Of a DNA stretch of 64,000 bases, positions 1-64,000 are shown in pieces. The stretch comes from a virus, in the IMG/VR virus record IMGVR_UViG_3300025128_000015, positions 96,001 through 160,000 of that record; one strand, written 5' to 3'. Positions within the stretch are counted from its first letter, which is position 1. Each line of letters opens with the position of its first letter. The notes under the pieces are model-generated. The model saw only the letters and a program-made list of their open reading frames with translations, was not told the origin of the DNA and ran no database searches. Both the position numbers and the translations under genes were made by a program.

Positions 1-523
1 ATGGACTGAAAAGGGTAATCATTTATCACACCGTCAAAACACTACACTTCAAAACATTGAAGCCAAATATAGTGACGACAAGAAAGCTGCCCTGGAAGCC
101 TGGAAAGGAAACTATACGTCAGAGATGCGAGAAAACATGACCATCATGGCTCATTATTATATCAATAATCCTCCCTATTTCGGAGATGTTGCCCGTCGTG
201 TGATGAGCGATAAAGAAGACGCCTTTATTCCTTCAGAAAAGGTATATCGCGCCATGTGTGAAAACAAGTATGCTGCCCGCGTTATTGAAATCGTAAAGAC
301 AACTCCCTTGTTTGAAGTCGGCTCGATGGCTAATGTACGAGCCAATGCCGGCGGTCATGCGTCACAATTCAAAAACAAAATGGTAATGATCTTGGAACAT
401 GACTTAAATAATATAGTTTCTGCCGCGAAAGACGCCCGGCCAGTTCATGTTATTCCTGTGGGCTCGTCGAAGTCTTTCTGGACTGAAGAAAGATATTTGA
501 AAAAAGCTAAAAAAGTTAGTTGA
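1..523 (+). CDS. Hypothetical protein, 5'-truncated by the window edge
   Basis: The frame of the 125..523 ORF stays open back to base 2 (WTEKGNHLSH...YTSEMRENM), so the real start lies upstream of the window. Confidence 0.7.
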   Translation, partial: WTEKGNHLSHRQNTTLQNIEAKYSDDKKAALEAWKGNYTSEMRENMTIMAHYYINNPPYFGDVARRVMSDKEDAFIPSEKVYRAMCENKYAARVIEIVKTTPLFEVGSMANVRANAGGHASQFKNKMVMILEHDLNNIVSAAKDARPVHVIPVGSSKSFWTEERYLKKAKKVS

Positions 524-547
524 CCAAAGATAATTGGTTCCTATCTT
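520..547 (+). promoter_or_regulatory. Early/middle promoter family copy (TTGACC-N16-TATCTT)
   Basis: TTGACC 520-525, GTTCC-TATCTT 537-547; upstream of the AAA ATPase; same geometry at 10 other sites. Confidence 0.7.
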
Positions 548-601
548 AATAGTGTAGACAGAAACAATGAACATTAACCTAGTTACTCAAGGAGATGTAA
601 C

Positions 602-1666
602 ATGGCCATCGATTTCAAAACATTTAATCAAGTTGCCCCGCATGTCGCGGCAGTCCACAAGCCTGTTCTTCTACGGGGACGCCACGGCGTCGGCAAATCC
701 GAAGTTGTATACCAGCTAGCTGTCCAGCTTGATAAGCCAGTCGTCGAACGACGTGCCTCACAAATGACCGAGGGCGACTTGGTTGGTCTTCCTAAGACCG
801 ATGGGGACGTAACCTCCTTTTGTCCTCCTGATTGGTTTCAGACGGCATGTGATAACGCGGTCGTGCTCTTCTTTGATGAAGTTGACCGTGCTGTCACCGA
901 GGTTCGTCAGGGTCTATTCGAGCTAACAGATTCGCGTAAGCTGTTTGGTAATCATCTCCATCCCGATACTGTCATCGTTGCTGCAATCAACGGCGGCGAC
1001 CACGGTTCACAATATCAGGTTGGCGAGATGGACCCTGCCGAGCTTGACCGATGGACCGTCTTTGATGTCGAGCCTACGATTGAAGATTGGCTTGATTGGG
1101 CGAAGGCTAACGTCGATGGTGTCGTTTGGGACTTTATCAATCAGAATCGATCTCACTTAGAGCATCAGACTGACTTCGAGCCTAACAAGGTTTACCCTTC
1201 TCGTCGCTCTTGGAAACGTCTCAACGACTGCCTAGCACACGCTGGCTTCCTGTCCGATGATGCTGATAAGTCTTCGGTATATCATCTGGCGACTGCATTC
1301 GTCGGCTTCGAGGCTGCTGTGTCCTTCAACGACTTCGTTCAAAACTATGAACGTCAAGTGACCGTTAAGATGATTCTTGATGAGGGCAAGATTAATAAAA
1401 CGTCTAACTTCGGTATCAACGAGCATTGCGCCCTGATTGAGAAAATCGAAGCTAGTGATACTTTCACCACCGTATTAGCAGAAAATCAGGTTCAGAACTT
1501 GGCTAACTACTTCGTAACTTTGCCATCTGAACCCGCGATGAAGCTGTGGACTGCTATCGGCAAGGGTGTAAATGAAAATGTGATTGCACTGCACAAGTCT
1601 AAGGCTGACGATGGCACTAAGATTTCAACTCGCATGGTTACCATGCTTACCGGAAAAAATGAATAG
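602..1666 (+). CDS. MoxR-like AAA+ ATPase
   Basis: Walker A GRHGVGKS, Walker B LFFDEVDR, sensor AAIN, MDPAELDRW, PSRRSW; SD AAGGAG; adjacent vWA partner gene. Confidence 0.9.
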   Translation: MAIDFKTFNQVAPHVAAVHKPVLLRGRHGVGKSEVVYQLAVQLDKPVVERRASQMTEGDLVGLPKTDGDVTSFCPPDWFQTACDNAVVLFFDEVDRAVTEVRQGLFELTDSRKLFGNHLHPDTVIVAAINGGDHGSQYQVGEMDPAELDRWTVFDVEPTIEDWLDWAKANVDGVVWDFINQNRSHLEHQTDFEPNKVYPSRRSWKRLNDCLAHAGFLSDDADKSSVYHLATAFVGFEAAVSFNDFVQNYERQVTVKMILDEGKINKTSNFGINEHCALIEKIEASDTFTTVLAENQVQNLANYFVTLPSEPAMKLWTAIGKGVNENVIALHKSKADDGTKISTRMVTMLTGKNE

Positions 1667-1794
1667 CTATGACTACCATATAATGAAGCCGTTCAACGCC
1701 TGTCCTGAATGGCATAAAACGGAGTAGAAAGCAGGCTGGGCTAGGTTGTCGGCCCGACGAGATGACCCTATTCGTTTTTTTTTCTAAGCACCCC

Positions 1795-1822
1795 TTGACG
1801 ATTGTTGAGGGGTGCTTATCTT
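1795..1822 (+). promoter_or_regulatory. Early/middle promoter family copy (TTGACG-N16-TATCTT)
   Basis: CCCCTTGACG...GGTGCT-TATCTT upstream of 1858. Confidence 0.7.
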
Positions 1823-1857
1823 TCTAGTGTAAGACAACTACTTATTAAGGGAGCATC

Positions 1858-3069
1858 ATGTTCAACCTTAACGATCATATCTTTCGCCTACTTCAAGACG
1901 AACCTTTCTTTGCATCTTTATCGCGCAATGTGGATAAGACAGAAGATTCTAATGTTCCAACGGCCGGAGTGCGTATCAACCCTGATACTGGGTTCTTTGA
2001 GTTGTTATACAACCCTGAGTTCTTCGAGGGCCTAGAGACTGACAAACAACGTGCAGGTGTGCTAGTACATGAGTTTTATCACCTTGTGATGGAACATATT
2101 ATCGGACGCCTTCCTGACGAATTGTCAGGCATCTTTGAGAACCAGGTTGACCCCGAGAAGCAATCGCTTTTTAAATTATACAATATTGCCGCAGATTTAT
2201 CTATCAACTGCCATATTGGACGTGAGAACTTACCTGAGAATGGCTGCTTCCCTGGTCATGGACACTTCGAGGACTTTGAGCCATTCAAGACGGTTGAGTT
2301 TTATTATGAAAAGCTGAAGGAAAAGGCCGAACAAGAGCAGAAAGATGGTAAGACTGAAGGCGGCGTCGGTGATATGGACTCCTTCGATGACCATAGTCAA
2401 TGGGGTGGAAAGGCTTGTGACACAGCGACTAAAGAGATTGCTAAACAGCGATTGACAGAGGCTGTTAAGAAAGCTGCCGAAGATGCATCGAAGTCTAGCT
2501 CATGGGGTTCAGTGTCCGCTTCTATGAAAAAAGAAATTATGGACCGTATCACTCCAGTCTTAGACTGGCGCAAGGTGCTACGTTACTTCGTCAAGTGCTC
2601 TCAGAGGGCTGAAAAACGCTCTACAGTGAAGCGACTCAATAAGCGCTACCCTTACGTCCATCCCGGTCGTAAAGTCCGTAGGCAGGCGAGTATTGCCATC
2701 TCTATCGACCAATCTGGCTCGGTGTCTGACAATATGTTAGCTTCGTTCTATTCTGAACTTAACAAACTAGCTGAAATTGCTACTTTTACCGTCGTACCTT
2801 TTGATACCGAGGTTGCAAAAGACAAGGTGTATGAGTGGCGTAAAGGTGAAAATCGAAAGCGCGAACGTGTCCTGTACGGTGGCACTTGCTTCGATGCTCC
2901 TACTGAGTATGTCAATGCTGGTGGCTTTGATGCTCACATCGTCTTGACCGACATGTGCGCGCCTAAGCCTAAATCTAGCCGATGTCCTCGAATGTGGATG
3001 ACGGACGCGGAAAACGCTCGCCGCCCGTACTTCAAAACTAACGAGCGAGTGATTGCAATAACAAAGTGA
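1858..3069 (+). CDS. Metallopeptidase-like (HExxH) plus vWA-domain protein, MoxR partner (DUF2201-like)
   Basis: HEFYH motif, NIAADLSIN, C-terminal MIDAS SIDQSGS, GGTCF, VLTD. Confidence 0.85.
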   Translation: MFNLNDHIFRLLQDEPFFASLSRNVDKTEDSNVPTAGVRINPDTGFFELLYNPEFFEGLETDKQRAGVLVHEFYHLVMEHIIGRLPDELSGIFENQVDPEKQSLFKLYNIAADLSINCHIGRENLPENGCFPGHGHFEDFEPFKTVEFYYEKLKEKAEQEQKDGKTEGGVGDMDSFDDHSQWGGKACDTATKEIAKQRLTEAVKKAAEDASKSSSWGSVSASMKKEIMDRITPVLDWRKVLRYFVKCSQRAEKRSTVKRLNKRYPYVHPGRKVRRQASIAISIDQSGSVSDNMLASFYSELNKLAEIATFTVVPFDTEVAKDKVYEWRKGENRKRERVLYGGTCFDAPTEYVNAGGFDAHIVLTDMCAPKPKSSRCPRMWMTDAENARRPYFKTNERVIAITK

Positions 3070-3077
3070 GGTGAAAA

Positions 3078-3257
3078 ATGGATTGGTATGCAATTTATGG
3101 GAAAGATATGAAAAGGGAGCATGACGAAGAAGAATTGACTTTCGATTATCAAGATATGGATGTATCCGAGCTTGATTCAATCGATGGTAAAAATGGTTGG
3201 GGATCAGGTTCACTAGAGCAGATTTCGACAGAGATCTCGTCAGACTGGTATGAATGA
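3078..3257 (+). CDS. Small acidic hypothetical protein (59 aa; not in the ORF track)
   Basis: SD GAGGTG, ATG 3078, MDWYAIYGKDMKREHDEEE...SDWYE, TGA overlapping the next ATG. Confidence 0.6.
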   Translation: MDWYAIYGKDMKREHDEEELTFDYQDMDVSELDSIDGKNGWGSGSLEQISTEISSDWYE

Positions 3258-3619
3258 TGGTCCGTGCTTTTATTTTAATATGCTTAATGGCTACACCGAT
3301 TCTGGCCGAGAGACTACCCAGGCACGTTAAAACCCCTGAGTCCTGTAAGGTTGTCAATGTCACTGGCGAGAGAGATGGTAAAGTCTATAAGTTGTCCTGC
3401 TCTCGTTCACTTTCAAAAAGAATGAGAGGTTGGGTTTTCTTTGATAAAGATTGGTCCAAAGATAAGCGATATCGCACCCGTGTTTGGTATTCTCGACGAG
3501 ATAGCTGGCGAATGGAGGAAAAATCATATTGCAAGATACGAACCTGTCGCGCCTTCTCAATTACTATTTACAAGATTTTTTCATGTCAGTACTTGTCTGA
3601 TAAGAATCCGTTCCTATAG
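3254..3619 (+). CDS. Hypothetical exported basic protein
   Basis: Hydrophobic N-terminus ending in PILA; ATGA-coupled to the upstream gene. Confidence 0.6.
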   Translation: MMVRAFILICLMATPILAERLPRHVKTPESCKVVNVTGERDGKVYKLSCSRSLSKRMRGWVFFDKDWSKDKRYRTRVWYSRRDSWRMEEKSYCKIRTCRAFSITIYKIFSCQYLSDKNPFL

Positions 3620-3620
3620 T
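3593..3620 (+). promoter_or_regulatory. Early/middle promoter family copy (TTGTCT-N16-TATAGT)
   Basis: CTTGTCT...CCGTTCC-TATAGT upstream of 3644. Confidence 0.7.
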
Positions 3621-3643
3621 TCAACACACGATGGAGATGTTAA

Positions 3644-3883
3644 ATGTCAAAAAAACTTGATGCAACAATAGTCCTTGGTCACTGTATTATCACAGCCCTT
3701 AAAGCTGCCAAAGAACTACAAAAGCATGACAAGCGCGCAAAGCAGCTTGTAGAGGGTCTATCGCGTATAAAAGCTAACATGATGCCCATTATTCAAGAGG
3801 AATCTGACAAGATCTCAAAAGAGGAAGAAGAGTTCAATAGCTTTTCTAATTCAAAATCTGATTGGATTGAAGGCCGTCGTTGA
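3644..3883 (+). CDS. Hypothetical protein
   Basis: SD GGAG, promoter directly upstream. Confidence 0.7.
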   Translation: MSKKLDATIVLGHCIITALKAAKELQKHDKRAKQLVEGLSRIKANMMPIIQEESDKISKEEEEFNSFSNSKSDWIEGRR

Positions 3884-3936
3884 TTGGTTGGGAAACCTGG
3901 CTGAGTGCAGTCGGAATACTCATCGCAAATATCGCC

Positions 3937-3964
3937 TTGACCGCAGGAATTATGTTCCTATTAT
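3937..3964 (+). promoter_or_regulatory. Early/middle promoter family copy (TTGACC-N16-TATTAT)
   Basis: CCTTGACC...TGTTCC-TATTAT upstream of 4008 and the MKVGD array. Confidence 0.7.
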
Positions 3965-4007
3965 ATAAGCAAGAACAGAAAAGTAAATAACTCCAAGAGA
4001 GGAAAAC

Positions 4008-4409
4008 ATGGGCTATCGCTCCGAAGTCGTTTTAGCAGTTGATTCAAATGTCGCTCCCGCCTTTATGGCTCTGACGGCAAAGCATCCAGAGGTTTTACAA
4101 CTCTGCAACGATGCTGACACCTTCCAATCTGGTTATGAGAATGAGGGCGACTGGTTCATGCACTGGTCACACGTTAAGTGGTACGACAGCTTCACAGAGA
4201 TCGAGATAATAAATAAGTTCATCCATGCACTTGAGATGGAAGACTTGACCGAATACGGCGCGCCCGAACATCCGGTTGATGAAAAAGGCAAAGAGATGGA
4301 TTGGTCCGAATGTTTCAGGTTTGTCAGGATTGGTGAGGAAATGGAAGATATCACAACCGCCGGCTGCGGTTTTTGGAATATTGGCATCAGCCGCCATATT
4401 GATTTTTAG
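4008..4409 (+). CDS. Hypothetical acidic phage protein
   Basis: SD GAGGA; MGYRSEV...W..VKWY...F.RIGEE pattern. Confidence 0.75.
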   Translation: MGYRSEVVLAVDSNVAPAFMALTAKHPEVLQLCNDADTFQSGYENEGDWFMHWSHVKWYDSFTEIEIINKFIHALEMEDLTEYGAPEHPVDEKGKEMDWSECFRFVRIGEEMEDITTAGCGFWNIGISRHIDF

Positions 4410-4420
4410 AGAGGCAGAAA

Positions 4421-4585
4421 ATGAAAGTCGGTGACAAAGTAGAACATATTAACAAGCCTGAATACGGTATCGGCAAGATTGTGAGATTCTACGCGAATCA
4501 AAGCACGGTGCTGGTCGAGTTTCCAGATGATAAAGGCTTGTCTTATTGCGATTATCACTCTTTGGTGAAGAAAAAAAGTCGGTGA
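4421..4585 (+). CDS. MKVGD-family small beta-barrel (KOW/SH3-like) protein 1, 54 aa (not in the ORF track)
   Basis: MKVGDKVEHINKPEYGIGKIV...KKSR*; SD GAGG. Confidence 0.75.
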   Translation: MKVGDKVEHINKPEYGIGKIVRFYANQSTVLVEFPDDKGLSYCDYHSLVKKKSR

Positions 4586-4587
4586 TT

Positions 4588-4668
4588 GTGGAATACTTTA
4601 TTATTAACAACGCAGCTATTGTAATGGTTGTTGGAATGCTTTTGTTTTTCAAAGGAAAAAATAAATGA
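4588..4668 (+). CDS. 26-aa hydrophobic micro-ORF inside the array
   Basis: GTG start, MEYFIINNAAIVMVVGMLLFFKGKNK*, TGA overlaps the next ATG. Confidence 0.45.
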   Translation: MEYFIINNAAIVMVVGMLLFFKGKNK

Positions 4669-4820
4669 AAATCGGTGACTTGGTAAAATATGTAACAGGT
4701 TGCATTAGTGTAGTTTTATATATTAATGATGCTGGTGGGACTGTGAAAGTTGTTAGCAACACCGGAAACATCTGCTGGCTAGTTACTTCTGATTGCGAGG
4801 TTATAAGTGAAAGTCGGTGA
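4665..4820 (+). CDS. MKVGD-family protein 2, 51 aa (not in the ORF track)
   Basis: MKIGDLVKYVTGCISVV...EVISESR*. Confidence 0.75.
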   Translation: MKIGDLVKYVTGCISVVLYINDAGGTVKVVSNTGNICWLVTSDCEVISESR

Positions 4821-4995
4821 TTTAATTGAGTATGATGATGGTTCGGTGGGAATTGTTACAAGCGCACCATATAGTGCATTTAATGGTCAAGTGAGCGTCG
4901 TCAATGTTTTGTGGCAGGGCTCCGACAAGCCGTCAAAGATGGACATAACAGCCATTAAGAGCGGCATTGTGAGGGTGGTTGATGAAAGTCGGTGA
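4807..4995 (+). CDS. MKVGD-family protein 3
   Basis: MKVGDLIEYDDGSVGIV...VVDESR*; 14-nt overlap at both ends. Confidence 0.8.
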   Translation: MKVGDLIEYDDGSVGIVTSAPYSAFNGQVSVVNVLWQGSDKPSKMDITAIKSGIVRVVDESR

Positions 4996-5149
4996 CTTAG
5001 TTAAGCGTGACGCTTGGCCGGCGCATTATTATCAAATCATAGAAATCTATGATAACCAGTACCGCGCAAAAAGGCTGTGTCTCTTGAATTTGACGACTGG
5101 TAGATATGCTACTGATATACAACCGTCACATGTAAAAGTGTTGAGCTAA
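4982..5149 (+). CDS. MKVGD-family protein 4, 55 aa (not in the ORF track)
   Basis: MKVGDLVKRDAWPAHYYQII...VKVLS*; TAATG overlap with the next gene. Confidence 0.75.
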   Translation: MKVGDLVKRDAWPAHYYQIIEIYDNQYRAKRLCLLNLTTGRYATDIQPSHVKVLS

Positions 5150-5349
5150 TGAAGGTCGGTGATTTGGTACAGCTTCAAAGAGGCACGCGGAAACATTGGG
5201 ATCTACCTACAGGTATTGCCCTACTGGTCGAAAAGCTACCGCGAAATGATAGCTTAGAATATGATTGGAAGGTTTTGGTTGATGGTCGTAACATCGAACT
5301 TGGTAGGCAGCTAGAGCAATCGGCGGAGGTCATCAGTGAAAGTCGGTGA
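5149..5349 (+). CDS. MKVGD-family protein 5
   Basis: MKVGDLVQLQ...EVISESR*. Confidence 0.8.
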   Translation: MKVGDLVQLQRGTRKHWDLPTGIALLVEKLPRNDSLEYDWKVLVDGRNIELGRQLEQSAEVISESR

Positions 5350-5506
5350 TTTGATATATCACAAGTGGGGTAAAGACTGTGGCATTGTGGTCGGACGTCC
5401 CGATCCAGCGACACAACCGCCGCCGAACAACTGGTATGTAATGTTCGGCACTAAAAGAGTGATGGTTCATGAGATAAGCTGCGAGGTCTTAAATGAAAGT
5501 CGGTGA
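5336..5506 (+). CDS. MKVGD-family protein 6, 56 aa (not in the ORF track)
   Basis: MKVGDLIYHKWGKDCGIVV...EVLNESR*. Confidence 0.75.
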   Translation: MKVGDLIYHKWGKDCGIVVGRPDPATQPPPNNWYVMFGTKRVMVHEISCEVLNESR

Positions 5507-5648
5507 CTTGGTAAAAGATAAGCTATGGGGAGAGTTGGGCATAGTAGTCTGTGTACCTCCAATGCCTTCTATGATAGAAGTTTGCTGGACTGGAGAAAAG
5601 CCCAGAAGACAAAAGCATCTCTTGGGAGATCTTGAAGTTCTGCGATGA
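5493..5648 (+). CDS. MKVGD-family protein 7, 51 aa (not in the ORF track)
   Basis: MKVGDLVKDKLWGELGIVV...LEVLR*. Confidence 0.75.
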   Translation: MKVGDLVKDKLWGELGIVVCVPPMPSMIEVCWTGEKPRRQKHLLGDLEVLR

Positions 5649-5714
5649 TATTACAGAATTGGTTGGAGAATAAAGTTAAAACAACTATTTATTGTAGTTG
5701 TTAGGAGAACTAAA

Positions 5715-5924
5715 ATGAAAATCACAAAAACACAACTTAAGCAGATTATCAAAGAAGAGTTGGATACTGCTTTAAAGGATCCTCGTACTGACGAACTCGA
5801 AGCCGCTTTAGAAGTATCGTATAATACAAACCTCGATCCAGAAGAAGCAGCGGCTGATATATTAACAGTGGTTGAGGAGTTCCTGTCTGCCAAGCTCGGT
5901 ATGCCCATAGAATTGAGATATTAG
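5715..5924 (+). CDS. Small protein with MKITKTQLKQIIKEE tag (putative virion-internal)
   Basis: Tag shared with the 11.8-20 kb proteins; SD AGGAG; AACTATTTAT motif at 5683. Confidence 0.7.
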   Translation: MKITKTQLKQIIKEELDTALKDPRTDELEAALEVSYNTNLDPEEAAADILTVVEEFLSAKLGMPIELRY

Positions 5925-5936
5925 AACGGAGGCTAA

Positions 5937-6128
5937 ATGAAAGTCGGTGACTTGGTAAAAATAGTTGAATACGCTTCGCGTCATACTCCTCTTGGTACAG
6001 TGGGAATAATCACTAAGAAGCTACCCAAACCCTACCCGCATGAACGTTATCACCAGTGTTATGAGGTCCGCTTCAACAATGGATACACCGGCAATCATGC
6101 TAATTTTTGTTTGGAGCTTTTGAAATAA
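5937..6128 (+). CDS. MKVGD-family protein 8
   Basis: MKVGDLVKIVE...GTVGIIT; SD GGAGG. Confidence 0.8.
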   Translation: MKVGDLVKIVEYASRHTPLGTVGIITKKLPKPYPHERYHQCYEVRFNNGYTGNHANFCLELLK

Positions 6129-6131
6129 TCC

Positions 6132-6159
6132 TTGTCGGCTAGGAAGTTGTTCCTATGTT
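6132..6159 (+). promoter_or_regulatory. Early/middle promoter family copy (TTGTCG-N16-TATGTT)
   Basis: CCTTGTCG...TGTTCC-TATGTT. Confidence 0.7.
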
Positions 6160-6188
6160 TGAGACGTAACAGAGAACAGGAGTTCAAA

Positions 6189-6428
6189 ATGTTGAAAAAG
6201 TTCGTTGTACCAGTGACCTGGATGGTCAGTTCCTACGTTGAGGTTGAAGCCATCGACGAAGACGGAGCAGCCCACGAAGCGATGGGAGTTGATATAGATT
6301 CACTTCCTAATCCTGAGTATGTAAGGTTTAGCTATGAGGTCGATGAACAATCAATCGAAGAAGTGTCATTCGAAGGCACTGAAGCCGGCGACTTTACCAC
6401 CTGGGAAAAGATCCCCGGAGGTTTTTAA
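6189..6428 (+). CDS. Acidic hypothetical protein (start revised to ATG 6189)
   Basis: SD CAGGAG before MLKKFVVPV; the track's TTG 6132 start lies on the promoter. Confidence 0.7.
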   Translation: MLKKFVVPVTWMVSSYVEVEAIDEDGAAHEAMGVDIDSLPNPEYVRFSYEVDEQSIEEVSFEGTEAGDFTTWEKIPGGF

Positions 6429-6430
6429 CA

Positions 6431-6572
6431 TTAAAGGTTCTCGGTGGTGCCTTAGCGGCTTAAAAGGCAACCTTTCAAGTTCTTAGCCTCTCAGATGATC
6501 AAGAGAGTAAGGAAAACGATGAAAGCTAGACCATCGACTCGGAATGGCCCAACGAGCGCCGGGAACCTTTAA
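6431..6572 (+). ncRNA. Candidate structured non-coding RNA
   Basis: 16-bp closing stem 6431-6446/6557-6572 (two G-U pairs) enclosing three hairpin arms; fills the intergenic gap; no family recognised. Confidence 0.45.
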
Positions 6573-6581
6573 TTTTTTCAC

Positions 6582-6609
6582 TTGTCTATTAATAATCCGT
6601 TCCTATGTT
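6582..6609 (+). promoter_or_regulatory. Early/middle promoter family copy (TTGTCT-N16-TATGTT)
   Basis: CTTGTCT...CCGTTCC-TATGTT. Confidence 0.7.
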
Positions 6610-6642
6610 ATAGATGTAACGGGAACAACAGGAGTTGATAAC

Positions 6643-7116
6643 ATGCTTCACGAGAAAGCTGTAAAGAAAGTAGAGAAGGCGCTAGGCGTCAAGGTTGAAC
6701 TTATTGGTAATTGCCGCTATGGTTGTACTTACGATGGACACGTACTGTCTTGGCTAGTTCAGCGAAAGTGGAGGTCAGAGGGCACAAAACTCCTCAAAGA
6801 TGGGCCTCTTGAAGCCTCTAACTGGCACATCCGACGAGAGGATGACCATTCGGATTCGATGGTTGATTACTTTGCTGGTTCGTATCGTGAGAACGTAACG
6901 CAACTGATCAACGCGGTTAGACCGCCTAAACCTAAGTTTCCTGTTGGTTCACTAGTGCAGGGCAAGGAAAATAAAAGGGCTCAACGTCAAGGCTATGCTA
7001 ACCGTCTTGCTATCGTAACCGAGGCAGGCAGATACATGTATTTGAAATGGGTATCAGGTAAAGAGGACCGATATCGTATTAGCTACCCTGAACGAGATTT
7101 TCAGTTGGCAGGGTAA
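6643..7116 (+). CDS. Hypothetical protein with a C-terminal KFPVGSLV SH3/KOW-like segment (start revised to 6643)
   Basis: SD CAGGAG before MLHEKAV. Confidence 0.7.
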   Translation: MLHEKAVKKVEKALGVKVELIGNCRYGCTYDGHVLSWLVQRKWRSEGTKLLKDGPLEASNWHIRREDDHSDSMVDYFAGSYRENVTQLINAVRPPKPKFPVGSLVQGKENKRAQRQGYANRLAIVTEAGRYMYLKWVSGKEDRYRISYPERDFQLAG

Positions 7117-7124
7117 AATAATCC

Positions 7125-7152
7125 TTGTCTACTCAAAAAGCGTGCTTATTGT
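7125..7152 (+). promoter_or_regulatory. Early/middle promoter family copy (TTGTCT-N16-TATTGT)
   Basis: CCTTGTCT...CGTGCT-TATTGT. Confidence 0.65.
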
Positions 7153-7182
7153 TTAGATGTAACGGGAACAACGGAGAAAAAG

Positions 7183-7356
7183 ATGACCCGAAAAGATTTT
7201 CAGATGATTGCAGACGTCGTTAAAATGATTGACGATAAAGACACCCGCCACACGGTTGCGATGAATTTCGCGGTCAAGCTCAAGGATGTGAATCCTCGCT
7301 TTGACATTAACCGTTTCGTTGGAGCGTGTAATAGCCCTATGAAGGCGAAAGCCTAA
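7183..7356 (+). CDS. 57-aa hypothetical phage protein (not in the ORF track)
   Basis: SD GGAG; MTRKDFQMIADVV...NPRFDINRFVGAC. Confidence 0.75.
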   Translation: MTRKDFQMIADVVKMIDDKDTRHTVAMNFAVKLKDVNPRFDINRFVGACNSPMKAKA

Positions 7357-7388
7357 CCGAGAAATTTTTTCCTTGTGAGGTAAATATT

Positions 7389-7595
7389 ATGAAGTATAAC
7401 ATACGAGATTTGGTTACTTTACGCGGACGGCCAGATCCGCTTGGTTTCATCACAAAATTAAAAGGCTCAACAGCTTTTGTTTTATGGTGGCCAACGTCAA
7501 AAAAACCGCAGCACAAGACGTTCTGTGATGTTGAACGCCTGATTGTCATGCAATCGTCACAAGTTAAACGAGGACGTCCCAGGAAAAAGAAGTAA
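7389..7595 (+). CDS. MKVGD-like small beta-barrel protein (MKYNIRDLV)
   Basis: SD GAGG; DLV...LGFIT...VLW pattern as in the array members. Confidence 0.65.
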   Translation: MKYNIRDLVTLRGRPDPLGFITKLKGSTAFVLWWPTSKKPQHKTFCDVERLIVMQSSQVKRGRPRKKK

Positions 7596-7760
7596 TGTAT
7601 CTAAATCGATTAAAAATTAATTTTATAGTGACAGCGAATCAAGCACTTGCACAATCTCGAAGTTCGTCAAGTGGACTCCTTCAGGACTCTGTTGAGTTAG
7701 AACGCTGGCGACAACGCCACACCTTTGAATTCACCAATTATATCAGGAGCTTACGCCACG

Positions 7761-8015
7761 ATGGCTTTTCTTTTTTTAGACGATAATGAGGCCGAGGGTC
7801 TTTTAGCTGCTGCCCGTGAGGGTCAAGCTGCAAAGCTCGAACTCATTGAAAACATTGAAAAAAACTTAAATTCGCCTTGGGCTAGTGCCGAGTATGGCGT
7901 GACAGATCTTCGTCACTTACAGGCGGATTATGGCCGCACATCGCGATTAATCAACGAAATTGAAAAAAGATCAACTTTTTCCCTTGTCGATGATAAATCC
8001 GTTCCTATGTTCTAG
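7761..8015 (+). CDS. Hypothetical protein (start revised to 7761)
   Basis: SD AGGAG at 7745; MAFLFLDDNE. Confidence 0.6.
   Translation: MAFLFLDDNEAEGLLAAAREGQAAKLELIENIEKNLNSPWASAEYGVTDLRHLQADYGRTSRLINEIEKRSTFSLVDDKSVPMF
7984..8011 (+). promoter_or_regulatory. Early/middle promoter family copy (TTGTCG-N16-TATGTT)
   Basis: CCCTTGTCG...CCGTTCC-TATGTT. Confidence 0.7.
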
Positions 8016-8045
8016 GTGTAACAGGAAACAACACGGAGAAATTTC

Positions 8046-8195
8046 ATGTTCAACTGCATTGAAGACATTAAAAACGCTAGCCGTTCCGAGCTAGTTCAAT
8101 ATCTTGAGTCCTGGGGTACAGCTTGCTATGACGACGAGTCAACTAGTTTACTTCGAGACGCTGCCATTGATACCTTTGAAACGGAGGGATGCTAA
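8046..8195 (+). CDS. 49-aa hypothetical protein (not in the ORF track)
   Basis: SD GGAG; MFNCIEDIKNASRSELVQYLESWG. Confidence 0.65.
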   Translation: MFNCIEDIKNASRSELVQYLESWGTACYDDESTSLLRDAAIDTFETEGC

Positions 8196-8196
8196 G

Positions 8197-8403
8197 ATGT
8201 TAACACCTATCGGTGACGAAAGTGAAGATTTTGAACTCAAAGAGGGTTCAGCCTGGATTACAGTCGGAAACATTAGCGTATACATTCGCAAATCCGATGA
8301 AGGCGTTGCAGTTGATTTATTTCCAGTAGGTGGTGAGGCTCAAGAGAATTCTCTAGCCGGAACGTGGGCCACGTTTGCAGAAGCCGCGCCTGACGCGGTG
8401 TGA
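8197..8403 (+). CDS. Hypothetical protein (start revised to 8197)
   Basis: SD GGAGG; MLTPIGDESEDFEL. Confidence 0.65.
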   Translation: MLTPIGDESEDFELKEGSAWITVGNISVYIRKSDEGVAVDLFPVGGEAQENSLAGTWATFAEAAPDAV

Positions 8404-8477
8404 TGTGGTCGTCGCCGCTTATCTTATTGGTTACGCTACCGTCGTCATAGGCGGCGCGTACCTTTTAGCTCGATACT

Positions 8478-8702
8478 TTGACGGAGGTCCAAGTGACTGA
8501 TATTGTTATTAAAAATGTTGATGTTCCCATGTTACGAGAACAGCGTGATGCTGTCCTTAACGTCTTGGATGACATCGACGATATAAAGTCATTCGCTCCT
8601 GACTTTTTTTGCCGCTTGATGACACCGCGCATTGAACGCTTGGAAGGTCTTACCAACCTTCTCGATTCGATGTTAGATAACGCGGAGGGCTTCGGTGATT
8701 GA
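8478..8702 (+). CDS. Hypothetical protein (start probably GTG 8493)
   Basis: SD GGAGG before GTG; helical acidic protein. Confidence 0.6.
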   Translation: MTEVQVTDIVIKNVDVPMLREQRDAVLNVLDDIDDIKSFAPDFFCRLMTPRIERLEGLTNLLDSMLDNAEGFGD

Positions 8703-8833
8703 CATAACGGTTATTGTTTGGCTCGGGCTAACCTTCGGTATTCATTGGGTTTTTGAGAGGCGGCAGAAAAAAGGTAATTATTACCTTTAGTTAGAAAAAA
8801 AGCCGTTCCGAGAATTTTTTTTCATTTTACCCC

Positions 8834-8861
8834 TTGAAAAGTCAAAATCCGTTCTTATATT
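8834..8861 (+). promoter_or_regulatory. Early/middle promoter family copy (TTGAAA-N16-TATATT)
   Basis: T-tract then CATTTTACCCCTTGAAA...CCGTTCT-TATATT. Confidence 0.7.
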
Positions 8862-8895
8862 TAAGGGGTAAGAGACAAACAAAGGAAAAAAAGAC

Positions 8896-9090
8896 ATGAC
8901 GAAAGTTCAAGCCATTCAAGAGTTCAAAAATTACCACCTTCCAAGCGTCAAAGAGCAATACGAGCAGGACGGAAAAAAAGATAGTGGTGCTCGTAGTCAA
9001 GCATGGCATTGGTTCACCGATAGTCTTTGCAAAGGTGGTAACATTACCGAGTCCCAGTATATGCGATGGACAACCCCTAACTTTTGCTAA
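8896..9090 (+). CDS. Hypothetical phage protein
   Basis: SD AAGGA; AW..FTDSLCK.G.ITE.QY..W pattern. Confidence 0.75.
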   Translation: MTKVQAIQEFKNYHLPSVKEQYEQDGKKDSGARSQAWHWFTDSLCKGGNITESQYMRWTTPNFC

Positions 9091-9118
9091 AAAAAGATTA
9101 TTTTTTTCATTTTACCCC

Positions 9119-9146
9119 TTGTCTAGGCGAATTTGGTGCTTATTTT
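9119..9146 (+). promoter_or_regulatory. Early/middle promoter family copy (TTGTCT-N16-TATTTT)
   Basis: Shares TTTTTTTCATTTTACCCCTTG with the 8834 copy. Confidence 0.7.
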
Positions 9147-9267
9147 ATAGGTGTAACAAGAAACCCTAAACCCTAAGAGGTTCATAATGCTTGTTGAAGG
9201 TATTATCGTTTTAAGTATTCAGTTAATTCTTAGCCTAGCTACTTGGCAGTTTCTTGCGAGGTCATAA

Positions 9268-9486
9268 ATGAAAACAGGCGACTTAGTAAAATTAAAGCAA
9301 CCGACGACGAGAGACTTCAAAGAGGTCTTTCTAATTGTCGACACCTTGCAACTCGGTCCAGGCGCTCGCGCTACTTATGGCGAGGAAGGGTCTAATTGGT
9401 TAAAGTTGGAAGGTCGAGAAGGTTGGTATACTAGCGGATGGACACGATCCGCAGATTACGAGGTAGTAAGTGAAAGTGGGCGATAA
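9268..9486 (+). CDS. MKVGD-like protein (MKTGDLVKL)
   Basis: Ends EVVSESGR*, overlapping the next GTG AAA GTG GGC GAT. Confidence 0.75.
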   Translation: MKTGDLVKLKQPTTRDFKEVFLIVDTLQLGPGARATYGEEGSNWLKLEGREGWYTSGWTRSADYEVVSESGR

Positions 9487-9727
9487 GGTAAAACTAGTAG
9501 GCAAGACAAAGCACGGCAAGAATCGTGTACGTGAGCAAGGCCATGATTGGGTCGTTGTAAAGACATCCAACAATTTAGCGTTTGCCGATAACCGCGAACA
9601 AGAGTTCGCACTTTTACGCGCCAAAGAACGGCCTCATGAGCATTGGCGATGGGTCGCCGTACAAAATGATAAGAACTTTCTCGTTGAGGTATTAACCAAT
9701 GATAATGAGAGGTTAGAAGGTGCGTAA
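9470..9727 (+). CDS. MKVGD-family protein (MKVGDKVKL)
   Basis: Same junction logic as the 4.4-5.6 kb array. Confidence 0.75.
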   Translation: MKVGDKVKLVGKTKHGKNRVREQGHDWVVVKTSNNLAFADNREQEFALLRAKERPHEHWRWVAVQNDKNFLVEVLTNDNERLEGA

Positions 9728-9799
9728 AACATTTCGCATATGCCTATATAGGGCGAAAAAGTGCGTAATTTACTTCCCAAGTGCGTAAAAAGTTTCGCA
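9721..9799. promoter_or_regulatory. Three palindromic TGCG-N10-CGCA sites (putative enhancer/UAS)
   Basis: 9721-9738, 9762-9779 (CCCA, 1 mismatch), 9782-9799; inner A-tract/T-tract symmetry. Confidence 0.65.
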
Positions 9800-9844
9800 C
9801 CTAATAGGCTAAAATCGACTATTAGTCGAGGGTCTAAAGTGTCC

Positions 9845-9857
9845 TAAGTCATTGAAT
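9845..9857 (-). promoter_or_regulatory. IHF-like binding site
   Basis: Reverse strand ATTCAATGACTTA vs WATCAANNNNTTR (1 mismatch), lying between the UAS and the -24/-12 box. Confidence 0.5.
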
Positions 9858-9895
9858 TCACTAAAGAATCAAAATAAATGCCCAAAATGGCAAAG

Positions 9896-9912
9896 TTGGC
9901 ACAGGACTTGCA
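9896..9912 (+). promoter_or_regulatory. sigma54 (-24/-12) promoter
   Basis: TTGGCAC-AGGAC-TTGCA matches TGGCAC-N5-TTGCW. Confidence 0.75.
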
Positions 9913-9989
9913 ATATATATAGGTATGAATTCACACTTTGTCGACAGTATAGAAAATCAAAAGAAAGTGAAAAATAATACTTTTACCCC

Positions 9990-10017
9990 TTGTCTGGCCA
10001 ATTCTGGTGCTTACATT
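9990..10017 (+). promoter_or_regulatory. Early/middle promoter family copy (TTGTCT-N16-TACATT) upstream of the sigma gene
   Basis: TTTTACCCCTTGTCT...GGTGCT-TACATT. Confidence 0.7.
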
Positions 10018-10059
10018 ATAGGGGTAAGAGGAAACACTAAAAGCTCAGGAGCTTCAAAT

Positions 10060-10884
10060 ATGCTTAACTCAATCGCAATCTTAGCCGCAACCGTTCAAAT
10101 CCTTAGCCGCGACGAGCAAATCAGTCACGTTGCTGCTTTTCAGAAGACCGGCGATAACCGCGCCATGGATGCACTTATCCGCTCCAATATCCCGCTTGCT
10201 ATCAAGATTGCAAAAAAGCACATCCGCAACGGTGTCGATATCGATGATTTATTGATGGAAGCGATCACCGGCATTATGCGAGCAGCAGAATCTTTTGATT
10301 CTACTTGTGGCGCTTCTTTCACTACATACGCACGTCAATGGATGACGGCAAATTGTCAGCAGTTCGTTCAAGAAAATTGTGGAACGATTCGAGTCGGCTC
10401 CCGTGTCGCTCGCAAGTTGTACGCTTCGCTTCCTCGCTTGCGTCGACAATTCGGCCATGATGTCGACGTCGACACGATTGCACGAGAGCTTGACCTTGAT
10501 GCTAGCGCTGTTGAAGCCGCGCTTCAATTACTTGGCAAACGAGCCGCTAGCTTAAACGCTCCGCTAAATGCCGAGGGTGCAACTGTTGCAAATATTGTAG
10601 CAGATAACAAGATTCTAGCAGAAGAGAAAGTTATACGTTCTGAGAGTAGCCGGAATATTGCCGAGGTTGTAAATATTTTTAAGCAAACGATTAAGAATGA
10701 TCGCGACACTAAAATATTTACACACCGTATTGCTTCCGATTTATTCGAGAACGATAAGATGACAACCGTACAACTTGCTTCTGAATTCAATGTATCTAAG
10801 CAGCGTATTGCTCAGATTGAGAAAGGTATGACTCAGAAGCTACGCAAAGCACTCCAAACGTGTGCAGTAGCAGCCGTAAACTAG
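10060..10884 (+). CDS. RNA polymerase sigma70-family factor, RpoH/sigma32-like (start revised from 9925 to 10060)
   Basis: Region 2 SNIPLAIKIAKK...DDLLMEAITGIMRAAESFD...SFTTYARQW; RpoH-box-like ARKLYASL; region 3 SLNAPL; region 4 HTH QLASEFNVSKQRIAQIE; SD CAGGAG. Confidence 0.9.
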   Translation: MLNSIAILAATVQILSRDEQISHVAAFQKTGDNRAMDALIRSNIPLAIKIAKKHIRNGVDIDDLLMEAITGIMRAAESFDSTCGASFTTYARQWMTANCQQFVQENCGTIRVGSRVARKLYASLPRLRRQFGHDVDVDTIARELDLDASAVEAALQLLGKRAASLNAPLNAEGATVANIVADNKILAEEKVIRSESSRNIAEVVNIFKQTIKNDRDTKIFTHRIASDLFENDKMTTVQLASEFNVSKQRIAQIEKGMTQKLRKALQTCAVAAVN

Positions 10885-11190
10885 GTTTACATAGTGTTCT
10901 ACCCAGGACATAGCTTTATAAGGTATTGAAAACATTAAGAATTGCTTAGGGTGACTATATTACGTGGTAATTAGTTTTTGCCTATGAATTCAATAGGATA
11001 GGAGAAAGAGAGAAATGCATTAGGAAATGAGAGATTAATCTAGTGTGTACACTAACTATACGTCAACTTACTTTACATGTGTAATTATTCACCACTATGA
11101 CGTAACGCTTCACACACGGCGTTATATTGCACATGTAAAGCTACTATACAGGCAAGTGTTAACTTGCTATACACTTAAAGGAGAAGCTAA

Positions 11191-11331
11191 GTGTCTGATA
11201 TCATGTACATTATTTTTATGGTGTTTTGCCTACTGTTTGGCGGCGCCATTGGCTACTTAATTGGCCTTGAAGCCTGGATTGTCAAACAAGGCAAAATTAA
11301 AAAGGCTAAGGATATCAAGGACTTAATTTAA
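11191..11331 (+). CDS. Small membrane protein (46 aa; not in the ORF track)
   Basis: SD AAGGAG, GTG start, MSDIMYIIFMVFCLLFGGAIGYLIGL... Confidence 0.55.
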   Translation: MSDIMYIIFMVFCLLFGGAIGYLIGLEAWIVKQGKIKKAKDIKDLI

Positions 11332-11356
11332 GTTTTCCTTAGTAGGAGAAGAGAAT

Positions 11357-11596
11357 ATGGGCGAGGTTATAGACTTCACAGAACATTACATGCATAAGCT
11401 AATAGAAAAGTACGCAAAAGATAATGACCAGCAAATGGCCTGGGCTCTTAGCGAGACGCTAGACAAGTATATCATGGGCGAGATAGGCATACTATTGATT
11501 GAAGGCGTACCTGTGCCTTATATTGAGAAGGCTATACCGGCCGAGACTGTAAAGAAGGTAGACAGTCCAGAAAATAAGGAGGAAGGTGACAATTAA
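11357..11596 (+). CDS. Hypothetical protein
   Basis: SD AGGAG. Confidence 0.7.
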   Translation: MGEVIDFTEHYMHKLIEKYAKDNDQQMAWALSETLDKYIMGEIGILLIEGVPVPYIEKAIPAETVKKVDSPENKEEGDN

Positions 11597-11828
11597 CTAT
11601 ACATAAGTGTGAATATATGCTACAATCATAAAACATGTGTATTTTTTACACATAGCTTAAAAACGTAAAGCAGCTATACAGTACCCCCCCTCCCCTGGGA
11701 CCGGAATCTATGCATAGTAAGTATACGGTATATGGCTGGGCTAGATACGTGCACGACACACACAGAAAAATTCCAGATTTTTGCAATGGTTAAGCCTAAT
11801 TACTATATCGCCCAGAGGACATAGCTAT

Positions 11829-13271
11829 ATGAAAATCACAAAGTTGCAAATCAAAAAAATAATCCAGGAAGAAATTGAGAATGTTTTAGAAGAACGCAGT
11901 GAGTTCTACGACGGAACCTCCTGGCACTCGTCTCCTGGCACAGCAAAAGAGAAAAGAGATGCTTATATACATAGAATGAAAGCTAAGAGAGCTAAGATTA
12001 CGCCAGGCAGTCCTGCATACAATCCGGCCGCGCCGGTCAGCGATCCTGGATTCAAAAAGAGAGATGAGTACGTACGCAGTATGAAAGCTAAGAGAAGCTT
12101 CCCATTCCGGAAAGCGGATTTTTTGAGTCAGGTAAGGCAACAATCACTCCCCGTCGACGCAGCCTGGACCCCGACTCCGGACCATACACGGCGAGCGCGT
12201 TATGACTGGGATAATGAGAGCGGTGTGACAATGTACGAGCGCCCGTTTCCCGGAGAGTTCCCGACAAAACAGTATAGTGGGACACTTGATGAAGGCGAAT
12301 TAGATGAAAAACGTGCCGGCGGTGATGGCGGCTTCATCGTGATGGATCTTGACGACCCGGATTATGATTTTTTGGCAGACAAAAGCAACATATATCGCGG
12401 CCGGAGCGAGAAGGATAATATCAGGAAATTTCCTGGTATTATCGACGGCGGTGGGGCTCTAGGTATTGTACGGGATCCGGATTCTAAATCAGGATATACC
12501 GTTCTTGTCGACGTCGAGGCTATGCGGGACGGTAAGGGAATTACAAAGCCATATCTCATGGATAACTACAAAGAAGTTTTTAGAGACAAGTCCCATCCAA
12601 AGCATGAATTAGTTAAACAGCAATTAGCCGCTAGAAGAGGCTATAATGCATTAATGAAACAACCGCGGGTGAAACGTTTCATTAAGCAAAAAGGCGATCC
12701 ATATGGACAAGCTAATAGAAAGGCTGCAGATCCTAGTACTAAACCAAAATTACCAAAAAATTGGAAAAGTTTAAGTCCGTCGGATCCGCGAAGGGTTGCG
12801 TATAGAGATTGGAAAAAAGGAAAGACGCCAGCACCAACCGGCGATGCGGCTAGAGCGAAACGCAAAGAATTTCTAGCAACAGCAACGCCAGGGCAATTAG
12901 GCAAAGATAATGAGGCGCGTTTGGCGCTTGGCTTACCTTTGCCGGCAGAAACTCAAAGCAAAATAGCAGCTATCGGAAAAGATGTTGATAGACTCTCAAA
13001 ATCAACCGCGCAATCTAATCTTGGAGGGTTAGAAGGGAACTTTGCTGTTGAGCAGCCGGCTCGCGTTGCAACTAGCAAAAAAAGCATAGCTAAAAAAACA
13101 GCCAAAGCAAAACCGCCTAAAAGGCTTGGTACGGTACCAAGTACACCTGGAATGCTTACAAAAGGCATGCAATATAAGCTAAGAGAAGAAAAATCACGTA
13201 TTAGGAAGTTAATTGAAGAAGTATACGATGAAGTCTTGGCCGAAGAAGGTTGGTTTGAGCCACATATTTGA
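11829..13271 (+). CDS. Tagged basic modular protein (putative virion-internal); start revised to 11829
   Basis: MKITKLQIKKIIQEE tag; SD GAGGA; internal KRDxYxxxMKAKR repeat. Confidence 0.75.
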   Translation: MKITKLQIKKIIQEEIENVLEERSEFYDGTSWHSSPGTAKEKRDAYIHRMKAKRAKITPGSPAYNPAAPVSDPGFKKRDEYVRSMKAKRSFPFRKADFLSQVRQQSLPVDAAWTPTPDHTRRARYDWDNESGVTMYERPFPGEFPTKQYSGTLDEGELDEKRAGGDGGFIVMDLDDPDYDFLADKSNIYRGRSEKDNIRKFPGIIDGGGALGIVRDPDSKSGYTVLVDVEAMRDGKGITKPYLMDNYKEVFRDKSHPKHELVKQQLAARRGYNALMKQPRVKRFIKQKGDPYGQANRKAADPSTKPKLPKNWKSLSPSDPRRVAYRDWKKGKTPAPTGDAARAKRKEFLATATPGQLGKDNEARLALGLPLPAETQSKIAAIGKDVDRLSKSTAQSNLGGLEGNFAVEQPARVATSKKSIAKKTAKAKPPKRLGTVPSTPGMLTKGMQYKLREEKSRIRKLIEEVYDEVLAEEGWFEPHI

Positions 13272-13459
13272 CCTGATGAGCTTGACTGGCCCGGTGGGTC
13301 AAAGATTATTTCGCAACTTAAACGCAAGAAGAAAGCGAATAAACGAAAAGCTAAGAGGTAAACGTGAGGGTAGAAAAAATCTCGGGAAAAAAATCGCGGA
13401 TTTTTGGCGGGGTTCTCTTGTCTAAGCAACTAATTATTCTATGAAAAGGACGAAACCGC

Positions 13460-14887
13460 ATGAAAATTACCAAACAAAAACTTGAAAGTCTTATTTTAGA
13501 AGAAATCAAATCTCTCCAAGAAGGGTCTCCATTCCAAGAAAAAGCCAAGGAAGCGCAGAAGGAATTCCAAGACTCGCGTCCATGGACGGTAAGTGTGTTA
13601 GCTAGCTTTCCGAAAACTAATCGTTTGGACAATAACGTGCCAAACACACTCCGTGACTTTATAAGCTCCTCTGGTGCAGCTGTTGTTCACGAAGATTATA
13701 GAAGTGAGTGGATAAAAAGAGGTCATAGGGTTTATGACCTCGATTATATCAAAAATGGAGGACTCCAAGGAAGTAGAGGTCCTCTAATTTTAAAAATTAT
13801 TGAGGATGCTTTCAGCTTTCCGTTGCAACCTTATGTCGACGGCGAGGGTCGTGAAACTCCTCGCGAAAATGCGCTGGAGAGTGATCCTTTGGTATCTCGA
13901 CCACAATTTGCTAAGGATCCTGATGGGAGACGCTATATTACTTTTACCACCAAAAGTGGGTCATGGGTCGTTATAGATACTCCTCCAAGAGATACACCGT
14001 CTCAGGATCCTCAGCCAGGAATTACAATCGGACCAGCTCCTGCAGGACAAGGATTGGCAGAAAATAAAATGAAGCTCACAAAACAACAGCTTAAACAGAT
14101 CATTAAAGAAGAGATTGAATCACTTCTAGAGCAAGAACAAGATTCTGTAGAAAGTATGATCTATAGATTTATGGAAAGTGGAGCAAATATCTCTGATGAT
14201 AAATATGAGACAGATAAGTGGAGTGATTTTCATGATCCAATCGATCCTCGTACCGCCTCAATTGAGAGAGATGGTAAACAAATCGCACCTATCATTAATG
14301 ACGCTTTTGATACTAAAGAAATTAATCGAGATAGAAACGATAAACCAGGGAGATTAACAGGGCGAGCATCCCTGCAAGAAACAGAGGATGGAATGCCTTA
14401 TATACCTTTCTTTGTTAAAGGAAATCCGGGTGTGCCTGATATGTTATATCGCGTTGTCAACAATCCTAATGGTGGAATCATAATTGAGCCGGCTCCTGAA
14501 AGAATGAATTATAATGAAGCTCTCGAACAAATCATCAAAGAAGAGATTGAAGGTCTCTTAGATGAGATTGACCTTGATGAAAAGCGTAAAAAAAAACGTA
14601 AAGGCAAAATGCCTAAAAAATTCTCTGTTAAAAGCGGCGATAAATCAAAGTCTGGTGGATTGACGTCAAAAGGTGTTAAGCGTTATAGAAGAGCTAATCC
14701 TGGCTCTAAATTAAAGACGGCCGTTACCAAGAATCCTAAAAAGCTTAAAAAAGGTGGTAAGGCTGCAAAGAGAAGATTATCTTTCTGCAGAAGAATGCGT
14801 GGCATGAAAAAGAAATTGACAAGCAAGAAGACTGCAAGAGATCCGGATAGCAGAATTAATAAAGCTTTAAGAAAGTGGAATTGCTAA
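13460..14887 (+). CDS. Tagged modular protein with a second internal tag (MKLTKQQLKQIIKEE at 14069) and a very basic C-terminal domain
   Basis: Tags, LQE/LAE/LDE module boundaries, K/R-rich SGGLTSKG...RKWNC domain. Confidence 0.8.
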   Translation: MKITKQKLESLILEEIKSLQEGSPFQEKAKEAQKEFQDSRPWTVSVLASFPKTNRLDNNVPNTLRDFISSSGAAVVHEDYRSEWIKRGHRVYDLDYIKNGGLQGSRGPLILKIIEDAFSFPLQPYVDGEGRETPRENALESDPLVSRPQFAKDPDGRRYITFTTKSGSWVVIDTPPRDTPSQDPQPGITIGPAPAGQGLAENKMKLTKQQLKQIIKEEIESLLEQEQDSVESMIYRFMESGANISDDKYETDKWSDFHDPIDPRTASIERDGKQIAPIINDAFDTKEINRDRNDKPGRLTGRASLQETEDGMPYIPFFVKGNPGVPDMLYRVVNNPNGGIIIEPAPERMNYNEALEQIIKEEIEGLLDEIDLDEKRKKKRKGKMPKKFSVKSGDKSKSGGLTSKGVKRYRRANPGSKLKTAVTKNPKKLKKGGKAAKRRLSFCRRMRGMKKKLTSKKTARDPDSRINKALRKWNC

Positions 14888-14888
14888 T

Positions 14889-15143
14889 ATGAACATTACA
14901 AAAAAACAAATCAAACAAATTATTAGAGAAGAATTGCAAAACATTCTCGATGAAGACGGACATGAAGATGTGCCTTCAGCTAGAAGAGCAATGCAAACAA
15001 TTATTGAAGATGCTGGAGAGATGCTAGAGGCGCTAGATCAAATGGAAGGCAATCTTCCAACTTGGTGGACAAATAAAATGGCCGTTGCAGCTTCTATGCT
15101 TAATAAAATGAGAGATTATCTTTTGATAGACTCAGAGGAATAA
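14889..15143 (+). CDS. Tagged small protein
   Basis: MNITKKQIKQIIREE. Confidence 0.8.
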   Translation: MNITKKQIKQIIREELQNILDEDGHEDVPSARRAMQTIIEDAGEMLEALDQMEGNLPTWWTNKMAVAASMLNKMRDYLLIDSEE

Positions 15144-15146
15144 AAG

Positions 15147-15512
15147 ATGAAATTATTATTTGAAAATTGGAGAAAATTTATTAATGAATCCGCATTTAGT
15201 GGAAACGGACCTTTATCTGAACCTATTGAGGAAATTGGAGGATTAAGATTCAACGACAGAGCACCGTTCGGACAAGAGCGTGATCCTACGGGACCTAGCG
15301 CTTCTGTAGCCAGAGGGCTTGAAGCTCCAGTTCCTGCAGAGATTGCAGATGAGATGGAAAACGTGCACAAAGAAAATCCGAAAATGGATATCGATAGCAT
15401 CCTTGATGCAGTCGATAAAAAGTTCCCAAAATTTGATTTATTCGCGTATTATAATCATGATCTTGTCGACGAAGCTATTGAATTATTTAAAAAGGAAAGG
15501 ATGACTAAATAA
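15147..15512 (+). CDS. Tagged protein (class B tag)
   Basis: MKLLFENWRKFINE. Confidence 0.8.
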   Translation: MKLLFENWRKFINESAFSGNGPLSEPIEEIGGLRFNDRAPFGQERDPTGPSASVARGLEAPVPAEIADEMENVHKENPKMDIDSILDAVDKKFPKFDLFAYYNHDLVDEAIELFKKERMTK

Positions 15513-16513
15513 TGAAACTTTTGCTTGAAAATTGGAAAAAATATATTAATGAAGGTGTTATGGATGATAAGCCTTATCGTACCGATGCTCAAGCAAAAAA
15601 AGAGTTAGAAAATAATATTTACACTGAAGAAGCTTCAAAAGACAGTATCGAAAAGACTGTCAAAGACGTTTTAAAGGATGAAGGTGGCGCATCAGGACTA
15701 GATCCTATTAAAAAAGCTGTTGAAGATCTAGATTTACCAGACAATTTTGACTTAAAAGACTTCCTTAAAGGTTTAAGAGGTGTCGGACAACACGAAGATG
15801 GTGATTATATCCTTGAAGATGGCGAAGAAATCGATGTTAGAGAAGGAATTGAAATATTTTTGGAAGCTCAAGACGATGTTTTAGAAGAAAAACGTCGTTC
15901 AAAACGCGGAAAAGGCAGAAAAAAGAAAAAAAAGAAGAAGAAAAAGAAAAAAGACGCATGTTATCACAAGGTTAGAGCACGATATGATGTCTGGCCATCT
16001 GCATATGCCTCTGGTGCTCTCGTAAAGTGTCGCAAAGTCGGTGCAGCAAATTGGGGCAACAAAAGCAAAAAGAACGAATCCGTCGATTTAGAAGCTATTA
16101 TTAGAGAAGAAGTTGAAAGTTATTTAGATGAATGTTGGAGTACTCATGAGCGCGTGCCTGGTACGATAAAAGGCACTAAAGGATCTTGTCGTCCTAAAAG
16201 CGAAGGGGTTAAAGCCGGCTTAGAAGAGAAAAAAAGAAAAAAGCGTAAGCTAACGTCTAAACCTAGCTCTGAAACGAGTCTTCGTGACTGGTTTGGCCGT
16301 AAAGGCGCAAAAGGAAAGAAAGGTGGCTGGGTTGATTGCAATACTTGTAAGACTGTTCGCACAAAATCCGGCAAGAAACGCAAGAGCTGCAAGGCTTGTG
16401 GGCGTTCTGGGAGCGAAAAGAGGTCAAAGTACCCGTCTTGTCGTCCAACGCCGTCAGCGTGCGGGAAACGCGGCCGCTGGGGAAAGAAAGCTAAAGCAGG
16501 AAAGAAAGGATAA
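15512..16513 (+). CDS. Tagged modular protein with basic Cys-containing domains
   Basis: MKLLLENWKKYINE; DACYHKV...VWPSAYASGALVKCR; LRDWFG...GGWVDC; poly-K tract. Confidence 0.8.
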   Translation: MKLLLENWKKYINEGVMDDKPYRTDAQAKKELENNIYTEEASKDSIEKTVKDVLKDEGGASGLDPIKKAVEDLDLPDNFDLKDFLKGLRGVGQHEDGDYILEDGEEIDVREGIEIFLEAQDDVLEEKRRSKRGKGRKKKKKKKKKKKDACYHKVRARYDVWPSAYASGALVKCRKVGAANWGNKSKKNESVDLEAIIREEVESYLDECWSTHERVPGTIKGTKGSCRPKSEGVKAGLEEKKRKKRKLTSKPSSETSLRDWFGRKGAKGKKGGWVDCNTCKTVRTKSGKKRKSCKACGRSGSEKRSKYPSCRPTPSACGKRGRWGKKAKAGKKG

Positions 16514-16564
16514 TATGAGTGTAGAAATATTACACACTATTTATTATATAAGGAAATTATCACA

Positions 16565-17194
16565 ATGAACGTTACAAAAGAACACCTCAAACAAATCATC
16601 GAAGAAGAACTCTTGGAGATGATGAATGAAAAATCCACGGACATCGACGAAGCTGTTTTGGGTTTGAATATAGCGGGTCAAGCGAATCCGAAACTTCGGA
16701 AGAAAGTTAAGAAAGCATTAGAAGATGAGCCTGGTGGTTCGCGTTCGTCCGGCATGCCAAATCCATTAAAACAATTAAAAGATTATGCCCGTGATCGGAC
16801 TGGTAACGTTGATCGAGGGTATTATGATAGAGAAAAAGCTAAAAGAGCTGGGAAGAACGCAGCTGCAGCCCGAAGAGACAGAAAAGCGACAAAAACTCGT
16901 GAACGTGGTAACATCGCTCATAATTTTGGAGGAGGCGTAGCGGGTTCCGGTATGACCGGTGGATATAGCATGCCTGAGCCGCGGCAAACATTTGGAGAAC
17001 CGGCGCCAACAACTAAAGTACCCAGAAAGAAAAAAAGATACACGCGAATCCCGGCTGATTTAGAGTCTGCAGTATCAGGTAAGGGTAAAAGTGTCTGGGT
17101 ACCAATAGATGAAAACGATATCACAAAAGCTGATCTTAAAAAAGTAATTCGTGAAGAACTTGAAGCTTTCTTGGATGATCACTACAGCAAATAG
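16565..17194 (+). CDS. Protein tagged at both ends
   Basis: MNVTKEHLKQIIEEE and ITKADLKKVIREE. Confidence 0.8.
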   Translation: MNVTKEHLKQIIEEELLEMMNEKSTDIDEAVLGLNIAGQANPKLRKKVKKALEDEPGGSRSSGMPNPLKQLKDYARDRTGNVDRGYYDREKAKRAGKNAAAARRDRKATKTRERGNIAHNFGGGVAGSGMTGGYSMPEPRQTFGEPAPTTKVPRKKKRYTRIPADLESAVSGKGKSVWVPIDENDITKADLKKVIREELEAFLDDHYSK

Positions 17195-17195
17195 T

Positions 17196-17438
17196 TTAAT
17201 CGGTATTCCTTACTATACTTACAACCTCTAAGCTTTTTGGGTTACACCAGACAATACCTACTTTAAAAAAGTATACTTCAATGATTATTGTTTCTGGTTC
17301 TGTTTCCATAAAATCCCAGACGTCGATATCAATAATAATTCCTAAATCATTCCAACGTTCTTTTGGAGCGTTTAAATTATCATAAAGATTTTCGTCTTGA
17401 TTGAATCTTGTCCACCTAACCATGTCGCCTACTTTCAT
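17196..17438 (-). CDS. MKVGD-family protein (start revised to 17438)
   Basis: MKVGDMVRW...DLGIII...EVYF...LEVVS. Confidence 0.75.
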   Translation of the reverse strand: MKVGDMVRWTRFNQDENLYDNLNAPKERWNDLGIIIDIDVWDFMETEPETIIIEVYFFKVGIVWCNPKSLEVVSIVRNTD

Positions 17439-17531
17439 ATTAATAACTAGGCATGAAAGCAATAGATCGTGTCTTTTAAGGCATGTATAAGATTTAAGTT
17501 CTAATTATTATTAAAGGTGAGACTACAAATT

Positions 17532-17699
17532 ATGAGCAACAATTTTTTAAGCATAAAAGAACTTCGTAAATTAATACAAGAAGTTGTCAAAGAAGTAGAA
17601 GGCGAAAATCCAGAATTAATCGATCCAGATGGTGGTAAAGTTTTTCACATCGATGATGATGGAAATATTGTATACCATGGTGAAGAAGAGTCAGACTAA
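17532..17699 (+). CDS. Small tagged acidic protein
   Basis: MSNNFLSIKELRKLIQE; SD AAAGGTG. Confidence 0.6.
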   Translation: MSNNFLSIKELRKLIQEVVKEVEGENPELIDPDGGKVFHIDDDGNIVYHGEEESD

Positions 17700-18031
17700 C
17701 GAGATGGCCGTTTCTTTTTTCCTTTCTTATTAGAAAACTTCTTATTTGGTTTCTTGTGTGGTTTCTTGACTTTTACTCTAGGCTTATAAAATCTTATGCT
17801 TCTGTTGTATGTCTTGTATTTTCCACGATAATTTCTAATATGCTTACGATATATGTATCTACTAGATACAACCTTCATCTTATATGGTAAATAAACATAT
17901 GTTCCATAAAGATTATCATAATAAACATAAGCCGGCTTCGTTGTATAAGAAACGCTAGGCGTCAAGGTGGCGAAACAACCGGTTAAGGTAAATACTAAAA
18001 CAAGAACAACAGATAATAAACGTTTTTTCAT
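17696..18031 (-). CDS. Putative lipoprotein with Tyr-rich and Lys-rich tail
   Basis: Signal peptide with LTGC lipobox; SD CAGGAG. Confidence 0.7.
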   Translation of the reverse strand: MKKRLLSVVLVLVFTLTGCFATLTPSVSYTTKPAYVYYDNLYGTYVYLPYKMKVVSSRYIYRKHIRNYRGKYKTYNRSIRFYKPRVKVKKPHKKPNKKFSNKKGKKKRPSR

Positions 18032-18126
18032 TTTGTTCTCCTGTTCATAGCAAAAGTATAGTTACTTTTTTTTAAAAGTAAAGGAATTTCTTTAACTAAT
18101 TATATGGGAAAGGAGATAATAAGAAT

Positions 18127-18852
18127 ATGATTTTATCTGAAGCCCACGTAGAAGTTTTTGTCTTAGAAGAAATGATTAAACTTCTCGGAGAATATTCTGA
18201 TCTTGAAGAAGAATTTATTAAAAGAAAAAAAGGTGGTGCGTTTGATCCAGCAACGTTTTCAAGCGATGTATCTCCAGAAGAAGTTGAAAAAGCTTTTAGA
18301 GCGCAAAATATAGAAAAAGGTATGTCTCCTGAAGCAGCAAGAGAATATGCTAAAGCGCAAGTTAAAGCAAGAACTGCCAAGAGCGAAGAGCCCACAGAAG
18401 AAGTTCCTGAAATTGGAGCGTCCGTCGAAGGTGGTAGTGAAATGGGCGGTGGATCTCAAGAAGGTAGAATGCAAAAATGGTCTGACCGGTCAGAGGAATT
18501 GATGAACCTAGAAAATTTGTTTACTATCGACAATTCTTTCCGAAATGCAATTGCAGAATTAAGCAAAACCACTAGTGGAGAACCGACAAGCGACGAACCT
18601 TCTTATATGCTAGCAACAGCATTATTAGGTCTCGTCGAGCAAGTGCCTGGCGAGCCAAATACAAATGAAGAAAAAGTTAGAGAATGGTTGGTTAATTATT
18701 TGCCCGCAGGACAAAATAAAGATATGACAATACAAAGAATAATTTATTATATGTCCCGAGCAGCTAGCTCAAAACCCACATATAACCAAGTTTGGGCTGC
18801 ACAGAAGGGTGTCCTTGACTTTCTCTCTCAAAGGGCTTCTAGGGGCGTCTAA
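18127..18852 (+). CDS. Hypothetical protein
   Basis: SD AAGGAG; AACTAATTAT motif at 18094. Confidence 0.75.
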   Translation: MILSEAHVEVFVLEEMIKLLGEYSDLEEEFIKRKKGGAFDPATFSSDVSPEEVEKAFRAQNIEKGMSPEAAREYAKAQVKARTAKSEEPTEEVPEIGASVEGGSEMGGGSQEGRMQKWSDRSEELMNLENLFTIDNSFRNAIAELSKTTSGEPTSDEPSYMLATALLGLVEQVPGEPNTNEEKVREWLVNYLPAGQNKDMTIQRIIYYMSRAASSKPTYNQVWAAQKGVLDFLSQRASRGV

Positions 18853-18889
18853 ACAGTACTGTGGTGAATTTAAAACAAAGAGGAAACTA

Positions 18890-19174
18890 GTGGCTAAAAG
18901 AAAAGTTGGATTTGGGGCACTCCTAGAAGAATTAGAACAGGAAGAAGAAGTATATATTCCTAAATCTTATATTGTATGTCCCGCGTGCAAAGACGAATTT
19001 AGATCTGATGAATGTCCGCAGAAAGAAGATGAAAAGATATTCTGTTCCTGTGGTAATTTAGAATTTGGCTGCATTGAAGGCGACGGACATCCGTGTAGAA
19101 TTGGATCCAAAGGCGGATTCACAACTGTTAAGTATAAAACAGTTTATCCTAAATTTATCGATAAGAACATCTAG
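18890..19174 (+). CDS. Zinc-ribbon-like protein (start revised to GTG 18890)
   Basis: CPAC and CSCGN motifs; SD GAGGA. Confidence 0.6.
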   Translation: MAKRKVGFGALLEELEQEEEVYIPKSYIVCPACKDEFRSDECPQKEDEKIFCSCGNLEFGCIEGDGHPCRIGSKGGFTTVKYKTVYPKFIDKNI

Positions 19175-19222
19175 ATACTATTTAGATTATAAGACTTTTT
19201 ATTCACCGCGGAGATAAAAAAC

Positions 19223-19867
19223 ATGAAGTTAACAGAAAACGTTTTAAAACAAACAATTAGAGAAGTTATTAGTGAACTTCTAGAAGAAGACAAGCCAAAG
19301 CCGGCAAGAGGCCCAAAGGAAGCAAGTGAATTTTTAAAAACAGTGACTGACGCTGCCAAAGAAGCTGATAAATCTGGAAAAGAACAAAGAAAAGTGGCTA
19401 GCCCAGCGCGAAAGAAAGTTAAAGAAGATATCGACGAAGTAAGTGGCGTACCTGTTGCTAAAGATGATGACTTTGATCCTCTCGCTGCGTCTGAAGCCCT
19501 AGACAAAGTTGCCGGGGTTGATGATGTAAAAGCATTAGACGTCGGACCTGTTAATGAAAAACTTTCTGATAAGCAGTCTAAAAATATGGACAAAGATGAC
19601 GATGGCGATATTGACGCAAAAGATTTAAAAGCTCTTCGTAATCGTAAGTCAAAAAAGAAAGGTGATGTTTCTGAACAAGAAATGCCAGACCCTGAGCTTC
19701 CGAAAGTTCCTGACGTTAAAACAGAAGTGCCTGCTGCAGAAAAAATGACTCCTCCAAAAGCTCCGGCTGGTCAACAAACAACGACTCCTATGTCTTTAAA
19801 AGAGCATGCTTCGGCCAAGCACAATCGCATTTTTGAATCCTTAGTTAAGAGTATTACAAAGAAATAA
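19223..19867 (+). CDS. Tagged acidic/low-complexity protein with an EF-hand-like loop
   Basis: MKLTENVLKQTIRE; DKDDDGDIDAKD; C-terminal RIFESLVKSITKK. Confidence 0.75.
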   Translation: MKLTENVLKQTIREVISELLEEDKPKPARGPKEASEFLKTVTDAAKEADKSGKEQRKVASPARKKVKEDIDEVSGVPVAKDDDFDPLAASEALDKVAGVDDVKALDVGPVNEKLSDKQSKNMDKDDDGDIDAKDLKALRNRKSKKKGDVSEQEMPDPELPKVPDVKTEVPAAEKMTPPKAPAGQQTTTPMSLKEHASAKHNRIFESLVKSITKK

Positions 19868-19877
19868 GGAATCTAGT

Positions 19878-21620
19878 ATGAAAATTGATACTAAACGTTT
19901 AGATCATATCATTGAAGAAGTGTTGGAAGAAGTTATTTCTGAGCAATCCTTTGTTCGTGACGGCGACGACGCGACATTGGACCGAATTAATAAGCAAAGA
20001 ACACCTGTATCCGTGGAGCCGGTAAAGGCGCCTGAATGGGCTGAGATGTATTTTAAATCCAATCCAGGTTTAAGAGAAAAATACACAAAAGCCTATTCAG
20101 ATCCAAATTTTAGAGCAAGAGCAGACGCGCACGATGCTAAAGTTATAGCAAATAATAAAAAATATGCACTCAACAAGAAGAAAGGAAATGTAACGATCCG
20201 ACAACCTCAATTAACTTCTGTACAGTTGATGGGAAATAAGGTTCTTGATGATTGGTATAAAAACACTTCGCCAGAAGATCGAGCAATGAAAGATTACTCC
20301 GGAAATCCATCTGCACGAGCCAAGTTTTATAAAAAAATGGAAAAAAGAGCCAAGGAGAAAGGTGGAAATTTAGATGTATCAAAGCTGGGCGATGATGATG
20401 TTTACGGCGACGGGGGAACACTGGGACTCACACCAGACGCTGCTCCTGGTACATGGGATGATCCACTTGGTTATAAAGGACAGACTCAATTTAAATTTCA
20501 AAAAGATATTGTAGGCAAACCTGGTGAAAAAATAGATTCTGAAAGATTAAAACGTCGATCAAAAGATTTCGAAGGATTTCATGCCGGCGACTTAAATATA
20601 AGCCCTGAGATGGCCGGAACAATTGAAGATGTTGGTACGTTTATACTTCCAACAAACGCATTAGAGGCTGTAATTAGCCTTGTGCCTTTCGGAAAATTGT
20701 TCGGACTCGTTGGTAAACAGGGAACAAAGATTGCGGAAAAAGAAGTCGCAAAAGAACTTGTAAGCCAAGGTGTTGATAAAGCTGTAGCTCAAAGAATTGC
20801 AAAAGCACGTATGGATTATTTTGCAAAAGAAGCTGCTGAAAAGGCCGCTGCTAAGAAACTTGCAACAAAGGGTGGAATAAAGCCTGGTGGAGTTTTAAGT
20901 CCGTCGTCGCGGCTATCTCAAAAGCCTCCAAAGCCTGGATTTTTAGGAAGATCAAAAGTTGAAATACAAGATATGACTAAAAATCTCAAGAATTTTGCAT
21001 CTAAATATTTAGGACCAGAAACTGTTAATAAAGCAATGAGAAATGCTAGTGGTAAAGGCTTTAAAGAAGGAGCCAAAGGATTTGCAAAGGGACTTGCTGG
21101 ACAGTTGCATCCAATGCATCGATTATTTGGATCTAGCTGGCATGGTGCGCCAATGACATATGTTTTAGCTAAAATATATAATGCACAGAAAGGATCAAAA
21201 TTTGACCAAGAAGATCTTGGGGAACTTAGAGATATACTTGGGCTAAAAACTTTGGCAGATGTAGAGCGAGCGATGATAAACAGCGACAAAGAAGTAAGAA
21301 AACAAAATAAAGAAGCGTATGAATTAGATCGAAAGCTTATGAGAGGCGGATCCACGGCGGATAGAAGTACTGATATAATTATCGACGGCCTTATAAATTC
21401 CGGAATGGTTAATACAATTGATTCTTATAATATTAATGTAATGAGAGAACTTATAAAAAGCATGAAATCAAATCCTGCATATGGAAGTAGTAGAGTTAAG
21501 TTTCCCACGGAAGAAGAATTTATTAAAGCTCTAAAAGCTAAAGGCATTAAATTAGATATCGACACTCCATTAGTTAAAGAGCACATTGTCAACTTAGTAA
21601 TGGAAACTCTCGGGTATTAA
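19878..21620 (+). CDS. Tagged large hypothetical protein
   Basis: MKIDTKRLDHIIEE; SD AAGGA. Confidence 0.8.
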   Translation: MKIDTKRLDHIIEEVLEEVISEQSFVRDGDDATLDRINKQRTPVSVEPVKAPEWAEMYFKSNPGLREKYTKAYSDPNFRARADAHDAKVIANNKKYALNKKKGNVTIRQPQLTSVQLMGNKVLDDWYKNTSPEDRAMKDYSGNPSARAKFYKKMEKRAKEKGGNLDVSKLGDDDVYGDGGTLGLTPDAAPGTWDDPLGYKGQTQFKFQKDIVGKPGEKIDSERLKRRSKDFEGFHAGDLNISPEMAGTIEDVGTFILPTNALEAVISLVPFGKLFGLVGKQGTKIAEKEVAKELVSQGVDKAVAQRIAKARMDYFAKEAAEKAAAKKLATKGGIKPGGVLSPSSRLSQKPPKPGFLGRSKVEIQDMTKNLKNFASKYLGPETVNKAMRNASGKGFKEGAKGFAKGLAGQLHPMHRLFGSSWHGAPMTYVLAKIYNAQKGSKFDQEDLGELRDILGLKTLADVERAMINSDKEVRKQNKEAYELDRKLMRGGSTADRSTDIIIDGLINSGMVNTIDSYNINVMRELIKSMKSNPAYGSSRVKFPTEEEFIKALKAKGIKLDIDTPLVKEHIVNLVMETLGY

Positions 21621-21859
21621 GCTTCAGATAATATATGCAAATGGTTACATAACATAAGTGAGTCTGGTTCTCCTGAAGCTTCTCTATCCCAGATTAACCA
21701 TTCTATTTCTGCAAACTCTCGGTTGTCTTCTGTTTCAAAAACAGTCATGATAATTCCCATGTTAAGTTTCCAATTATCGTCAGGTATACCACCAATAACC
21801 GTATTAATTTTATTGAAGGTATACATTGACCTGACCGTAACTAAGTCGCCTCTCTTCAT
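21617..21859 (-). CDS. MKVGD-like protein (MKRGDLV)
   Basis: NMGIIM...EIEW pattern; AACTATTTAT on the minus strand at 21867-21876. Confidence 0.7.
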   Translation of the reverse strand: MKRGDLVTVRSMYTFNKINTVIGGIPDDNWKLNMGIIMTVFETEDNREFAEIEWLIWDREASGEPDSLMLCNHLHILSEA

Positions 21860-22100
21860 ATTATTTATAAATAGTTTTTAGTTAACAGTTGTCTTAACTA
21901 GTTAATATTATAGTGTTAGTGTAATCTTATGAATATAATGTTTTTACCAGAAGTGGATAGATTGATAAATATTTTCCCTAAGCCTTTGAAAATAAGAGAG
22001 ATGGAAAAAAAGATTGTCCAACCTGTTGAAAACACTAAGCTTTTATACAAAGATATCGCACACCACTTTAGTACAGAAGATTTAATAGAGTTAACAAAAT

Positions 22101-22544
22101 ATGCAAACAATATTCGAAAGTTGGAGAAGTTTTATGTCTGAGCGCGTCGGTGAAGCTCATGAAAAAGATACTGATCAAGTTGGATTGGTTATCGTATTGG
22201 ATTCGCAAGAACGCGCATTGCTTATGAAAAGAAGCGAAGAAGTAGGTTATGGGGCCAATCAGTGGTCTATACCCGGTGGACATGTTCAAGAAGGTGAAAC
22301 CTATGAAGAAGGAGCGATTAGAGAGACTAAAGAAGAAACCAATTTAGACGTTTCTAATTTGGAACACTTCAAATCTAATGGCCGTCTTCATTATTACATA
22401 GCTCATGGTTTTAGCGGAGATCTCAAAATCAATTTTGAACATACAGACACAGCTTGGGTTACTTATAAAGATCTAGAAGACTATGATATTGTTGAAGAAA
22501 CAGAAGTCTTATTAAAAAAACTCTTAAAAGGGGTGAGTGAATAA
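22101..22544 (+). CDS. NUDIX hydrolase with a class B tag
   Basis: Nudix box PGGHVQEGETYEEGAIRETKEETNL; N-terminus MQTIFESWRSFMSE. Confidence 0.9.
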   Translation: MQTIFESWRSFMSERVGEAHEKDTDQVGLVIVLDSQERALLMKRSEEVGYGANQWSIPGGHVQEGETYEEGAIRETKEETNLDVSNLEHFKSNGRLHYYIAHGFSGDLKINFEHTDTAWVTYKDLEDYDIVEETEVLLKKLLKGVSE

Positions 22545-22618
22545 AATTCAATTAAAGAGTAGAAAGTCTAAAAAATGTTCTTATATTATAAATATAAGAA
22601 GTCTTACAGGAGGACACA

Positions 22619-22870
22619 ATGAAAAAAGTTTTATCAGTTTTAACAATCTTAACAATTTTAATTTTCAGCACTAGTGCTATCGCCGGAGGTGGAAAGGCAA
22701 AATCTAAATTTTATGATTTCTCCGACCAGCTTATTGATGGCACTATTGCCAAGCCACAAGCGATGGTGAATGATGTAAAAGGCAAGGTCAAGTTTGATCG
22801 TTTGCTTCGACTTAAGAAGTCATTCATGCCTTCGCTTTTGCAAACTGCAAAAGAAAGGGTTTTTAAATGA
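22619..22870 (+). CDS. CglF/GltF-like exported protein (myxobacterial gliding-motility family)
   Basis: Signal peptide, then DFSDQLIDGTIAKP...FDRLLRLKKSFMPSL; size and pattern as recalled for the CglF/GltF family; SD AGGAGG. Confidence 0.6.
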   Translation: MKKVLSVLTILTILIFSTSAIAGGGKAKSKFYDFSDQLIDGTIAKPQAMVNDVKGKVKFDRLLRLKKSFMPSLLQTAKERVFK

Positions 22871-22961
22871 AATATGATAGGGAAGATGAGATTACCATTT
22901 ATATGCTGATCTTGTCTTCCTTTATCATGTTTGGTACTATAGCGTATGCTTTAATCGTGGG

Positions 22962-23144
22962 GTGTTGATTATGTGTTTAGTGTGTATTGAATTTCAAAAA
23001 GGTAAATTATCTGTTCTTGAAGCAAAGAGAAATCTTAGAGAGATGCACACCAACGTTGGTACTGATCATACTCTTGAAGCGCTTAAAATAATTGAAGATG
23101 TAGAAGATATAGAAAAAGTAAAGGATGGCCATGACTTAGAATGA
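22962..23144 (+). CDS. Hypothetical protein
   Basis: MCLVCIEFQKGKL; coupled to the next gene. Confidence 0.55.
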   Translation: MLIMCLVCIEFQKGKLSVLEAKRNLREMHTNVGTDHTLEALKIIEDVEDIEKVKDGHDLE

Positions 23145-23473
23145 AAATTGAATTCGATAGATTCACCATTAGAATCATTCCTGAAAATGAACAGGATGTA
23201 GCTTTCATAGAAGATACTATGGGTCTATGTGAGGATGGTGCTACTTTGTCTCTCGAAAGAATTGATAGTGAAAATATTGACATGGGGTTTAGATTGGAAA
23301 CCGATTTGCCAAATATGCCAAAACCTAGTAGAAACCAATCAAAAAAGAAAGTTGAAACATTTCAAAGACCTATAGACGATCTTATTGATGTCGTAGGGTC
23401 ATGGGACGGTCCACCATATAAAAGAAGCGGCGATACGAAAGAGCTAGACGAAAATTGGAGTAAAGAAGATTGA
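23141..23473 (+). CDS. Hypothetical protein
   Basis: ATGA coupling; coherent ORF. Confidence 0.65.
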   Translation: MKIEFDRFTIRIIPENEQDVAFIEDTMGLCEDGATLSLERIDSENIDMGFRLETDLPNMPKPSRNQSKKKVETFQRPIDDLIDVVGSWDGPPYKRSGDTKELDENWSKED

Positions 23474-23611
23474 GCCCATATCACTCACATGAAGAAATAA
23501 CAGATGAACAAATAAGAGAGTGGTACAGTAAGGCTAGCTTAAATAAATTTAATGTTTTCGATGATTATAATAAGATCATACTTCAATTGTGTAGAAAACT
23601 ATTAGAAGGTA

Positions 23612-23833
23612 TTGATGATGAAAAATGAAAAAGTTGTCGAAAAATTAAAATTACAGATTAAGCAATTGAATGAAGAAATTGCAAAACTGATAGACGAGAA
23701 CCAATCTTTATGGGATATGCTTGAAGAAATAACAGCATCCGATATAAAGAATTGGTCGGAAACTCTTCAAAAAGAACATGAAAAAATAAAATTTGATAAG
23801 TTGATGATTACAAAAAAGATGGGTAATGCATAG
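23612..23833 (+). CDS. Coiled-coil hypothetical protein
   Basis: Heptad pattern LKLQIKQLNEEIAKLIDENQSL. Confidence 0.6.
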   Translation: MMMKNEKVVEKLKLQIKQLNEEIAKLIDENQSLWDMLEEITASDIKNWSETLQKEHEKIKFDKLMITKKMGNA

Positions 23834-23847
23834 TTACTTATGTAATT

Positions 23848-25767
23848 ATGAAAAAGTTTTTGCTCATATTATCATTGGGTTTCATCTCTTTATCGTGTAG
23901 TGACCTCTTCATGGATGATCCGCAAATGACGTTTGCTGATATATCGCAAGCAGATGATGAAGAACTACCTACAGTTGTACCTTCGGAGAAATATAAGTTA
24001 GACTGTTATCGTACAGAATACTATTTTTGTCCAGGAGTTAGTGGACCTTTATTTAGGATTGCTGTTGTAAAAGATATTTGTAAAGATCCTCCAGAAGTTA
24101 TTTCGATGAGTGAGTGTGAAGAATTTCTTGAATGTGATCCTAGTCAGTTTAAAATGGGCGAAGAAGATTGTGTAACCCCAATGGGATTACCAGGTAAAAA
24201 AACCATCTATTGTGATAAAGGACATATCAAAGAAGGAAAATGTGAAACTGAATGTATCGAAGAAATCTGTGACGGTCTAGACAATGATTGTGATGGTGAA
24301 ATTGATGAAGGCCAATTAAATGCTTGCGGCGAGTGCGGCGCGGAAGATCCAGAGATATGTGATGGTATTGATAATGATTGTAACGGATTGGTCGATGAAA
24401 ATTTAGTTAGACCGTGTAACACAGAATGTGAAAGCGGTTATGAAACTTGTGTCGACGGTGATTGGGGTTCCTGTACAGCGAAACAGCCCGAAGAAGAAAT
24501 ATGTGATGGATTTGATAATGACTGCGACGGCGCCGTTGATGAAGGCTTAGATTGTCTTTGTACTATTCAAGACATTGGAACTTTATTTCCTTGTGAAGAA
24601 GATCCACTGCTTTGTGGTACAGGATATAAAACTTGTGAATGTAAAACACAAGATTGCACAGTAATTGGTTTTACTCCCTGTTTTGCTATGTGTGCATGGC
24701 AAACTCCATTGGATCCAAATTGTGATCCTCTTTTAGGTATGGCGCTTCCATATGAGCTATGTAATAATCATGATGATAATTGTAATCAGTTGATTGATGA
24801 AGATTTATATAAGATGTGTTATACCGGACCTCCGGACACTCTCAACGTAGGAATCTGTCTAGCTGGTATGCAAACATGTGAGAAGGGCGCCTGGGGGCAT
24901 TATAACGCATCCGGAGTGTTTATACAGGGGTATTGTAAGGATGAGGTCTTGCCGCTCTTAGAGGATAGCTGTAATGGGCAAGATGACGATTGTGATGGAG
25001 AGGTTGATAAAGAAGGTGAAATGGAAGATACTGACATTCTCTTTATTATTGATTGGTCTGGATCTATGCATTCTGAAATTGAAGCTGTATTAATGGCCTT
25101 AAATCAATTCGCTAAGAATTATAAAGACGAAGAAGTTATACAATGGGGATTAATTGTTGGTCCGCGGGTTCCTGGTAATTATGGTGCTAAGAATTACTTA
25201 GAAATAGTTAGTAATTTGGCATCATTTGAAGACTTTATGAATAAATTTTCTTCTCTCGACAAAAATACAATGAACGGACAACACGAAATGCTTTATGATG
25301 CTGTGTATCTTTCCTTAATGGATTTGACAGGTGCAGAGCCATGGAGCTTGGACGAAATGACATGGACAACAATGGTTGGAGATGCAATACAAGAATCGAT
25401 TCCAGAACTTGAAAATTTTAAAATTAACTGGCGTCCGAATGCAAAAAGAGTTATTATTACCTTCTCCGATGAACATGGGCAAAGCTTTATGATACCAAAA
25501 AGTATTTTAGGTGGTAGTTGGAATTCAAATTACGATGGAGTAACACAAGATATTCTATTAAGTATGATTGCGACGTCGCTAGATACGGTTATATATACTT
25601 TTAGTAATCTAACAAGCAAAAATTCTTCAATGCCGTTTGGCGATACTGGATGGGAACCTTTGGCTCTTATCAATGGTGGAAAGTGGTATGAGCTAAGCCA
25701 TAGTTCTACGCAAATGTATTCAAATCTTATGGAAATTATAGATAAAGAGGTTTGTGGAAACGAATAA
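23848..25767 (+). CDS. Cys-rich lipoprotein with five DGxDNDCDGxxDE (MopE-related/TSP3-like) repeats and a C-terminal vWA domain
   Basis: Lipobox ..SLSC17; repeats EICDGLDNDCDGEIDE etc.; MIDAS DILFIIDWSGSM and ITFSDE. Confidence 0.85.
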   Translation: MKKFLLILSLGFISLSCSDLFMDDPQMTFADISQADDEELPTVVPSEKYKLDCYRTEYYFCPGVSGPLFRIAVVKDICKDPPEVISMSECEEFLECDPSQFKMGEEDCVTPMGLPGKKTIYCDKGHIKEGKCETECIEEICDGLDNDCDGEIDEGQLNACGECGAEDPEICDGIDNDCNGLVDENLVRPCNTECESGYETCVDGDWGSCTAKQPEEEICDGFDNDCDGAVDEGLDCLCTIQDIGTLFPCEEDPLLCGTGYKTCECKTQDCTVIGFTPCFAMCAWQTPLDPNCDPLLGMALPYELCNNHDDNCNQLIDEDLYKMCYTGPPDTLNVGICLAGMQTCEKGAWGHYNASGVFIQGYCKDEVLPLLEDSCNGQDDDCDGEVDKEGEMEDTDILFIIDWSGSMHSEIEAVLMALNQFAKNYKDEEVIQWGLIVGPRVPGNYGAKNYLEIVSNLASFEDFMNKFSSLDKNTMNGQHEMLYDAVYLSLMDLTGAEPWSLDEMTWTTMVGDAIQESIPELENFKINWRPNAKRVIITFSDEHGQSFMIPKSILGGSWNSNYDGVTQDILLSMIATSLDTVIYTFSNLTSKNSSMPFGDTGWEPLALINGGKWYELSHSSTQMYSNLMEIIDKEVCGNE

Positions 25768-25791
25768 TCTATTTATATTGGGAGAAATATT

Positions 25792-27120
25792 ATGGGTAGT
25801 ATATATGGAGCTGATGCATCTATCACTGGATCTCTTGCAGTTGATGGTGATATTGACTTAGGCAGTGGTGATGATGATATAAATGTTGATTCTGGAACTT
25901 TGTTTATTGATGCTGATAATAATAGAGTTGGAATAGGAACGTTAACGCCCGACTATACACTTGACGTGGTAGGCAATATTGGAGTAGATCAATATATTTA
26001 TCACAATGGAGATGGTAACACACTCATCAATTTTGCTGATGATAAAATAGTCCTCAAGGCTGGCGGAAAAGCGATGGTTACTATGGAGGAAAAAGGTTCT
26101 GCTCCTCACGATGTTACCATTAATGACGGAGGCAACAATGTTGACTTTATTGTTAAGGGCAACGGCTCCAACGAAGGAAATCCGCTTCTAATGTGTGATG
26201 CTTCTACCGGTAGAGTAGGAATCAACGGCGTAGGTTCTCCCGAATGTGAATTGCATGTTGATGGCGACGTTAAAATCGCTGCTAGCTCAGGAGACACCAG
26301 CTTGATTGTACAAGGTACACAAGACGTTACACTCGGATTGGTCGCAGATACCGACAACTCAGGAGGAGAAGATCAAAACCCTAGTCTTTATATGTCACAG
26401 GAAACTTCAACAGCCGGGGCCTATCAATTTCTAATGGGTTTAGAAGGAACTGCCAATTTAAGTTTTACAGGCTCGTATACTAATCAACCATTTATTCTTT
26501 CGTTAAATTCTGAGACTCATAACTCCCTTCGAACATTTCAAATTGCCACAGCAGATGGTAATGATGTTTCGTCTAGATTTTCTATCGCAACAGGTGGTAG
26601 GATAGCTATTGGAGATGCAGTCCAAGCTGCTGATGCTCGTTTACATATTAAAGAAACCGTTGGTGATATTTTCAAAATGGAAAATACTACTGCTTATGGA
26701 ATTACTTATGGTCAATTGGTAAAAGAAAGCTTAACTCTTACTGACGGTGGATCGCCTTTAGATACAACTTTAGATCTTCCTGCTGCTTCTATGATTACAG
26801 ACGTTCTGATAACAATCAAAACAGCCGGCGGTGGTACAGCACATACAATCGATAACGTTGCTTTAACATATGGTGGTTCAACATCTAATATCAAAGGATC
26901 TAGTTTTTCTGGTCTGAGCTTAATTAATAATCCTTCTCAAGGAGTTGCTGCAGGAACACAATATGTTGTAGGAAATACAGATCAAAGTTTTCCTGCCGGC
27001 CGAGCAACAATGCTGCTTGCTGGTACTGCAGACGTAAAACTAGTTTACACAGATACAAATATTACCACTGAACCTATCGTAGATGTTGTGGTATTCTATA
27101 AGAAATTTGATACATCTTAA
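25792..27120 (+). CDS. Putative structural/tail-fibre-like beta-rich protein
   Basis: NRVGIGT / GRVGING / GRIAIGD repeats, G/T/D-rich; SD GGGAG. Confidence 0.6.
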   Translation: MGSIYGADASITGSLAVDGDIDLGSGDDDINVDSGTLFIDADNNRVGIGTLTPDYTLDVVGNIGVDQYIYHNGDGNTLINFADDKIVLKAGGKAMVTMEEKGSAPHDVTINDGGNNVDFIVKGNGSNEGNPLLMCDASTGRVGINGVGSPECELHVDGDVKIAASSGDTSLIVQGTQDVTLGLVADTDNSGGEDQNPSLYMSQETSTAGAYQFLMGLEGTANLSFTGSYTNQPFILSLNSETHNSLRTFQIATADGNDVSSRFSIATGGRIAIGDAVQAADARLHIKETVGDIFKMENTTAYGITYGQLVKESLTLTDGGSPLDTTLDLPAASMITDVLITIKTAGGGTAHTIDNVALTYGGSTSNIKGSSFSGLSLINNPSQGVAAGTQYVVGNTDQSFPAGRATMLLAGTADVKLVYTDTNITTEPIVDVVVFYKKFDTS

Positions 27121-27171
27121 TAAAAGTTGTTTTTTTGTATTTTTTATATTTATTAGAGGAGCTTTGCTATA

Positions 27172-28158
27172 ATGTATACATGGAAAAAATTCATTGAAGA
27201 AACAAAAAAGGTCGACTTAGAGGGTTTTAAGTTTCAAGATACCTTAAACCCTAAAGTTTGGGACAGAAAGCATCTAAAATCTGATGTTCGCGATAAGTTA
27301 ATGGCAATTGCAACGGACTTTTTCGTTGGACTTGGCTTCGATGAGAAGTTAATAGACGATATAACCTTTACAGGATCACTGGCAAACTACAATTGGTCCA
27401 ATTATTCAGATGTTGACTTGCATATTTTGGTCGATTTTACAAAAATTGATGAAAACACAAAGTTAGTTGGTGAATTCTTTCGAGCAAAGACGTCAATTTG
27501 GAACCAAAAACACAATATTGAGATTTTTGGATTCGATGTAGAACTTTATGTACAAGATTCTAATGAACCACACATATCAACAGGCGTTTATTCTGTTCAA
27601 AATCGTGATTGGTTGAAAAAACCTTCTAAGTCAAAGCGTAAGATTGATCTAGAAACAGTAAAGATCAAAGCATTTTCTCTTATGGATCAGATTGAAAGGG
27701 CAGAAGACTTGTATGATAGCCAAGATTATCAAGAAGCAAAGGATTATGCAGTAAAATTGAAGGATAAGATCAAGAATTTGCGTCGAACAGGGCTTTACAC
27801 CGGTGGACAATACTCAATTGAGAACATTGTTTTCAAAGTATTGCGTAGAAACGGGTATTTGGGACAACTATTTGGTTTAATTGGTCGTTCTTACGACAAA
27901 ATCATGTCTCTTAACGGCAATTTTGAGAAAAAATTGAAAATTTACGTAAATAAAGGCGAAGAAAACGAAAATGATGGCTTTAATCGTCTAGAAGAAGAAG
28001 AAAAGTACCAAAAAAGGGTCAAATCGCGCCACAAAAGGCTGAAAACAGCCAATTTAGGGCACTCTGTAGGCATTAAAACCCCTAATAGTGGTCCATATAA
28101 CGAAGATCCAGAGCTAAAAAGGGCTAAATCAGCCCCTCCAGGTTTTGGGGGTTCTTGA
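27172..28158 (+). CDS. Pol-beta-superfamily nucleotidyltransferase with a class B tag
   Basis: TGS-x10-DVD (TGSLANYNWSNYSDVDLH) plus DVELYVQD; N-terminus MYTWKKFIEE. Confidence 0.8.
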   Translation: MYTWKKFIEETKKVDLEGFKFQDTLNPKVWDRKHLKSDVRDKLMAIATDFFVGLGFDEKLIDDITFTGSLANYNWSNYSDVDLHILVDFTKIDENTKLVGEFFRAKTSIWNQKHNIEIFGFDVELYVQDSNEPHISTGVYSVQNRDWLKKPSKSKRKIDLETVKIKAFSLMDQIERAEDLYDSQDYQEAKDYAVKLKDKIKNLRRTGLYTGGQYSIENIVFKVLRRNGYLGQLFGLIGRSYDKIMSLNGNFEKKLKIYVNKGEENENDGFNRLEEEEKYQKRVKSRHKRLKTANLGHSVGIKTPNSGPYNEDPELKRAKSAPPGFGGS

Positions 28159-28181
28159 TATAAAGCAAACTATTTATAGTT

Positions 28182-29459
28182 ATGGATTTTAAAATGGATA
28201 AAGAGTTCAAGATCAACAACCATACAGATATGGACGTTAACGGTTTATCTGGTGAAATTACTAGACTATATCCTTATGCAAAGGAAAAATTAGGTTTTGA
28301 TAAGCCAGTTATCATTAATTTGCTGTCTGATCCCAAAAATAGCAAGAACATCTTTGGAAAAACAGCTCAATATAGTCCCTCCGACATGACTATTGATATA
28401 TTTGTTGATGGCCGACATCCAAAAGACATATTACGTTCTTTATCACATGAATTAGTGCATCATTCACAAAATTGTAGAGGAGACTTTGATAATTTAGATT
28501 CTACAGGAGAAGGGTATGCACAAAAAAATCCTTTTTTAAGAAAATTGGAAGCTGAAGCCTATTTACTAGGCAACGGTTTGCTATTTCGCGACTTTGAAGA
28601 TATGAGGAAATCAAAAATGAAAACTAACGAAAACAAATTCAACTTAAGAGATATGATTAGAGGAGTTCTCAAAGAAACATTCAATAATACATCGATAGAA
28701 GAAGATGCTTATGAAGATGAGCCAATGGAAGAAGGTGAAGAACAAATCGAAGCTTTCGATGAAGCAAAATTACCAAAAAACTGGCGGAGCCTTCCAACAA
28801 ACCATCCTGCTAGAGTAGCATTCCGTAAAAAGTATCGTGCACGCGGGGCAAAAAGGTCCGCGAAAAGAAAATCTGGTGGACCTAAAGTTGCTAGAACCAT
28901 GAACTTTTCTGATAAAGAGGGTAGTGTAATTACAGCAAAACCAAGAAAAGGTAGAGAAATGAAATTTTCTGATAAAGAGGGTAGTGTAATTACAGCAAGA
29001 CCATCGAAAAGGCGTAGAAGAAAAGGTCAAAGAAGCAGTGATAAAATGAGCAATCTCGCAAAACTTTTAAAGCTAACGGAACCAGAAAAGATGTTTGCTA
29101 AAAAGGGTAGTAAACCAAAAGGACCAAGAAGTCCCGATGCCATGGATGCAGCTATGAAGGCAGCAGGTGTAACTAAGAAAGATAGGCAACCTGGATACAG
29201 TTTTGATACAAAGAAAATAGCTGGTAAAGGTGAAGATGCTAAGATTGCTAAAACCATGGATAGAGAAGTTGAAGGTGATCCTGGTGCTAATATATTGGCT
29301 CTCATGAAGAATAAGGGAGATGAGAAACCCAAACGAATGACGGCGGATCCGGTGAAAGATCAGCTTAGAGAAGCAAAAAATAATGTAGATAATCGAAATG
29401 ATAAAGAGTGGTACAATGACACTCTTTTCGAAAATCTCGTTAAAAAATGGACAAAGTAA
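28182..29459 (+). CDS. HExxH metallopeptidase-like domain plus basic modules
   Basis: RHPKDILRSLSHELVH; C-terminal TLFENLVKKWTK. Confidence 0.7.
   Translation: MDFKMDKEFKINNHTDMDVNGLSGEITRLYPYAKEKLGFDKPVIINLLSDPKNSKNIFGKTAQYSPSDMTIDIFVDGRHPKDILRSLSHELVHHSQNCRGDFDNLDSTGEGYAQKNPFLRKLEAEAYLLGNGLLFRDFEDMRKSKMKTNENKFNLRDMIRGVLKETFNNTSIEEDAYEDEPMEEGEEQIEAFDEAKLPKNWRSLPTNHPARVAFRKKYRARGAKRSAKRKSGGPKVARTMNFSDKEGSVITAKPRKGREMKFSDKEGSVITARPSKRRRRKGQRSSDKMSNLAKLLKLTEPEKMFAKKGSKPKGPRSPDAMDAAMKAAGVTKKDRQPGYSFDTKKIAGKGEDAKIAKTMDREVEGDPGANILALMKNKGDEKPKRMTADPVKDQLREAKNNVDNRNDKEWYNDTLFENLVKKWTK
28899..29003 (+). repeat. In-frame tandem duplication, 60-nt period
   Basis: TTTTCTGATAAAGAGGGTAGTGTAATTACAGCAA occurs twice (FSDKEGSVITA). 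Confidence 0.9.
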
Positions 29460-30230
29460 ATGGATCCCAACATTGTTAAAGTTGAAGCTGCAAATACGGA
29501 TGGTTATTTAACTTCTACAAACTCAAATTGGGCTACAGCTAAAGGTGCAGCATCTGGAGGTACCGGATCTGGCGATACTGATACTTCTGCCAATTATTTA
29601 GAGATAAAAGCTGTTTTAAGTAGCGGTGATTACATAATAAGAAGAGCATTTATGCATTTTTCCTTTTCTTCTTTTATTGTCGACGATATTTCTAGTATAA
29701 ATATTCATTTTGGTGGAATTACCGGATATGTTGGAGATAAAATCATATTTGTTCAAAGTACAGCGTTTGATGATGCATTAAGTGCTGCAGATTTTGATGC
29801 TATAGTAACAACATCGTCAGGTGTCTATTCTGGAGCTACTGGGCATACATTATTAGAAAATGCTAATACTGTTGCTTTAAATTCAAATGCAATAAGAGAT
29901 GCCAAGGCAAATAAAGTCCTCCAGGTAGCTATTTTAGATTTTACTCATGATCTTTCGAATTCGGCGCCGACAGGAACAAGTTCTGTTTCTAGGATTGCAT
30001 CAGCAAACTTTGCTGCTCCCTATCTTGTTGTTAACGGCGCATATACTGTAAAACAATCAGAACCAGCAAAATTTATAAATAAAGATGAATTTGTTGTTGA
30101 TCGATATAACTCTGATGTATTCGGCCGACAGTTTTCAAAAAACACTGATCAGACCTTGTTTAAAATGGGTATTGCAGGTCCCGCAAACCTTCGTGCAAGA
30201 AATACAGCTTATAAGGTAACAAAGGGCTAA
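29460..30230 (+). CDS. Putative structural protein
   Basis: A/S/T/G-rich beta-type composition; no motif recognised. Confidence 0.55.
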   Translation: MDPNIVKVEAANTDGYLTSTNSNWATAKGAASGGTGSGDTDTSANYLEIKAVLSSGDYIIRRAFMHFSFSSFIVDDISSINIHFGGITGYVGDKIIFVQSTAFDDALSAADFDAIVTTSSGVYSGATGHTLLENANTVALNSNAIRDAKANKVLQVAILDFTHDLSNSAPTGTSSVSRIASANFAAPYLVVNGAYTVKQSEPAKFINKDEFVVDRYNSDVFGRQFSKNTDQTLFKMGIAGPANLRARNTAYKVTKG

Positions 30231-30272
30231 AAACAACTAATTACTAATGTTATCAATCATTAAGGAGTATTT

Positions 30273-33077
30273 ATGGGTGGTGTAGCTGGACATATGAATC
30301 ATTTATATGATAACCCTAATCTCACATTTAGAGAGATGAAAAGAGTTATTATCGCTGCTAGTGAAGGTAAGCTTGAAGGTACAGAAAAGACAGACGGTCA
30401 AAATCTATTTATCACCTACGATATTCAAAGCCAAACAGCCAGAGCAGCTAGAAATAAGGGAAACCTTCGTTCAGGAGGTTTAGATGCAGCCGGATTGTCC
30501 GCTAAATTTGCTGGTCGTGGATCTGTAGAAGCAGCTTTTAACGATGCTTTCTCTATTTTTGAAAAAGCGGTTAGTAGTTTATCATTAGAAGAACAGCAAA
30601 GATTATTCCAGTCAGAAGGTCCTGAATCTCAAGTTTATTATAATGCTGAAATTCAAGATCCTAGAAACGCCAATGTTATCAATTATGATACCAAAACCTT
30701 AAATATTCACAGAGTTGGACATGTTTCTTACAATAGCCAAACCGGTGAGATCAAACAAACTGATTTGTCAAAAGAAGCTAACTATATTGAATCTGTTCTC
30801 AATAGAATGCAAGATGCTGTAAAAGATCAAAACTTTAGAATTCAAATGAATGCAATCCGCAATTTGCAAAGTTTATCTGATAAGAAACCAACATATAAAG
30901 CACTGCAATCTTTAGAAAATGCTATTAATGATGCTGGCATTAGTGATGAGCAAACTGTCAGCGATTATTTGGTCGCACGTATTATTCCGTCTATTAGAAA
31001 TACTATCGAACTCTCTCCAGAAAATGAAACCTTGCTTTTGAAAAAGATCTTGGGTTATAAAGGTATCAAAATAAACGATATTAAAAGAAATTTGGCACCT
31101 CAACAAAAACAAGCAGTTTCTGCAATTGCGAAAAGAGCGCCTGAATTGGCCAAGAACGCAATTCAACCAATTGAAGAGATTGTGCATGATTTTAGTGTAG
31201 AAATGTTAAGACATTTTGAAAGTATGTTCGTTCTAGATAACGAAAAAGAAGTTGATCGTTTAAGAGCGGAAGTTGACAGAGCAATTCGCTCAATTGAAGC
31301 ATCTGGTTCTGAAGAAGCAATTTCTATTCTTCAGCAGCAAATGAAGAAACTAAAAGCTCTAGATAACGTCACAACGGCTGCTGAAGGCTTTGTATTCGAT
31401 TATGACGGGGTTACCTATAAGTTTACCGGTAACTTCGCTCCTATCAACCAAATATTGGGGCTATTTAAGTATGGTCGAAAAGGTATCTCAATTGAACCTG
31501 TTGACGAAGATAATATGGACGAAATGTTGCAAAGTTTAAATGAAAACATTTTACAGAAAAAGGTTGCAATTAAGTTTGGAAATATGTCACACTATCATAC
31601 TCTAGAAAAGTGGCTTGGTATGACAAATAATCCAATCAACGAAGATAATGACTTTGTAGAAGTCAGATTATCAAATAATGAAATTGTTCCAGCTTTTAGT
31701 CACATTTTAAGCGAAGGACTTATCGAAAACAATATTTCTTTAGATAACTTACTGGCCGAAGATTTTACTGAAGAAGAAGGTAAAGCTGCTATTGAAGGAG
31801 CTATTAGGTATTATGCAAATGTTCTTTTCGAGCAAGAAATGCAAGCTCAATATGTTGTTATGATTCCTGGTGGATTTAAACCTCCCACTGCTGGTCATTA
31901 TAATATGATTAATCAATATGCACAACATCCTTCAGTAAAAGAGGTTATTGTTATTCAAGGTCCAAAAGACAGAGACGGAGTAACAAATACAGAATCTAAA
32001 GCAATATTCGAACTTTATGGTGGTTTTCCTAATAACGTTAAGTTTATGGTATCTAGATCAGAGGAAAAGACTCCTTTGGCGACAGCTTATGAACTAATGA
32101 AGGAAGAAAGTTTTGTTTTACAATTTAGCCCAGATACGATATTCTCAATAGGTGCTAGCTCTAAAGGGGGTGACGATAAGAGGGTACGAGAATTTGTAAG
32201 CTATTTTGATAGAACTGGTACTGCTTTGCAAAATATTAATATTGCGCCACCACCCTTTGTCGCTCCTGTATTTGAAAGAGATGGTATTCAATTAAGTGCT
32301 TCTACAATGAGAAAAGCTATGGCCGAAAATGATTTAGATATGGTTAAATTGCACCTTCCAGGTGACGAATATCTAAATGCTGTTTTACAGATTTTAGACT
32401 ACGATACAGAACAAAAAAAAACGATGGAAGAAGCACTAAATTTGACGGATTTATTTTCTTTGGTTGAATCTGTTATGAACGAGAAAAAGAAAACAAAGAA
32501 GAAAAAAGAAAAAGGACCAAAGATAGTGCGAGATAGGAGAATGCCTCTAACGTTTGATAACGACGGAGATGCTGAATTAGCAGTACAATATCAAAAGACT
32601 AAAACAAGAAATCCTAAAAAAGAACTTGTCGAGCAAGCTGAGCCTGGAATTCCTTTTGAGCAGGCAAAAGATGGATTTAAACAAACGTTTGATCAGGGCG
32701 GAATTCCAGCAGTAATGGAATTTTTAGGTGGAGGTGGACAATTCGGTCCAGGAGTAGAAGGTTTGAAAGGTTTTTTTGAACAGCAATCGCCTGCAGTTGA
32801 CAAAATTAATGATATATTAAGGTTAGTTGTAGGAGAATCTGAAGTTAACGAGACGTTTAATAAGTTTAGTTCACTTATTGGTAATGAATATGCGGCGAAG
32901 ACCGGACCTGTGGAAGAAAATGAAGATATCGATGAAGCATCCTCAATGGGAGGCGGAAATGTTGCAATTGGTGGAGTCGGGGGAAATGTTGACGAAGACG
33001 AGCCAAACGGACTAATTAGAGAAGAAGACGATATTATTGAAAGAATAATACACAAACTATCGACTGGAGAGTTTTAA
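30273..33077 (+). CDS. Ligase-like nucleotidyltransferase domain fused to a cytidylyltransferase-family (HIGH) domain
   Basis: EKTDG (motif I), YNAEI, EGFVF...YKF (IV/V); IPGGFKPPTAGH and LSASTMR. Confidence 0.7.
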   Translation: MGGVAGHMNHLYDNPNLTFREMKRVIIAASEGKLEGTEKTDGQNLFITYDIQSQTARAARNKGNLRSGGLDAAGLSAKFAGRGSVEAAFNDAFSIFEKAVSSLSLEEQQRLFQSEGPESQVYYNAEIQDPRNANVINYDTKTLNIHRVGHVSYNSQTGEIKQTDLSKEANYIESVLNRMQDAVKDQNFRIQMNAIRNLQSLSDKKPTYKALQSLENAINDAGISDEQTVSDYLVARIIPSIRNTIELSPENETLLLKKILGYKGIKINDIKRNLAPQQKQAVSAIAKRAPELAKNAIQPIEEIVHDFSVEMLRHFESMFVLDNEKEVDRLRAEVDRAIRSIEASGSEEAISILQQQMKKLKALDNVTTAAEGFVFDYDGVTYKFTGNFAPINQILGLFKYGRKGISIEPVDEDNMDEMLQSLNENILQKKVAIKFGNMSHYHTLEKWLGMTNNPINEDNDFVEVRLSNNEIVPAFSHILSEGLIENNISLDNLLAEDFTEEEGKAAIEGAIRYYANVLFEQEMQAQYVVMIPGGFKPPTAGHYNMINQYAQHPSVKEVIVIQGPKDRDGVTNTESKAIFELYGGFPNNVKFMVSRSEEKTPLATAYELMKEESFVLQFSPDTIFSIGASSKGGDDKRVREFVSYFDRTGTALQNINIAPPPFVAPVFERDGIQLSASTMRKAMAENDLDMVKLHLPGDEYLNAVLQILDYDTEQKKTMEEALNLTDLFSLVESVMNEKKKTKKKKEKGPKIVRDRRMPLTFDNDGDAELAVQYQKTKTRNPKKELVEQAEPGIPFEQAKDGFKQTFDQGGIPAVMEFLGGGGQFGPGVEGLKGFFEQQSPAVDKINDILRLVVGESEVNETFNKFSSLIGNEYAAKTGPVEENEDIDEASSMGGGNVAIGGVGGNVDEDEPNGLIREEDDIIERIIHKLSTGEF

Positions 33078-33078
33078 A

Positions 33079-33969
33079 ATGACGATTGAAAGAGAACAAT
33101 TACTCGAAGAAATGAAGCTTCGAAAAATCATTAGAAAAGGCATCAATGTTATCAAAGAACGAAAAGCTGATGAAACATATGCTCAACAAATTAATGAATG
33201 GAAATTACGTAAACTAGTAAGAAAAATGCTGCTTAATGAAAAGATGGCTCCATCTGGAAATCACAGATCTACTGGTATTGCTAAACTCTCTAAATTTCTC
33301 CATGGTGCAATTGAAACATTAGAAGATGATTACAAAGAATTAAAAACAGAGCCGGCCCAAAGAGAAGCATTTAGGGTTTATATTCTCCACAACGTTGAAA
33401 AAACACTGGCTCCGGAGAAATTAAATGCTGAAGCTGGTGAAAAAGATTTTGAGTTAAGAGAAGATCTAGAAGAAGATAAAGTCAATATGTCAATCGATAC
33501 GTCTGGAGATGATGAAAAAGACTTAGACGCACCTGAAAATGACCCTATGTTTATCGATATTCCTAGAAAGAGTGATAAGAATAAAGAAGATCCAAAAAAA
33601 TCCAAAGAAGATCAAGAAATGGAAGATTTTGGAAGAGGATTAGAAGATCGTGGATTAGATGATACTGGACGTATTGAGGCAAAAGCAACGTTTGATCAAC
33701 TCTTCAAAAATCAATTAGTTTCTGCCTATAATAACCTAGCTAATGAAAGTGATAAGAACATATTTTATGATTATTTAATTGCTAATCTTAAACTTTATTT
33801 TGATAAATTTGAAGCTGAGATGCAAAAAGATATAGAAGAACCAGAGTCGGAAATCTACCAACAACAAAAAGCAGGCGGTGAACCAGCACCATCAGCAGCT
33901 CCGGCCCCTTTAGAAGAAAGTATTAAATTTAAATTAGATATAAGTTCTTTAAAGAATTTAATTAAATAA
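33079..33969 (+). CDS. Acidic hypothetical protein with tag-like N-terminal helices
   Basis: LLEEMKLRKIIRKG, KLRKLVRKMLLNE; SD GGAG. Confidence 0.75.
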   Translation: MTIEREQLLEEMKLRKIIRKGINVIKERKADETYAQQINEWKLRKLVRKMLLNEKMAPSGNHRSTGIAKLSKFLHGAIETLEDDYKELKTEPAQREAFRVYILHNVEKTLAPEKLNAEAGEKDFELREDLEEDKVNMSIDTSGDDEKDLDAPENDPMFIDIPRKSDKNKEDPKKSKEDQEMEDFGRGLEDRGLDDTGRIEAKATFDQLFKNQLVSAYNNLANESDKNIFYDYLIANLKLYFDKFEAEMQKDIEEPESEIYQQQKAGGEPAPSAAPAPLEESIKFKLDISSLKNLIK

Positions 33970-33996
33970 TTTAGTTAATGAAGTTATTATAAGTTA

Positions 33997-34365
33997 ATGT
34001 GGAAAAGAAAAAGAAGAAGATATAATAACGTTAACAACGTTAATGAGTATTATTCTATCATAAATAAATTAAAGAGTCAAGAAAAAATTACAGATGAATT
34101 TGAAATTATGGTTTCTTCTTTAACTTTCGAGGAGTTAATAGGTCTCAGACTTGAACTGGCCGCTAAATCTGTCAACCATAAATTATTTGGTTTTAAGATA
34201 TGGCTCAGTTTACCTAATATTATTAAAGATGCTGTACTTAAATATACCTACTCAGCTGCTAGAACAAATGGTGAAGCCGCTTCTTTTTTAGGAATATCAA
34301 AAAATGATTATAATCGATATTTGAAAAAGTTCAAGATAAAAGAGTATTTCAGTAAAGAAAACTAA
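33997..34365 (+). CDS. Protein with a C-terminal Fis-like helix-turn-helix
   Basis: AARTNGEAASFLGISKNDYNRYLKKF. Confidence 0.5.
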   Translation: MWKRKRRRYNNVNNVNEYYSIINKLKSQEKITDEFEIMVSSLTFEELIGLRLELAAKSVNHKLFGFKIWLSLPNIIKDAVLKYTYSAARTNGEAASFLGISKNDYNRYLKKFKIKEYFSKEN

Positions 34366-34392
34366 TTACTATTATAATATCAGGTACCTAAT

Positions 34393-35883
34393 ATGAATAT
34401 TGATGAGATTTTAAAAACTTGGAAAGAGTTCGAAAAGCTGACTGAGCAAAAGTATCAGTCTGTATTTGGAGATGAGTTTAAACTCAAGATGCCATCGACA
34501 GGTGATAAGCTTAAGTTAGATCTTCCAAAAGAACCAGCCCAAGCGCCGGCAAAACTAGCTATTAAGCCAGAACCAGTCCTTCCAAAAGAACCAACGCCAG
34601 ATTGGAAATCAGATATAAAAGCGGATATGGCAGAGCCTAGAGGCAAAATATCAGACGCTGAAAGGCTCGCAAGAAGAAAAGAAATTTCAGATCTCCCAGT
34701 TAAAGTTTCTGATTATGAATCAAGGGTTAAAGGAAAAGAAAGATTAAAATTTCAATACGCAGATGATCCTATAGATTATGACACTGGAAAGATAACAAAA
34801 AAAGGAAGAATATCTAGACGCTTTAAGTCTCTAAAAGATACCGGGTTTCGATTTAAAGATTTTTACAATGCAATTGACAATCCAGAAATGAAAGATATAC
34901 GAAAAATTCTTGGCAGAGAAGATAGAAGATTTGGTAGAAGACACGGAAAAGCAATGAAAGCATATGTTAATAAAATTGGCACATTCGAAGCAAGTCGAAA
35001 TTTAGGTGTTGATGAATTAACGTTGAAAAAAATGTTTCTTCCAAAAAATAAAAGAAACGACCCAAATTTAAAAAACTGGGCAAGGAATGAAGGCGGCATG
35101 CTAGCAGTTCCTAATAAATTTATTAAAAGAGCAACAAAATTAGGTGTTAAGTATGGCGCTATCACACCAGAGCAAGCTAAAAATTTGATAAGAGGGGGTA
35201 TGAATTATGATCCTCGAACAGGGTATTCTAACTATGGTGGGGAACTTAGTGATGAACTTCCCGGCATTGGAACTGATAATTTAGCTCTTAATGCAGTGGC
35301 TAGATTAGCCGCAAGATATGCGGCCAGAGGTTATAATGCATCAAAACATAGAGATAGGACTGGTCATGATTTCCATGCCGCGGCCCCTCAAGTTGTTAGT
35401 GCACAAATTAAATATCTTAAATCAAGAATCAAAGCCGGTAAAGCTTCCGCAATGAAGGCACCTCCGGGAGGCGATTATAAAGGAAAGTATAAAAGAGATT
35501 ATAATGTTGCTCGACAACTAATGAAAGATTATGGCTCTTTAACAGCATATTTACGTAGTGAAAGAGAATATGGTAGTACAGCTAGAGAGTCTCTACCTCC
35601 TAGAGTACGTAAGATGTTTTCTAAAATGTCACTAGATCAGACGCTAGGCAATCGAGCTTTAGAAATAGCAAAAAATCCTAAATACACATTAGACCAGTTA
35701 GTTGATATGAGGAAAAACAGATCTGGACCTGAAGGCTTAAAAACTTCTAGTAAACTAAGAAGAAGACAAGCGCTATTAGATAGAGCAATTGCGTTACGTC
35801 AAGGGGCCGCAACCGGACAAAGAAGAGTAAAATTACCTGGTGGGTTGATCGATTTTGATTCGAAGGGAATATTAACAAAATAA
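34393..35883 (+). CDS. Tagged basic hypothetical protein
   Basis: MNIDEILKTWKEFEKLTE. Confidence 0.75.
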   Translation: MNIDEILKTWKEFEKLTEQKYQSVFGDEFKLKMPSTGDKLKLDLPKEPAQAPAKLAIKPEPVLPKEPTPDWKSDIKADMAEPRGKISDAERLARRKEISDLPVKVSDYESRVKGKERLKFQYADDPIDYDTGKITKKGRISRRFKSLKDTGFRFKDFYNAIDNPEMKDIRKILGREDRRFGRRHGKAMKAYVNKIGTFEASRNLGVDELTLKKMFLPKNKRNDPNLKNWARNEGGMLAVPNKFIKRATKLGVKYGAITPEQAKNLIRGGMNYDPRTGYSNYGGELSDELPGIGTDNLALNAVARLAARYAARGYNASKHRDRTGHDFHAAAPQVVSAQIKYLKSRIKAGKASAMKAPPGGDYKGKYKRDYNVARQLMKDYGSLTAYLRSEREYGSTARESLPPRVRKMFSKMSLDQTLGNRALEIAKNPKYTLDQLVDMRKNRSGPEGLKTSSKLRRRQALLDRAIALRQGAATGQRRVKLPGGLIDFDSKGILTK

Positions 35884-35937
35884 TTATTTACATTTATAAA
35901 AATGTATCTATATTTACTAATAGGCTCTTTAAAATAT

Positions 35938-45174: not shown

Positions 45175-45440
45175 CAGAAAAAAACGAAGGCAGTCCGTGG
45201 ACAAACGCCGGATTTTTCAACACGTATGAATTAGCAAAAGAAAAAGTAACAAAAATTCAAGAAAACAATAATTTGCAAACAAAAATTCGTAGAAGAGCAA
45301 ATGGAATGTTTCTTGTAAAATATCGAAAAGATCCAGCTCTTATAAAAGAGGAGGAAGTTAAAAATGTCAAAAAAAGTGGAAAATCTCGTAAATCAAATAC
45401 AATTAAACGAGAGCCTAAATTCGATGCGTCAAGTATTTGA
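45171..45440 (+). CDS. Hypothetical protein
   Basis: SD GAGGA. Confidence 0.65.
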   Translation: MTEKNEGSPWTNAGFFNTYELAKEKVTKIQENNNLQTKIRRRANGMFLVKYRKDPALIKEEEVKNVKKSGKSRKSNTIKREPKFDASSI

Positions 45441-45552
45441 GCGTTATCCTTATCTAGGTGAATTATATTATAAAGAATTACAAGGTGAAGATGTAGATCT
45501 CACCGAATTTAACAGACAGCTTAAAGAAAAGAAAAATCTATTATTGGGGTAA
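45364..45552 (+). CDS. Hypothetical protein overlapping the upstream gene by 77 nt
   Basis: Strong SD GAGGAGG at about 45349. Confidence 0.55.
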   Translation: MSKKVENLVNQIQLNESLNSMRQVFERYPYLGELYYKELQGEDVDLTEFNRQLKEKKNLLLG

Positions 45553-45554
45553 AG

Positions 45555-45803
45555 ATGAGCGCAGTATCAATATTAAATGCAGTTAGACAAAGATTTAAAG
45601 CCGAAGAATCAACGGCCGCAGCAACACTTGAATTATACGTTAATAAAGCTGCAGCAATTGCTGATCACTCTGATATAATCGGTGAAGTGGAAAAACAGAT
45701 TCGAGTATTGACAGAAGCACGCGAATGCCTAGCTGTAATTGAATCTGTGATGCCTAGCACAGCCCCACAAACGATTAATAACTCTACAGAAGGTGAAGCT
45801 TAG
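45555..45803 (+). CDS. Hypothetical helical phage protein
   Basis: LELYVNKAAAIADHSDII.EVE pattern. Confidence 0.7.
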   Translation: MSAVSILNAVRQRFKAEESTAAATLELYVNKAAAIADHSDIIGEVEKQIRVLTEARECLAVIESVMPSTAPQTINNSTEGEA

Positions 45804-46536
45804 GGTCCTCGCCATTATCGCTTACAACGTCTGTTAAGAATATTTTTAGTTGTTCGTGTGTGGCTGAGAAAGAAACGTGGTGAAAGTTTCTGTGAACTGA
45901 GTGTACCATCCCAACTAACTCTCCGCTAGAATTTACTATGGGTGAACCGGAAGAGCCTGGATATACAGGAATTGTATAGAGAGCATATACTCCGTAAAAT
46001 ACACCCGCATATTTGCCTTCAAACAAAGGTACTACGCCAGGATTAAATACTCCTGCAGGCGCCGCAAAGTTGAAATACTTTTTGTTTTTTTCTGGAGGGC
46101 CGGAAGATAAATGAAGAACTGGTATAGATAATTTCTTTTCTTTGCCTTTTAGCAAGCAAATATCAGCTTCTGCATTCTGTTTTACAACTTCTAAGATATG
46201 TCTTTCACCACTTACATCAACTGCACTTATTTTTATTTCTGGCTTATATCCAAGCTGTATCGCTGGATTAACAACATCAGAATAATCACAAACATGATTT
46301 GCGGTCAGAATATGAACTTGGCCTCTGTATAATACTCCCGCCCCAGATGCAACAGAACCAGCATTTAATTTTTGGTCTATACCATCGACAGAACGAACCA
46401 GTGATATCATTACATCCATTTTTACAAAAGTGTTCTTTACTTTTGCAGGATTTGATAGTACATTGTTATGAGCACATGAACTAATGGTTAAGATTAAAAT
46501 TGTTAGTAAACAAACTTTCAATGTTTTCAAAATCAT
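45784..46536 (-). CDS. Trypsin-like serine protease lipoprotein
   Basis: ISSC lipobox; triad motifs LTANHVC, ADICLL, PGSSGSP. Confidence 0.9.
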   Translation of the reverse strand: MILKTLKVCLLTILILTISSCAHNNVLSNPAKVKNTFVKMDVMISLVRSVDGIDQKLNAGSVASGAGVLYRGQVHILTANHVCDYSDVVNPAIQLGYKPEIKISAVDVSGERHILEVVKQNAEADICLLKGKEKKLSIPVLHLSSGPPEKNKKYFNFAAPAGVFNPGVVPLFEGKYAGVFYGVYALYTIPVYPGSSGSPIVNSSGELVGMVHSVHRNFHHVSFSATHEQLKIFLTDVVSDNGEDPKLHLL

Positions 46537-46588
46537 ATTAGTAACTATGATGCAAATGACTAATTACTGATATTAAGGCTAAAAATTT

Positions 46589-47896
46589 ATGAAAAGAATA
46601 TATGTTCTCGATACGAATGTTCTATTAACAGATCATCAATCGATATATGGATACGGTAACAACGACATTATAATCCCTCTTAAGGTGCTTGAAGAAATTG
46701 ATAAGCACAAAAAACGTCATGACGGCGTTGGTGCTAATGCCAGAGGCATCATAAGAACTCTAGACGGACTTAGGGCTAGTGGAAATCTGCACAAAGGTGT
46801 GAGGTTAAGAAAAAAACTTGGAATCGTTTCTGTAAAAGGGTTTGATTCGAATCATTTTCCACCAGATTTAGATAGAGAAGACTCAGATAATCAAATTATA
46901 TGTACTGCTCTAACTGAAAAGGCTGCGACCAAAAGAAAGGTTATTGTTGTTTCTAGAGATATCAATATGCGCGTCAAATGTGATTCGTTAGGAATGTTGT
47001 GTGAAGATTATGCCTCTGAGAAGGTCGTACAAGACACTTCTAAGCTATATACCGGGTTTGCCCTTCACCTCGTCGATGATCAAGTTGTAGACCAATTCTA
47101 CGCTGGTGAAGACGTTTTTATAGATGAGGAAGAGATCAAACTGAGTACTCAACAATTTGTTATGCTTGTCTCTAATCAAAATGAGAAGAAAACTGCTCTT
47201 GCTAAATTTACGGATTATAATACTCCAGTTAGAAAAATTAACGACTACCAGAAAAATGGCATATGGGGATTACGTCCTAGAAATAAAGAACAGCAGTTCG
47301 CTTTAGATTTGCTGATGGATGAGAACATTAATATTGTTACAATTATCGGCAAAGCTGGATCTGGTAAATCTTTGATGGCCATTGCTTCTGGTTTGGAGCA
47401 AGTCGTAGAAACTGGTCGTTATAAAAAGATGGTTGTTTCTCGTCCAGTTGAGCCTATGGGGAAAGATATTGGATTTCTACCTGGAACAATGGAAGAGAAA
47501 ATGAGGCCATGGTTGATGCCTATACAAGATAATCTAGAATTCCTGATGAATGGACAGCATGAAAACATGGAACATCTTTTTGAAGACAAGACAATAGAAA
47601 TTGAAGCTCTTACTTATATTAGGGGGCGATCTATATCAAAAGCTTTCATTATTATTGATGAAGCTCAGAATTTAACAACTCATGAACTTAAGACTATTAT
47701 TACAAGAGTTGGAGAAGGAAGTAAAGTTATCCTCACAGGTGATATCGAACAAATTGATAATGTCTATATCGACTCGACGTCAAATGGATTATCTTATGCA
47801 GTTGAAAAATTTAAGACATATGATATATCCGGACATGTAACGCTGCAAAAAGGTGAACGTTCCAAGATCGCTACACTGGCAGCTAAAATTTTGTGA
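46589..47896 (+). CDS. phoH: PIN-domain PhoH-family ATPase
   Basis: YVLDTNVLL PIN, GKAGSGKS, RGRS, IIDEAQN, GDIEQID. Confidence 0.92.
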   Translation: MKRIYVLDTNVLLTDHQSIYGYGNNDIIIPLKVLEEIDKHKKRHDGVGANARGIIRTLDGLRASGNLHKGVRLRKKLGIVSVKGFDSNHFPPDLDREDSDNQIICTALTEKAATKRKVIVVSRDINMRVKCDSLGMLCEDYASEKVVQDTSKLYTGFALHLVDDQVVDQFYAGEDVFIDEEEIKLSTQQFVMLVSNQNEKKTALAKFTDYNTPVRKINDYQKNGIWGLRPRNKEQQFALDLLMDENINIVTIIGKAGSGKSLMAIASGLEQVVETGRYKKMVVSRPVEPMGKDIGFLPGTMEEKMRPWLMPIQDNLEFLMNGQHENMEHLFEDKTIEIEALTYIRGRSISKAFIIIDEAQNLTTHELKTIITRVGEGSKVILTGDIEQIDNVYIDSTSNGLSYAVEKFKTYDISGHVTLQKGERSKIATLAAKIL

Positions 47897-47946
47897 TTAA
47901 CTTTACTTATTATTTGTTGTTATTATAATATATAAAAGGAGAAATT

Positions 47947-48264
47947 ATGAGCGTGGACGATAAAACTAACAACTCTTTATTACAAAAAAAAGTAAATATT
48001 TTGTATGGACAAGATGAAACAAATCCACTAAAAAAGATGATTGTCGAATATGTCGGCGGCAAACTTAAGCCTGAAAACGATGAGGTTACACTAGAGATGG
48101 TTGTAAACGAATTGGCTAATGAATTTGAAGAATTAGTATTACCTCTGGCTGAAGAAAATTGGATTCGTGGATATCACCAAGCCATGGAAGATGTGACAGA
48201 AGGGGAAAAGTTATATCAAGAGCAATTAGAGAAACATAATAACGATCAAGATGACAAGGAATAA
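47947..48264 (+). CDS. Hypothetical protein
   Basis: SD AAGGAG; ENWIRGYHQAMED. Confidence 0.7.
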   Translation: MSVDDKTNNSLLQKKVNILYGQDETNPLKKMIVEYVGGKLKPENDEVTLEMVVNELANEFEELVLPLAEENWIRGYHQAMEDVTEGEKLYQEQLEKHNNDQDDKE

Positions 48265-48949
48265 TTTAACTAGATTTATAAAAGACTCTCAAAGCGAAAG
48301 TGTGAGTAAGATAGGCGAGTATAATTTAACAAGAAGTGTTAACATATTCGTTTTAGAAGCATTACCAGAAAATATTGATATACAAAAGATAATGACTTAT
48401 CTAAGAACAAATGTTCCAGATTATTATTTAAATTTAATCGATGTTATATATGTTGGACAGATTCCAGAGTTCAAAGAAAGAAAAATCAATGCAATGGTAA
48501 AAGATGGGGCTCTGTATATCACTAACGAACAAAGTAATGATCTAGATATGATAGACGATATTATTCATGAAGTCGCTCACTTGGTAGAAGAAAGATTTAC
48601 AGATAGTATATACGGTGACGACGAAATCGAAAATGAGTTTATCAGGAAAAGAACTGTTCTTCGAAGAGTTTTAAAGTATGAAAATTACGTCGTCGATGAG
48701 CACGATTTCGGAAAAATTGAATACGATCAAGAGTTTGATCTTTTCTTAAAAGACAAAGTAGGATACCAAAAATTAAGAATATTTGCACAGAATATCTTCG
48801 CTTCGCCATATGCGGCCACATCACTACGTGAATACTTTGCAGATGGATTTGAAGATTTCTATTTAGGAAGAAAACTAAATCTAAACAAGATTAGTCCAGT
48901 ATTATATAATAAATTGGAGGATTTAAACAATGAAATTCAAAATTACTGA
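48251..48949 (+). CDS. Zincin-like (HExxH) protein
   Basis: IIHEVAH and SPYAATSLREYFA. Confidence 0.6.
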   Translation: MTRNNLTRFIKDSQSESVSKIGEYNLTRSVNIFVLEALPENIDIQKIMTYLRTNVPDYYLNLIDVIYVGQIPEFKERKINAMVKDGALYITNEQSNDLDMIDDIIHEVAHLVEERFTDSIYGDDEIENEFIRKRTVLRRVLKYENYVVDEHDFGKIEYDQEFDLFLKDKVGYQKLRIFAQNIFASPYAATSLREYFADGFEDFYLGRKLNLNKISPVLYNKLEDLNNEIQNY

Positions 48950-49313
48950 ACAAAAGAAAAATAACACAGTCACCTTAAATGTAAAATTAACTAAGAGTGA
49001 AATTAAAAGCGAGTCAACTGTAAACTATGGATGGCGCTCCGCAAAAGAAAAGTTAAAGCAAGAAGGGTATAATTTAGGAAAAATGCTTGAATATACCACC
49101 CTAATGAACAAGTTTGCTGTTTACGAAGGCGATTTTATTTTTGTCGTTGAACCTGTTTTGTCTGAAACAATCACATCTGAAATAAAGGTTGTAGTTCCAC
49201 CAACATTAAAAGTTGACAAAAAAGAAACGGTTCCTACGTTAAAAGAGGAAGTTAAAAGTCCTCCTCGGCCAACGACAAAGAGCACAAGAAGGACTTCTAG
49301 AAAAAAGAAGTAA
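48930..49313 (+). CDS. Hypothetical protein
   Basis: SD GGAGG; basic tail. Confidence 0.65.
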   Translation: MKFKITEQKKNNTVTLNVKLTKSEIKSESTVNYGWRSAKEKLKQEGYNLGKMLEYTTLMNKFAVYEGDFIFVVEPVLSETITSEIKVVVPPTLKVDKKETVPTLKEEVKSPPRPTTKSTRRTSRKKK

Positions 49314-49316
49314 AAC

Positions 49317-50084
49317 ATGTCTCACATTTCATTTTCGGAAATTAAAAACTGGAACCAATGCGCCCACTATCATAAGTTAACTTATATTGATAAACTCAAA
49401 GGTTTTGAAGGTAATCTATATACTGCTTTTGGTTCTGCTTTGCATACTGTTTGTGAGAAGATTATTATTAAAGATATCAAAGACAAAAAGTCTCTTTTTC
49501 AATTATCTTTTTCTAATGAAATCAACAACTTGCCAAAGACCATTCAAGAGAATATCAACACAAAAATGGTGTCTGATATGCGTCGACAAGGTGATATGTT
49601 AGTTGATTTAATCTTGCCTCAACTAAAGAAGAACTTTGAAAAGTTTGAAGTTGTTTCTGTTGAGGAAAAGATTTACGAACCTATTGAAAACCATGACCGT
49701 AAATTTAAAGGATTTATCGACTTAGTTATTAAAACTGAAGATGGTAAATATCACGTAATCGATTGGAAATCATGTTCTTGGGGTTGGGACATGAAAAGAA
49801 AGTCTGATCCAATGACTACATACCAGCTTACATTCTATAAGCATTATTTTGCTAAAAAGCATAATATCGACCCTAAAAAGATTGAAACTTACTTTGCCTT
49901 ACTTAAAAGAACTGCAAAGAAAGACAACGTTGAAGTATACCGCGTAACCAGCGGAGATCGTAAAACTGAAAATGCGCTTAACTTATTGGACAAAGTGTTG
50001 TATAATATAAAGCGCAAGAACTACTTCAAAAACCGTCTTTCTTGCAAGAGGTGTGAATTCTATAAAACAGAATATTGCACTTAA
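49317..50084 (+). CDS. PD-(D/E)xK nuclease, Cas4/AddB-like
   Basis: GFIDLV, DWKS, YQL; N-terminal Cys plus C-terminal CKRC...C suggesting an Fe-S cluster. Confidence 0.85.
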   Translation: MSHISFSEIKNWNQCAHYHKLTYIDKLKGFEGNLYTAFGSALHTVCEKIIIKDIKDKKSLFQLSFSNEINNLPKTIQENINTKMVSDMRRQGDMLVDLILPQLKKNFEKFEVVSVEEKIYEPIENHDRKFKGFIDLVIKTEDGKYHVIDWKSCSWGWDMKRKSDPMTTYQLTFYKHYFAKKHNIDPKKIETYFALLKRTAKKDNVEVYRVTSGDRKTENALNLLDKVLYNIKRKNYFKNRLSCKRCEFYKTEYCT

Positions 50085-50102
50085 TCTTTTAAGGAGAAAA
50101 AG

Positions 50103-51371
50103 TTGGATAAGAAAATTAAGGTATTGGTCTTGAGTGATCACCCGCTAAGTCCATCCGGAGTTGGCACTCAAACAAAATACATGATTGAAAGCCTGTTAAA
50201 GACAGGTAAATTTAGTTTTTACTGTATCGCTGGTGCGATGAAACATCATGACTACAGTATAACAAAAGTTGATGGATATGGTGATGATTGGGTTATTATG
50301 CCTGTTGATGGATATGGGACACCAGATCATATGCGCACGCTTTTAAGAAATGAAAAACCAGATATTGTTTGGTTTATGACTGACCCAAGATTTTGGGGTT
50401 GGCTCTGGGAAATGGAAGATGAAATCCGTCCAGTAGCTCCTATGGTCTATTATCATGTTTGGGACAACTATCCTTATCCAACTTTTAATAAGCCAAACTA
50501 TTCTTCAAATGATGTTATTGCTTGTATTTCAAAAGTTACTCATGACATTGTACAAAATGTTGCACCGAATGTCGAAAGCCACTATCTTCCACATTCAGTA
50601 AATACTGACATCTTTAGTAAAATTGAAGAAGATACAGTTAAACAATTTAGAGACAGCCACTTTCCAAGTAACGATGATAAATTTTTGGTTTTTTGGAATA
50701 ATAGAAACGCTCGCCGTAAACAAAGTGGATCATTAATTTATTGGTTTAAGGCTTTCTTAGATAAAGTTGGCCATGATAAAGCACAATTATTGATGCATAC
50801 TGATGTAAAAGATCCTCATGGACAAGATCTAGAGGCAATCGTGCACAGTTTAGGGTTGATTAATGGCGAGGTATTATTCTCACAAGCCAAGATTCCATCA
50901 ACACATATGGCTATTTTATATAATATGGCTGATTGTACAATCAATGTATCGGATGCTGAAGGCTTTGGTTTATCGACTTTTGAGTCTTTAGCATGTGAAA
51001 CACCTATTATTGTTAATATGACTGGAGGGCTGCAAGAACAAGTTACAGATGGTAAAAACTGGTTTGGTGTTGGTATTGAACCTTCTTCGAAAGCCATCAT
51101 CGGATCGCAGGAAATACCATGGATCTATGAAGACAGAGTATCAGAAGAATCTGTAGTTGATGCTTTGACAAAATTATATAACATGTCTAAAGAAGAACGG
51201 AATGAGCTAGGTAAAGCCGGCCGTGAACACGTCATGAATAACTATAACTTTGAACAATACACCAAAAGGTGGGAAGAATTACTGCTGGGAGTACATGAAC
51301 GTTATGGCTCTTGGGAAAATAGGAAGGGATATAAATCCTGGGAATTAATTGAAATTGGAGTAGCAGCATAA
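50103..51371 (+). CDS. GT4-like glycosyltransferase
   Basis: NRNARRKQ, EGFGLSTFESLACETPII. Confidence 0.9.
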   Translation: MDKKIKVLVLSDHPLSPSGVGTQTKYMIESLLKTGKFSFYCIAGAMKHHDYSITKVDGYGDDWVIMPVDGYGTPDHMRTLLRNEKPDIVWFMTDPRFWGWLWEMEDEIRPVAPMVYYHVWDNYPYPTFNKPNYSSNDVIACISKVTHDIVQNVAPNVESHYLPHSVNTDIFSKIEEDTVKQFRDSHFPSNDDKFLVFWNNRNARRKQSGSLIYWFKAFLDKVGHDKAQLLMHTDVKDPHGQDLEAIVHSLGLINGEVLFSQAKIPSTHMAILYNMADCTINVSDAEGFGLSTFESLACETPIIVNMTGGLQEQVTDGKNWFGVGIEPSSKAIIGSQEIPWIYEDRVSEESVVDALTKLYNMSKEERNELGKAGREHVMNNYNFEQYTKRWEELLLGVHERYGSWENRKGYKSWELIEIGVAA

Positions 51372-53467
51372 TGAAAAAGAAAATATTAATTAGAGGACCA
51401 GTTTTAACACAATCAGGATATGGAGAACATTGTAGATTTCTTTTAAGATCTCTTCGTAAATATGAAGATATATTTGATTTATATCTTATCGCTGTAAACT
51501 GGGGAAGGACAAATTGGCAATTTGAACAGACTGAAGAAAGAGTATGGTTTGACAAGTTAATCAAAAAAACTCACGAACATATCCATAATAAGAAAGGTCC
51601 TGTTGATATATCCATTCAAGTAACAATTCCGAATGAGTGGGAGAAATTAGCTCCCGTCAATATTGGTGTAACTGCCGGTATCGAAACTGACAGAATCAGT
51701 AAAAACTGGATTCAAAAGTCTCAAATCATGGATAAGATTATTGTGGTATCAGAACACGCAAAAAAAGGTTTTACTAATACAAAATATGATGTTGTCGATG
51801 CAAATACAGGACAAGAAGTTAAAGGCTGGAAATGTCTGGTACCGGTTGATGTCGTACATTATCCGGTTAAAAGTTTGGAGAAAACAGATCTAGATCTTAA
51901 TCTAAAACACAAGTTTAACTTTTTGACAGTTGCGCAATGGGGTCCAAGAAAGAATCTTAAAAACACAATTAAGTGGTTTATGGACGAATTCAGAAATGAT
52001 AAGGTTGGACTGGTTGTAAAAACAAACTTAGCTAAAAATTGTGTATTAGATCGACTTGCTATGACAAACAAAATAAAAAGCATAGTAAGCAAATTCCCAG
52101 ATGCAAAATGTTCAGTGCATTTATTACATGGTTATATGTCAGAAAAGGAGATGAATGGGCTTTATACTCACCCAAAAATTAAGGCTTTGGTTTCCCTAAC
52201 TCATGGTGAAGGTTTCGGACTTCCCTTATTTGAGGCTGCATATAATGGACTTCCGGTAATTGCTACTAACTGGAGTGGGCATTTAGACTTTTTACATATG
52301 CCTACAACAAGTAAGAAAGGCAAAACTAAAGTTAAACCAATGTTTTCTAGAATTGCATATGAATTAAAAGAAATTAAAAAGCCGGCAGTCTGGCCAGGAG
52401 TTATTGACACTGATGCCATGTGGGCTTTTGCTGAGAAAGGATCTTATAAAATGAGGCTTCGAGATGCTTTTAAAGATATTGGAAGGCATAAATCTGAAGC
52501 AAAGAAATTGCAGAAGCATATTATAGAAAATTTCACTGAAGAAAAGCAAAACTTAGACTTTGCAACAAAGATTTTAGGAGATGGTGTTACTAAAGCCGAG
52601 AACGCTAAATACGTATTCGTAAGTGATTTCTTTGCAAACCAGCTTCAAGGAGGGGCAGAATTAAGCCTGCAAACTCTAATCGATAAAGCTGCAGAGGAGA
52701 GTATTCAAATTAATTCGTCAGATTTAACAGTAGAATACGTTGAAAGAAACAAAGATAAGACTTGGATTTTTGGTAACTTTACGCAAGTTTCTAAAGATGC
52801 AATTCAGAAGATAGTTAAAGAAAAAATCAATTATAATATAGTTGAATTTGATTATAAATTCTGCAAATATAGAAACTTAGAGTTACATGAAACACTAGAA
52901 GGAGAGCCGTGTAATTGTGCAAGCGAAGAGCATGGACAAGAAATTGGTAAGTTCCTTTCCAGTGCACAAAATGTTTTCTTTATGTCTTCAGTCCAGATGG
53001 ACGCACACTTAAAAAATATTAAGTCTCTTAAAAAATCTAGATGTATTGTGTTGTCATCAATTTTTGATGATAAGTTCTTTGACACAATTAAACGATTAAG
53101 AGAAGTATACAACAAAAAAGAAGATAAGTGGGTTGTGTCATCGTCACCATCATGGGTTAAGGGCTCTAAAGAAGCAGAACAATGGTGTGTCGAAAATAAC
53201 AAAGATTATAATAAGATGCATGGATTATCTTACAAGGACGCATTAGTGACTTTGGCCAAATCAAAAGGATTATGTTTCTTGCCAACCGGAGGAGATACTT
53301 GCCCTAGATTGGTTATTGAAGCTAAATTATTGAACTGTGAGCTTGAGCTAAACGATAATGTGCAGCATGTTACAGAAGATTGGTTTAGCACAGATGATTT
53401 ACAAGTAACAGAAGAGTATTTGAAAGGACGCCCAGAAGTATTCTGGAAAAAGGTGAGTGGTGTCTGA
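51371..53467 (+). CDS. Two-domain glycosyltransferase (GT4-like plus a second GT-B domain)
   Basis: SGYGEH, HGEGFGLPLFEAA, DTCPRLVIEAKL. Confidence 0.85.
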   Translation: MKKKILIRGPVLTQSGYGEHCRFLLRSLRKYEDIFDLYLIAVNWGRTNWQFEQTEERVWFDKLIKKTHEHIHNKKGPVDISIQVTIPNEWEKLAPVNIGVTAGIETDRISKNWIQKSQIMDKIIVVSEHAKKGFTNTKYDVVDANTGQEVKGWKCLVPVDVVHYPVKSLEKTDLDLNLKHKFNFLTVAQWGPRKNLKNTIKWFMDEFRNDKVGLVVKTNLAKNCVLDRLAMTNKIKSIVSKFPDAKCSVHLLHGYMSEKEMNGLYTHPKIKALVSLTHGEGFGLPLFEAAYNGLPVIATNWSGHLDFLHMPTTSKKGKTKVKPMFSRIAYELKEIKKPAVWPGVIDTDAMWAFAEKGSYKMRLRDAFKDIGRHKSEAKKLQKHIIENFTEEKQNLDFATKILGDGVTKAENAKYVFVSDFFANQLQGGAELSLQTLIDKAAEESIQINSSDLTVEYVERNKDKTWIFGNFTQVSKDAIQKIVKEKINYNIVEFDYKFCKYRNLELHETLEGEPCNCASEEHGQEIGKFLSSAQNVFFMSSVQMDAHLKNIKSLKKSRCIVLSSIFDDKFFDTIKRLREVYNKKEDKWVVSSSPSWVKGSKEAEQWCVENNKDYNKMHGLSYKDALVTLAKSKGLCFLPTGGDTCPRLVIEAKLLNCELELNDNVQHVTEDWFSTDDLQVTEEYLKGRPEVFWKKVSGV

Positions 53468-54182
53468 TATTATTCAAACAATGTGGGTCGGTAATAAACT
53501 CTCTACAATGGAAAGGCTAAGCCTTAGTTCTTTTGTTAAGAATGGGCACGATGTACATTTATATACATATTCTGATGTAGAGGGAGTTCCCGAAGGTGTA
53601 GAAATAAAAGATGGAAATACCATCTTGCCTGAAGACATGATTTTTATGTATAAGGATCATAAGAGCTATTCAGCTTTCTCAAATTATTTTAGGTATAAAT
53701 TGTTGTCTGAAAAAGGTGGATACTGGGTTGATACCGATGTTATTTGTTTAAAGAAATTTGATTTCAAAGCACCTTTTGTATTTTGTTCCGAAGAGGTTCT
53801 TCCTCTTAATCAGGGGAACACTCATATTGGCTCATGTATTATTAAGATGCCGGCTGGCAATCCAATTGCCTTAGATGCATTTGAGACTTGCATGGAGAAA
53901 AAAAGAGAAATGCTAGTTTGGGGAGAAATTGGACCTCGACTAGTAAAACAAATGGTAGAGAAATACAGTATGAATTTCTTTGTGAAACCACCAGAAACAT
54001 TTTGTCCCATTCCGGGGTGCATGTGGAATCTTGTTTTAAATCCCGAACAGGAGATTAATTTTGGTGAAGAGACTTACGCAATCCATCTTTGGAATGAAAT
54101 GTGGCGCCGTAGTAATGCAGATAAAAATGCAAAATACCCAGAGCGCTCGTACTATGAGAAGTTGAAAGCAAGGTATTTGTAA
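53457..54182 (+). CDS. DXD glycosyltransferase (GT32-like)
   Basis: FSNYFRYKLLSEKGGYWVDTDV, WGEIGP, IHLWNE. Confidence 0.85.
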   Translation: MVSDIIQTMWVGNKLSTMERLSLSSFVKNGHDVHLYTYSDVEGVPEGVEIKDGNTILPEDMIFMYKDHKSYSAFSNYFRYKLLSEKGGYWVDTDVICLKKFDFKAPFVFCSEEVLPLNQGNTHIGSCIIKMPAGNPIALDAFETCMEKKREMLVWGEIGPRLVKQMVEKYSMNFFVKPPETFCPIPGCMWNLVLNPEQEINFGEETYAIHLWNEMWRRSNADKNAKYPERSYYEKLKARYL

Positions 54183-55171
54183 TGCTCAATATATTGTATT
54201 TGTGTGATAAGAATACATACGACACAAAGATGTCTAGGGTTCGATTTCACGGTATGCGAGCCGTAGGGAAAAGAAAAGACGTTAATCTAGTCTGGTCCGG
54301 ACCTGGCTGGAAAGGCTTTAATAAAAATAAGTCAGCCAGTAAAAACATTGACAATCTCTATAAAGGTAAAAAACCAGATTTAGTCGTAGCATATAAACCC
54401 TTGAATTTAATTAAGTTTCGAGATTTAGATATTCCAAAATGTCTTCGCTACAATGAGATGTATGATGTTGATTGGACTAATAAAGAAATACTTGATAGTC
54501 GATCAAATTTGATTATATGTCATCATGAAAACGATATGAACTATTATAAGAAATCTTATTTTATGAAAAGAATTGATCATAATCTAAGATTTTATAACAT
54601 TCCCCATGCGGCCGAACAGGTTATTTACAGAGATTATGGCATGCCAAAGAAATATGATATTCTTCTTGCTGGTGCTGTTTTCACCAAATCATTATTGGGA
54701 GATCATTATCCTTTGCGAATCCGGTTGGCTAGAGATATTCTTCCTAAGTTGTCTAAGAATTATAAATGTAATATACTAAAACATCCAGGCGGAAACTTGT
54801 ACAATGCAGCTTCAGATCAGAATAGTTTCTTTTATGCACAGCAACTGAGTTCAGCTAAAATCTGTATTACATGTAGTGGCCAGCCTAGATCTAGATTTGG
54901 AAAATATATTGAAATTCCGATGTGCGGAACTGCTCTCGCAGCAGATATGCCAGGAGAACAGCAAGATCAATTTAAAGAGTTTATGATTGAGATTAACATG
55001 TCTATGACAGACGAAGAAATAATTAATAAACTTTCTTATTATCTAGATAACGAAGAAGAACTAAATAAGATTACAAATAAAGGCATGGAATATGCCAAGA
55101 ATCATACGCAAGAGAAGTATGCAGAAAGCTTTGTTAATATTGTAAAAGAGTTTTTAGAGGAGACCAAATGA
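54182..55171 (+). CDS. Glycosyltransferase-family protein (CgeB-like GT-B)
   Basis: KYIEIPMCGTAL-type C-terminal motif; cluster context. Confidence 0.65.
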   Translation: MLNILYLCDKNTYDTKMSRVRFHGMRAVGKRKDVNLVWSGPGWKGFNKNKSASKNIDNLYKGKKPDLVVAYKPLNLIKFRDLDIPKCLRYNEMYDVDWTNKEILDSRSNLIICHHENDMNYYKKSYFMKRIDHNLRFYNIPHAAEQVIYRDYGMPKKYDILLAGAVFTKSLLGDHYPLRIRLARDILPKLSKNYKCNILKHPGGNLYNAASDQNSFFYAQQLSSAKICITCSGQPRSRFGKYIEIPMCGTALAADMPGEQQDQFKEFMIEINMSMTDEEIINKLSYYLDNEEELNKITNKGMEYAKNHTQEKYAESFVNIVKEFLEETK

Positions 55172-55869
55172 TTGTTATAAGCTCTACAGGAGGATCAGGA
55201 TCTAGCTTCGTCGCAGATCAATTTAAGAATTCACAATGGACAGTTTGTCTACGACCGGATGGAGGAAAACAAAAAGCAACTCATACTCCATCTCAAATTT
55301 TTCATGAAAGAATGGATCATCTTATTGGAGGTAATGCTATCTATGAGAAATCTACTCAAAAAGAAATGTTTGAAACAGCTTATGCTGGTTTAAAAAAACT
55401 AGATCATTCTAAATTGATGCTTTTGTGTATGTCGTGGGGTGGCATGGGCTTCCTTAACGAGATAGAAGAAAAGACGATCTTCCTTATTAGAGATCCAGTA
55501 TTTGCTTTTAACTCATATTCAGGCGGAGGCTGGCGCCTTGAGGGTGGACAACGAAGAATAAAGTATGTTGGCGCAACTGGTCCAAATGATAAAAAATGGA
55601 TTGATGCATGGATGGGAGACTTTTCACATTGGATTGATGGTGCGAAATATGCTTTGAAGGCACAAAAAGAAGGCAAAGGATATATTGTTAGATATCATAA
55701 CTTTAGAGAGGATTGGGCTAAGATTCCGGACGTTCCGCCAATTCATTTAAACTTTAATTCTAAAGATGCTTTTGCAAAAATTCAAGATAAAGGTTATTTA
55801 CAAATTGAAACCATTGCCTATATTAAGAGTAAAACAAGAGATGTGTGGGATGAAATTAAAGCACTCTAA
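55168..55869 (+). CDS. Sulfotransferase-like P-loop protein
   Basis: STGGSGSS and LIRDPVFAFNS. Confidence 0.5.
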   Translation: MIVISSTGGSGSSFVADQFKNSQWTVCLRPDGGKQKATHTPSQIFHERMDHLIGGNAIYEKSTQKEMFETAYAGLKKLDHSKLMLLCMSWGGMGFLNEIEEKTIFLIRDPVFAFNSYSGGGWRLEGGQRRIKYVGATGPNDKKWIDAWMGDFSHWIDGAKYALKAQKEGKGYIVRYHNFREDWAKIPDVPPIHLNFNSKDAFAKIQDKGYLQIETIAYIKSKTRDVWDEIKAL

Positions 55870-55881
55870 GAGATCAACAAC

Positions 55882-57528
55882 ATGCCTAAAAAAATTAATT
55901 TTCCAATTCACAACGGACCAAAGAAAGTCCGTGGCCGCATCAATAAGACTTTAGGCAATAATGAATTACGTGATTATCTGAGTTCAAAAAAAGAAACAGG
56001 AAAGTCTCAATTTTCTGAAATCATTCCACAACTTATTGATTATAAGAAGATCGATAATCCAAAAGTTCTCTTAATCGGTCCATGTATCACTATTCCAAAG
56101 TACATGCAAAAGAGATGCATTCCACCCCTTGGAATTAGCTATGTGGCGGCTTCTCTAGAGAAAGCGGGCATTGATGTGGATATACTCGATCTATGCGTTG
56201 AGGGGTGGTCTACGGAGCGATATAACGGCAATCTGGTTACATATGGTAAACCTCCACAAGAAATTGTTGATCAATTGAAAGAAAAACAATACGATATCGT
56301 TGGATTGTCTGTCTTATTTTCGACTGACTTGCCAAATTTATATGAAACAACACAAGTTGTCAAAGAGGCTTTACCAAATTCTTTAGTTATAGTTGGAGGA
56401 TTACATCCAACCATTTATCCAAAAGAAATAGTAGATCTAGATCTTGAATATAATAAAGAGAAAACAGTCGATTTTATTATACGTGGCGAAGGCGAGTTTA
56501 GATTTGTTGATTTTATTAATAATCTAAAAGAAGGCAAACTTGATATAAACGCTGATGGTCTTGTTGGTTTTATAGAAGACGAGTTATTTATTAATTCACA
56601 AATAGATAACATTGAAGACATTGATGAAATTCCATTCCCGGCGTTTCATATGTTACCAATGGAAAAATACTTTGAGATTAATATTCCTTTCTCACCAGTT
56701 CCACAAGGAGAAAGAGTCCTTCCAATGTTGACGACGAGAGGGTGTCCAGTCGGATGCTCTTTTTGTGCCAATACAAATACTTGGAAAAAACATAGAAAGC
56801 GATCAATTGAAAACATTATGGAAGAAGTTCGTCTTCTAAAAGAAAGATATAATATTGATGAATTGCAGTTTGCAGATGATAATTTGACTTATGATATGGT
56901 TTATGCTTCTGAAAAGTTCAAAGCTCTTAAAGAAGAAAACTTGCTTTGGTGTACACCTAATGGTACAATGATTAATAAACTATCTGAGGACATTATCGAA
57001 CTAATGGCTGCTTCTGGGATGTATCAAATTACACTGTCCTTAGATAGCGCCAACACTAGAACATTGAAAGAGCTACATCACAAACCAGTAAACTTAAACT
57101 CAATTCCAGGTCTGATTAAAAAATGCAGAGAGCTTGAAGTATTTACACACGGTACATTAGTTGTTGGTATGCCCTCGGAAACGTTAGAAGAAATATTAGA
57201 CGGATTTGAATATATTAAGAACGAATTAAGCTTTACCAGTATATCTACATTTATCGCCGCGGCCATTCCAGGATCAGAATTGTATCATGATATGCTGGAA
57301 CAAGGGAAAGTAACTAAAAAAGCAGCTAGAGAAATTGATACAACAAAGTCAAAAATCTTGCTATCTAATTTAAATCCAAAACAACTAGAAGCCGCAATAG
57401 AAAAATTTCAAACAGATTTTCTAAATATCGTTAAAAAAAGAGACCCGGAAGAGTATAATAGGAAATATAAAAAACTAATCAAATCTGGCCGTTGGGATGA
57501 GAATCAGTGTGGCGGAAAACTAACTTAA
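55882..57528 (+). CDS. Cobalamin-binding radical SAM protein
   Basis: PPLGISYVAASL, IVGGLHPT, GEGE, TTRGCPVGCSFC, FADDN. Confidence 0.92.
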   Translation: MPKKINFPIHNGPKKVRGRINKTLGNNELRDYLSSKKETGKSQFSEIIPQLIDYKKIDNPKVLLIGPCITIPKYMQKRCIPPLGISYVAASLEKAGIDVDILDLCVEGWSTERYNGNLVTYGKPPQEIVDQLKEKQYDIVGLSVLFSTDLPNLYETTQVVKEALPNSLVIVGGLHPTIYPKEIVDLDLEYNKEKTVDFIIRGEGEFRFVDFINNLKEGKLDINADGLVGFIEDELFINSQIDNIEDIDEIPFPAFHMLPMEKYFEINIPFSPVPQGERVLPMLTTRGCPVGCSFCANTNTWKKHRKRSIENIMEEVRLLKERYNIDELQFADDNLTYDMVYASEKFKALKEENLLWCTPNGTMINKLSEDIIELMAASGMYQITLSLDSANTRTLKELHHKPVNLNSIPGLIKKCRELEVFTHGTLVVGMPSETLEEILDGFEYIKNELSFTSISTFIAAAIPGSELYHDMLEQGKVTKKAAREIDTTKSKILLSNLNPKQLEAAIEKFQTDFLNIVKKRDPEEYNRKYKKLIKSGRWDENQCGGKLT

Positions 57529-57537
57529 GGAATAAAA

Positions 57538-58203
57538 ATGACAAAAGATGAAGCAGAAAGATATAAACTTGGCAAGGTGCACAAGCATTTTTGGGATCAA
57601 GTAGTACACGAGTTTTGGGATAAAACTGGAATCGATGAAGATAACGCAACAGAAGCTTTATTTAAAGTTGATGATTGTTTGAAACAAAAAGGGTTAAAAT
57701 ATTGGCTATGCTATGGAACTGCACTGGGTTTTTACAGAGACGGAAACTTTATTCCTTGGGATGATGATATTGACATTCACACAGTTGCTAGTGATTATGA
57801 AGCTGTATTTGATGAAATAAAAAAGATCTTTATTGAGAATGGTTTTATCGTCCGTGCAGTAAAAAGAGATTATTCAAGCAAGATGTCGCTTTTCTATAAA
57901 AAAATTAAAATACAAATTCAAGGTATTTACGAAACAGACGATGAGCCAGATATGATTCAAACAAAATTGTTTAAGTATCCAAAAAAGTTTTATTATGACA
58001 AGGCAGAAAAATACAATTATAAAGGAAGAGACTTTTTATTACCAGGACCTGCTAATGAATATTTAACATTCTGTTATGATGAAAGCTGGAATAAGCCGCA
58101 AAACTTGTCTGATTGGAGAGATTATATGAATATCGATCAAATAAAGGACGCTAATTGGAGAATCTCTCTTGTCAATCATAACGCTAATAAAAAGAATAAG
58201 TAA
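57538..58203 (+). CDS. LicD-family phosphotransferase
   Basis: GTALGFYRDGNFIPWDDDIDI. Confidence 0.9.
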   Translation: MTKDEAERYKLGKVHKHFWDQVVHEFWDKTGIDEDNATEALFKVDDCLKQKGLKYWLCYGTALGFYRDGNFIPWDDDIDIHTVASDYEAVFDEIKKIFIENGFIVRAVKRDYSSKMSLFYKKIKIQIQGIYETDDEPDMIQTKLFKYPKKFYYDKAEKYNYKGRDFLLPGPANEYLTFCYDESWNKPQNLSDWRDYMNIDQIKDANWRISLVNHNANKKNK

Positions 58204-58218
58204 AAGGAAAAAGAAGAA

Positions 58219-59007
58219 ATGACTAAATCTTACCAAAAAGAAGTAGACAGATTAGAGAAAAAATATGGTTTGAAGTTTGTAGCACCGACTGTAAACTTAA
58301 TATCTTATCCTAAATCCGGAAGAACTTGGCTTAGGATGATGCTAGCTAAATTTATGACACTGGGATTTCCAGATGCAAACACAGAAGAAAATGAGATATT
58401 TCCAGCTTTACACGATGATTATAAAAGCTTCAAAAAAAGATACGGAAAAGACTTTAAAGAATTAAATGTTGTTTTTTTACACCGACACCCAGGAGATGTG
58501 GCCATATCTTATTTCTTAGAGAAAAGAACTAGCATCCGCTCTGGACCAGGTTATAATGGCACTATAAGTGATTATATTCGCTCTGAGGAACATGGAATAA
58601 AAAGCATTATTGAGTATAATAACAAGTGGATGGAAAAGGGAGGAAACTTTAATCAATTTGTGAGTATCCCTTATTACATGCTTCACAAGAATCCTATCAT
58701 AAGCTTAGGCTTTATATCAAACATGCTTGGCATCAAGCCGTCGAGCGAAAAAGTTATAGAGACGCTAAAAGAAGCTATTGAATATTCTTCATATGATAAT
58801 ATGAAAAAGATAGAAGCTGGAGAAGGTGAGAACTTGCTTAAAAAATACAAAGGAAACTTTGGTGTAGGATCTGGCAGAGTCAACATGGGCAAATATAATA
58901 ACTATGCCAACCTCTTAACAGAAGAAGATACAGAATACGTCAATTCTTGTATGGAAAAATATAGTACAATAAAATACAATTATGACGAGGAAAGTGAAGA
59001 TAAATGA
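58219..59007 (+). CDS. PAPS-dependent sulfotransferase
   Basis: SYPKSGRTW (5'-PSB), RHPGDVAIS (3'-PB). Confidence 0.9.
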   Translation: MTKSYQKEVDRLEKKYGLKFVAPTVNLISYPKSGRTWLRMMLAKFMTLGFPDANTEENEIFPALHDDYKSFKKRYGKDFKELNVVFLHRHPGDVAISYFLEKRTSIRSGPGYNGTISDYIRSEEHGIKSIIEYNNKWMEKGGNFNQFVSIPYYMLHKNPIISLGFISNMLGIKPSSEKVIETLKEAIEYSSYDNMKKIEAGEGENLLKKYKGNFGVGSGRVNMGKYNNYANLLTEEDTEYVNSCMEKYSTIKYNYDEESEDK

Positions 59008-59951
59008 TTTATAGAAAAGAAGTGGACGGCTTTAATTGGATCTTGAACGTTTCTGATGGAGGTATCGGCGCCACACTCTACAATGCCAAATCACCAGGCA
59101 AAGATTATAATTTTGCCAGAGAATCTGTTTTCATGCAGCTATTAGACACCACAATTAAAGAAGGTATGACTTGTATTGATTTGGGCGCTAACATAGGCTA
59201 TGCAACGATGTTTATGCTAAGAAACGTTGGTGACCCCGGAACGGTTTATGCAATCGAGCCTGATCCTCACAACCTTCGAATGCTTAAAATTAATCTGGCC
59301 GAAAATGGTTATAATGTTAAGTGCGAGAAAACACAGTGTCTTATATCAGATAAGGACGGTAAGAACGAATTCTGGATTGCTCGACATCCAAATTTAAACA
59401 GTGTGAAGAAAACAAAACACAGTATCCGTCGTGAAATAATCGATTGTTTTACTTTAGAGACTTTCTGTTCTACAAGGAAGTATCCTAATTTTATTAAGAT
59501 GGATATTGAAGGGCACGAAGTAAGTGTCTTTGAGGGCGCTTACAATTACTTTAAAGAAAACGATGGCGAGACACATATCTTATTAGAAGTTCATCCTCAA
59601 TATTATGATGAGAACAACGACTTTGCCGCAATACTAGAAAAGTACTACGACATTGGATTTAAGATTAAATATCTTGTTTCCACACCAGTTCAATCGCCGG
59701 CACCGTTTATAAATCGAGGATACAAACCTATTACAATGGGAACTCTTTCCGATTCAGGGAAGACTTTCAATGCCGTTCGAACTGATGGGTGGATCCGCCA
59801 AATATATGAAAATGTTAAAAAGGAAGACGCTATTGAGTTAGCTTGTAAACTTCAGCCTCCTTTTTATAAAGTTCAAAGACCAGGCGCCAACTGGGAAACA
59901 AAAGGTGGAAAAGTTGTTCGAAGTATAATGGTTTCAAGGGAGAAACAATAA
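59004..59951 (+). CDS. FkbM-family methyltransferase
   Basis: IDLGANIG, IEPDP, IKMDIEGHE. Confidence 0.9.
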   Translation: MIYRKEVDGFNWILNVSDGGIGATLYNAKSPGKDYNFARESVFMQLLDTTIKEGMTCIDLGANIGYATMFMLRNVGDPGTVYAIEPDPHNLRMLKINLAENGYNVKCEKTQCLISDKDGKNEFWIARHPNLNSVKKTKHSIRREIIDCFTLETFCSTRKYPNFIKMDIEGHEVSVFEGAYNYFKENDGETHILLEVHPQYYDENNDFAAILEKYYDIGFKIKYLVSTPVQSPAPFINRGYKPITMGTLSDSGKTFNAVRTDGWIRQIYENVKKEDAIELACKLQPPFYKVQRPGANWETKGGKVVRSIMVSREKQ

Positions 59952-59952
59952 G

Positions 59953-60573
59953 ATGATAAAAGTTAATTTATATTATGGAAATGATCATGGGGGAGAAGAG
60001 GTGGAATTCGAATTTAAAGATGGTTCTGTTGCTATTGACTGTGGCGCTAACGTAGGTCAAGTAACACACTTTCTTTCAGAAGCAGGATTTGAAAAAGTAT
60101 ACTCATTTGAACCAAATCTTTATGCATTTAATATATTGCAAAAAAGATTTGCAGATAACCCCAAAGTTGAATGCATGCCAAAAGCGGTCACGAACTCTTC
60201 AAAATCAGGACCAGGAAAATTATATTTTCACAAAAAAGCAAATCAAGATCAGGTAAAATATTCTACAGGAAGTTCGACTGCTTCTGACAAACACAATGTT
60301 GATGAAAATAATTTTATGGTTGTAGAGATGGTGGGCATTGGTGATTTTATTAAAAGTTTAGATAGACCAGTAGGAATGTTAAAAATTGATGTTGAAGGTA
60401 CTGAAGCAGATATTTTAAATGATTTATTTGACTCTGGGCTTGTTAATGAGATCGGTCAAATATTTGTTGAAACTCATGAAAGAAAAGTACCTTCATCACA
60501 AAACGATATGAAATTGATAAGAGAGAGAATAGAGAAAGAAGGAATTAAAAATATCCATCTAGAATGGGAATAA
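59953..60573 (+). CDS. FkbM-family methyltransferase
   Basis: IDCGANVG, FEPN, LKIDVEGTE. Confidence 0.9.
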   Translation: MIKVNLYYGNDHGGEEVEFEFKDGSVAIDCGANVGQVTHFLSEAGFEKVYSFEPNLYAFNILQKRFADNPKVECMPKAVTNSSKSGPGKLYFHKKANQDQVKYSTGSSTASDKHNVDENNFMVVEMVGIGDFIKSLDRPVGMLKIDVEGTEADILNDLFDSGLVNEIGQIFVETHERKVPSSQNDMKLIRERIEKEGIKNIHLEWE

Positions 60574-60576
60574 AAT

Positions 60577-61308
60577 ATGATCAACACAAGGAAAAGAAAT
60601 ATAGCAAAAGCATCCAGTTGGAAAACTTTAGGATTCATCACTCTTTCAGTATTAACGTATTTGATAACTGGCTCTCTAAAACAAATGACATATATTGCAA
60701 TACTATATCATCTTAGTATGTTGGTTGCTTATATATTTCACGAGCGTCTTTGGGATAAGATAAGATGGGGAAAAACTAAAGGACTGGCCATACAATTGAC
60801 AGGTATGTCTGGAGCCGGAAAAAGCACTCTAACAAAGCTAGTATCTCAACGCCTGAAGAAAAGAGGGTTGTTAGTTGAACTAATTGACGGAGATGAATAC
60901 AGAGCAAACTTATGCAATGATCTTGGCTTCTCAAAAGAAGACAGAAACACCAATATTCGTCGTTTGGGGTTCGTAAGCAAAGTATTGTCGAGAAATAATG
61001 TGATCACAATTATAGCTGCAATTAATCCTTATGAAGAAATTAGGAAAGAATTGATTGCAAAAGATAAGAATCTTAAGACAGTTTACATAAAATGCGATGT
61101 TGAACAATTAATCGAAAGAGATGTAAAGGGACTTTATAAGAAAGCTTTGCTTCCAGATGGACATCCAGATAAGGTTTATAACTTTACTGGTATATCAGAT
61201 CCATTTGAAGAGCCTACAAATCCGGATTTAGTTATAAATACTGCTGAACAAACAGTAGAGAAATCTGTTAAAGTACTAGAACAATATATTTTAAGAGAGA
61301 TTTCATGA
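60577..61308 (+). CDS. cysC: Adenylylsulfate kinase with an N-terminal two-TM (DUF2061-like) domain
   Basis: AKASSWK...HERLW membrane domain; TGMSGAGKST, DGD, RDVKGLY, FTGISDPFEEP. Confidence 0.9.
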   Translation: MINTRKRNIAKASSWKTLGFITLSVLTYLITGSLKQMTYIAILYHLSMLVAYIFHERLWDKIRWGKTKGLAIQLTGMSGAGKSTLTKLVSQRLKKRGLLVELIDGDEYRANLCNDLGFSKEDRNTNIRRLGFVSKVLSRNNVITIIAAINPYEEIRKELIAKDKNLKTVYIKCDVEQLIERDVKGLYKKALLPDGHPDKVYNFTGISDPFEEPTNPDLVINTAEQTVEKSVKVLEQYILREIS

Positions 61309-61688
61309 AAGAAGTAGATAATCATTATAAAGCGGCCACATTGGCGATTGATTTTGACGGTGTGGTACACAAATATTCCAAAGGATTTCAAGGTTTACAG
61401 GACGCCTACGACGTTCCAAACGAAGGTACAAGGGAAGCCTTGGAAGAGCTTATAAAACGCGGTTTTAGGCTTATTATTGTGTCTTCTAGACCTGTTCCTG
61501 TCATTAATGAGTGGTTAAAAAAGTATGATATGGCTAAATATTTCGAAGAAGTGACGAATATTAAACGTCCAGCTAGCTTTTATATCGATGATCACGCTCT
61601 ATATTTTAATAAAAATCTTGAAAATCCTTGGCAAAAGGTCTTAGATGTGGTAAAAACGCCAAAGAAAAAGGAAGAAAAGAATGGCTAG
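61305..61688 (+). CDS. HAD-superfamily phosphatase-like protein
   Basis: IDFDGV and YIDD. Confidence 0.75.
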   Translation: MKEVDNHYKAATLAIDFDGVVHKYSKGFQGLQDAYDVPNEGTREALEELIKRGFRLIIVSSRPVPVINEWLKKYDMAKYFEEVTNIKRPASFYIDDHALYFNKNLENPWQKVLDVVKTPKKKEEKNG

Positions 61689-62574
61689 ATGCTTAGTAAC
61701 CGGCCATAAGGGCTATATTGGCGCCCATTTGGTGAAAAAATTAGAAGAATTAGGACACGAAGTTTTAGGTATCGACCTTCAAGGTGAAAATGGTAAGGAT
61801 ATCAACAGCTTACAAGGTTTAATAGAAGATGAAACCGGCAAATTTCACCCTCATTATTGGAATTTTAAGCCAGAATATGTATTTCATATGGCATGTTTTC
61901 CAAGAGTTGCGTACAGTGTTGAAAATCCAGTATTAACAATGAAGAACAACGTTATGGTTGGTGCACATGTACTTAATTTTGCCAGAAAAGTTGGTGCTAA
62001 AAGAGTTATTTATTCTAGTTCATCATCAATCTCTGGTAATGGACGAGGACCGGAAAGTCCTTATGCTCTTCAAAAGATGGTTACAGAGCTAGAATGTAAG
62101 CTATACAATCAATTGTATGGGCTTGATACTGTTTCACTAAGATATTTTAACGTATACTCAGAAGATCAAGAAACTAACGGCTCGTATGGCACAGCAATTG
62201 CCAATTGGATGCAAGCCATACGAGATAATACAGTGCCTTATATTACAGGAGATGGTGAGCAAAGAAGAGATATGGTTCACGTAGATGATGTGGTGTCTGC
62301 AAATATTTTTGCAATGAATTTTGATAGTTATAATTTCTGTGGAGAGATTTACGATATCGGCACCGGTCAAAATATTTCTTTGAATGAAATTAAAAATATT
62401 GTTAATAAACACCACCCAAAAATTACATTTGATTATGTTGAGCCAAGACCTGGAGACGTTGCTAGAACAAAGGCAGGCATTCGCAAACTAAAAAACATTG
62501 GTTGGTCTGCAGCCATATCTATTGAAGATGGTATTGATAGTTGTTTTAAGGAGCTTAAGAATGAATTATCCTAG
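61681..62574 (+). CDS. NAD-dependent epimerase/dehydratase
   Basis: TGHKGYIG, SSS, YALQK, LRYFNVY, GDGEQRRD. Confidence 0.92.
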   Translation: MARCLVTGHKGYIGAHLVKKLEELGHEVLGIDLQGENGKDINSLQGLIEDETGKFHPHYWNFKPEYVFHMACFPRVAYSVENPVLTMKNNVMVGAHVLNFARKVGAKRVIYSSSSSISGNGRGPESPYALQKMVTELECKLYNQLYGLDTVSLRYFNVYSEDQETNGSYGTAIANWMQAIRDNTVPYITGDGEQRRDMVHVDDVVSANIFAMNFDSYNFCGEIYDIGTGQNISLNEIKNIVNKHHPKITFDYVEPRPGDVARTKAGIRKLKNIGWSAAISIEDGIDSCFKELKNELS

Positions 62575-63421
62575 CTATGGCACAGATAATATAGGAATAA
62601 TCGGCCAAGGATTTGTTGGCACCGCTCTACGTGAGGGTCTCAAAAATACATTTGCTGTTGAAACATATGATAGATTTGTAAAAGAAAAATCAACTTGCGA
62701 ATCTTTAGAAGAATTATGTGATAAAACTTTTATCTTATTTTTGTGCCTTCCAACACCTATGAGAAAAGATGGTTCGTGTGATCTATCAATTTTAGAAGGT
62801 GTGGTAGAACAAGTAAATTCAATCTCAACAGGAGATCATATTCTTGTCGTTAAATCCACAGTTCCGCCAGGGACAACTAAAAGCTTTAATGATAAGTACA
62901 AGAATGTAAAAGTTGTGTTCTCACCAGAATTTCTAACAGAAGCAAACAGTATTGATGATTTCAAGAATCAAACTAGAATCATTGTAGGCGGACCTCGCCC
63001 TGCTTCGACGATTGTTAAGAACATGTTTAGAATCGCATTTCCAAAAATACCTATTATTAAAACTGGATCAAACACTGCTGAAATGGTTAAGTATTTTACG
63101 AATTGCGTCTTGGCAACAAAGGTTAGCTTTGCGAATGAAATGAAACAAATTTGTGACAAAGCAGATATTGATTATGATAAAGTTGTTGAGTACGCTCTTT
63201 ATGATGAGAGAGTTGGGAGAACCCATCTTTCATCGCCGGGACCCGATGGACGTTTGGGTTTCGGCGGCTCATGCTTTCCGAAAGATATTAACGCACTGAT
63301 TCATTTTGCCAATGAGGCAGGCGTAGCACCACTAGTATTAGATGCCGTGTGGAAGAAGAATTTAGAAGTCCGACCAGAAAAAGATTGGGAAAATCTTAAA
63401 GGTCGAGCTGTAAGTGAATAA
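62561..63421 (+). CDS. ugd: UDP-glucose/GDP-mannose dehydrogenase family, lacking the C-terminal domain (start revised to 62561)
   Basis: GQGFVG, KSTVPPGT, SPEFL, FGGSCFPKD; SD AAGGAG. Confidence 0.85.
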   Translation: MNYPSYGTDNIGIIGQGFVGTALREGLKNTFAVETYDRFVKEKSTCESLEELCDKTFILFLCLPTPMRKDGSCDLSILEGVVEQVNSISTGDHILVVKSTVPPGTTKSFNDKYKNVKVVFSPEFLTEANSIDDFKNQTRIIVGGPRPASTIVKNMFRIAFPKIPIIKTGSNTAEMVKYFTNCVLATKVSFANEMKQICDKADIDYDKVVEYALYDERVGRTHLSSPGPDGRLGFGGSCFPKDINALIHFANEAGVAPLVLDAVWKKNLEVRPEKDWENLKGRAVSE

Positions 63422-63433
63422 AAGGAGAATATA

Positions 63434-63655
63434 ATGACTATAACAAATTTTCAAGAAATGAAATTATCCAATCATGCTGTTGGCACCTTGATGATGTGTC
63501 TGCAAAAATGTTTATTGGAACAAAGCGATATCACCAATATTTTAGGTGATTTAATATTCCTAGAAAAAGATGGTGAGCTTGTTTGCAAAAATCCGCCACT
63601 AGTAAAATTTGAGCAAAATACAGTCGAAGATGACTACGACGATAACGAGTTTTAA
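63434..63655 (+). CDS. Hypothetical protein
   Basis: SD AAGGAG. Confidence 0.7.
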   Translation: MTITNFQEMKLSNHAVGTLMMCLQKCLLEQSDITNILGDLIFLEKDGELVCKNPPLVKFEQNTVEDDYDDNEF

Positions 63656-63658
63656 AAT

Positions 63659-63928
63659 ATGCCTCGTTATACATATGAATGCGAGACATGCAAAGAAGTA
63701 TTTGATTTAGTTCATTCAATGAGTCACAAGCCCGAACAGCGCGATGAATGCAAAGATGAATGTGAGTTAAATAAAGTGCCGGCCAAGTTAACAATTTTAA
63801 ATTCTAAGTCTGACGAAGCCGGCAATAAAGTTGGAACTGTTGTTAAAGACTCGATTGAAGAGTTTCGACAGGACTTAAAGAAAGAAAAGAAGCGCTTAAA
63901 GAGCGCAATGTATAAGGAAAATGATTAG
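63659..63928 (+). CDS. FmdB-family zinc-ribbon protein
   Basis: MPRYTYECETC...C. Confidence 0.75.
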   Translation: MPRYTYECETCKEVFDLVHSMSHKPEQRDECKDECELNKVPAKLTILNSKSDEAGNKVGTVVKDSIEEFRQDLKKEKKRLKSAMYKEND

Positions 63929-64000
63929 ATATTTATTAATAGCATCAGCACTTTTTAATTGTGTATTGATAATGACACTTACCGGTATAATACCATTTTT

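What the first reader, a model, noticed from the sequence alone, without database searches (positions are those of the whole stretch)
9721..10884. Phage sigma32-like gene wired to a complete host sigma54 enhancer promoter plus its own promoter class: a signal-gated switch
Seen: three TGCG-N10-CGCA palindromes (9721, 9762, 9782; spacings 41 and 20 bp, about 4 and 2 helical turns), an IHF-like site (9845), TTGGCAC-N5-TTGCA (9896-9912), then a copy of the early promoter family (9990) and an RpoH-like sigma gene. Established: sigma54 promoters need a bacterial enhancer-binding protein at palindromic UAS about 100-200 bp upstream, often with IHF looping, and myxobacteria use many EBPs for starvation and development. 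Inference: the phage reads a host EBP signal to fire its sigma, which then amplifies itself and turns on the 0.5-10 kb genes, coupling the infection programme to host physiology.
Basis: partly seen in the sequence, partly recalled or inferred. Interest (0 to 1): 0.88.

Follow-up and report, generated by a model that had tools for sequence, protein, structure and literature searches.

The report
Host sigma-54 enhancer promoter driving phage sigma gene
A 190-kb uncultured marine phage, and most of its relatives, place a complete bacterial sigma-54 promoter (activator sites, IHF-like bend site, -24/-12 core) in front of their own sigma-factor gene, so this step of infection probably depends on a host activator protein, a strategy so far known in very few phages.

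Summary
An exact TTGGCAC-N5-TTGCA lies at 9896-9912 in the gap before a sigma70-family gene (10060-10884). Three GTGCGTAA repeats start at 9720, 9761 and 9781; only the first and third are full TGCG-N10-CGCA palindromes. An IHF-like site sits at 9845-9857.

The evidence is comparative:
- Among sigma lineages found by protein similarity alone, 11 of 15 carry the same core within 350 bp upstream. The N5 spacer varies and the GG/GC spacing is fixed.
- A core-only scan of IMG/VR gave 9 contigs, and 6 have the sigma gene just downstream.
- In two complete relatives the core occurs once and twice per ~180 kb.
- The palindromes keep fixed distances to the core.
- The same palindrome class precedes sigma-54 cores in Myxococcota-type bacteria.
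- The phages encode no sigma-54, no activator and no IHF/HU.

Not settled: the host, the activator and its signal, the RNA start sites, and who reads the second ("family") promoter at 9990. No terminator shields the gene from upstream read-through, so "switch" may overstate it.

Host sigma-54 use is known for Pseudomonas phage YuA, and E. coli rpoE has a QseF/sigma-54 promoter. This scan has noted sigma-54-type promoters in other phage DNA before. I class it as a new variant of a known kind.

The parts
9720..9739 (.). Upstream activator-type site 1: a TGCG-N10-CGCA palindrome that overlaps the stop codon of ORF 9470-9727. It starts 176 bp before the TGGCA of the core.
   Evidence: It sits at the same distance in L001, L003 and L020, where it reads TGTG..CACA or TGCG..CGCA.
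9761..9780 (.). Upstream site 2, degenerate (TGCG-N10-CCCA). It starts 135 bp before the core.
   Evidence: The 135-bp position is shared by three clades (window group, L007/L009/L015/L021, and L023 at 134). The same degenerate-plus-perfect composite occurs in bacterial locus L029.
9781..9800 (.). Upstream site 3, a perfect TGCG-N10-CGCA palindrome. It starts 115 bp before the core.
9845..9857 (-). IHF-like site: YAA-N4-TTGAW, the reverse complement of WATCAANNNNTTR with one mismatch.
   Evidence: TAA and TTGAA are invariant in close relatives while the spacer varies. Equivalent sites occur in L007, L009, L015, L021 and L020.
9896..9912 (+). Sigma-54-type core promoter TTGGCAC-N5-TTGCA (GG at -25/-24, GC at -13/-12).
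9913..9923 (+). Conserved 8-10 bp A/T run ending in GG. The RNA start is predicted at about 9922-9923.
   Evidence: the run and the GG are conserved even in a relative with 59% G+C (L026). The start site is inferred from the usual sigma-54 geometry and was not measured.
9988..10022 (+). Second promoter, a copy of the local 'family' promoter: TTGTCT 9990-9995, a 16-nt spacer, TACATT 10012-10017, then TATAGG.
   Evidence: It sits in the same place in L020, L018, L009, L015 and L021. It is absent in L001-L003, L007, L023, L024, L026 and L103.
10060..10884 (+). Phage sigma70-family (RpoH/RpoS-like) sigma factor gene, 274 aa, with GGAG at 10048-10051.

Best explanation
The 333-bp gap before the phage sigma gene holds a working enhancer-dependent promoter read by the host's sigma-54 RNA polymerase.

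Proposed steps:
1. The host sigma-54 holoenzyme binds TTGGCAC-N5-TTGCA (9896-9912) as a closed complex.
2. A host NtrC-family activator (EBP) binds the three 18-20-bp sites TGYGTAA-N4-TTNCRCA, which start 176, 135 and 115 bp upstream of the core.
3. An IHF-type protein bends the DNA at 9845-9857, bringing activator and polymerase together.
4. ATP hydrolysis by the activator opens the A/T run, and RNA starts near 9922-9923.
5. The transcript encodes the phage's only sigma70-family factor, which then redirects core polymerase to phage promoters.

In this phage and in about half of the relatives, a second promoter of the local 'family' type (9988-10022) sits between the sigma-54 start and the gene, so the gene has two inputs.

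Shown here: the sequence elements, their geometry, their conservation and near-exclusive link to the sigma gene, and the lack of phage-encoded sigma-54, EBP or IHF.

Inferred: that sigma-54 and an EBP really act here, which EBP it is, what activates it, and what the phage sigma reads.

The layout is closest to the GlrR/QseF-controlled glmY, glmZ and rpoE promoters of enterobacteria.
For: 1. Chance is excluded. An exact core occurs 2 times against 0.05 expected in the window. Three of the genome's four GTGCGTAA copies lie within 62 bp.

2. Conservation with the right signature. In relatives found through the sigma protein alone, the core is present while the N5 spacer differs (AGGAC, GCCGA, GCGAC, GCAGC, GGAAC) and the GG/GC spacing never changes. 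These relatives are L001-3, L007/8 (two tandem modules), L009/10, L015-17, L102-105, L107 and L109. In total 11 of 15 sigma lineages with at least 41% identity have it within 350 bp upstream.

3. The converse test. Scanning IMG/VR with the core alone gave 9 contigs, against roughly 0.2 expected by my own estimate. Six have the sigma homologue (35-77% identity) directly downstream.

4. Exclusivity. The relaxed core occurs once in the complete 185.5-kb relative G001 and twice in the complete 180.7-kb relative G005. In this genome it occurs once in intergenic DNA.

5. Enhancer sites. TGYG-N10-CRCA sites are about 10-fold denser in the 260 bp upstream of the cores than in the rest of the loci. They sit at fixed distances: 176/135/115, 135/83/59 and 157/134/112 bp.

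6. Bacterial counterpart. The pattern GTGCGNA-N6-TNCGCAC, then 70-100 nt, then a sigma-54 core gave 66 hits in bacterial genomes. Of these, 33 fall before just three gene families. L029 carries the same degenerate-plus-perfect composite as window 9760-9801.

7. Host dependence. The phage and two complete relatives have no PF00158, PF04552, PF04963, PF00216 or GAFTGA protein.

8. Precedent. Development of phage YuA depends on host sigma-54 (PMC5053324, PMC10914365). GlrR binds three TGTC-N10-GACA sites more than 100 bp upstream of sigma-54 promoters, with IHF sites flanking the proximal one (PMC3045617). QseF activates rpoE from a sigma-54 promoter (PMC6075780 abstract).
Against:
- The host is unknown, so it is not shown that it has rpoN, a matching EBP or IHF.
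- Four sigma lineages (L005/6, L011-13, L014, L106) do without the module.
- No terminator-like site lies between the upstream family promoters and the sigma gene, so the gene may be expressed by read-through whatever sigma-54 does.
- The A/T run plus GG after the -12 element is far more conserved than in ordinary sigma-54 promoters, and this is not explained.
- Loci L018-L026 were retrieved with the core as the query, so their cores are not independent evidence. Only their downstream genes and upstream sites are.
- The bacterial hits are all G+C-rich (48-76%), unlike this phage, and the search pattern favours such genomes.
Confidence: 0.7

Rival explanations
1. The core is a true sigma-54 promoter, but the palindromes are operators for a phage-encoded or other non-EBP regulator (a repressor or timing protein). 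Activation would then come from an EBP acting from solution, or from other sites.
For: A half-site-like TTCRCAC recurs just downstream of the predicted start in several lineages: window, L018, and L009/L015/L021. Enhancer types differ between lineages that share the same core (L026, L103). No EBP gene lies next to the similar bacterial sites.
Against: The sites have the size, dyad symmetry, number, phasing and distance (about 75-190 bp upstream of the start) typical of EBP sites. The same palindrome class sits 70-100 bp before sigma-54 cores in bacteria that carry no phage. A change of enhancer type between lineages is also what a change of host EBP would produce.
Confidence: 0.13
2. The region is not a promoter. 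It would be another cis element built from repeats, an IHF site and an A/T stretch, such as a replication origin or a packaging or partition site, and its likeness to the sigma-54 consensus would be incidental.
For: Iteron-like repeats, an IHF-like site and an A/T run also make up origin and cos/pac regions. Contig G005, which has direct terminal repeats, begins 60 bp upstream of the core.
Against: This gives no reason for an exact GG-N10-GC consensus with a free spacer to be kept across lineages of 41-59% G+C. It does not explain why the element always points at, and lies within 350 bp of, the sigma gene, or why L007 has it twice in tandem. The A/T run is only 8-10 bp. Cumulative GC skew shows no turning point here.
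Confidence: 0.07
3. The conserved block is read by a sigma70-family factor (host sigma70, or the phage sigma itself), with TTGGCA as the -35 element and the TA run as the -10 element.
For: TTGGCA matches TTGACA at 5 of 6 positions. Overlapping sigma70 and sigma-54 promoters exist at E. coli glmY (PMC3045617). TATAGG is shared with the start region of the family promoters.
Against: With a 16-18-nt spacer the second hexamer would be TATAGG, ATAGGT or TAGGGT, and it shifts between lineages. An alternating TA run can never have both A at position 2 and T at position 6 of a -10 hexamer. The generic sigma70 scan did not report this site. The positions that are invariant (GG, GC and their 10-nt spacing) are those sigma-54 reads.
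Confidence: 0.05

Closest known systems
GlrR/QseF-dependent sigma-54 promoters of enterobacterial glmY, glmZ and rpoE (PMC3045617; PMC6075780)
   Same: Both have three 18-bp activator sites of the form TGTN-N10-NACA more than 100 bp upstream. Both have IHF sites beside the promoter-proximal activator site; in L007/L009/L015/L021 two IHF-like sites flank the site that starts 83 bp before the core. Both have a consensus -24/-12 core. At rpoE the product is an alternative sigma70-family factor, giving the same two-step sigma-54-to-sigma cascade. glmY also combines the sigma-54 promoter with a second promoter.
   Different: The half-site is TGYG, not TGTC, so it is not the GlrR consensus. The element is on a virus and drives a viral sigma gene. 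The second promoter lies about 100 bp downstream rather than overlapping. No activator has been identified. The likeness is one of layout and was not tested by binding.
Pseudomonas aeruginosa phage YuA (Ceyssens et al. 2008, as cited in PMC5053324 and PMC10914365)
   Same: A phage whose programme uses host sigma-54. YuA has a sigma-54-like promoter with promoter-trap and cappable-seq support.
   Different: YuA is a siphovirus of a cultured host. From the texts I could read, no UAS/IHF enhancer and no phage sigma gene downstream are described for it. The original paper was not held, so this comparison is incomplete.
Phage sigma cascades (for example B. subtilis SPO1 gp28 followed by gp33/34)
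   Same: A phage-encoded sigma made early takes over host core polymerase for the next gene class.
   Different: In those textbook cases (from general knowledge, not tested here) the first sigma gene is read by the host's primary sigma. Here the input is an enhancer-dependent, signal-responsive holoenzyme.
Sigma-54-type promoters noted by this scan in other uncultured phages (e1-3274259, e1-3506070, e1-3422794, e1-5676631)
   Same: Near-consensus -24/-12 cores in phage DNA with no phage activator gene. One note describes TGYGRC-N6-NYCRCA dyads with IHF sites in tandem units, much like L007.
   Different: Those notes describe cores that head blocks of small early or accessory genes. Here a single module per genome is tied to the sigma gene. 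They are AI notes and I did not re-test them.

Membership tests
Sigma-54 (RpoN)-dependent -24/-12 promoter | GG and GC dinucleotides exactly 10 nt apart within TGGCAC-N5-TTGCW | tested here: met
   9897-9912 is an exact match. The same holds in 13 modules from relatives.
Sigma-54 (RpoN)-dependent -24/-12 promoter | The recognised positions are conserved in relatives while the spacer is free | tested here: met
   Among protein-ascertained lineages, 11 of 15 are positive.
Sigma-54 (RpoN)-dependent -24/-12 promoter | Intergenic, and on the same strand as a downstream gene | tested here: met
   It lies in the gap 9728-10059 and points at the sigma gene.
Sigma-54 (RpoN)-dependent -24/-12 promoter | Transcription start about 12 nt after the GC, dependent on rpoN | not testable with these tools
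Enhancer-dependent promoter (EBP sites plus IHF) | Dyad-symmetric activator sites about 80-200 bp upstream, usually two or more and helically phased | tested here: met
   There are three sites, starting 176, 135 and 115 bp before the core. They are 10-fold enriched and positionally conserved.
Enhancer-dependent promoter (EBP sites plus IHF) | An IHF consensus (WATCAANNNNTTR) between the enhancer and the core | tested here: inconclusive
   There is one mismatch at 9845-9857. L007 has an exact match, and conservation fits the consensus positions. Such motifs are common in A/T-rich DNA, and binding was not tested.
Enhancer-dependent promoter (EBP sites plus IHF) | A cognate AAA+ activator with a GAFTGA loop is available | tested here: not met
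   None is encoded in the phage or in two complete relatives. It would have to come from the host, which cannot be tested.
GlrR/QseF regulon | TGTC-N10-GACA binding sites | tested here: not met
   The sites read TGYG-N10-CRCA, so the fourth base differs. The layout is the same, but I do not claim membership.
RpoH (sigma-32) | Score above the equivalog cut-off of TIGR02392 or NF005143 | tested here: not met
   The scores are 112-114 bits against cut-offs of 241-323, and RpoS models score nearly the same. It is a sigma70-family factor with region 2 above the Pfam cut-off and region 4 just below it, and only loosely RpoH-like.

The most novel reading that the evidence does not exclude
This widespread group of marine phages of about 180-190 kb uses the host's sigma-54 machinery as the trigger of its own sigma cascade, and swaps the enhancer to match whichever activator each host offers. 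The core is the same across lineages, but three enhancer types were seen: TGYGTAA-N4-TTNCRCA, TTTGCATGG..CCATGCAAA and TGCAA-N3-TTGCA. The activator would be one that infection itself switches on, for example an envelope-stress or QseF/PspF-like regulator. In that case the phage would time its early-to-middle switch by sensing the damage it causes.
Probability: 0.2. Interest if true: 0.85.

Novelty: new variant of a known kind. Interest (0 to 1): 0.68.

Why it matters
Phage gene timing is usually explained by host sigma70 followed by phage-made factors. Here, a whole group of abundant, uncultured ocean phages appears to put the gene for its own sigma factor under an enhancer-dependent promoter. 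Such a promoter stays silent unless a host signalling protein is active.

If this is confirmed:
- It would show that large lytic-type phages can couple their programme to host physiology or stress through sigma-54.
- It would extend the single cultured precedent (YuA) to the marine virosphere.
- It would give a sequence handle, the enhancer motif, for predicting hosts and the host regulon being copied.
- The conserved core with exchangeable enhancers would be a natural example of modular rewiring of promoters.

Tried and rejected
- Nucleotide search of cultured phages (INPHARED): no match. A tblastn search gave only distant sigma genes below 30% identity, so there is no cultured relative or host.
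- A first IMG/VR scan with the single protein found nothing. An alignment-based scan worked.
- The locus for P0008 had no retrievable DNA.
- BLAST of the phage tmRNA against five bacterial genomes gave only short end matches and says nothing about the host.
- The AAA_5 protein at 602-1666 gave a weak PF00158 hit (E = 0.017, Walker A region only). It is MoxR/CobS-like, has no GAFTGA, and is paired with a DUF2201/VWA protein, so I rejected it as an EBP.
- The second exact core at 62187 was rejected as coding-sequence chance.
- The 319-aa ORF starting at 9925 was rejected. That frame is closed or shifted in L020 and L018 (my reading of the sequences printed), and all relatives start at the MLNS/MT.. 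position behind a GGAG.
- My first reading, that 9931-10043 is an insertion in the window, was revised. L020 and L018 share the segment, and the tree places L020 outside the group of window, L001 and L003, so loss in L001 and L003 is more likely.
- No EBP gene lies next to the similar bacterial sites, so the activator could not be named.
- The YuA paper itself is not held.
Full report
**What the window is.** The window is bases 96001-160000 of a 189,594-bp IMG/VR virus record rated complete. Its G+C content is 33-46% and nearly all long ORFs are on the + strand. It has no close cultured relative. Homologues of its sigma protein come from marine metagenomes, including Tara and JGI marine samples.

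**The observation.** The gap 9728-10059 lies between a small ORF (9470-9727) and a 274-aa sigma70-family gene (10060-10884). The gene matches Pfam Sigma70_r2 and, just below its cut-off, r4. RpoH models score best but far below their cut-offs, and RpoS models score almost the same. The gap contains:
- TTGGCAC-AGGAC-TTGCA at 9896-9912;
- three GTGCGTAA repeats starting at 9720, 9761 and 9781;
- a TAA-N4-TTGAAT element at 9845-9857;
- a copy of a local promoter family at 9988-10022.

The exact core occurs twice in the window against 0.05 expected. The other copy, at 62187, is inside a coding frame. GCGTAA-type repeats are rare: GTGCGTAA occurs four times in the whole genome, three of them here. 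One correction is needed: the middle repeat is not a palindrome, since its right half reads CCCA.

**Is it conserved?** I retrieved relatives in two independent ways.

*Through the sigma protein*:
- The closest relatives (L001/L002, L003; 86-89% identity) keep the core, its flanks, the three repeats and the TAA/TTGAA element. The N5 spacer and the 4-nt spacer of the IHF-like site differ.
- At 51-53% identity the core is still there. L007/L008 even has two tandem modules, 254 and 63 bp before the sigma start. The core lies 347 bp before the start in L009/10, 246 bp in L015-17 and 66 bp in L103.
- In total, 11 of 15 lineages with at least 41% sigma identity carry the core within 350 bp upstream.
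- L005/6, L011-13, L014 and L106 lack it. They have a sigma70-like promoter or only the family promoter.

*Through the core alone.* An IMG/VR scan with the core plus the A/T run returned nine contigs. Six encode a sigma homologue (35-77% identity) immediately downstream, in genomes of 41-59% G+C.

A maximum-likelihood tree places the positive lineages in at least three well-separated groups, plus the long-branch L018 whose position is uncertain.

In the complete relatives G001 (185.5 kb) and G005 (180.7 kb), a relaxed core pattern occurs once and twice. In both genomes one of these matches is the core upstream of the sigma gene. The element is therefore a near-unique feature of these genomes, dedicated to the sigma gene.

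**The enhancer.** Sites of the form TGYG-N10-CRCA (fuller consensus GTGCGTAA-N4-TTACGCAC) are about tenfold denser in the 260 bp upstream of the cores than elsewhere in the loci. They keep fixed distances to the core:
- 176/135/115 bp in the window group;
- 135/83/59 bp in L007/L009/L015/L021;
- 157/134/112 bp in L023.

Half-sites switch between TGCG and TGTG, both within and between phages. Two lineages with the same core carry other dyads instead: L026 has TTTGCATGG..CCATGCAAA and L103 has TGCAA-N3-TTGCA. This is what a change of activator would look like.

**A bacterial counterpart.** I scanned one genome per bacterial species for GTGCGNA-N6-TNCGCAC followed 70-100 nt later by a sigma-54 core. 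This gave 66 loci, mostly Myxococcota or 'Deltaproteobacteria' MAGs. They are not random:
- 20 precede one family of proteins of about 60 aa;
- 10 precede a DAGK_cat/YegS-type kinase;
- 3 precede a CDP-alcohol phosphatidyltransferase.

Most of these sites have the extended form GGTGCG..CGCACC, as in the G+C-richer phages. L029 has the same degenerate-plus-perfect double site, 20 bp apart, as window 9760-9801. So this dyad class is used next to sigma-54 promoters in real bacteria. This supports its reading as an activator site.

It does not identify the host. The search pattern favours G+C-rich genomes, and no EBP gene is adjacent to these sites.

**Who supplies the proteins?** The phage genome has no sigma-54 domains, no sigma-54 activator domain, no GAFTGA protein and no HU/IHF. 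Two complete relatives also lack an activator. The only AAA+ candidate (602-1666) is a MoxR/CobS-like AAA_5 protein paired with a DUF2201/VWA protein. All trans-acting parts must therefore be the host's.

**The second promoter.** The family (CCCTTGTC, then GTTCYTAT, then TAGGTGTAAC) has nine strict copies, all between window -151 and 9988, so all lie in the block of small genes that ends at the sigma gene.

The copy at 9988 is shared with L020, L018, L009, L015 and L021. It is missing in L001-3, L007, L023, L024, L026 and L103. Given the tree, loss in L001 and L003 is more likely than gain in the window.

The motif fits sigma70 (TTGTCT, 16 nt, TAYNNT). It also fits sigma32 (CCCTTGAA-like -35, CCTATNT-like -10). 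Its extended conservation in phages of very different G+C content hints at a phage-specific reader, possibly the phage sigma itself. Against that, it is the only promoter before sigma in lineages without the sigma-54 module, which argues that a host factor can read it. I leave this open, at roughly even odds.

No terminator-like site lies upstream of the sigma gene, so read-through from the family promoters is possible. The word 'gate' is therefore not justified by sequence alone.

**Comparison with what is known.**
- Host sigma-54 use by a phage is rare but documented for P. aeruginosa phage YuA (PMC5053324; PMC10914365).
- The architecture here most resembles the enterobacterial glmY/glmZ promoters: three GlrR sites TGTC-N10-GACA more than 100 bp upstream, IHF sites flanking the proximal one, and a sigma-54 core, sometimes combined with a second promoter (PMC3045617).
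- The same activator, QseF, also fires the sigma gene rpoE from a sigma-54 promoter (PMC6075780 abstract). That is the same two-step logic.
- The phage sites differ at the fourth base of the half-site, so I claim no membership of that regulon.
- This scan has also noted sigma-54-type promoters in several other uncultured phages. Those notes gave me the YuA lead, which I checked in the two papers above.

**Verdict.** The sigma-54/EBP/IHF reading is the best explanation, at about 0.7. The 'self-amplifying switch coupled to host physiology' is a reasonable but untested extension. The host and the activator are unknown.

Noticed in passing
window 35938-36288 (+): The phage carries a one-piece tmRNA gene (Rfam RF00023, 114.8 bits) with the tag peptide ANNNVAFDYALAA.
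   Followed up: partly
L025:6990-7215: Another IMG/VR phage contig has the same sigma-54 core. It is preceded by three NtrC-like sites (TGCACC-N5-AGTGCR) and followed by small phage genes, with no sigma gene. This may be a nitrogen-regulated phage promoter.
   Followed up: no
L022:9620-9920: An A/T-rich phage contig has three sigma-54-type cores within 180 bp and repeated TGAGAA..TTCTCA dyads upstream of a 194-aa ORF.
   Followed up: no
L007:4640-4730; L009:4545-4640; L015:2650-2745: Two IHF-like sites form a long inverted repeat (TTCAAsrGGTTAG / CTAACCysTTGAA) around the activator site that starts 83 bp before the core. The changes between lineages are complementary. This is more constraint than two independent IHF sites would need, and it is unexplained.
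   Followed up: partly
L069, L089, L073, L084 and 16 other bacterial loci: A conserved protein family of about 60 aa (..RNRxVARSFYRQLRxEGFTHEQIIELSxTLLDLVTEDL..), with no Pfam match, sits behind GGTGCGWA-N6-TWCGCACC plus a sigma-54 core in Myxococcota-type MAGs. A YegS-like kinase and a CDP-alcohol phosphatidyltransferase have the same control region, which suggests one undescribed regulon.
   Followed up: partly
window 9917-9923 and 10017-10022, and the other family promoter copies: TATAGG lies at the predicted start region of both the sigma-54 promoter and the family promoters, and GTAAC or GTAAG follows it in most family copies and in L001/L003. Transcripts from the two promoter classes may therefore begin with a similar sequence.
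   Followed up: no
window 602-3069: An AAA_5 (MoxR/CobS-like) ATPase is followed by a DUF2201 metallopeptidase/VWA protein. The DUF2201 protein (and in L095/L096 the ATPase) is also seen upstream of the small-gene array in relatives such as L005 and L011.
   Followed up: no
window 4408-9500: This is an array of small genes starting MK(V/I)GD with a repeated junction sequence (families D1 and D6). Other first-stage notes also flagged it.
   Followed up: no
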